This document shows, piece after piece, positions 1-64,000 of a stretch of DNA of 64,000 bases; position 1 is the stretch's first letter, and the number at the start of each line of letters is the position of its first letter. The notes beneath the pieces are model-generated. The model saw only the letters and a program-made list of their open reading frames with translations, had not been told where the DNA came from and did no database searches. The translations under genes and the position numbers were made by a program. The DNA comes from Chiloscyllium plagiosum (taxonomy: Eukaryota), in the NCBI RefSeq assembly GCF_004010195.1, contig NC_057719.1:9587112-9651111 (forward strand), written 5' to 3'.

Positions 1-538
1 CGATGAGCAGGAGAATCAACATTTCAGGCATAAGCCCTTCATTAGGAGTGAGGCTTATGCCCGAAATGTTGATTCTCCTGCTCCTCGGATGCTGCCTGAC
101 CTGCTGTGCTTTTCCAGTGACATACTTTGCGACTCTGACCTCCAGCGCCTGCAGCCCTCACTTTCTCTCACTACGGATACAGTCATTCTCACTTTGCACG
201 AACAGTGATTTGCCTCTGACCAACATTACTGGCCATGTTCTAGAACAGTAAAAGAACGGTCACCACAGTTTCAGCCCCAAATACTGTGCAAGGCATTCAA
301 AGTTGAGAGTGACGGCAGAATTGGAATGGAGTGTTAGTAGGGCAATGACTTTGAATGGTCAATATCTCAGAGCAATGTCTCTCAATTGAAAGGACGAAAC
401 AAGGTTTCAGGATTGCAATGGAAGGTCAAAATATTTAAAACAAAAATATGAATCAGTGCTTTAAAAGAGTGCAGTAATCAGCACAAGCCATTACACAGAG
501 CAACTTCAAGTCATCGAGAATGAAATACAATTTTCTAC

Positions 539-565
539 CTTGCATGTTTGCCTTGATTAACTCAA
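539..565 (-). CDS. NRXN3: 27-nt alternative microexon, homolog of neurexin splice site 6 (SS6/AS6); encodes VELIKANMQ
   Basis: Minus strand: ctaac branch point ... cttctgcttcttttttttttgctcacaaag|TT GAG TTA ATC AAG GCA AAC ATG CAA G|gtagaa. Frame-preserving phase 1/1, downstream of the LNS5 exon, and aligns with the mammalian SS6 peptide VAL(M/T)KADLQ. Confidence 0.88.
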
Positions 566-1409
566 CTTTGTGAGCAAAAAAAAAGAAGCAGAAGAATAGC
601 AGGGGTTAGTTAAGTAGCTGGCAGTGGTGTCAATAAAAGCAACTAATCACAATGTTTGGAAAAGAAATGCATGCAGCATTAATATATCAATGTCATAAGC
701 AAGCACATTTAAAACTGACGTCCTATTGCTCGGGAAAATGGTTTTACCATAGCCCACCTTACTGCTGACTTACCGTGCATTGCGACATTTGCCAAATTTT
801 GCTTAACAGTATCACAGTAAAAGTGAAGATGCTGATCTCCTGAGCAAGTCTCAGTAATCACAAATCACTTGCCCAACTCAGCTTCTAGCAAAGCTAATAC
901 ATTCAGTATTTGGTTTTCATTGGAGCAGAAACAAAAGCCATATTAAGAAAGATGTTGCACACCAGTTAAACATGATGTGAAAAAGCATGCTACACTCACA
1001 AATTCCATGTGACTTTTTAATTATTGCACCTTAAAAGTATTTTATGAAGGTATGGTGTATGCCTGTGAAGGCATGGGGATTTTGTAATTTTGCCATTGTA
1101 CAGAGCCCTGGTGAGACTATACCTTTTGTTTTCCTTTATTCATTCACAGGATGCGGTCATTGCTGGCTCGGCAACATTTATTGCCCATCCCTAATTGCCC
1201 ACCAGAGCTTTATGAATTCTCATTAGCACATCGCTGCTTTTACGTTCCAACCCTCTTGAAATAAATGACAACATTACATTTGCTTTCTTAACCACGGACT
1301 CAACCTGCAAGTCAACCTTTAGAGAATCCAGGACGAGCACTCCCTTTGTACTTTGGCTTTATGAATTTTCTTACCGTTTAGAAAGTTTTCCATGCCTGTA
1401 TCCTTAATT

Positions 1410-1636
1410 AGGTAAAAACAAGGACTGCAGATGCTGAAAACCAGATTCTAGATTAGAGTAGTGCTGGAAAAGCACAGCAGGTCAGGCAGCATCCGAGTAG
1501 CAGGGAAATCGACGTTTCGGGCAAAAGCCCTTCATCAGGAATGATACAGGGCTTTTGCCTGAAACGTCGATTTCCCTGCTCCATGGATGCTGCCTGAACT
1601 GCTGTGCTTTTCCAGCACCACTCTAATCTAGAATCT
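1410..1636. mobile_element. Penelope-like inverted terminal-repeat remnant (fold-back, ~90-bp arms)
   Basis: gtgctggaaaagcacagcaggtcaggcagcatcc...ggatgctgcctgaactgctgtgcttttccagcac. Related copies at ~1-165, 6710-6900, 10270-10395, 12405-12600, 27585-27785, 45780-45920. Confidence 0.75.
1508..1542 (-). ncRNA. Minimal hammerhead ribozyme motif in a Penelope repeat
   Basis: CAUUC CUGAUGA A GGGC-UUUU-GCCC GAAAC GUC GAU: intact core, 4-bp stem II, palindromic ACGU stem III. Confidence 0.7.
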
Positions 1637-1724
1637 GTATTCTTTTTTCCAAAGTACAAGACCTCGCATTTGCTCACATTGAATTTCATCAGCCATTTCC
1701 TGGACCACTCTCCTAAACTCTCCC

Positions 1725-1955
1725 AGAGGACAATTAAGAGTCAATCACATTGCAAATGTGGTCAGGAATCTCATTAGGCCAGACCAGGTAAGGATGGCAG
1801 ATTCCTTCCTTAAGTGGTCATCATTAGACTCTTAATTCCAGGTATTTATTGAGTCTAAATTCCACCCTCTGCCATGATGGGATTCAAACCCAGGTCCCCA
1901 GAACATTATCTGGGACTCTGGGTTAACAATTCAGCAATAATACTATTAGGGCCAT
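1725..1955 (-). mobile_element. tRNA-headed SINE (family not named); other copies ~12935-13275, 23830-24080, 49585-49925, 58980-59250 (-) and 47710-48170 (+)
   Basis: Shared body (aagagtcaaccacattgc...agaccaggtaaggatggcag) and an A/B-box-like head on the minus strand (tggcctagtggtatta...gggtttgaatcc). Confidence 0.7.
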
Positions 1956-1959
1956 CGGT

Positions 1960-2875
1960 ACAAAGTTAGGTTAACAGGCAGGTAGTTCTGAGGAGGTGGT
2001 GAGGCTGCACAAAGATTTAGACAGTTTAGGAGAGTGGCCCAGGAAATGGCTGATGAAATTCAATGTGAGCAAACCCGAGGTCTTGCACTTTAGAATTAAG
2101 AATACAGGCATGGACTACTTTCTAAATGATGAGAAAATTCATAAAGCCAAAGTACAAAGGGATCTGGGAGTACTAGTACAGGATTCTCTAAAGGTTAACT
2201 TGCAGGTTGAGTCCGTGGTTAAGAAAGCAAATGTAATGTTGTCATTTATTTCAAGAGGGTTGGAATGTAAAAGCAGTGATGTGCTAATGAGAATTCATAA
2301 AGCTCTGGTGGGGCCCCATTTAGAATATTGTGACCAATTCTGGGCCCCACACCTCAGGAAGGACATAATGCTACTGGAGCGTGTCCAGCGGAGATTCACA
2401 CCGGTGATCCGTGGAATGGTATGCCTAACATATGATGAACGGCTGTGGATCCTGGGATTGTATTCATTCGAGTTTAGAAGGTTATGGGGACATTTAATAG
2501 AAACTTACAAGATAATGCATGGCTTAGAAAGGGTGGACGCTGGGAATTTGTTTCCGTCAGGTGGGGATATTAGGACCCGTGGGCACAGCCTTAGAATTAG
2601 AGGGGGTCAATTTAAAACAGAAATGAGGAGACATTTCTTTAGCCAGAGAGCGGCGGGCCTGTGGAATTCATTGCCACGGAGTGCAGTGAAGGCCGGGGCG
2701 TTAAATGTCTTCAAGGCAGAGATTGGTAAATTCTTAATCTCGCAAGGAATTAAGGGCTACAGGGAGAGTGCGGGGTAAGTCGCGTTGAAATGCCCATCAG
2801 CTATGATTGAATGGCAGAGTGGACTCACTGGGCCGAATGGCCTTACTTCCATTCCTATGTCATATGGTCTTATGG
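1960..2875 (+). mobile_element. 5'-truncated CR1 LINE (RT C-terminus and 3' UTR)
   Basis: ORF 1996..2778: WLMKFNVSK...GPHLEYCDQFWAP...WNSLP; tail tcatatggtcttatgg. Confidence 0.92.
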
Positions 2876-2879
2876 CTCT

Positions 2880-3408
2880 GCAGTAGCATGTGCAGTTTTG
2901 GTCTCTGTACCTGATGAGGGAGTGCAACAAAGACTTTTTCCTGGGATGGTAGGACTGACATATGAAGAGAGATCGGAATGGTTAGGACTATATTCACTGG
3001 AGTTTAGAAGAATGATGAGCTTTCTCATAGAAACTTATCAAACTGTAACAGGACTAATCATGATAAATGCAGAAAGGGTTTGTCTAATGACTGGAAGTTG
3101 AAAACCAGGGCTCACTGTCTAAGGATATGGGGTAGGCCATTTAGGAGTGAGATGTGGAGAAATGTCTTCACGCAGAGAGTGGTGATCCTGTGGAATTCTC
3201 TGCCACAGAAACAAGTTGAACCAAAAACATTGAATGTTGTCAAGAAGGAGTTAGATATAGTTCTTAGAGCCAAAGGGATCAAAGGATATGGGGAGAAGGT
3301 TGGTACAGGGTACTAAGATGAATGGTCGACCATGATCATATTGAATGGTGGAGCAGGCTCGATGGACTGAATGGCCTACTCCTGCTTCTAGTTTCTATGT
3401 TTCTATGA
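2880..3408 (+). mobile_element. Degenerate CR1 3' fragment
   Basis: ORFs 2811..3101 and 3080..3316: LGLYSLEFRRM...FTQRVVILWNSLP; tail tttctatgtttctatg. Confidence 0.85.
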
Positions 3409-3769
3409 ACTGTTGCATGAAAACAAAACTAATGGGTGTCTTAAAGAATCCATGTGACCACATAGTCCATTCATATACTGTAATGGAACAACATACAAGA
3501 CTCAATCGAACTATGGGGAGTAATGGAAAATGGTAGTTCAGAGCAATATTTGATAAGAAAAACCATTACCTATCACATCATGAATCTGGTGCAAAATCAA
3601 AAGGCATTTAGGATAAGGAATATTTATTACAACGCAAATGGCTGATTTTACTTTTGGAAACCAAACATCTGGCCAATCTTTACACTTGATACCCATGTCC
3701 CTCCTTGACCTCCTTCCTCTCATATTTCCCACAAGGTATGCCTAATGTCTAATAACCATTTGACCTTCT

Positions 3770-4196
3770 GCCCAAGACTGCAAGAAATTACGGAGAGTTT
3801 CGAATGCAGGTCAGTCTATCATGAAAACCAGTCTTCCATCCACTCACTCCATCTACACTTCCTGCTGCCTGGGGAAAGCAGCCAATATCATCAAAGACCT
3901 CTCCCACCCCGTCTTACTCTCTTCCACCCTCTTCCATCAGGCAGAAGATACAAACATTTGAAAACTCGTACCAACAGACTTAAGAACAGCTTCTTCCCTG
4001 CTGTTATCAGACTTTTGAACTGACCTCTCCTTTATTAGAGTTGATCTTTCTCTGCACCTTCTCTGTAGCTGTAACACTTTATTGTGCATTCTGTTCTATT
4101 ATCCTGATGTACTTAAGTAGGGTATGATATGTCTGGTTAGCACGCCAAACAATACTTATAACTGTATTGTGGTACATGTGACAATAATAAATCAAA
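3770..4196 (+). mobile_element. Rex1/Babar-type LINE 3' end
   Basis: LFHPLPSGRRYK...RLKNSFFPAVIRLLN, then a 3' UTR ending catgtgacaataataaatcaaat. Confidence 0.8.
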
Positions 4197-5099
4197 TTTT
4201 AAAAAAGTCACTTGCTCTGGAACGCTGTTTTATTTACCAGATGCAATCATTCATTGGTACAGTACAGTCATTCCATCCACTGTGAGTGTTCTAGTTTCTT
4301 GAAGGACCTGCCTGTTAGTTAGTTTCACCCTTCTGCTCTCTCCTGCTTAGTCCTGCAAATACTCCATCTTCAACTCTTCATTCAATTCCTTTACAAAAGT
4401 AATCAATGATATACCATGCACTGCTTTTCAGGCAGCCCATTTGGGATCACAAGAACTTGTTGTGCAAGGCTACCGATTGTGCTCTTTGTCCCACCTTGCT
4501 AATTCTCTTCCTTTGTTCCCTGAAGATGCTGAATCCTCCCTGGCTTCATGGATGCTTGGATCACTCAAATGCTATTCTTCCCTTTCTCAGAGTAAGGGCA
4601 CCGTGTCTAATTAAAGCACCCTTATAATCATTGCTGCTGAGATTAGTTAGTCCATGAGCAGTGAGTAAACCCATGGAATCTTCTTCAGAAAGCATCAGAG
4701 AAGCAGGTCTGGCAGCATCTGTGGAGAGAGAAGCAGAGCTAACTTTTTTCGGGACGGGTAATAAATGCTGGTCAGCCAGTGACACCCATGTCCCACAAGT
4801 GAATTAAAAAAATTGCAAAAGGAATCTTCTGTGGAAGAATTGGACTCAGAAAGTTAACTCTGTTCCACAGATGCTCCCAGATTTGCTCAGTTCCTCTGCC
4901 ACCATTTGTATTTCAGACCTCCAGGACCTGCACTGCTTTTCTTTACCTTGGGATCTTCCTGTTCCGTGTAGTACCATGACACTGATAGTGAGTTTACCTA
5001 TCCAGCCATTGACAGGAGCAATTAGTGGTCTTTAGATAGTCAATGATTCCCGTCTCGGAGAAGGCGAACTTAGTGAACTAACTGCTTGAATCATAAAGT

Positions 5100-5411
5100 G
5101 GGCGGCACGGTGGCACAGTGGTTAGCACTGCTGCCTCACAGCGCCAGAGACCTGGGTTCAATTCCCACCTCAGGCGACTGACTGTGTGGAGTTTGCACAC
5201 TCTCCCCGTGTCTGCGTGGGTTTCCTCCGGGTGCTCCGGTTTCCTCCCACAGTCCAAAGATGTGCAGGTTAGGTGAATTGGCCATGCTAAATTGCCCGTA
5301 GTGTTAGGTAAGGGGTAAATGTAGGGGTATGGGTGGGTTGCGCTTCGGCGGGGCGGTGTGGACTTATTGGGCCGAAGGGCCTGTTTCCTCACTGTAAGTA
5401 ATCTAATCTAA
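5100..5411 (+). mobile_element. HE1-type shark tRNA-derived SINE, near full length
   Basis: gggcggcacggtggcacagtggttagcactgctgcctcacagcgcc...gggttcaattccc head (A/B boxes), conserved core, taatct tail repeats. Confidence 0.88.
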
Positions 5412-6919
5412 TATACTCCAAGAAATGAGGAATTAACAAAAAACAAATTGTAGCAATAATAAAATAATCACTTTTATAATAAGGACTGGTAAAAGCAACG
5501 CAAAGTTGGTTTTATTTTAGAAGTAGGGCACCAACATTTTCCAATTTGGAACCACCATGAAACATTAATGAAATTTGCGTGCGTATGTGTGCATATATAT
5601 TCATGAACACCCTTGGGTCTTACTTTGACTGGTTGAAGTGCTGTTACATTAACATGAAAGAGATTTTCTTTTTAAATGATTCCATCATCATTCACTGCAG
5701 GTAGACTAGTATCTTCACAGCAACAGGAACAGATTAACTAAATATAAAGCACTCTAATGATGTCGTCAGGGAGTTACTGTCTTTTAGAGTACTCATTAAG
5801 CCAGTGGCAATAAGTTTAGTCCATGTAACAGATCCAAAAAGGATTGATTGAGACACCCAGATAAAAGGAAAGCACATTCATCCCTCCAACCAAACAACTC
5901 TAAGTGCCCTCGTGTCTAATTTCCATGTTCACCTATCCAACGTCAATGCTGTTGACGTAAATGAATGAAAAGTCACCTTAATGCTTTTCATATTACTTTT
6001 TAGATATTGTCAGGGAGAAGCCTGGTTTCCTTTCTGCTTCATTATGTGCTGGGGATTTTAATCAGAAATACATGCAGCCATTTAAAGTTACACCTCAAGA
6101 TTTGTTTTTTTTTGTAACTCATTTGTGGGATGTGGACGTCACTGATTGGGCCAGCATCTATTGCCCATCCCTAGTTACCCCTTGAGAAGGTGGGGGTGAG
6201 TTGCCTTCTTGAATCGCTGCAGTCCACCTGCAGTTGGTTGACTCACAATGCACATAGGGAGGGAATTCCTGGATTTTGACCCGGCAACAGTGAAGGAATG
6301 GCAATATATTTCCAAGTCAGGGTGGTGAGTGGCCTGGAGGTGAACTTGCAGGTGGTGGTGTTCCCAAGTATCTGCTGCCCTTGTCCTTCGAGATGGAAAA
6401 GCTTGTGAGTTTATAAGATATTGTCTGAGGATCTTTGGTAATTTTCTGCAGTACATCTTGTAGCCTATGACAAAGGTTAAAGATCTATCATAAATGAAGT
6501 AACACTCACTGAGTGCAGCTGTGCCAAACTGAGAAATATGGAAGGCACACCTGTCAGTGACATCTGAAAGGCTCCCCCTCTCTTGATGCCAACTATGGTC
6601 TTCTGTATTGGTCTGTCTGTTTTAAGGTACTGCAGTGGGATTTGCCATTGCCTTCTGCAAATGTTTGATCAGCAGTTTAAGGAGGCAGCACTCCACAGTG
6701 GTACCAAAATGTGTGGCGCTGGAAAAGCACAGCCGGTCAGGCAGCATCCGAGCTACAGGAAAGTCAATGTTTCAAGCAGAGGAGCTTATGATTGAAATGT
6801 CAACTCCCCTGGTCCCCAGATGCTGCCTGACCTGCTGTGCTTTTCCAACACCACATTTTTTGACTGATCTTCAGCATCTGCAGTCCTCACTTTCTCCTCC
6901 ACAGTGGAATTTTAACAAT

Positions 6920-7842
6920 ATGGGTGTTCTTTGCACTCTTTGGCTTGTCCTAGGATGGATGTGTTGTCCCAGTCGAAATGGTGTCCTTCCTCATCTGTCT
7001 GTAAGGATACTAGTGAGGGAAGATCATGTCATTTTGTGGCTAGTTGATGTTCATGTATCCTGGTGGCTAGTTTTCTGCCCGTTTGTCCAATGTAGTGTTT
7101 GTTATAGTTCTTGCAACGTATTTTGTAAATGACATTTGTTTTGCATCTTGTCTGTGTAGGGTCTTTCAAGTTCATTAGCTGCTGTTTTAGTGTGTTGGTG
7201 GGTTTGTGGGCTACCATGAAGCCATTGGGTCTGAGTAGTCTGGCAATCATTTCTGAGATGTCTTTGATGTAGGGCAGAGTGGCTAGGGTTTCTGGACATG
7301 TTTTGTCTGCTTGTTTGGGTTTGTTGCTGAGAAATCTGCAGACTGTGTTCATTGGGTACCCATTCGTTTTGAATACACTATATAAGTGATTTTCCTCTGC
7401 TCTGCGTAGTTCCTCTGTGCTGCAGTGTGTGGTGGCTCTTTGGAATAATGTTCTGTTGAAGCTTCGTTTGTGGATGTCGAGGTGATTGCTTCTGAGTTCA
7501 ATATTCGGTCCGAATGTGTTGTTTTCGAGTAGACGCTGGTTTGAACGAGCCACTTGGACAACACATACATCCTAGGACAAGCCAAACAGAGATACACACG
7601 AGAACTCTATCAACAAACACATTTACTTGGACCTGATTTACCACCCCCTGAGTAAAAGGACAGGAAATGACATCACCACAGGAAATGACATCACCAATCC
7701 AAAGAAACCCAAACATACAAATGGAAAGCAGGAATCATCAGCAATGTTTCGTCTGGAGGCTCACTGAAGATATTATCTAGTGTGGTGACGAAACATCTGA
7801 AAATGAACCTTCCAGCTCAGCGAGCAAACCTACATCCAGAAC
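6920..7842. mobile_element. Penelope-like element: RT thumb and GIY-YIG endonuclease on -, terminal-repeat portion on +
   Basis: ORF 7029..7553 (-): LFQRATTHCS...NGYP...LPYIKDISE...NVIYKIRC...YIGQTGRKL. The + strand 7555-7842 carries the 3' end with a degenerate hammerhead at ~7762-7800. Confidence 0.88.
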
Positions 7843-8115
7843 ATTCCTATTTTATTTTAGGAACCTCCCATTTCCTACCAAATTAGAAATACCTTCAATC
7901 AAATAAATATTTGAATCTCTTCCTTAGTTGTTTTGATGTCCTGGCCCAAATATTTGGTGATTAGCTCAACCAATAAGGTATCAGGTTTACCAGATCCAAA
8001 TGAGGCTAGATCTGGAATTCTCACTCACCCCACCCCAAAAATACACATTCAGGAAAAAAAAACAGACTATGAGGTGCTCAGTTGATCGATTGTTCTGTGT
8101 TTGGTTCTGAAAGTC

Positions 8116-8429
8116 CACACGGTAGCTCAGTGGTTAGCACTGCTGCCTCACAGCATCAGGGACCCGGGTTCAATTCAAACCTTGGGTACTGACTGTGAGA
8201 AGTTTGCACATTCTCCCTGTGTCTGTGTGGGTTTCCTCCGGGTGCTCTGGTTTCCTCCCACAGTCCAAAGATGTGCAGGTCAGGTGAATTGGCCATGCAA
8301 AATTGCCCATAGTGTTAGGTGCATTAGTCAGAGGGAAATGGTTCTGGGTGGGTTACTCTTCGGAATGTCGGTGTGAACTTGTTGGGCCAAAGGGCCTGTT
8401 TCACCTTGTAGGGAATCTAATCTAATCTA
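8116..8429 (+). mobile_element. HE1-type SINE
   Basis: Same head, core and aatct tail as 5100-5411. Confidence 0.85.
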
Positions 8430-8494
8430 AAATTGATCTATGGTCACTGTGCTTGACTGGTTATGCTTGGACATTGATTCGGAGCAAAGTAAAT

Positions 8495-9010
8495 TCTGAT
8501 CTCCTTCCTTTCTGAAGGATGTGGTGAAACCTGAAAGGATTCAGAAAAGATTTTCAAGGATGTTGCCAAGGTTGGAGAATTTGAACTATAAGGAGAGGTT
8601 GAATAGGCTGGGGCAATTTTCACTGGAGTGTCGGAGGCTGAGGGGTGACTTTATTGAGGTTTATAAAATCATGAGGGGGATGGATAGGGTAAATAGACAA
8701 AGTCTTTTCCCTGGGGTGCGGGAATCCAGAACTAGAGCGCATAAGTTTAATGTGAGAGGGGAAAGATATAAAAGGGACCTAAGGGGCAAATTTTCCTGCA
8801 GAGGGTGGTACGTGTATGGAATGAGCTGGTGGAGGCTAGTACAATTGCAGCATTTAAAAGGCATCTGGGTGGGTATATGAATAGGAAGGATTCAGAGGGA
8901 TATGGGCCAAGTGCTGGGAAGTGGGAGTAGATTATGTTAGGATATCTGGTCGGGATGGGCTAGTTGGACCAGAGGGTCTGTTTCCATGCTGTACATATCT
9001 GTGACTCTAT
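8495..9010 (+). mobile_element. CR1 (HER1-like) 3' fragment; similar fragments at ~9690-10190 and 11105-11290
   Basis: ERIQKRFSRMLP...RRLRGDFIEVYKIM; gactctatga tail. Confidence 0.87.
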
Positions 9011-11633
9011 GAGTCTACAATACCAGAGAAATTACTGAAAGCTGAGCTGTAATCATGAGTTCAGACATTTATTGAATGTCGACAACCTTTAAGGCATTCT
9101 AAATAAAACCTGATGTATATATTGAGAAACTCGTACCGTTGCATTGCTTTGAGAAACAGCATCAGTTCAGTAGGGTGGATTGCCACCACCTTCTGAAGAG
9201 CAATTAAGGTTGGGTATTAAATGAGGGCCTAGCTCACAATGCCAATATACCCTGGGATAGAGACCTTAGCTATCCATCTTGCCTATGACCTGCATGATTG
9301 TATCAATAAACATTAATAAATATCCTCCACTTGGATGAACACCATCAAAGATTTGGCTTTGATTGGCACCCCTTCCACCATCAACATTCACTGCCTTCCC
9401 CACTGATGCACAGTGAAAGCAGTGGGTACCTTCTACAGGATGCATTGTGGCAACTCAGCCATCTTCTTTCCAGTGTGTGTACGCTTTGCTACCTTCTCCC
9501 CAGCACCCCCCCCCCCCCCATGAACTCATGCCACTCACCCAAACTCACGCTGACCCCGTTGACTCCATGTGTCAATTATAAATGTCAAAAAAAGCTGGCA
9601 TTTTGGTTTGACAAGGGTGTTAAGAACTACAGGGCGCAGGCAGCTAAAAGGACTAACAGATCAGCCATGAACAATATAATAGGCCAAAGTACTATGTCCA
9701 GTTCTGGTTGCCCTGTTACAGGAAGAATGTTATTAAGCTAGAGGGGATTCAGGAGAGATGTACCAGGATGTTGCCGGGTATGGAAGGTTTCAGTTATAAA
9801 GAAAGGCTGGATAGGCTGGGACTTTTCTCACGAGAGTATAGGAGGTTAAGACATGACCTTAAAGAAGTTTATATAATCTTGAGGGGTATAGATAGGGTAA
9901 ATGGATTGGGATGGGGGAGTTTCAAGAATGGGGGCACATTTTTAAGGTAGAGGAGAGAGATACTTGAGGAATAAACTTTACTTGGTGGGTGTGTGGAATG
10001 AGCTTCCTGAGAAAGTGGTGGATGTGGGTAGAATTACACCATTTAAAAGACATCTGGATAAGTACATGAATTGGAAAGGTTTAAAGGATTATGGGCCAGG
10101 AGCAGGCAGATGGGACTAGTTAGCTTGGGACTATGTTCGACATAGACACGTTGGACTGAAGGGTCAGTTTCCGTGCTGTATGACTCTATGACATGGCAAA
10201 TGTGTCCTTCCCTATTCTTGTATTCTTGTATATGAATACCTGTGATGGGGGTTTTGCTGGAACTGACTTTTCATTCCTGATGAAGGGCCTTTGCCCGGAA
10301 CGTTGATTTTCCAGCTCCTCGGATGCTACCTGACCTGCTGTATTTTTCCAGCACCACTTGATTCTAATCTCCAGCAGCTGCGGTACTCATTTTCGCCCCC
10401 CCCGTTTTGCTGGAACTGTCGGGGGGGGGGGGTGGGAGGGCCTTAGAGAACTGGGCAGAACTCTCCCTCAACAGGTCAAATCACAGAAATAGAGACCACG
10501 GTTGGAAAGACAGTACATGACCGGTAAATGAATGGATTTCCTTGAGTACAATAACTTCCCTTTCCTTCAACCTTCTACCTGTTTATATCATTCATATCAA
10601 TATTAGTGGATAATCAGAAATCTGATGCATGGAAAATATAAAAGTATTTAGTTGAGCACTAGAAAGGTGATAATATTCAAGGCAATGGGCCTAGTGATGG
10701 AAAATGGGGCTAGTGTAGTCCTGGTAGTACAGTCTTGATGGGCCAAAGGGTCTCTTATTTACTTTATGATTCTATAATAAATTACCTGTTACTTCTGAAG
10801 AGAAGCTTCAAATAAAATTAATAGAAGAAAATCCATTTTTGAAGAGAATAAAAAAACTAAATCATGTTTAGTGACTTTATTCAGTTCTTTTAATTACCAT
10901 AGCAATCAAGCCAAATGTAATTGTGCTAACTATTAAATTTAAATTTGGGATCTTGTCATGGTGAAACAGAATAGACTCACTTACCATGAAAAAGATAGAT
11001 TTAAATACTTGGTTCACAGTTTTATGTATTGCCAGATGAGGGTCTTTTAATAAGAAGTACAATATTACATTACGTTGGTATTATATGTGAAACCTGCACA
11101 GAAGTTAAGGGGCAATGTGTTCACACAGAGGGTGGTACGTGTATGGATTGAGCTGCCAGAGGAAGTGGTGGAGGCTGGTACAATTGCAACATTTAAGAGG
11201 CATTTGGATGGTTATATGAATAGGAAGGGTTTGGAGGGATATGGGCCAGGTGCTGGCAGATGGGATATGCTGTACATCTCTATGATTCTAAGTTAAACAT
11301 GCAGTTACAAAAGAAGCTCTATCAAGTCCCAACTATACCTACCCCAGTTGTCTCAGGAAATTAGCAACTGAAAGGGTTAATTGGCATCATGTGATAAGCT
11401 CCTTCCATCAGGATACAATGAAGTGCTGCTGGGAAGAGCTAACCATTGCCTCAACAGGATCCCAGTAGCTATTACAGAGCTAAGCTCAGCATCATTAACA
11501 TTAATGGACAGACTCTTAAGTTCAACCGGATGTCTTCCAAAGGATTCTCATGTGTTAAGGACCAGGCCAGACCCCCTCAAAACATTTCAAGAAAGTAGAG
11601 CACACTCTAACTTTGCTTGTTGTTTTAAGCAGG

Positions 11634-12229
11634 TGTAACGTGGATATTACAGGAGGGATGCAGCTGCTCAAACTAGTTAGATTTAAACAAAACAGAATTT
11701 ATTTGTAAGATTATTGATTGGAATACAAATGAAAGAGAACAGATTATAGAATAACTTAACCGATCTGAAAAGCCAACAGATTATCCCAACTTAATGTTGT
11801 TGTTCCAAATTCCTGCAACAATCCTCATAAACACCCTTGTCACAAAAGGTAAAACCAAACCACAGGAACTTACAGGAGACAGAGAGAGAGAGATGGCAGA
11901 GGGATTCAGCGTGGAACACCTTCTTCCATGGAGCTGCTTCTTGGATCAGCAGCCATACACTGACTGCTTTCAGTGAGCAGCCAGACTGCTAAAACCAAAC
12001 CAAACAAAACCAAACCAGAGAAAAGCTGAGCTGGAAGAACTAGCTACTTTCATTGTATAATTATTTTTTTAAAATTTGAAAGCCTTTTTCCTGAGGCAGT
12101 ATCTGTTAGCTATAATCAAATTGGCCCTAAAACCCCACCCAAACTAGACAACTCAACCTGTGTCTTTACGACCACACTGAAAAAACACCAAGGCTATCAT
12201 AATCTTGTTAAAGGAGCAGCATTGTCAAA
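11634..12229 (-). mobile_element. Possible solo LTR (~600 bp)
   Basis: Starts tgtaac and ends tgtcaaa (near gtcaca); flanks cagg/catg resemble a 4-bp TSD; AATAAA on - about 65 nt inside the end; no ORF. Confidence 0.4.
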
Positions 12230-12597
12230 CATGCAACTCAAATATAATGCAACCAGCCATTCAGTACAATATATTCTCAGAATTTATTCTCAGAAACTCA
12301 ATTGGACTTGCCACATAAACACAGTAGCTACAAGAGCAGGTCAGAGGCGAGGAATACTGCAGTGAACAACTCATCCTCTGACTCCTCAAAGCCTGTCCAC
12401 AAGGTGAAAGTGAAGATTGCAGGTGCTGGAGATTAGAGTTGAGATTGTGGTGCTGGAAGAGCACAGCAGGTCAGGCAGCATCCGAGGAGTAGGAGAATCG
12501 ATGTTTCGGGCAAAAGGGCTGGTGAAGGGCTTTTGCCCGGAAATGTCAATTCACCTGGTCCTCAGATGCTGCCTGACCTGCTGTGTTTTTCCAGCAC

Positions 12598-24536: not shown

Positions 24537-24563
24537 TCTTCTCTTCTCTTCTCTTCTCTTCTT
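24537..24563. repeat. (cttct)n microsatellite
   Basis: About five perfect cttct units. Confidence 0.85.
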
Positions 24564-25515
24564 TCCATGTGGTTCGATATCTCATTGTGGAAAATAGATT
24601 TACAGGTACCTTTAAGCATTTCCTACTCAACCATTGTTTTCATGCCAGTCTGGATAATGAAGGTCAAACATCAATCTGAGGTCTTTATGGCCAAATCAGT
24701 CCTTATGTGAAATTCACACATATGTATCTCCTGAGGCAGAATCAAGAAGTGGCATCCCATCTCTAGCCACAGCTGAGTCCAGTCACCTGCACTGCTATCC
24801 CACCAACTCGCTCACCCACCCACCCTGGCACTGATGGGGTCTGAAGCCAGTAGCACACACTCCAAATGTCTCTGTGGCCAAAATTGACTCTGCTAGTTTG
24901 GGAATTAAGTATAGGAACTTCTCAATTCTGGGATCAAGTGATACAGCACTGTGACACATACGTCATCAAGGGAGGCTGAAAAAGTATTATGCTGGCTCTT
25001 GAAAAAGAATCCCGCTCTTATTCTCTTTCCACATCTTCTATTTTTAAGACACTAGGTAACTGCAGAATCCAAAATATGCAAGTCTACAGAACTTCAATTA
25101 AGCTTAAAATGTGCCATGATTCATGCAAATGCACCACACCTTGAGTGATGGGAGCAAAATAAAAGTTTCTTGAAGAAATAAAATCAGGATAGGCAGGGTT
25201 TTTTTTTGATAAGTAATATATTTACACATTTACAACATACATATATAAAGTCCAAAATATAAAGGAGCACTCACATGCCTGCTGTTACATACAAGAGAAG
25301 GTGATTAGATTTACATGTTTGGCATTGGTTCTACAGTGAAGGTTTAACTGTTTAAATGGACAGATCCAATGGTGAACAAATGATTACAATGGAAGACACT
25401 GTGATGATGGTTAGCATTATGGGGAGTTTCTCAGATGGAAGCATGTACTGGTGTGGATTTGAGCTACTGTTCGAGTTGACGAGAGAGCCTGAACTAGAGT
25501 TGCTAAAGCCTGTAC

Positions 25516-25689
25516 CTTCACATCCACGATCTATTTGCCCACTCCGATGTAACGCATCGTGAATCAGATCTGGCAGCCTTCCATTGAGGTCGACAGATGC
25601 CAAGCAACCCTGAAACCCATCTCTGGAGGCGACAAGTTTCGGCAGATTGCTGTACATGCCTTGGGCCAGCCCAGCAATGTATAGGACAC
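25516..25689 (-). CDS. NRXN3: Neurexin-3-alpha exon, end of LNS5 ([58 protein letters not shown])
   Basis: tttctctaaccag|GT GTC CTA TAC ... TGT GAA G|gtacag; 174 nt. [17 protein letters not shown] is the NRXN3-type motif. Confidence 0.97.
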
Positions 25690-26656
25690 CTGGTTAGAGA
25701 AATGAGACAGCAAAAGAAAACTGCGATAAGCAGAAAGCACAACAATTACACAAAATCAAATATAGAACAATTGAACCATTGAAACTTACACTGCCACCAT
25801 CTTCTGCTGAAGGTCTGATATATTTTTAAATTCAACCTTTTCAGAGATGTTCTAAGAACTAGGAGCAGGAGGAGACTAGGAGCCCACTCCCCCATTCAAT
25901 AAGATCACAGCTGATCTTTTATGGCCTCAGCTCCACTTACCCACCTTCTCACCATTACCCACAATTCCTTTACTGTTCAAAACATGATCCATCTTAGCTT
26001 TACTGGTATTACACACCTCTGGGGATGATGGGACTTGAATCCAAGAGAATCCTTCCACAGTGTCTAACACACGCTTGTGCATTTTCCATGTTGTATCAAA
26101 CACAATTCTCCTTCTACTTACATCAACACAAGGGAAGCAGGCACAATTTCAGAGGCGAGAACATCTGGTTCCATCCAGATGTCCATAAAATCCAAAAAGA
26201 TGCAACCGATAGTGGGGTCTACTCAGTTCACTCCACCTTGACTGGATGTTCTGGGGTCACCGTAGAGGTCAGAGACTCCAATACTTCCAAGGATCCAACC
26301 TGGGAACTTGCTAAACAATTGACCCCAACTCCACATTGGGGACTCACTTCACAACATCCTCCAAGTCAAATCACATGGTGTTAAATACCCAAGATTCCCC
26401 GATGCCCACAGTTCTAGGACCACCCGGGATAGATTTTTCTTGTTGTTATGAATAATGTTGGTCTAAGCATTGACCATGACAACTGTGCAGAATTGCAATC
26501 TCTTTGTGTTTATCAACAGCCCTGGGTTTATCAGTGATGTTAAATGCTCTCCAAACAGAAATATGGGTGTAACAGAATTCATTTTGCAGCGGCATTGACT
26601 GAATTGGGGTTGTTTTTGACGGGTGCAGGGAGAGGTGACAGCTGTAAGAAGCTTAC

Positions 26657-26847
26657 CTTTCAGGTCCAGGTTTTTGGCACCATTGATGATCTGAGTCACA
26701 GATCGAGCATCCACCTTGAGCGTGTGTGTGTTGCTGTTGTCCCGAGTAATTACCACATTGTGCCACTGATTGTCGCTCAGGGACTTTTCAGAGTTCCCTT
26801 TGATAACATTTGGCCCATTTCCCAGGTCAAACACATAGTGGATGTAC
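26657..26847 (-). CDS. NRXN3: Neurexin-3-alpha exon, LNS5 ([20 protein letters not shown]...GAKNLDLK)
   Basis: cttctcctcccgtag|G TAC ATC CAC ... CTG AAA G|gtaagc; 191 nt; phase 2 in, phase 1 out, fitting both neighbours. Confidence 0.97.
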
Positions 26848-27678
26848 CTACGGGAGGAGAAGGGTTTGCCAAGTTAAAAGAAAAAGTTCTGAATGAATGA
26901 TTTATTTATTGTCTCATTAATCTTGAAGATGCATTGAAAAATATTGCACAAACTAAACAAAGGATATCAACTACCATATATTAGGAATTACTATCAATAT
27001 CTATTGTAAGTTGCAATTACAAGTTACAATTGCAAGAAAACATTATACCGCTTAATAAAAAAAAGATTTGTCAAATGAATACCAAATTTAAGAAATAGAA
27101 AAACTGTGAGCAACTAGCAAAGGCTCATAGTTTAACTTCAATTCCACTTTTCGAAAAAACCCCCATGCATTTTCTTCCCATTTCAAAAGTCTTTTCTCTC
27201 CTAGTCGGGTCCAGGTATCCCTTACTCAACTGTGGGCTTTAACACTGAAGAATTCAAAAGAAAGTGTATTTGCGCACTTCCTTGTAATGTCACCACGCAC
27301 AGTGAATTAATTCAAACGTTGGATGGAATTTGAACAACATGGTCAACGACAATGAAGCTGGAAAAATCAGGTGGGCTCGGCAGGAGGAGATTCTTCAGGT
27401 TGAAAGGAAAACATTCTGTTTCCCAGCCCAAGTGTCAAAAGCAAGACAGGATTCTCACTCATGTGTGGAGAGAGGACTATTTGCATGTGCTAACATCCTC
27501 ACAATTATGTAACCCCGCCTCCTTGATACATAGTTTCCCATTTTCCCACATGCTGGATAGAAACTGGATGGTGACCTTCCTCAAGGAGAAAGCGAGGACT
27601 GCAGATCCTGAACAGTCAGAGTCGAAAAGGGTGGCACTGGAAAAGCACAGCAGGTCAGGCAGCATCTGAGGAGCAGGA

Positions 27679-27714
27679 GAATCGACGTTTCGGCATAAGC
27701 TCTTCATCAGGATT
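27679..27714 (-). ncRNA. Minimal hammerhead ribozyme motif, second copy
   Basis: AAUC CUGAUGA AGAGC UUAU GCC GAAAC GUC GAUU: perfect 4-bp stem I, weakened stem II. Confidence 0.55.
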
Positions 27715-28908
27715 GAAGAAGGGCTCTCCTGCTCGTCGGATGCTGCCTGACTTGCTGAGCTTTTCCAGTGCCACACATTTTGACAGTGACCATTCCCAAC
27801 GTGAGGGTCAGAGCAGTAACACCCCCTAGCTCGTTGCTTGCTCTTCCAGACCTCCATCTTGGACACCAACACTCAGACTGCATTCTGCAGGCAGTGGCTG
27901 TGCACGTCCTCTCTCCACATCTACCAGGATCTCTAGTTCCACGTCAGCAAAGCGAGGTACCTCTGTCTGACACATCCAGGCAATTGGCAGGCACGGAGCA
28001 GTACCCCTGCAGAATGTGAACATTTGACGGCGTACATGGCTGCTCTTTAACAGTGGTGCTGGCACCAAGAATCACAGGAGGACCTGGAAAAGGCCAGTGC
28101 CATAGAATCCTTACAGTGCAGGAAGTCACCACCGACCTCCCAAAAAAGATTCCCACCCAGAACCAAGCCCCCATTCAATCCCCGTAACCCCCTGTGGGAT
28201 TTTTACCATGGCTTACCTATCACCTTCTCAAGGACAAATGGGGATGGAAAATAAATAAATACTGAGAGGAAAGACCAGAAGTAGGAGACATGTTTAAAAA
28301 TCAGGTGCCTTCCATTTCATACAGAGTTGAGGAAAATCCTTTTCCCCTGAAAAAAAGAGCAAAATGTTTTTGGATCTCTCTTCTCTAGAGACATTTGAGG
28401 CGGAGCCATTGAATATTTCGATGGGAGTAGGAGATAACAATGGAGTCAAAGGATAGCAAAGGTGGGTAGAAATATGGAGCTGGGGTCATAATCAGATCAG
28501 TCATGATCTTGTTGCATGGGTAAGCAGGCTTGAGGGAACGAAGGGACTGCCCTGGTCCTCATTCCATAAAACCATAAGATAAAGGAGCAGAAATTAGGCC
28601 ATTCAGCCCATCGAGTCTACTCTGCCATTTGATCATGGCTGATTGGTTTGTCAACAACACTTTCCCGCTTTCTCCCCATAACCTTTGATCCCCTTGGCAA
28701 TCAAGAACTTTCCTACCTCCATCTTAAATATACTTAAATACCTGGCCTTCACAGCCTTCTGCGGCAATGAATTCCACTGATTCACCACTTGCAGGCAAAA
28801 GAAGTTTCTCCTTATCTCCATTCTAAAGGGTCCTCATATATTTGTATGAGCCATTGACCAAAAGAAGAGTAACCAAACCATCAAACTATCGAGAAAAATC
28901 TCCCTTAC

Positions 28909-29290
28909 CCTTTAACTAATTCCACAGCGATAAAGTCATTGCCATCTCCACTGTTGAAGAGAATGAATCCATCAGGAGATGTGGTCTTGAACTGGAAGAA
29001 GAGATGCATGGATGTGTACGCCTGCAGAGTGGCCAAGGTCAAATAGCTGTTCTTCGTTTTGAAAGTGACGGGATCTGCAATAATGGATCTCATGCCGAAC
29101 CTTGCGTTTATTTCACAGTATTCAATGTCCCCATTTTTGCACAGATCGATGTACATCATTCCATTAAACATCAAGCTCTGCAGGTGCCCAATGAAGCTGG
29201 AGGGAGCAATGGAGATGAAGCGTCGTTCCGTCATGATCCCGGTCTCGATGTTGTGAAATTCCAGTCGTGTGTGGTCACCAAGCATTTGAC
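28909..29290 (-). CDS. NRXN3: Neurexin-3-alpha exon, end of LNS4 and start of LNS5 ([18 protein letters not shown]...[10 protein letters not shown])
   Basis: Within ORF 28905..29375; ttgattttag|GT CAA ATG ... GTT AAA GG|gtaagg; 382 nt. NRXN3-type residues ([38 protein letters not shown]). Confidence 0.97.
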
Positions 29291-30784
29291 CTAAAATCAA
29301 CAAAGAAAATACAATATCACAAATGCTGACCAGCTCATATTTCTCCCAAACACTCTTTGTAAGCACTAAAAGCACAAATTCAACAACAGCTTCCTCCTTT
29401 TTATAGTACCTTCCTGGTTTGCCATGTTTTAAATTTATTCATTTACAGGATATAGATACCGTTGGTTAGGTCAGCATTCATTGCTTATCCCTACTAGCTC
29501 AGAGGGCAGTGTTAATCACACTGCCATGGGTCTGGAGTCACACGCAGACCAGGCAAGGTAAGGATGGTATTTTCCTTCCCTTCATCAGGACAGCATATAC
29601 ATGGGAACACCCTGCAAGTTACTGCAAGCCCCTCACCATCCGGGCTTAGAAATAAATCGCTGTTCCTCCAGTGTTGTTGGATCACCATTCTGGAACTCAT
29701 TTCCAAACAGCACTCTGGATTATCTATCCCACAATGGATGTTGCAAGAAGGCAGCTTACCACTATCTTCTCTAGGGTGGTCAGGGATGGGCAAGAAATGT
29801 TGGCCCAGCCAGTGATGGCCACAGCCTATGAACAGAAAAAAGGAGTGAAACAGGGCCAGGTTCAGCATCAACAAGATGCATAGGAAACCTTCCATTACTT
29901 TGCCCTCAGAAAGGTTTGTCTATTTTTCATTTGTTCATTGACTGGGCGTGGATGGACTTTGATGGCAAAACCAATGTTCATTATCCTTTCCCAACTGCTC
30001 TTGAGAAGATGGAGATAATAACTGTGTTTAGGCCAATTGTTAGGCAGTGAAAAATCTGTAGTACAGTTGTGTTTCTGGGTCACAGGTGAGTTACACTAGG
30101 TACAGACAGCTGATATCCTTCTCTAAACAACGTTAGTGAACCAGTCAGGCTTTTTGCAACATTCCCATAGTCTCATGATCGTAATTGCTGATATTGACTC
30201 TCTATTCCATATTTTCATCAGATCTTCTCCAAGGTTCCTTACACAGCACTTTGGAAACCCACAAGCACTTCCAGCTAAAAGTACAAGGGCAGCAGATACA
30301 TGGGAACACCATTATTCTCAAGTCCTCCTCCAAGCCATACACTATTGTGTCTTCCAAGATATATCACTGTTCTTGTTCACTGCCACTGATCAAAATACTG
30401 AAACTCACTAAAAGCAATGTGGGAGTACCTACAATAAATGGGCTGCAGCAGTTCAAGGGGATAGGTTGTCATCACCTTCTCAAGGGCAACTAGGGATGGA
30501 TACCAAATGCTGGGCCAGCCAGGGATGCCCACATCCTATGAATGTATTACAAAAATGTTTTGAACTGAATTTTCATGCTCCAATGAGCATATAGGGTTTG
30601 AACCTGCCTCAAGATTACTCGTTCAATAACATAACCATTATGGTAACATGCCCAATACAGTACTTGAAAGTAGAGTCACAGGTAGATAGGACAGTGTGGT
30701 GTAAAATTCCAAGTAGTGGAATGTGGTGAAACGGTTAAAAATTATGTCCCAATACATGTGTGAATCATAATGTAACACATGTAT

Positions 30785-31450
30785 TACAGTACTTGAAAGT
30801 AGAGTCACAGGTAGATAGGACAGTAAAGAAGGCATTTGGTATGCTTTCCTTTATTGGTCAGAGTATTGAGTACAAGATTTGGGAGGTCATGTTGCGGCTA
30901 TACAGAACATTGGTTAGGCCACTGTTGAAATATTGTGTGTAATTCTGGTCTCTTTCCTATCAGAAAGGTGTTGTGAAATTTGAAAGGGTTCAGAAAAGAT
31001 TTACAAGGATGTTCCCGGTTTGGAGGATTTGAGCTGTAGGGAGAGGCTGAACAGGTTGAGACTGTTTTCCCTGAAGTATCAGAGGCTAAGGGGTGACCTT
31101 ATAGAGGTTTACAAAATCATGCGGGGCATGGGTCGGGTAAATAAACAAAGTCTATTCCCTGGGGTGGGGGTGTCCAGGGTGAGAGGGGAAAGATACAAAA
31201 GAGACCTAAGGCACAACCTTTTAACGCAGAGGGTGGTGCATGTGTGGAATGGGCTGCCAGAGGAAGTGGTGGAGGCTGGTATAATTGCAACATTTAAGAG
31301 GCATCTGAATGGGTATCTGAATAGGAAGGGTTTGGAGGGATATGGGCCAGGGCTGGCAGGTGGGACTAGATTGGGTTGGGATATCTGGTCAGCATGGATG
31401 GGTTGGACTGAAGGGTCTGTTTCCATGCTGTACATCTCTATGACTCTATA
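30785..31450 (+). mobile_element. CR1 3' fragment
   Basis: LKVESQVDRTVKKAFG...[13 protein letters not shown] 31020..31451. Confidence 0.88.
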
Positions 31451-31597
31451 ACTCTACTTCAATATTTTGCTCAGAGTATCTTGTAACTATGTGAACTAAT
31501 AATCTTCCTAACTTACTGTGCTTAGATTTATAGTTTGGGACCATCACGGCCACTCAGACTCCATGGACTTGCTCTCGAGTGCATTGGCTTACTTATA

Positions 31598-32440
31598 CAG
31601 TCATAGGGTCTTACAGCACAGAGACAGACCCTTCGGTCCAAACAGTCCATCTCAAACATAATCCCAAACTAAATAGTGCACCTGCCTGTTCTTAGCCCAT
31701 ATCTTGCCAAACCTTTCCTAGTCATGTACACACCCAAATGCCTTTTAAACATTGAAATTGTACCCACATCCACCAGGGAGTTCATTCCACATGCGAGTCA
31801 CCCTCTGAGTAAAACATTTGTCTCTTCACCTTAAAAATGTGCCCCCTAGACTTGAAATCCCCTATCCTAAGGAAAAGACAACTACCATTAACCATATCTA
31901 TGTTCCTTATTATTTTATACATTCCGAGAAGGTCGCCTTTCAACCTCCTACACACCAGTGAAAATAGTCCCAGCCTCTCCACCCTTTCATTAGAACTCAA
32001 ACCTGGCAACATCCTGGTAAATCTCTCCTGAGCCCTCTCCAGCTTAATAACATTGCTCCAAAACTGGGTGACCAGAACTGGACACAGTATTCCAGAAGAG
32101 GCCTCAGCAATGTCCTGTACAATCTCAACATGATATCCCAAACCCTACACTCAAAGGACTGAGTAATGAAGGCAAGCATGCCAAATGCCTTTTTAACCAC
32201 CCTGTCAATATGTGATGTAAACTTTGAAGAATTATGCACCTGCACCCCTATGTCTCTCCATTATACAACACTACCCAATGCCCTTCTATTAATTGTATAA
32301 GCCCTTTCCTTGCTTGTCATACCAAAATGCAATAATACCTCACATTTATCTAGATTGAACTCCATCTGCCATTTTTCAGCCCATTGACTCATTCGATCAA
32401 GATCCCTTTCTAATCCTAGAAAATCTTTTCTTCACTGTCT
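31598..32440 (-). mobile_element. CR1 3' fragment
   Basis: ORFs 31997..32245 and 31782..32141: [14 protein letters not shown]. Confidence 0.88.
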
Positions 32441-35424
32441 ACTTAGTTCCTACTTACCTACTGACTTAATAAAAGTAGTCTGGAATCACGTCCCGCTAAT
32501 AGAAACAGCTGTCTGGTACTTCAAAATCAAAATTAATCATTAACAAAAAGTCACTTGATGCATTATTTGGAGAGGTACCAAGCCCAAGGGTGTATTCACT
32601 TCCCAACTGTTTGTGTCAGTTGATTGCTCCTTGGGAGGTTTAAGAATTCCTTTACTTCCTTCGATGGGTTGTATCCTTGGGGTTTGAAGAGATAGCTACA
32701 GATACAGTGAATGCATTGATCATAATCTTCCAGGAATTCTTACATTCTAGAAAAGTCCAGGGAATTGGAAATGCAAGAAAAAAATCAACTGCATGGCAAC
32801 CCTGATGCACCTTGGGAAGAGGGAATTCTTCCTCATCTTTTCAGATCTATAGCTTCTCCGAGCTTCTCAATCAATTTATACTCCAAACTTGAGTTCCAGT
32901 GCAAGGTTTTTGTGTAATTTTCACTTTGAGCAACACTCGTAGACTGCAAATATACTTTCGAGATCACCATTACTTGACCATAATCAACAACCATGCTGAA
33001 GTCACCACAACTGTACTGCTAATCTATGTACGGGATGGGTCAAACAATCTACTTCCAGTTTCTAATTGTTATCACAAACTCCTACAAGATTACAGTTCTG
33101 AATTAGAAACAGAAATTGCTGGAAAAAGCTCAGCAGGTCTGGCAGCACCAGTGGAGAGAAAGCAGAGTTAATATTGTGGCGACAGTGATTATTCTTCAGA
33201 ATGACTTTCTCTCCATAGATGCTGCCAGACCTGCTGAGTTTTTCCCAGCATTTTCTGTTTCTGTCTCTGATTTTCAGCATCTGCAGTTCTTTTGGTTTTT
33301 GAGTACAGCTCTTGTAATGCTGTGGTTCGACGAGGCTTAGCTTGGGATCTTGAGTTCTTAAAACAAATTGTTGACTGGATTTATATTGGAAATATGGAAG
33401 GTTGCAGCATCAACAGAAGAATGGAAAAAATGACTAGCTTCTGAAGACTTGGTAACAATTGCAAGCTTCTATGAAGCGACTTTCATGAGTAGTATTAATT
33501 CATTATAAAAAGAGTCACTTAATGCATGATTTGGAGTGATACCAAGCCCAAGGATGAGTTTACTTCTGAACACATTTTCAGAACCGAACTTCATAATGTT
33601 GCATATCTTTCCTTATATATCTGAGAGTATCACGAAGGACTATCCTTCTCAACCCTTCTGAGACATGGTGACCCTCAGGTTAAACCACAACCACTTGTCT
33701 ATCTCTCTCTCCCTCTCTCTCTAATGTGAGTGCAGCCCTGTGGTCTGATGGACTGTGTTTCAGGAAGTTACCAAAAATCATTGCTCTTCAAAATCGGTGA
33801 AATATAAGAGACTTTCCGAAGGTGTGGTGCAATGTCACTTGAAGTTCACCATGTCTCACGTGAGGGGAAAGGTGGGGCCTTCACAGTGATCTCTCTGTAA
33901 CGAGAGAGCACCCTCATGGTCCTCTGAGACCATGGTGACTTCACCTTTACCTTACAGTGCTGCAGAAATGGAAGACACTGTCAAAGATCAGTACTTTAAT
34001 TGTTTTCGGAAGTTAAAGATCAAGTACTCGTTTCCCCTTCATTTAGAAAAAGAAACTTACTTTTAACGAACTTTGTAAAGAATTCAAAGATAACCTACGT
34101 TTTAATAAAGCCATTGCCTGAGAACAGAGAAATAAGGGAGGTAAGAGATATAATAATTTTAGAAAAACCACAAGAACTTCAGATGCTGTAAATCAGAAAC
34201 AAAAACATAAGTTGCTGGAAAAGCTCAGCATGCCTGGCAGCGTCTGTGAAGAGAAATCAAAGTTAACGTTTCAGATTCAGCAATCCTCAACGGTCACTGG
34301 ACTCAAAGCATTAACTTTGATTTCTCTTCACAGATGCTGCCCGACCCGCTGTTCGTAATCTTGGAGGCCTGGTAAATAGAGGGAATAAGAGATGACATTT
34401 TCAACACAGCAAGGAGAGAACACACAGGAAAAAGATCAGGGACAGCGAAAGAGCATGAGGGAAAAACTCAGCTCATGGAAGAGTAAATATAGTCAATTAA
34501 ATAGTTAGGCAAGAAAAGTTCCAATGGAGAAGGAAGGAAAGATGTGGAAGAAGAAACCAGAGAAGCATCAACGATCATCTTTTCCTGGTATTGTGATCAG
34601 GAGTATTGTAGTGTAAGAGAGGAAGTAGGATTCTAGGAAGAGTATTAATCAACAATGGTTACCCAAGGAAGTAATATCAAATTGAAAGAAAAAGATACAA
34701 TGTGGCAAAGATTATTGGGAGGCCAGAGTCATACTCACAGAGATACACAGCACGGAAACAGACCCTTCTGGCCATGCCTGCCTGATATCAGAAATCAATC
34801 CAGTCCCTTTTGCCAGTATTTGGCCGGTATTCCTCTGAATCCTTCCCATTCATGTACCCATCCAGATGCTTTTTAAAGGGATGTAGGTTTGCTCGCTGAG
34901 CTGGAAGGTTCATTTTCAGATGTTTCGTCACCATACTAGATAACATCATCAATGAGCCTCCGGATGAAGCTTCGGTCACCCCTCAGCCTCTGACGCGCCA
35001 GGGAAAACAGCCCCAGCCTAGTCAGCCTCTCCCTGTAGCTCAAACCGTCCAACCCCTGCAACATCCTTGTAAATCTTTTCTGAACCCTTACAAGTTTCAC
35101 AACACCCTTCTTACAGCAGGGATTGGGAAAGTTTTAAAAACCAACAAATGATGACCAAATACTTTGCAAAGAGGGGAAATAAAATATGAGGGAAAACAAA
35201 CAGTAAGTGCTTCTTTAAATATATAAAAAGAGAAAGGCCAAAGTGGACTTAGAGATTGATGCTGGAAAGGTAACACTGGGTAGCCAGGAAATGACAGAGG
35301 AGTTGTATAGGTACTTTACATCAGTTTTCATGGCGGGGACACCATAGCATTCCAAATATACTCAGTAATGAAGAACAAAAGAAAAGGGAGGAAACATCTA
35401 CCATAAACCAACAAGAGAAATAAT

Positions 35425-35659
35425 TAGATTTAGATTTAGATTTAGATTAGATTACAGTGTGGAAGCAGGCCCTTCGGCCCAACAAGTCCACACCGACCCG
35501 CCGAAGCGAAACCCACCCATACCCCTACCCCTACATTTACCCCTTACCTAACACTACAGAAAATTTAGTATGGCCAATTCACCTGACCCTGCACATCTTT
35601 GGATGGTGGGAGGAAACCGGAGCACCCGGAGAAAACCCACGCAGACACGGGGAGAACGT
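35425..35659 (-). mobile_element. HE1-type SINE, 5'-truncated, inserted in an older CR1
   Basis: (ttaga)n tail then core; CR1 sequence resumes on both sides. Confidence 0.8.
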
Positions 35660-35884
35660 AATACTTGGAAAATTAATGGGGTTAAAGATAGAGAGCTCCC
35701 ATAATGTGTTGCATCCTTGCAATTTAAATAAATAACTGCAGAGACAGTGGATGGACTGGTAGCAATCTTTCAAGCATCCTTATATTCTGGAAAAGTCCCA
35801 GTAGATTGGAAAAATACCAATTTAACCCCTTTACTTAAAAGGGGAGAGAGATTAAAAAACACAGGTAGCTAAAGGCTGAGCTAG

Positions 35885-36642
35885 AGTCATAGAGTCATAG
35901 AGATGCACAGCACAGAAACAGACACTTTGGTCCAACTCGTCCATGTGGACCAGATATCCCAACCCAACCCAACCCAATCTAGTCCCACCTGTCAGCACCC
36001 GGCCCATATCCCTCCAAACCCTTCCTATTCATGTACCCATCCAGATGCCTTTTAAATATTGCAATTGTACCAGTCTCCACCACTTTCTCTGGCAGCTCAT
36101 TCCATACACGTACCACCCTCTGTATGAAAAAGTTGCCCCTTAGGTCTCTTTTATATTTTTTCCTCTCTCACCCTAAACCTATGCCCTCTAGTTCTGGACT
36201 CCCCGACCCCAGGGAAGAGACTTTATCTCTTTACCCTATCCATGGCCCTCATGATTTTATAAACCTCTATAAGGTCACCCGTCAGCCTCCAACGATCCAG
36301 GGAAAACAGCCCCAGCCTATTCAACCCCTCCAGATAGCTCAAATCCTCCAACCCTGACAACATCCTTGTAAATCTTTTCTGAACCTTTTCAAGTTTCACA
36401 ACATCTTTCCGATAGGAAAGAGGCCAGAATCGCACACAATATTCAAAAAGTGGTCTAACCAATGTCCTGTACAGCCGCAACATGACTTCCCAACTCCTGT
36501 ACTCAATACTCTGATTAATAAAAGAAAACGCCTTCTTTACTATCCTATTTACCTGCGACTCTACTTTCAAGGAACTATGAACCTGAACTCCAAGGTCTCT
36601 TTGTTCAGCAACACTCCCCAGGACCTTACCATTAAGTGTATT
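35885..36642 (-). mobile_element. CR1 3' fragment nested in an older CR1
   Basis: ORF 36223..36651; (agagtcat) tail at ~35885-35900. Confidence 0.88.
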
Positions 36643-39600
36643 GTTTAACATCTACCACTGGGACAATGTTAAAGTTTTAGAAAGGATATAATCGCAGAAC
36701 ATTTTGAAACACTTAATATCTTCAAACAGAATCAGCATGCTTCACGAAGCCTATGTTATTAGGCTTCTTTAAAGAGGTAACAAGCAAGTTAGATAAAGGG
36801 GAATCAGTAGATGTAATATACTTTGATTTCCTAAAGGCATTGATAGCGCACACAGGGTTACTTAAGGTAAGAACCTGTAATGTTGTGGATATTTTATTTG
36901 TATGGACATAAGGTTGTCTAACTATTAGAACACAGTGAGTTGGGATAAAGAGAGCATTTTCAGGACGGTGATGTGGGATCATGGTGACCAGTGCCAGGAC
37001 CACAATTATTTACAAAATATAAGAATGATTTGTGACAGAATCCAGTTTGATGACACAAAAATAGGTGGGAAGGCAAGCGGTGATGGTGGTACAAAAAGCC
37101 TCACGAAGGGACGTGGACGGGTTAAGTGAGTGAGTGAAGCTTGGGCCAACAGAATATAATGTGGGAAAATGTGAGGTTATGGATTTTGGCAGAAAGAATA
37201 GGTGAGCTGAGTATTATTTAAACAGATCAGAGACTGAAGAAGGCTACAGAACAGAGAGTTTTAGGTGTGAACGTGTAAGGATAAAAAAAAAGCTAGCATC
37301 CAAGTTCAGCAGTTAATAGGGAAGGCAAATTGAATGTTGGCCTTTATTTTGAAAGAAATGGAGTGTAAAGGGAGGGAGGTTTGGTAAAATCTGTACACGA
37401 TACTAGTCAGGCCACAGTTGGAATACTGTGAACACTTTTGGTCCCTTAATCTCAGGAAAGATACACCGACATTGGAGGCAGTCCAGGGAAGATTCACTTG
37501 GCTGATTCCACATATGGAGGGATTTTCTTCAGAAGAAGTTTGAATAGGTTTGACCTGTGCTCATTGAAATTTAGAGGAATGAGGTAAAATCTTATTGAAA
37601 AGATTCTGAGGGGGCTTGACAGGGTAGATGCAGAGAAGTTGCTTCCCTGTACGAGTCGAGGACCAGAGAGCATCATCACAAAGTAAGGGGGGTCACACAT
37701 TTAAATGGAGAAGAGGAGGAATATTCTCTCTGAGAATGTAACCTGGTGTTGTGTGATTTTTAACCTGTCTGAAAAGGTACTGAATCGGTTTAATTTCTTT
37801 AGTGCTGTTGAGGCAGGGCCACTGAGTATATATAAGACTGAATAGACAGATTTTCAATCAGCAAGGGAAGTAAGGGTAGTGGTGAAAATGCTGGTACGTG
37901 GAGTTGAGGATTATTGGATCAGCTGTGGTCTCATTGAGTGGTGGACCAAACTCAATGGGCTGAATGGTCCACTTCAACTCTTACTGTTAGAGCTTCCTCA
38001 CATTATTCAATTCTTGGATGGTCGTTGATTTTATTCAGAGTTACCAGGGGTTGGGAAGAAAAGAAGCATCTGGTATGAAAGAGTAACATCAAAGACAAAG
38101 GAAAAATGAGTTTGTCCATGAATATCAATAGAAGAAGGCATAAAGATGGAGTCATTGAAGCCCAAAAATGCTGTGAATCAGGCATGGGAGGTGACATACA
38201 GGAAAGGCATCTTTTGATGATTCATAGGAAGGTTTTACTTATCCCCTCAAGGGCAGAGAACAGGGTTGCATTGCAAGTATGGAAGGTGTTCACTTTATTC
38301 CAGTTTCTCACTCTCTCACCTCCTCCCCTCCCCACCGCCGCCTCACTCCTCTCCAGGCTGAATACGAGCTTGGTGCTTCATGTTTATTTGGGTGTGGGTT
38401 CAAATCAACTCTGTCGTATGAAATGCTGCTGACCATGATTTTGTTTGTCCTGATTCTCAACGCTGTTGTCTCGATGATTTCCCCGTGTTGTAAAGCATTA
38501 ACCACTGAGCTCAGAACCATCTCTGGCTGTTGCTGAGTTGCAATTCAAGCTCTCGGCAGTGGCCAAATGCCACCTGCTGGCTAATCCCAGCAATGACTAC
38601 ACAGAAAGCAAGCTCCAGAACAAGAGAATCATCAAATACATTTCTTCTTGCCAAGAAAGTAGAAATTCTAGTGAATGATATCCTGATTAAAAGTGACTTG
38701 ATGAGTTTTGTGTTATATTGATCACAGCAAGCTTTGCTGCAGGATTAGCTTATTTTGAAATGACTAAAAATTTGTTCTTTTTTAGTTGCATTAATGTGAC
38801 ACGAGTTTATGAAAGTGTTTGGGGAACACTTGTAAACATCATTCATTTAGAGAAAAAAAAAACTCAAGGGGCTTTTCCTTGCTCATGTGCATATAATGTC
38901 CAGGAATGGATTTCACTAAGAAACATGAATTAGGGAGAATGAACACTCATAATGGAGCCTGGCAGATTTTGCATCTTGTTAATAGACAGGAAGAAATGTA
39001 GGTTCCCTGTGCACATTGTTCTTCCAAGATGAAAATCTCTCCAGAAAACCTGAGCACTTGTTGATTACAGTTTTCCCTTTGAAATTCACCAAAGATCCTT
39101 AGACAGCACCTTCCAAACCCATGACCACTTCCACCTGGAAGGACATGGGCAGCACCTCCAAGTTTCCCTCCAAGCCACTCACCCCTCTGACTTGAAAATA
39201 TACCACTGTTCCTTCACAGTTGTTGAGTCAAAATCCTGGAATTCCCTCCCTACCAGCATTGCGGGTCAACCCACAGCAAGTGGACTGCAGTGATTCAAGA
39301 AGGCAGCTCACCACCATCTTCTCCAGGGTAAATAGGGATGGGCTATCAATGCTGGCCCAGCCAGCGACATCCAAGTCCCACAAATTGATTTTTAAAAATC
39401 CACCAGATACTTTACTCGCTGTTTCTGAACTTTGTAGATGTTGGTGAGACTAAAGGAAGGTGTAGAGTAAAACAGAAAAAGAGGTAAGATTCAGACAGTG
39501 ATCGAGATGGACAGCATCGGAGAGCTGGGTTACTAGTCATAACGACCCAGGGAGAGATCCTCTTTCCTGACTGCCACAGTTGAGCTTTCACTCCGTGTTC

Positions 39601-41049
39601 CTGAGCTTGGACAATTGAGAGGAGGTGGTGGCATAATGGTAGCATCATCCTTCAGGCTAATATAAAACAAAGTACTGAGTATGCTAGAGATCTGAAACAA
39701 ACAAAAACAGAATTTGCTGGAGAAACTCGGCAGGTCTGGCCGCAAATGTGGAAAGGAAACAGAGGTAACGCATCGAGTCTAGTGACCCACCATGTACTGG
39801 GAGCATGGGTTTGTATCCTGTCATAGCCATGGTGAAATTTATCTTCAATTAATACAAAATTGGAATAAATGTTCACCTAATTATGAGTATTCAACCATTG
39901 CCGATTATCATAGAAGTTCATCTAGTTTATTAATGCTCTTTTGGAGAGGAATCCTTTGTCCTTACATAATCCACATGAGACTCCAGACCTTCAAGCATGT
40001 GTGTGACAGTCTGTGCAACTGGGAATGAGCAACGAATGTTGCACTCTACAGCAAAGCCGACATGCAATAAACGAACATTCAAAATTTAGAGGCTTAGATT
40101 TAAATGTCAGTCGTAGCTCGGTTGATATTGCCCTTCCTCTGAGAACAGGAGGTTGGATGTTCAATACTTACTCTAAAGCTTTCAGCACAGCACTCAGGAA
40201 CTCCACATGCTCTCTGAGGCATCCCTCAGGTCACTGCAAAAGGCCCCAATGTACGACTCAAAGAGTTCTTCTCACATGCTGGACAACTTGTATCCCTCAA
40301 TCAATGCTGTGGGAAACATTCAGTCACGTAGCCCTAGAGCTGTGAGCAATGTGGCTGCTTCCTTCCTCAATTGTGTACTGACAACACTTCAAAAAGTACT
40401 TAATTACCTGTGAAACGACTCGTAATTTCTTGAATTATCCGTGAAAACAAATGTGTGATGTCTTGAAACTGTGAAGGGTGCCAGACAAATGTGTGTCCTT
40501 TCTTTCATTTATTATTATTTAATTATTACTAAACATTTATAATTGGGAAACTAGCCTTGAGGTGAGAGATGCTCTCCACTGATGGAAGTCTGTGGAGACT
40601 GCATTGATACAGTTACTTTAGCTGCAATTGAAGAAAGGTTCTTTCTCTTTTGTTTAATCAAACATTTGAGAAGATTGGGAAAGTGTGTAATTAATTCCCC
40701 CCCTGATTAACTGTACACCTTTGAGACACTTAAAATTTAATCATCTTCAGCCCAATGCCAGAGCTGTACAATGCACCATGAATGCTCATTACTGCCAGGA
40801 CTCTCTGAGAATTGTGTGAAGGTAATATTCATTATCTGATCGACAGATCGTGGTGAAAACTTCAGACGTTTCAAGGGAGCATTGAGCATTAAATGAGCGA
40901 CAGGAAGAATAGATGGTCACACCGATTGAGGGCAGGATCTCACCAGCCATGAGGAGGTGGGTTTAAACGAGGACCAGAGGGTGAATGGTGCTGGAAAACT
41001 GCACTGGGGCATGCTGGCTCTGCTCCATGATGTGTTACTGCATTTAATA

Positions 41050-41672
41050 AGACCATAAGACCAGAAGACATAAGAGTGGAAGTAAGGCCATCGGCCCATC
41101 GAGTCCACTCCACCATTCAATCATGGCTGATGGGCATTTCAACGCCACTTACCCGTACTCTCCTCGTAACCCTTAATTCCTTGTGAGATTAAGAATTTAT
41201 CAATCTCTGCCTTGAAGACATTAAACAGCCTCCACTTCGCTCCTTGGCAATGAATTCCACAGGCCCACCACTCTCTGGCTGAAGAAATGTCTCCTCCTTT
41301 CCATTTTAAATTGATCCCCTCTAATTCTAAGGCTGTGCCCACGAGTATTCCTGCCTGATGGAAACAGATTCCCAGTGCCCACTCTTTCTAAGCCATGCAT
41401 TGTCTTGTACATTTCTATTAATCTCCCCTCAACCTTCTAAACTCTAATGAATACAATCCCAGGATCTTCGGCCGTTCACCATATGTTAGGCCTACCAGTG
41501 ATCATCCATGTGAATCTCCGCTGGACAAGTTCCAGTGGCATTACGTCCTTCCTGAGGTGTGGGGCCCAAAACTGGACACAGTATTCTAAATGGGGTCTAA
41601 CCGGAGCTTTATAAAGTCTCAGTAGCACATCGCTGCTTTTACAGTCCAATTCTCTTGAGATAAATGACAATT
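41050..41672 (-). mobile_element. CR1 3' fragment (same family as 1960-2875)
   Basis: ORFs 41476..41730 and 41221..41412; (gaccataa) tail. Confidence 0.88.
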
Positions 41673-42390
41673 TAATGGTAGGGCCCTGGGTAGTGCTGCC
41701 AAACAAACAGACCTTGGGCTGCAGGTTCATAGTTTCTTGAAGATGAAGTCACAGATAGACAGGATGGTGAAGAAGGCGTTTGGTATGCTTGCCTTTATTG
41801 GTCAGTACATTGAGTATAGGAGTTGGGATGTCATGTTGTGGTTGTACAGGACATTGGTTGAGCCACTTTTGGAATACTGCGTTCAGTTCTATTCTCCCTG
41901 CTATAGGAAGGATGTTGAGAAACTTGAAAGGGCTCAGAAAAGATTTACAAGGATGTTACCAGGGTTGGAGGACTTGAGCTATAGGAAGAGGCTGAATAGG
42001 CTGGGGCTATTTTCCCTGGAGCATCTGAGGTTGAGAGGTGGCCTTACAGAGGTTTATAAAACCATGAGGGGCATGGATAGGGTAAATAGCCAAGGTCTTC
42101 TCCCCAGAGTAAAGGGGCCCAAAACTATAGGTTTAAGATGAGAGGGGAAAGATACAAAAGGGCAACTTTTTCACGCAGAGGATGGTGTGTGTTTGGGATG
42201 AGTTGCCAGAGGAAGTGGTGAAGGCTGATACAATTACAACATTTAAAAGGTATCTGGATGGGTATATGAATAGGAAGGGTTTAGAGGGTATGGGCCAAGT
42301 GCTGGGAAAAGGGACAAATTTAGGTTACTTGGTTGGTGTGGAGAAGTTGGGCCGAAGGAGCTTTTTCTGTGCTATGTATCCCATGATTCA
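41673..42390 (+). mobile_element. CR1 3' fragment abutting the previous one head-to-head
   Basis: ORFs 41737..42141 and 42182..42466. Confidence 0.88.
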
Positions 42391-44224
42391 GAGGGATCAG
42401 AGGCAGGTTCCATGTGGCTACAGTTGGCAGACAATCAGAGTATGTAAAAGGACAATCAGTCCTTAAACATGAGCCACTGTGGAATCTTGGAAGTTGGTGA
42501 AAATTCACTAAATTCGCTCTTGGATGAGAGAACTGTCTGATGGTGAGATACTGAGCAATTCTGGGCCTGAGTCTCTGGACCATAGAAGAATAAGAGGTGA
42601 TCGCACTGAAACATACAAGGTTCTGAAGGGGCTTAACAGGGCAGCTGCTCAGAGATTGTTTCGACTGGTTGGGGGATTGAAATAACGGGATGGGGAAACA
42701 GCGTCTCAGGGCAAAGAGGGGCTGCAGTGAGGAGAAATTATTTCACTCAGAGGCCTGTGAATCTTTAGAATTCTCTACCCCAGTGGGTTGAGGATGCTCC
42801 ATCATTTAAGGCTGGGAGATGCAGATTTTCTGGATGCAGGGAATCAAGAGAGAATGGGCAGGAAAGTGGTGTTGATAAACAAGATAGGCCATGATCATTG
42901 AGCCATAGAGATATACAGCACAGAAACAAACCCTTCATTTCAACTTGGCCATGCCGACCAGATATCCTAACCTAATCCAGTCCCATTTTCCAGCATTTGG
43001 CTCATATCCTTCTGAACCCTTCCCATTCATATACGCACCCAGATGACTTTTCAATGTTGTAATTGTACCAGCTTCCACCACTTCCTCTGGCACGCTACAC
43101 GCTACACCCTCTGCATGCAAAGGTTGCCCCCTTCAGTCCCTTTTATATCTTTCCCCTCTCACCTTTAACCTATGCCCTCTAGTTCTGGACAACCCCACCC
43201 CAGAGAAAAGACCTTCTCTATCTACCTGCAGAGTCTGATGCTATAAATATACAAACAAGCAACAGGAGTAGGGACACACAGCATTTCACACCTGTTCTAC
43301 CATTCACCAAGTTCATGGCTGATCGACTTGAACTATAACTGTACATCCCTGCATATCCCTGACAATATTTACTCCCCCGGTCATCAAGAATCGATCTAAC
43401 TCTTTTATTAAAAAAAAACCTAAAGATTTTGGATCTGCTGCATTTTGAGAAAGGATCACAACCGTCTGAGAGAAACAAAATTGCTGTTTCGCACTTTACT
43501 GTATGTTAGCCAGTGGAACATATACCATGAAATTTGGGTTCTTGTTGAGTCATATGTTTTTTTCTCTTGGATTTCACAGAATCCCTACAGTGATTTGGCC
43601 ATTTGGCCATCAGCAAAGTAACCCACCCAGATGAACTCCCCTACCCTATTATTCTACATTTACCCCAGACTAATGCACCTAACCTATACATCCTGAAACA
43701 CTATGGGCAATTTAGCATGGCCAATCAACCTGGCCCGCACATCTTTGGATTGTGGGGAGAAACCGGAGCACCCGGAGGAAATCCACACAGACACACGTAT
43801 ATCTTGAACTTTATTTATTACACTGGTTCCACCAAGCCAGCTGGTGAAACTTAAGTTTGATTAGTGAACTTGGGGTACTATATGTCTTAGCAATGACGCA
43901 AACTATTACTGACTGTTGCAAAAACCCTTTCTGGTTGTCTAACACACCACTTTAAAGGAAGGAACTCTGTTGTCCTTAGCTGGTCTGATCTAAAATGTGA
44001 CTCCATACTTGCAGAAATGTAGTTGACTCTGAACTGCCCTTTGAAATGGTCTACCAAGCCATACTTGTGGACAATTAGAGGTAGGAAACAAATGGTGGTC
44101 ATGCTAATAATGTCCTCATCCCACAGAGGAATAAAGAAGGCAAGACAATCACTTTTGCCGGTTTTTGGATAAAATTAATAGAGCTGAGCAGCAGATAGAT
44201 CCCCAAACCAATTTCTGACTGTCT

Positions 44225-44530
44225 ATTAGATTGTGTACAGTGTGGAAACAGGCCCTTCGGCCCAACAAGTCCACACCGACCCGCCGAAGCACGACCCACC
44301 CAGACCCATTCCCCTACATTTACCCCTAACCTAACACTATGGGCAATTTAGCGTGGCCAATTCACCTAACCTGCACATTTTTGGATTGTGGGAGGAAACC
44401 GGAGCACCCAGAGGAAACCCACGCAGACACGGGGAGAACGTGCAAACTCCACACAGTCAGTCGCCGGAGGCAGGAATTGAACCCTAGTCTCTGGCGCTGT
44501 GAGGCAGCAGTGCTAACCACTGTGTCACCC
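44225..44530 (-). mobile_element. HE1-type SINE
   Basis: Near-complete reverse-complement copy. Confidence 0.87.
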
Positions 44531-45404
44531 TATCTCGGTACTCCTTTTTGAAAGGAGAGCAAGGAAGGTGAAGAACCTTTTTACTCCTTTGACTGAGGTC
44601 CTAAATAAGAATACTTTGTTGCAATTAGCCTGAAGTGTGCAGATCTAAGATCGGAGATTCCGAGGTGCAGAACCTCGCTCTTGTCCAGGTCCAGAGTGAG
44701 GTTTCGCACAGTCGTGCGATATCTCCTCTTGATGTCTTCATATACTCCATGTTAGAAGGACGTGATGAACAATGTAAGGAACACAGATCCCAGCTCTCAG
44801 TGACTCACCGCCAACAGCCTTTCAAAGGGTCAGAGAGTGCCAGGTTTTAAACTCTTTGGAATGGGAGTATGTGCTGTTTGATCAATGCTATAAGTGTGCA
44901 GTGCTGTCTACTTATGTACTGCTGAGATTTTTAAAACATTTAAAAGTTTACAGGTGGCTCGACTTCAGAAATATGCCTTTGTGTCAGACCGTTTGGGGTG
45001 GATGGACAGTCTTATGAAGAAAGTTTAAATAAATTGATTCTAGATCCTCTGCAATTTGGAAGAAATTGAGGACACAGCCTCAGTGGAAGAGATTGACCAT
45101 TCAGGACTGAGATGAGGAGGGTTTGTCATTCAGAGATTGCTGAATCACTGGAATTCTCTACCCAAGAGGGCTGTGGAAGCTCAATAGTTCAGGATGCTCA
45201 ACATAGACGTTACTACCATCTCTTGGCTGGTTAGATCTCTGAGACAGAGCTAACCACTGCTCATTGGTGATTATTCCTAATATCTAGTAGGAACTCACAG
45301 GTGGCGTTTACAGAAAAACAAATTCAATTTTGGTGAAAACTGCAGGGTACAAAGATAGTTAGAAGTCAATTTGGTATCTCGGATGAAAGATTGTTAAAGG
45401 GACC

Positions 45405-45585
45405 AACTGCCTTGTGTCTATGGGTCACACTCCTGTCTCTTGTTCAGCAGATTGTCGCTTTAAGTCCCTTTCTGACACTTGAGCCCCAGAATCTGTGCTG
45501 ACACATCACGACAGTGCTGAAGGAGCACTACAGTGTTACCAACTGCTGTCGTTTTGGATGCAATGTTAAACCAAAGCCCCCATTA
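45405..45585 (+). mobile_element. Degenerate DeuSINE-like (SacSINE1-type) fragment; similar pieces near 40110-40250, 51540-51720, 55300-55420, 60150-60520
   Basis: gctgacac...agtgctgaaggagcactacagtgt...ctgtcgttttggatgcaatgttaaaccaaagccc resembles the Deu-domain core. Confidence 0.5.
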
Positions 45586-45949
45586 AAGCCATGATTAATC
45601 TGGCTGTTCATGGAACCTTACAGCTGGATCAGGAAACAACTTAAAGGGAGATAATTTAAAGGATCCTTTGAAAAAGAATCGTGATGATATACACACAGTT
45701 CTCAGCACAGAAACAGGCCATTCAGTCCGTCTGGCCCATGTGGGTGCTTTTGTCCATCTCAGTTGTTTTCCTGCTGTAGAAGAATCGACGTTTCCGGCAA
45801 GGGGCTCTTGCCCGAAACATTAATTTTCCTGCTTCTCAGGAGCTGCCTGACCTGCTCTGCTTTTCCAGCGCCATATTCTCGACTCTGATCTCCAGCATAT
45901 GCAGTCCTCACTTTCTCCTTCCTGCTAAAGGATTGCTTTTTGCAGTCGA

Positions 45950-46246
45950 TTTAGATTAGATTACTTACAGTATGGAAACAGGCCCTTCGGCCCAACAAGT
46001 CCACAGCGACCCTCCGAAAAGCAACCCACCCAGACCCATTCATTTACTCTTTCACCTAACACTACAGGCAATTTAGCATAGCCAATTCACCTAACCTGCA
46101 CATTTTTGGACTGTGGGAGGAAACTGGAGCAAACCCACGCAGACACGGGGAGAATATGCAAACTCCACAAAGACAGTTGCCTGAGGTGGGAATTGAACCC
46201 GGGTCTCTGGCGCTGTGAGGCAGCAATGCTAGCCACTGTGCCACCC
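45950..46246 (-). mobile_element. HE1-type SINE
   Basis: Near-complete reverse-complement copy. Confidence 0.87.
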
Positions 46247-46428
46247 TTGAGCTCAAGGTACATCACACACTATATGATCAATAAAATTACATTTGAAAAT
46301 TACATCAAACCCATTGTGTGTTCCTGAAGACAATTGCAGCTAGTTTCATCAAAGCGGTTAACGTGAAGTTTTATTTTGATGTCGACAATAAAAGGACAGA
46401 CTGTTTTAAAAGAAGTGAATGATTGTAC

Positions 46429-46548
46429 CTTCCGCGGTGACTTCATCGACCATCAGCTTCAGGTTTTTACCTCGGCGGATCACTCGGACGGTGTGCCAGT
46501 CATTGTCATTGAGCTTTTGTCCAGCGTAAATGGTCTCTGGTCCTTTGC
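46429..46548 (-). CDS. NRXN3: Neurexin-3-alpha exon, LNS4 domain ([39 protein letters not shown])
   Basis: Minus strand reads cctttcccag|GC AAA GGA CCA ... GCG GAA G|gtacaa; 120 nt, phase 1/1. The peptide matches the NRXN3 segment [27 protein letters not shown]. Not in the ORF track. Confidence 0.95.
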
Positions 46549-49500
46549 CTGGGAAAGGTGTTGGTCAAAAAGTGTTACTTTACACATTCATGATCGGCCT
46601 GTTGACATTATGTTTATTCAGGCTGCGATAAAGACTTGTTGTTTCTGCATTGAATTTTAAAACAGCATCTACCATTTAATAGATTTCTGACATTCCTTTA
46701 TCAGCTACAGCTCAATTTACCTTTTAGTCACTTGCTCATTGTAATAAAGCACGTTTTGATTCTACTCTCCAAAGTCTTGAAAACAAATCTTTATTACAGC
46801 CCTCATATAAACCTTTCAAACAAATACAACATGTAACAAGACATCTGATTTAATAATGTCCCTATTAATCTCAATATGGTCACATCCATCTTAGATTCAC
46901 AATGAAGAATTTTCAGATATTCTAGTTTTAAGAGTGTGTGAGGCATGTGGATAGCTACAAGTCATAGAGACATGTCAGTGACTTGGGGGAGCTGAGGAAC
47001 ATGATTGATTTGAGCTTCAAATGATCTTTTTATCTTCAACACAATGTTCCTATGAAATTAAGATGCACCTTGTACTCAATTATCGATGGTCATGGCTAAT
47101 GATCATTTTAAGGTTCTGTAACGACTTACAATGAATAATATAGACATCTAGGCTTGGATGTTATTTTGGAAGATATACATAATTGAAAGATGATAATACT
47201 CATTCGCACACTGTACTCAGTTTTACATTCTTGGTGGCCTTCCTTTATGGTTCCACATTGTGTCAAACAAAGCCATGATTGGGGTGAACTTGGCTGTGGA
47301 TCAAACTTGGACCCTTCATGTGCCTCAGCTAAGACAGTGTGGGAGAGGAGCTGGCCAGCTGGAATCTCTTCCACAAGTGAGGGAAAGAGCTGAAATAATT
47401 ACCCAAATAAAAATGAAAGATTTATACAGCCAGGCTGTAGCCTCAAGCATGGCCTTGAGAATGGACTGCTGTGGTAGTATTTCAGCAGGCTTCATACTTG
47501 ATGCTGTCTGAGTCAGGTTGTCTGGTTCAGTCAAGGACAGGAGATTTCCCTTAAAGATGGGGGAAAGCTCAAAGGAGAACCAGAATTTGTTGAATCAACT
47601 ACATTGTTAGTGATGCAGCAGAATATAGGGAACAGGAGAAAGTGAGGACGGGAACATTAGCATAAGAAAGGGATGCAATCCAATTTAAAAGGTGCCACCG
47701 TACATGGGAGGTGGTGGAATGGGAGTGTCACTGGCCTTTTAATTCAGAGTTCTAGACTTTCTGGTCTAAGTAGTCAGATTGGACTTGAAATGTTGACACT
47801 GTTTCTCTCTTCACAGATGCTGCATAGTTTCTCCAGCAATTTCTGTTTTTATCACCCCAGTCTAATGCCCTGGGGAACATGGATTCAATGGGCAATATGA
47901 TGACATTCAAATTCAAGAAAAATCTGGAATAATAATGCTTGCCTAATGGCAACTGTTGTCACTCAACTGGTTCACTAAAGGTTTTTTAGGGAAGGAAATC
48001 TGTCATTCTTACTAGATCTGGCCTACTTGTGACTCCAAATGCATAGCAATATGGTTTGACCCCTAACTAACCTCTCAAATGGCCTCGTCCACCAATCATT
48101 TCAATCATTTAATGAGAGACAGGCAACAAATGCTAACCTGGCTGATGATGCCTATACCCCCATACAAGAATGACATGTTTAAAAAATAATATATTGTCGT
48201 GGGGAGTTATGGCACGTAGGCAGAGGGACATGACAGCATTTGAAAAGAAAATGCAAAACTGCACGCAAACATACTAACAGAGGGTGTCATATTGAAGGAC
48301 AACTTGTGTAGTTTGTGAATATAACATGGATGTCCAAATGACACTTCTTCAAGAGAAAACAGGCACTAAACCTTGAATAGACCTACGCAATTTATTAACA
48401 GAAGCTTGTAAAAGCATTTAATATGATCCACCCTTTAACACACTGCTACCATAAATATTTCACTTGTGCTGCATTTCCCAATTAGTTTAAAAAAAGACAG
48501 ATAATTATAAACCATGAAATGTTCAACCTTGTCTGATCAAGGACCTGAGAAACAGCAAATTGGACACTATGGGTTTTATTGTATATCTTAACACAAGATG
48601 AAGGTTGCCCCTTTTGTATATTAACAACAATCTTTTGTAAGTGTTTCACATCACCACGGTGTTAACTGTGGAGAACAAACTCTGCTTTTAATTTTATTTT
48701 CCTCAAGAGAGTCTCAGGTATAACGAATGTCGTAGTTACTCTGAGCTGGCACCATTTAGTTTCTGCAGAGTTGCATTTTACTGAATGGGTTTTCTACACA
48801 AACTCGGCCAGCCATTCAATCCAACATGTATTTGCAAAAAGCCTTCCTTCTTTTTATCTTATTTTCTAGCAGGATATTGTTAACTTTTTCAAAATTATAC
48901 CAAAGGCAAGAATTAATTATTACTTCTTTTCACCCTCTTCTGCTTTCACTGCCCATTCTTGGAATACAAGAATGCTTTTATTTTAAACAACACTCAGCTT
49001 CGTAATGACTCCTCACAGCTAAATTTAATAATAATTAGTTTTTTTATATCTTGAGTTGTAAGTGTGGCACATTCGAGACTATCAATGCATATAGAAGATT
49101 GATTCCAAATCTAACAACTTATTTTTAAACCTCCAATTTTCTGACAAATGTTTGCTGGAAAAGATGTTGGCTAGTCTTTCATTGAAAGGATTGCGTGTTA
49201 TACGCCCAGGGCCAATCTGCGAATATTACCAATGTAAAGACCGTTATGAGCTCAGAAAGGTACATAGTAGAAGCAGGGTGGCCTCTGAGAGATTTTGGCT
49301 TCATCACAGAGTATCTTGCAACAGTGCAACCTTCCCGACTCTGCAGGCTGATTGGAAGCTTGTCCGAATCTCACCCTCAAGACTGACTCACAGCCATACC
49401 ATTTTAAATGACACTTCAAAACTGAAGTACACTCATATAAGAACATGCAAACATTGGAATTAGGAGCAGAGGTAGGATATTTGGCCCTTTCAGTCCATTC

Positions 49501-50616
49501 CATTCAATAGGAGCATGGCTGATCTCCTTCCGTTCCGAACTCCATCATCACATCTATCTTCAATAGCCTTTGATTCTTTTTTTTAAAACTTACTCACAGG
49601 ATGTGGGCATCACTGGCTAGGTCAGCATTTATTGCCATCCCTAATTACCCAGAGGGCATTTAAGAGTCAACTACTTTGCTGTGGATCTGGAGTCATATGG
49701 AGGCCAGAACAGGTAAAATACCTTCTCTAAAGGATATTAGTGAACCAAGCGAGTTTTTCCAACAATCCACAATAGTTTTATGGTTATCACTAGACCTTTA
49801 GTTCCAGATTCTTCATTGAATTCAAATTTCCCCATCTGCCATGGCAAGATTTGAACCCAGGTCCCAAGAACATTAGCTGAGCTTCTGGATTAATAGTCTA
49901 GTGATAATACCACTTTGCCATTCCATCCCCAATTCTCCTGCCTGGTAAGAAACAATCCACCTCCACCTTAAACAACATTAAATGACTCCATCACCTTCTC
50001 AAGCACTTCCACAGTTGCACAACCCTCTGACAGAAAATAATTCTCACCTTGGTCCTACAAGGGAGAACCCTAATTTTAGAACAGTCCCCCCAAGTTCCAG
50101 ACTGAGCCACAAGAGAAAACATCCACGTTTAGTTTGTCAAAGCCTTTTGGGATCTTCTGTCAAAGTCACCTCTCAGTTTTCTAAACTCCAGCGGAAACAG
50201 TCCCAGTCTGACAAACTTTTCTTCCTCAGATAACCCAGTCATTCCAGGTTCAATTAACAGCAGCAACTGAACAAAAACAACAACAGGATGCCCAAACTAG
50301 CGTCAAACTCGGTTGACATGTAACTCAAACACAACCATCTGTACAACAGCTTGATGGCCTAAAGGGAGGATGAGTCACCCAATCACAAATGAGATACTAA
50401 AAACAAAAGTCACTGTTCAATAATTAATTGGATGAGTAATGAATACTGGTCTTGGCAGAAATGTTCACATTCCAGGAATGGATATTAAAACAACACACCC
50501 AAACCTGCCAATATAACATCCTGCTTTGCACCTGTATGTCACTGTACTTTCTGTCAAGAGGAGTGGATAATGAACTCATTACTATCACTGGCCTCGGATT
50601 TGTGTTGTCAATTTAC

Positions 50617-50634
50617 CTGAATGCTCACGCCAGT
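50617..50634 (-). CDS. Candidate 18-nt in-frame neurexin microexon, (D/N)WREHS
   Basis: cacttgccgccag|AC TGG CGT GAG CAT TCA G|gtaaat; phase 1/1, matching the downstream KGPET exon; preceded by ~140 nt of pyrimidine-rich sequence with no AG. No homology recognised. Confidence 0.5.
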
Positions 50635-50972
50635 CTGGCGGCAAGTGTTCGGAAACATGAGAAGACGGGGAGAGAGAGGAGGAAGAAGAAAGGAAAAATA
50701 ATTAAGAGCATGAAGAGAAAGGAAAATTTTTTAAAAATTAAAAATAAAGTGAAAACAAAATAAAATTGAAAATAAAAGTCTTGCATACATATGGTGTTTT
50801 TCAAGAAGATCTAGCAGCACCTTACAGTCAATGAAGTATTGCCTGAACTGTACGCATTGGTACAGTCAATTGCCACTCAGCAAGCTCTCAGAAGCAGCAA
50901 TGTGGTAATGTGCATAAAAATCTGTTTTTGTGATATTGATCGAAGGAGAGATATGAGCAATGGAGATGACTT

Positions 50973-51543
50973 CATAGAACATAGAACATAGAACAATACA
51001 GCACAGAACAGGCCCTTCGGCCCACGATGTTGTGCCGAACATTTGTCCCAGCTTAAGCATCTATCCATGTAGCTATCCAATTGCCGCTTAAAGGTCACCA
51101 ATGATTCTGCCTCTGCCTCTCCCACAGGCAGCGCATTCCATGCCCCCACCACTCTCTGGGTAAAGAACCTACCCCTGACATCCCCCCATACCTTCCATCC
51201 TTCACCTTAAATTTATGTCCCCTTGTAACACTCTGTTGTACCCGAGGAAAAAGTCTCTGACTGTCTACCCTATCTATTCCCTTGATCATCTTATAAACCT
51301 CTATCAAGTCACCCCTCATCCTTCGCCGTTCCAATGAGAAAAGGCCTAGCACTCTCAACCTATCCTCGTACGGCCTATTCTCCATTCCTGGTAAATCTCC
51401 TCTGCACCCCCTCCAAAGCTTCCACATCTTTCCTAAAATGAGGCGACCAGAACTGCACACAGTACTCCAAATGTGGCCTAACCAAAGTCCTGTACAGCTG
51501 CAACATCACCTCACAACTCTTGAATTCAATCCCTCTGCTATTG
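50973..51543 (-). mobile_element. Young CR1 3' fragment
   Basis: ORFs 51095..51460 and 51375..51635 ([13 protein letters not shown]); (catagaa)n tail. Confidence 0.9.
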
Positions 51544-53669
51544 AGGGACAGTGTGGGGAGAGACAGGGGACAGGGCAGAGCAATCCCTCTCCTTGCTTCT
51601 TCTTCAAGACAAGGGCATGTAGTTTCTTTTTCCATTCATCCACATAGGCAGATGAGGCTTCAGTTTGATGTCTCAACTGAAAGAGAGGAACACCGATAGT
51701 CCCTCAGCACCCGCACTTGAATGTGTGGGACCTCGGAGTAAAAGTTCACAGATCTCTGAAGGTAGCAAGACCAGTCAATAAGTTGGCTAAGAAGACATAT
51801 GGAGTCCTTATTGGGATGGAAGGACTGAGGTATGAAGAGAAACTGGATCAGTTATGACTGTGTTCACTGCAGTTAAGAAGAACATTGGGGAAATCTCAAA
51901 AACTTATAAATTCTAACAGGACCCACAATGGGGTGGGTCTGGGTGGGATCCTTGTTAGAGGGTCAGTATTGACTCAATAGGCCAAATGACCTGCTTCCAC
52001 GTTGTAGGGATTCTATGATTTCAACGATTCTACGACTAGACAGAGTATATCCAGGAGGGATGTTCCTGGGGCTGAGCAGTCCAGAACCAGGGGGTCACAG
52101 ACTAAGGATATAGGGTAGGCCATTTAGTACTGAGATGAGGAGAATTTTTTTCACCCAGAGAGCAGTGAGGCTTATGGTTGAGGCCAAAACATGGAACGTT
52201 TTCAAGATGGAGTTAGAAATAGTTCTTGATGCTAAAGGAATCAAAGGGAATGAGACGAAAGAGGGTACAGAGGTCTATGCTGGATGATCAGCCATGATAT
52301 ATTGAATGACTGAGCATTTTCAAAAGGCCAAATGGCCTTCTCCTGCTCCCACTTTGTCTGTTCCAAGATTAACCGAGATATAAGATACAAGTTCAAGGAA
52401 GTTAGATTGAAAGTACACTAAACACTAGTTATGTCACAGCTAGAGTATTGTGTTCAATTCTGGTCTTTCTTCATTCATTCATTCCAGAAAGGATATAATT
52501 ACACCAGAGACAGAACAGAGAGATTTACAAGAATCAAGGATTGAAAAAATACAGGTCTATGGAAAGAGTGGACAGGCTCGAGGATACTCATTGGAACAGA
52601 GTAGGTTGAGGTCAGGTTTGAGGTCCACAAGGTTGTTTCAGTCCTGAATAGAATGAATAGAAAGGGGCTACTTACATTAGCAGAAGGGTCAATGACTAGG
52701 GTGCATAGGTTTTAATTGTCTGATCAAAAGGTTAGAGAGGAAATGTGGAAAAAAGAATGATTCACACTCAGGGTAGTAAGGGTTTGAAAGTCACTGCCTG
52801 AAGGTGTAATAGAGAGTGAAGCCCTCAAATTAGTCAAAAGGATAAACATGTGTAACCGACAGAACAACAGACTCGATGCTGGAAAGTAGGCTGGGTGGCT
52901 AGTGCAGAAATGATGGGCCAAGTGGATACTTTCTGTGTGATGAACAGCCTGAGGCCCTAGGAATGATTGCCTTGATTCTTGTACGCAAGCCCTGGAGTGG
53001 GACTTGAACCCTGAAATTTGTGACTCAGAGGTGCGAGAGTGCTACGAGATGAGTGCTAAAGTGCACAACATAACCCACTGGATTTCAGAACTGCCACTCC
53101 AATCTGTTCTTCTGTCTTTATTAAACCCTTTCCTTTCTTTCAACATTCTGCCATTATTATTGTGTTTGGCACTGCTGTGAACTTAATCCTGAGCTTCAAA
53201 CATATTATTCTACATGTTCCTTATCTGGGCTCCTTGAATCTTTAATGAAGTCAGGTTTCTCATCTCCTACTCATTCCTGGCACATCTACAACATGAAGTC
53301 CCTTGCCCTTGCTTTCAGACTTCTCTACCTTTCAGAAGTTAGAGGCTTATGTCTGGGGATGCAGAGCATTACCATCCTTATAGGTTTAATTCCCACACCA
53401 GCTGAGGTTACCATGAAGGATTTCTTGTTCCTTTGGGACTATGGTGACTTTATCTCTACAACCTTGGAAAACTCAAACTTGCTGCACCTTAAAGACTCAT
53501 CTCACTGCCTGCAATTTAATAATGGTTCTGCTTTGAAACACTTCACTCTTCAGTCATATTACTTAACACATGAAAAAAATTGAACATTATTGTATAAGTC
53601 AAGGTGTCTCAAATGCAAGTTTGAAGAGACAGTCATAATCTAATTGCAAACTGGACACTGCTGATTTCC

Positions 53670-54009
53670 TCATAGTTCCCCTACAGTGTGGAAACAGGCC
53701 ATTCAGCCCAACAAGTCCACACTGCTCCTCAGAAGAGCATCTCACCAAGACTCACCCTCCCTACCCTAACCCTGCATTCCCCATGGTTAATCCACCCTAA
53801 CCTACACATCTCTGAACATCATAGGCAATTTACCACAGCTAATCCACCTAACCTGCACATCTTTGGATTGTGGGACGAAATCAGAGCAAACCCACACAGA
53901 CACAGGGAGAATGTGCAAATGCCACACAGGTAATCACACAAGGCTGGAACTGAACCCAGTCCCTTGTGCTGTGAGGCAGCAGTGCTAACAACTGAGCCAC
54001 CGAGCTGCC
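53670..54009 (-). mobile_element. HE1-type SINE
   Basis: Reverse-complement copy with a duplicated internal segment. Confidence 0.8.
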
Positions 54010-54054
54010 ATAACCGATTTCAACCGATTGTTAGTGTACATTCTTCCTAAGAAC

Positions 54055-54562
54055 TAATTTGGTCTTGCCGTTATAGGAAAGATGTTTGTTAAACTTGAAT
54101 GGGTCTGGAAGAGATTTACAAGGATGTTGCCAGGATTGGAGGGTTCGAGCAATAAGGTGATGTTAATAGGCTGGGGCTGTTTTCCCTGGAACGTGAGAGG
54201 CTGAGGGGTAACCTTATAGAAGTTTATAAAATCATGAGGGGCATGGACAGGATAAATGGACAAGGTCTTTACTCCAGGGTAGGGGGCTCCAAACCAGAGG
54301 GCATAGGTTTCAGATGAGAGGGGAAAGATTTAAAAGAGACCTGAGGGGCAACTTTTTCATGCAGAGGATGGTGTAGCTATAGAATGAACTACCAGGGAAG
54401 GTGATGGAGGCTGGTGCAATTACATTTAAAAGGCATCTGATGGGTATATGAATAGGAAGAGTTTAGAGGGATAAGGGCCAAATGCTGGCAAATGGGACTA
54501 GATTAATTTAGGATGACTGGTTGGCACGGACGGGTTGGACAGAAGGAACGTTTCTGTGCAGC
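54055..54562 (+). mobile_element. CR1 3' fragment; further decayed CR1 pieces at ~34735-35120, 42500-43215, 51720-52930, 61170-61510, 63060-63785
   Basis: agatttacaaggatgttgccagg...gaggctgaggggtaaccttatagaagtttataaaatcatg. Confidence 0.8.
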
Positions 54563-57400
54563 ACAGCTCTGATTTCTCTTCACAGATGCTGCCAGACCTG
54601 CTGAGTCTTTCCAGCAATTTCTGCTTTAGGTTTCAGTTTTTCTTAAAAGACTGTTGCCTACATGTACTTCTCTCTTCAAATCCCATTCAAGTTGAGTTAA
54701 CTCCACCCACATCGTGCTATCTATGCCCCTTGGGAAGCAGCTCCCTGACATTATGGTATGTTTAGCCTTTACACAACATTTAGGAAACAAACCATAGTCA
54801 GAGATGTTCTTTTAAAAAAGAGAGAAGTTGTGATGTGAAGTTGTTCACGGAGACAGGAGGGACAATGACTCCAATGATATGGGATTAAATTTATGCTATT
54901 TCAGATGTTCTCTCCCTCTTGCTGTTGATGTGTTGTGGACTTTGTTGTCAGCCACCCTCAGGCACTAGGCTCACTATTTAATTGCTCATCTCAACAATTA
55001 CTACCAACAAGCTTTCTCAACTGGTCAGCACCTTGGGATCAAAAGAGAAAGCGTTCCACCGAACTGGAAAGTGACACATTAGCACTTGAAGATGCTCCAA
55101 TCCTTTCCATAACTGTGAATCTACTGTTTGCTCAATTCAGCTCACATAACTAATAATGTCACATTGAATCAAAGTCAAATTGTGGTGATGGAAGGAAAAA
55201 TAATATTTGAATTAGCACTGTCATCTTGCCAAACAAAGGACTGATTGTCTGTTTTAGCATCCTCTGTAACATTCCGGCTTGTCATGTCTATCAATGGGTT
55301 GAATTGCGGGAGCACTGCATTATCAGAGGTGCCCTCTTCTGCTGTGTGATTAATAATCTAAGGTGTTACCTGTCCTCTAGGATGGGTATAAATGACCCCA
55401 AGGCACTATTCAGAAGACATTTTAGATCACAGAATCCCTACAGTGTAAAACAGGCCATTCAGCCTGTCAGGTCTCCACTGACCCTCCAAAGAGGATCTGA
55501 CCCAGGCCTAATTCATCACTGCCCACAGCTTATTTTATCATACCTGGGGATTATGGGCAATTTACCATGGCCAATCCACCTAACGTGCACATTGTTTGAT
55601 TGTGGGAGGAAACCTACATCAGGTACAGGGAGAACATGCAAACTCCACACAGTCACCCAAGACTGAAATTGAACCCAAGTCCCTGGCACTGTGAGGCAGC
55701 AGTGCTAACCAACGAGCCAGCGTGCTGCTGTATGGATGTGGGGAACCAACCTAAACACATACCTAACAACAACAGAATGAACTTTGACACGAAATAAAGG
55801 TGATTAATTCATTGCCTTTCAGTCACATAATGCTTGTAGGAGAATCATGTCCACAAGAGGTTTTTTCTTTAATTCATTCATGGGATGTGGTTGTTACAGG
55901 CTGGGCCAGCGTTTATTGCCTGTCCTGAGCTGAGAAGGGAGTAATGAGCTGCCTTCTTGAACCACTGCAATCCCTGTGCTGTGGGTAGACCTGAAATGCT
56001 GTTAGGGAGGGAACTGACCCAGCAACAGTGAAGAATCTATTTCCATGTCACCTTCGCTTTCCAAATTGTTTGACTACTGTTGCACTGATTGGACGTGCTT
56101 ACCTTCAAGCAGTATGCTCATACATACTTGTCCCTAAAGATATTTCTCAGAACCTACCTCAGTTACCTCACCGAACCTGTATATGTGACTTAGTGTCAAA
56201 GGTTATCTGATAACTCTCTTGTGAAGCACTTCTGGTATTATTTCAATGATGTTGAAGTTGCGAGTTGCTGCTGCTTTTTAACTTCATTTTTGGGATGTGG
56301 ATATCATCTGTATTTATTGCCCATCCCTCATTGTCCTTGAGAAAGTTTCGGTGAGCTGCCTTCTTGAACTGCTGCAATCCATGTGGTTGTAGGTAGGCCA
56401 CTGTGCCCTTAGGGAGAGAATTCCCAAAATTTGACCCAGCGAATGAGCAGGAACAGCGATCTCTTTCCAATTCAGGATGGTGAGAGACTTTGAGGGAAAC
56501 TTGCACATGTTTCCACACAAGTTGCACCTGTTGATCATACTTAACACTCTATGGCATAACTCTTGACACAAGCAGGTATATATGAACTGTGCATGCAAAG
56601 CACTGCTGTCACTCAAGCCATCTGCTCAGTGAATAGCAATATACATAATTTACAGCAGAGGGATAGAGGGGGGTGAGGCTATGGAAGGATTTGAAATCAA
56701 GGACTTGCATTCCATGTGTGCTAGTGTGAGTCATTTGCAATTGCTTTCCCTTCATAAATTATTGATCACAAAATCCCTATAGTGCAGAAAGAGGCCACTT
56801 GAATCATTGGGTCTGCACCGACCCTCCAAAGAGCATCCCACCCAGACCCAAACCCCTACCAAATCCCCAGAATAATACCTACATATCCCTGATACTACTG
56901 GTGGTCAATCCACCTAGTCTACACAGCTTTGGACATTTGGAAGAACAAATTTCTGTGTTCAGTAATCTGCTAACCCCTTTTCCAGTCCAATGTACTTTCA
57001 ACATCGCACACAATGATGCAACAAGATCTGAATCATTGATGTTTCCAAAGCCGAAACCACTGGGGAGCGTGAAAATGGATGACATGGAACATTCCACCAC
57101 TTCCAGTTGGCTGTGACTGTTTTCAAACATAAATCAAAAGAAATGTTGGACAATGTGATAGAATTCCAGCTGCAATTCTTGAACATTGAACCATTCCATT
57201 CAAAGTTATTATATTTCACACTATATAATTCTTTCAATTGAAGACATTTGGGAGGTAAGGTATGGCAATTTTGTGCACAAAGTTACCTTACAGTTTCTTT
57301 TCAGCAACTTTAAGTTAAACTTGTTTTCTTTTGATTTGAACAATATTCAATCCCCTTTGAGTGGTCTCTCTAGGTTACACACATTGTGGTCTGAACTGTG

Positions 57401-57714
57401 TTTAGATTAGATTACATTACAGTGTGGAAACAGGCCCTTCGGCCCAACAAGTCCACACCGCCCCGCCGAAGCGCAACCCACCCATGCCCCTACATTTACC
57501 CCTTACCTAACACTACGGGCAATTTAGCATGGCCAATTCACCTGACCTGCACATCTTTGGACTGTGAGAGGAAACCGGAGCACCCGGAGGAAACCCACGC
57601 AGACACGGGGAGAACGTGCAAACTCCACACAGTCAGTCGCCTGAGGCGGGAATTGAACCCGGGTCTCAGGCGCTGTGAGGCAGCAGTGCTAACCACTGTG
57701 CCATCGTGCTGCCC
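57401..57714 (-). mobile_element. HE1-type SINE, young full-length copy
   Basis: Highly similar to the reverse complement of 5100-5411. Confidence 0.88.
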
Positions 57715-59589
57715 GAGTTCTTTCTTTGTTTGAAGTGGTTTCTAGGCCACATGCCTCTGCTTGGAACTGATGAGCAGACAGACTCAATGAGCCTTCAAGA
57801 AGCTAATAAGGTTGTTGCAGGAGCTGACTAATCTGACAGTCCCCATGTTGCAAACTGGTTCTATTCTGCAGTCCTTTTACAGGTGGATTTATACACAAGT
57901 CGGAACACAATGCAGGACAATACAAAGAAGCCAGTCGAGAGTACAGGAAATGTTTGTATGTCAGGTCTTTAAAGTTACATCTCTGTGTAGGACCGTATTT
58001 AAGTATTAGCATTCTTAAGACAGATGTTCATAAATCTTGAACACCCTCAAAATCCAGAAAGCCCTCCCATCATACATTTCCTGCTTTGTAGGAAAGTCTT
58101 GCAGAATTTGCTGCCACCCCTCCCAATACACGTTTCGAGTGTGCTGGCAGGTGGGGACTGTGCCTCCTGTCACTCTATTATTCTTTCTGACTCAAGTCTT
58201 TGATGGAATGGGGAATGATGGAACACTCCAGCAGTACTGAATTGATCTACACATACAGATAATGTAGTTCTGATACCTTTGTCTAAAATCTGCTGTTCCT
58301 TCCTAAGAAACACGTGCATTTTCTAATTTCTTATTTACCTTTTATTCTTTCATGGGATGTGGGAGCTGCTGCTGGGCTAGCTTTTGTTGCCCATCCCACA
58401 TTGTTGTGAGCTACCTTTTTGAACTGCTGAAGCCCACTTGGCGTTGGGAGAGTCACAGAGTTATGAGGGAGCCAGTTCCAGGATTGTGACACTGTCACAG
58501 TGAAGAGACAGCAATATATCACCACATCAGAATTGGAGTGTTGGTCGGAGGGGAAAATGTTGTTGGGGGGTGGGGGTCAATGCTCCACTCATGCTGTCCT
58601 TGTCCAATGGCGTAGGACCATCCCACACCACGACCAAGTGAGACTGGATATTGAATAACAACAGATTATTTCAGCGTAAGGGTCTCCTAGTGAAATGTGA
58701 CTTCCTTCCTTGCGTCTGGCCAAGCATTAGGAGTGGGACACCTCTTTCTCCTCCAGAGGCAAAGCCATCGATTATCCATCCCCAAACCACATGACAGCTG
58801 AAGTCAACTAACCCCATTGTGGGAATAACATCCAAAATACAGTTACAATCAAGGGATCATTATAGACAGAGTTTGAATGTTCTTTACACTGTCCTGAGAC
58901 GCAGGCATCGCTGGATATGCCCATTAATTGCACATTATTAACTGGCCTTGCATAGAGTGCTTTCTTAGGATGATTCACAGAGTATTTAAGAGCCAACTAC
59001 ATTGCTCTGGGTCTGTAGGTCAGACCAGGTAAGGACAGGTTTCCTACATTAAGGGACATCTATGAACCAGATGCGTCCTTTTGACAATTGATGGTAGTTT
59101 CATGATCAGCTTTACTGAGTGTAATTTAATTCCAGATGTATAACTGAATTTCTTCAGCTGACCTGGTAGGATTGGAATTCATGTTCTCAGCACATTCACT
59201 TGAGCCTTTGGATTACTGTTCCAGTGAAATTGCAACTAGGATACTATCTCCCCCCGAGTGGTAGACACTGGTGGCCTTCACTTATACCTCATTAGACAGG
59301 AACAGGAGAAGGTCATTCAGCCCATTAAGATTCAATAAAACCAGGGCTGATCAAACACTTCAATTGCCCCCATCCACAAATTCCTGTATGCCATTGGGAA
59401 ACACGTTCCATGATTGAATATCCTGCTGTTCCACATGGTCTAAGCACACACAAGAATGACCATGAGGAGGAAGTAATTAGGGGTAACTAATTGCACAGAA
59501 ATAAGACAGTATCAGCTACTGGTGTGTGCTCATGTGACCTTCTATCACTTATGAAACAGGCTTGCATGGGGTTTCAGCTGCACTGTTAG

Positions 59590-59950
59590 GCCAATCTCCC
59601 ATCTATAGAATCCATCTACCAGGCCCACTGTCAAGGAAAGGCCACCAGCATTCTCAAAGAACCATCTCATCCTGGCAATGTTTTTCTACAACCTCGAGCA
59701 CTGGGGAGAAGGTACAAAAGCCTGAACACACGCACCAGCCGGTTTCAAAACAGTTTCTACCCTACTGTTGTTAGAATACTGAATGGACTTACAAACTCTT
59801 TACATTTGCCTTTGTGTTTTTGTTTTTGCCGCTGTTTACCTATTATTTACTTATCTATGCTATTTAACTCTGTGGTCTGCCTGTATTGCTCACAAGACAA
59901 AACTTTTCACTGTGCCTCGGTACACGTGACAATAAAATCAATTCAGTTCA
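59590..59950 (+). mobile_element. Rex1/Babar-type LINE 3' end, second copy
   Basis: gagaaggtacaaaagcctg...aacagtttctaccctactgttgttagaatactgaat (RRYKSL...NSFYPTVVRILN); ends cacgtgacaataaaatcaattca. Confidence 0.75.
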
Positions 59951-62900
59951 GCTAACACTTGGTTCTAACAGACCAGGAAACCCTCCCACTCTTACTGTCT
60001 GCCATCGGCGTATCAGAAGGATTTAGAGATTAATAATTGATACTTTTGCCCATATTGTGAACACACTATCCAAGGCCATCAAAGTCTGAGATGGAACGGG
60101 AACTGATCCATCCAAACCAGAGGTTGGGACGGTACCAGTCGCCAAACACCCAGTCCTCTCAACTGAGTCGGAAACTTGAGGGTTTAAGCCCCACTTCAGA
60201 GAGCTGACAACAAAATCCAGGCTGACCTTTTTGGGCCACACCGAGGCAACAATTATGCCTTTTGGAGAAGACATTGGACTGATGCTCCCATCGCCCACTT
60301 AGAAGAATCCCATGGCAAAAGGGTTTTCTCCGATGTTCCAGCCAATACTGACCCCTACACAAACCCCTGCGCCCCCCCCAAAAAAACCAGTTCATCTGAT
60401 CATTGCCACATGTTGTTTTCGGGTCATGACCGTGTTCACATTGGATGTCATATTTCTACATTACAATCACAAGTGCAACTTATTGGCTATTAAGGGTTTT
60501 GCGACGTCCTGAGGTTGTCAAAAACTCGCGATGAATGGACGTCCTCCTTTATGGTTTTGTAAGCGAGTCTCTGGAATGAACTCACCATCTCCTCACTTAA
60601 AGGTAAGCAAGGTACCCCTGAAAAATACTTGGCATGCCAATTTCACCAGCACAGGAAACCCCACAGTGGCTAAAGAGATAAAGACCTGACTATGAATACT
60701 TTTCTAGTCATCCCTGTTTGTAACATCAGAAACTTATCACAATCGACTTTCACCGTGGCAAAGACTTGTCAAAACCAGTAACTAGCAATTCCTTCACTTT
60801 TGATTCTCTCTTTTATCCTTCAGCTTCTGTTGTCAAGCTTGTTTTTGCAGATGGTCCCTCTGCTTCATCAACTAGAGTCTTAGCCTTCAGTTATGAATCG
60901 AGACAATTATGTTCATCTCAATATTCAACAGCAGAGCATGTAGCAAAGACACCTTCACAATGTCAATGTGAGTATGTAATGATGGCAGCCTCAGCACAGT
61001 CAGAGTACCCATTCCTTTTCAATATCAATGAGGTAGACATTTTTGTGCAGTAGTGAAGGAGTGCTGCACAGTCATAAGTCTCCTTCTTTGGGCTGAAAGA
61101 AAGCACCATCTGCTGTCCTACGGGATACAAAAGATGACCCTGCACCATTCAAAGATGAGCCGGAGAATTCTCTCAAAAACCTGGTACAGACCTGAGAGTC
61201 CTGACTAAATATTTTCACTCGTAGGAGAGACTAGGGCTTAAGGGCACAGTCTCAGAGGGAAAGAACAACCCTTTATAACTGAGTTGAGGTGGGTGGTTAA
61301 TCTGTGGAACTTAATACAACAGAGGGTTGTGGTGGTCAAGCCATTGAGTGTTTTTAAGTCAGAGATATAAAGGTTCTTGATTGGTAAGGGGAGCAAGGGT
61401 TACAGGGAGAAGGCAAGGGAGAATGGGGTTGAGAAACATATCAGAAATGATCAAATGGTGGAGTAGATTTGATGGACTGAATGGCCTAATTCTGCTCCTA
61501 CATATTATAGCCTTGTGTTCAATATTTATCCCTTAACAGGCCAGGCTCGAACAAATAGTCGGTCATTTATCTGAACACTGTATGTTACGATGTGCTGTGT
61601 TTTCCTACAATCGTTGTGCTACACTGCACTGTCAAGGTCAGGAAAGGGGCTACATGAAAGCGTGCCCCTTTTACCTTTCTCCACCTGAGCCAAGGTAGTG
61701 TTAGTCCTCAAGCTAACACACAGGACGTCCATTCTTGTGTAGGGCTGGGGAGTATTTACAGGCACCAAAAATGAAGCTGTAAAAAAAAACTCTCCGCAAA
61801 TACTCAGGCGCCGGTCAGGAACTTCAGAACTAAAGAATAAATGCACCAATTCTGCGTGAGTATGTGAGTCCATGTGAGTATGTAAGCCTCAGCACAGTCA
61901 AAGTACCCATTCCTTTTCAATATCAATGAGGCAGACTTTTTTTTGTGCAGTACTGATGGATTGTGGGAGTCATATTCAAATACAAAGAGTGGAAGTGTTG
62001 CAATGAAACATCAAAACTTTACCTCTACTCCCTTCAGGCCTGACTTCCACTGGCAATAAATACAGTGGCCAATACCTATACATTTCCAATTGAATCCTTG
62101 CATCCATTTCCTCTATCAAGCTTGACACATAAGCCTCAGTGTTGCAGAGGCATTTTCAGTGGGATGAGGCATGCACAACGTTCTAGCGTGGAACGTGCTG
62201 TGGTTTATTGCTGTCGCTCTGAAAATGCTGAAGCCTGGCGTCTATGGATCACACAAAACAAAAGTGAGAACCAGATGCATCAGGCACTTTCACATGGATA
62301 GGACATCAATTAAGATAAACAGGATGACACATGGTGAGATGGAATTGGGGGGGCAAACTACATGGGAGAGCGACTTTTCACTCTCACCATGAATTATACT
62401 GAAACTCTCTTAGTCTTCAATGGACAAATTCAGTTATTAATTGGGTTTGTAGTCATCATGGTAATGAAGTGCTTTATTGGAGTGAAACAGTGGAGGAGAT
62501 TGAAAGGGTTTCATGAAAGTTAAAGCTGATACCACAAGCTGTTCTCCCCTAACAATAAAACAGACAGTCTCCACAGCACAGAGGGGCACCACTCAGCCCA
62601 CTGTGCCTGAGCTGCCTCTGAGAGTGAGCTATCCAATTTGTTTCATTCATTTGCCATTTCCCCACAGTCCTGCAAAGGTCCCCCCTCCATTCATTTTTGA
62701 AATGCACTATTGGACAGATACCAGCACCTGTTCAGGCAATGCTTTCCTGATCTAACAACTCACTGTATAAAAAGGACTTCAGATTGTGTTTGGCTCCTTT
62801 AGTCGATTACCTTCACAGAATCAGAGAACGATGATATTGCAGAAAGAGGCCATTTTGTCCATCCTGGTTCTGTTATCTAATCTGGCTCTATTACCACGAG

Positions 62901-64000
62901 TGCTAATCTCGTGTCTTTTCCCCAAATCCTTGCACACCATTACTATCTAAATGCCCTCAAATGAATCTGCATCCTCCACATTTCCAGGGAGAGCATACCC
63001 TCACTCCTTACTTTGTGAAAACATTTCTTTTATCGTCTCACCCTTACTCTGTTTGCACATCACTTTAAACTTTCAATCTGTGCTCTTTCTCTGACACTCC
63101 GGCTGGTGGAAAAGGTTTCTCTTTCTTTCCTTAAGGAAAAGGTCCATGATTTTGAATGTGCCCTTTGAGTCTCCCTTTAACCTTCTGTGCTCCAAGGGAT
63201 GTAAGCACAGCTTTGCATGTCTCTCCTTGTTCCTGAGATCCAGCAGTCCCAAGAGCATTCCAAGAAAACTCTTCAACAGCCTCTCTACAGCGCAGTGCTT
63301 GGAATTAGCAAAATACCCTCACCAGAGCCTAGCCCCAGTGATGTATGATAGTTTAACATCATTTCCTCACTTTTTGTATAAATTGTTTTTTTTTAAATTG
63401 TCCAGAAATGAAAACAGAAGCTGTGGTTTCTCCTTGGACACCACCCTACCAATCTCATTGAAACTTACAGAACACCGAGAGGCCTGGATAGACTGGACAT
63501 GGAGAAGATGTTTCTATCAGTAGAATAGACTAGGTCATGAGGGCACAGCCTCAGAGTGAAGGGACAACCCTTTAGAACTGAGATGAGGAGGAATTTCTTC
63601 AGTCAGAGGATGAAGACTATGGAGGCCAAGACATTGAGTGTATTTATGAAAGGGACAGATAGGTTCTTAATTAGGTGGGGGATCAAGAAGGCAGGAGTAT
63701 GGAGTTAAGAAACATATCAGCCATGATCGAATGGTGAAGCAGACTCAATGGGCTGAATGGCCTAATTCTGCTCCTATGTCCTACAGATACTCAACTCATT
63801 ATAGTCTAATTGTTCAGGCAAATGATAATATTTCAAATCAATCTGTTCAGAAATGCTCTTGCATGCCTTTGGAGCAGGTGAGACTTGAACCTGGCCTCAG
63901 GGCTAACTGCAGTAACCCTTAAATTCTGCCAGTCTCCATTGTGGGATTTCAATGTATTACACACGCCCCCACCCCACCCAGAGTGTTAGCCTGACCGCTA

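Follow-up and report, generated by a model that had tools for sequence, protein, structure and literature searches.

An 18-nt segment on the minus strand of the neurexin-3 alpha gene of the shark Chiloscyllium plagiosum is, on balance, best read as a real but minor cassette microexon, predicted to be neuronal through SRRM3/4, which would add six residues to the SS3 loop of LNS4 and remove an N-glycan site. It was first proposed from splice signals in a window of 64,000 nucleotides (the whole stretch of DNA analysed; contig NC_057719.1), and its peptide is present letter for letter in one RefSeq protein model of the same species.

Gene identity and coding exons

The top protein matches of the window gene are named neurexin 3a. 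Across its four coding exons, 285 of 285 residues agree with the neurexin 3a proteins of Chiloscyllium plagiosum, C. punctatum and Hemiscyllium ocellatum; identity to other sharks is slightly lower. These matches identify the gene as neurexin-3 alpha and, together with an alignment to PDB 3r05 and 3poy, bear out the original prediction of a neurexin-3 gene and of an insertion at the SS3 position of LNS4. The coding exons are as follows.

46429..46548, minus strand: downstream LNS4 exon (KGPET...), 120 nt (sequence and protein matches)
28909..29290, minus strand: neurexin-3 alpha coding exon, end of LNS4 and start of LNS5 (protein matches)
26657..26847, minus strand: neurexin-3 alpha coding exon, LNS5 (protein matches)
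25516..25689, minus strand: neurexin-3 alpha coding exon, end of LNS5 (protein matches)

The canonical SS3 exon and the upstream VNL exon both lie outside the window. The earlier remarks that the DCIRINCNS exon could not be found in this window and that the microexon is not the canonical SS3 peptide were both correct; the canonical pattern D-C-x-R-x-x-C-x-x, encoded by a 27-nt exon, is not matched by the microexon.

Several other features of the gene were recorded. The KGPET exon contains a donor, CGAG/GTAAAA, at 46471/46470 on the minus strand. Isoform X2 of Hemiscyllium ocellatum (P0144) lacks exactly the 14 residues behind this donor, and thus one RefSeq model uses it; judging from the sequence, such use would delete core LNS4 residues in frame. 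A near-identical duplicated intronic segment with twin reading frames occupies about 17800-18300 and 19460-19960, roughly 1665 nt apart. In proteins (P0132, P0130, P0127 and others), beyond the reach of the window, the SS4 insert of neurexin-3 in Chiloscyllium takes up 31 aligned columns, just 5 of which are included in the Hemiscyllium models.

Splice signals and reading frame of the microexon

The microexon and its signals are listed below in reading order on the minus strand.

50637..50779, minus strand: AG exclusion zone of 143 nt with a long U/C tract, 79% pyrimidine (sequence)
50701..50708, minus strand: predicted branch-point-like CTCTTAAT, with its A at 50702 (-68) (sequence and inference)
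50641..50643, minus strand: UGC at -9 to -7, candidate SRRM3/4 element (sequence; function putative)
50635..50637, minus strand: 3' splice site CAG (sequence)
50617..50634, minus strand: 18-nt cassette microexon, phase 1/1 (sequence, and peptide in RefSeq XP_043552947.1)
50623..50628, minus strand: internal GTGAGC donor-like site (GGC/GTGAGC, giving a 6-nt form) (sequence; no protein model carries this form)
50611..50616, minus strand: 5' splice site GTAAAT (CAG/GTAAAT), matching the consensus at 8 of 9 positions (sequence)

The acceptor AG occupies 50636-50635 on the minus strand, with the preceding AG at 50781, and the 143-nt AG-free, U/C-rich stretch that had been described between them was recovered in full. 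The branch-like site, the UGC upstream of the acceptor and the CAG/GTAAAT donor are likewise present where the original prediction placed them. CTCTTAAT is one of eight yUnAy-like sites within the AG-free tract, and the UGC starting at -9 is the sole UGC within the last 46 nt before the acceptor. The 74 nt from the branch-like site to the acceptor are predicted to be unfolded (MFE 0.0), a state shared by only 1 of 320 window 74-mers, and pyrimidine richness alone suffices to explain it. A hairpin over the acceptor and the UGC (inverted repeat 50645-50622, minus strand, in which the UGC pairs with the exon) was rejected, being no better than shuffled sequences (z = -0.51, 51/200).

The 18-nt exon is frame-neutral and stop-free, has phase 1/1 and encodes WREHS without a cysteine. 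The next coding exon, which starts at 46548, opens GC AAA GGA CCA and therefore begins in phase 1, so that the microexon inserts (D/N)WREHSG before KGPET; in the product, (N/D)WREHSG replaces the S/G ahead of KGPET. The length, phase and peptide of the prediction are thus supported by both the exon and its downstream neighbour. Without the SS3 exon the product would read VNL-DWREHSG-KGPET, a form found in no protein model looked at. The internal donor that had been proposed for a 6-nt version exists and is in frame, and the product would read (D/N)WR, but this form is absent from all tabulated inserts of the protein models.

The surroundings of the exon were also inspected. A repeat origin was rejected, as the exon region has no match elsewhere in the window and no tandem repeat. 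A 106-codon frame on the plus strand (50443-50760) that overlaps the microexon was taken as chance. The 3' end of a LINE-like element, with reverse-transcriptase-like fragments and a short tandem tail, lies at about 50975-51640 on the minus strand and stops about 340 nt upstream of the microexon acceptor, outside the AG-free tract; it is presumably of the CR1 type. The region around the microexon (50581-50680) has 5 CpG per 100 nt, in the top 3.3% of 100-nt windows, which is a weak sign of either constraint or recent origin.

Support from a RefSeq isoform

The RefSeq model XP_043552947.1 (C. plagiosum isoform X24, hereafter P0130) reads VNL-DCIRINCNS-NWREHSG-KGPET, and its NWREHSG is identical in every letter to the product of the window exon. 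Because this peptide is the exact product of the 18 nt spliced behind the canonical SS3 exon, the predicted exon is very likely spliced at some level. NCBI numbered isoforms are built from RNA alignments, and XP_043552947.1 presumably rests on spliced RNA reads. When a 384-nt coding exon was used as a query against sequencing runs, 13 of the 24 runs listed held the exon and no RNA run was among the listed holders, a result that is uninformative on splicing either way.

Since the exon is present in a public gene model, it is annotated and not hidden. The description of the exon as undescribed therefore holds for the literature searched but not for RefSeq. Similarly, the insertion point at SS3 stands, but no replacement of SS3 is seen, as the sole model with the microexon carries both inserts. 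From these protein sequences, the microexon appears to be added after the canonical SS3 exon and not in its place. A diverged exon replacing SS3 was ruled out by P0130 together with the 81 of 114 chondrichthyan isoforms that have the canonical insert alone. Cassette behaviour is seen among the RefSeq isoforms of C. plagiosum, which are automatic and uncurated models: the exon is included in 1 of the 15 examined (at least 39 are numbered) and skipped in the others.

Isoform X5 (1684 aa) carries every other optional segment observed. Isoform numbering mostly follows length, so X1-X4 may carry the six microexon residues too, or alternatively a longer SS2.

Occurrence among isoforms and rarity of the signals

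Outside C. plagiosum, the microexon was found in none of 10 isoforms of C. punctatum, none of 2 of Hemiscyllium ocellatum and none of 87 from 12 other sharks and rays. The 114 shark and ray isoforms tabulated comprise 1 with the microexon, 81 with the canonical insert alone and 32 with no insert. Conservation in related species, to which the original prediction had looked, left no sign at the level of protein models (0 of 99 chondrichthyan isoforms outside C. plagiosum). The microexon was also not found in the collected bony-vertebrate neurexin proteins, again at the level of protein models. Overall, the motif occurs in 1 of 544 proteins compared, many of which are fragments or redundant isoforms. 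The microexon therefore looks minor in these sequences, and perhaps lineage-restricted.

The signals around the exon were ranked against the rest of the window. On the gene strand, 12 of 4247 AG-free intervals reach at least 100 nt, against 11 of 4557 for the opposite strand; the run before the microexon ranks second in length on the gene strand. A long AG-free run is thus not special by itself; the rarity lies in the combination of features. Acceptors were filtered throughout the window for an AG-free zone of at least 60 nt, a pyrimidine fraction of at least 0.7, YAG, a donor-like GT, a frame-neutral and stop-free segment, and a UGC. The microexon acceptor alone passed all filters on the gene strand and no acceptor did so on the opposite strand; the filters were set after the candidate had been seen, so this outcome is a ranking of the microexon and yields no P value. 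The 17,452 intron bases covered within the window contain 581 AG..GT segments of 3-27 nt that are frame-neutral and stop-free, and the microexon is the only one of them with a donor match of 8/9. The second-ranked segment (57561-57547, minus strand, 15 nt) was dropped, as it sits in what is presumably a SINE-like repeat; it is probably a cryptic site.

These two sets of data bear in opposite directions on the possibility that the exon is a young cryptic one. Under this explanation, a chance pyrimidine tract near a good donor would be spliced at a level of a few percent, with no selected function, would be tolerated because it is frame-neutral, and would have surfaced through deep RNA-seq in one species. 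Such an origin is possible, though on the doubtful side. It accords with the single carrier among 114 chondrichthyan isoforms, with the absence of the microexon from the models examined of the closest relatives, with a peptide unmatched in 543 of 544 proteins and with the equal frequency of long AG-free runs on the two strands (11 versus 12). Against it, a single site combines the frame, the donor, the position of the UGC and the tract, and ranks above 580 other segments, and the exon region has neither a repeat match in the window nor a tandem repeat. The high CpG density weighs little here, as it fits constraint and youth alike.

Searches among cluster representatives

Wider protein searches were also performed. 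In an insert-centred search, 4494 full-length and 19 short cluster representatives were scored, and no carrier was present among the matches listed (120 and 19, respectively), the best scores being 52-53 bits. A search of a 50% library gave 150 further proteins, 10 of which span the site, none with the microexon. These searches cover cluster representatives. P0130 itself sat inside a cluster of 76, and in the three large shark and ray clusters 15 of 76, 15 of 70 and 15 of 38 members were listed. For this reason, the failure to find a carrier does not equal absence.

This reach of the searches leaves some room for a second SS3 cassette that is ancient and conserved in cartilaginous fishes and that annotation has missed, given how little brain RNA there is and how difficult an 18-nt exon is to align. 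Strong microexon-type signals and the small number of models in several species also speak in its favour. However, the microexon is absent from all 22 Mustelus and all 16 Hemitrygon isoforms examined, despite many models and rich annotation of small exons, and deep conservation of this kind is accordingly quite improbable. It is very improbable that the exon is never spliced and that misaligned reads brought the 18 nt into the RefSeq model: outside support does come from just one automatic model, but the same borders had been predicted from splice signals alone, both junctions are canonical and in phase, and the exon ends overlap their neighbours by ACTG-type or AG-type stretches only and not by 18 nt.

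Predicted effect on the SS3 loop and its glycosylation site

Alignment to the structures that contain the SS3 insert (PDB 3r05 and 3poy; 3qcw and 2r16 lack it) places the six residues at the end of the SS3 loop, just past the second cysteine and N-S. The canonical SS3 insert ends in an N-x-S/T sequon that runs over the junction into the KGPET exon. This sequon is kept in 299 of 302 SS3-containing proteins compared; it is missing from P0130 and from two neurexin-2 models of gobies. In P0130, inclusion of the microexon turns N-S-S into N-S-N and the sequon is lost. This loss is a new point of the present analysis.

The SS3 asparagine was placed on the numbering of Nrxn1-alpha. Chain residues N95 and N160 of 3r05 correspond to Asn-125 and Asn-190 (offset 30, counted by eye). 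The SS3 Asn 732 becomes 762 and, with 20 residues of SS1 and 15 of SS2AB (8 + 7), Asn-797; the count assumes the full length of Nrxn1 SS1. Nrxn1-alpha Asn-797 is reported to carry a complex N-glycan (PMC4183798). As the SS3 asparagine maps to this residue, the site that inclusion would remove is one that bears a glycan in the mammalian paralogue. Microexon inclusion would therefore remove a predicted SS3 N-glycan site, for which occupancy in the shark is extrapolated from Nrxn1-alpha. In models cited in PMC3622022, the SS3 insert is in steric contact with the neuroligin site A insert, and this contact is a plausible place for an effect of the microexon. A structure prediction of LNS4 with both inserts had a mean pLDDT of 39.3 and was unusable.

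Resemblance to SRRM3/4-dependent microexons

The features described for microexons regulated by SRRM3/4 (also nSR100 or eMIC) include a strong branch point, a UC-rich tract, a UGC close to the acceptor and a long AG exclusion zone (10.1101/2021.02.24.432780). A strong donor and a distant branch point are given in another study (10.1101/2024.09.17.613571), and an unpaired region between branch point and acceptor in a third (PMC12871342). UGC is reported in 74-79% of regulated microexons and cryptic ones can have it too (10.1101/2024.09.17.613571), so UGC, as presented there, is neither necessary nor sufficient for the class. The shark exon matches the class in its size (3-27 nt), its preservation of the frame, its long AG exclusion zone, its UC-rich tract, its UGC near the acceptor and its strong donor. 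In one respect the comparison is unfavourable: deep conservation is usual for functional neural microexons (PMC12871342), whereas the protein models speak against wide conservation of the shark microexon.

The preferred reading, a real and minor cassette microexon, can be set out as a sequence of steps. SRRM3/4 would bind the UGC at -9, preceded by a distant branch point and a long U/C tract, and neurons would include the 18-nt exon through these factors, as predicted from the likeness of the motifs. The SS3 loop of LNS4 would then gain six residues. The shark sequon is presumed to be glycosylated like Asn-797 of mammalian Nrxn1-alpha, and a longer loop without the glycan would change ligand access around LNS4.

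Comparison with other neurexin splice sites and significance

The microexon resembles the canonical SS3 cassette of LNS4 (DCIRINCNS, 27 nt) in its intron region, its 1/1 phase, its insertion point between VNL and KGPET and its frame neutrality. In contrast, it is a separate 18-nt exon that encodes an unrelated peptide without cysteines, it lies downstream of the canonical SS3 exon, together with which it is included in XP_043552947.1, and it destroys the N-x-S sequon that canonical SS3 creates. Canonical SS3 is conserved from sharks to mammals, whereas the microexon is known from the model of one species.

Small optional segments stacked at one loop are also found at the composite neurexin sites, namely the mini-exons of SS1 and the SS2A/SS2AB pair. 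In the protein models, SS1 of C. plagiosum and its relatives consists of segments of 6, 10 and 4 residues, and SS2AB is SS2A with seven additional residues (PMC6856630). SS3, unlike these sites, figures as one insert, either included or skipped, in the accounts consulted, which list six neurexin splice sites (PMC9812575, PMC13212319). No description of the 18-nt exon or of a second SS3 cassette was found in the literature searched, which consisted mainly of open-access main texts; nothing on SS3 was found in PMC13373219. The use of SS3 is reported to vary by interneuron class and with activity (PMC9812575, PMC13212319).

A bolder reading is that cartilaginous fishes keep a second neuron-regulated SS3 cassette in neurexin-3 as a glycosylation switch, which would give the SS3 code a third state, lacking or overlooked in bony vertebrates. 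If this unlikely reading were true, SS3 alone would give an LNS4 loop that bears the glycan, and SS3 with the 18-nt exon would give a longer loop without it.

The splice sites of neurexins are regarded as a code for synapse identity, in which SS3 is among the less understood elements. Should the microexon be used only at a low level and in one shark lineage, it would amount to a minor detail of annotation. The loss of the glycan site would gain weight if regulation and conservation were borne out. By deleting the glycan site of SS3, a second microexon would provide a natural variant in which the effect of the loop is separated from that of the sugar. It would also illustrate the origin of a microexon at a site where splicing was regulated already.
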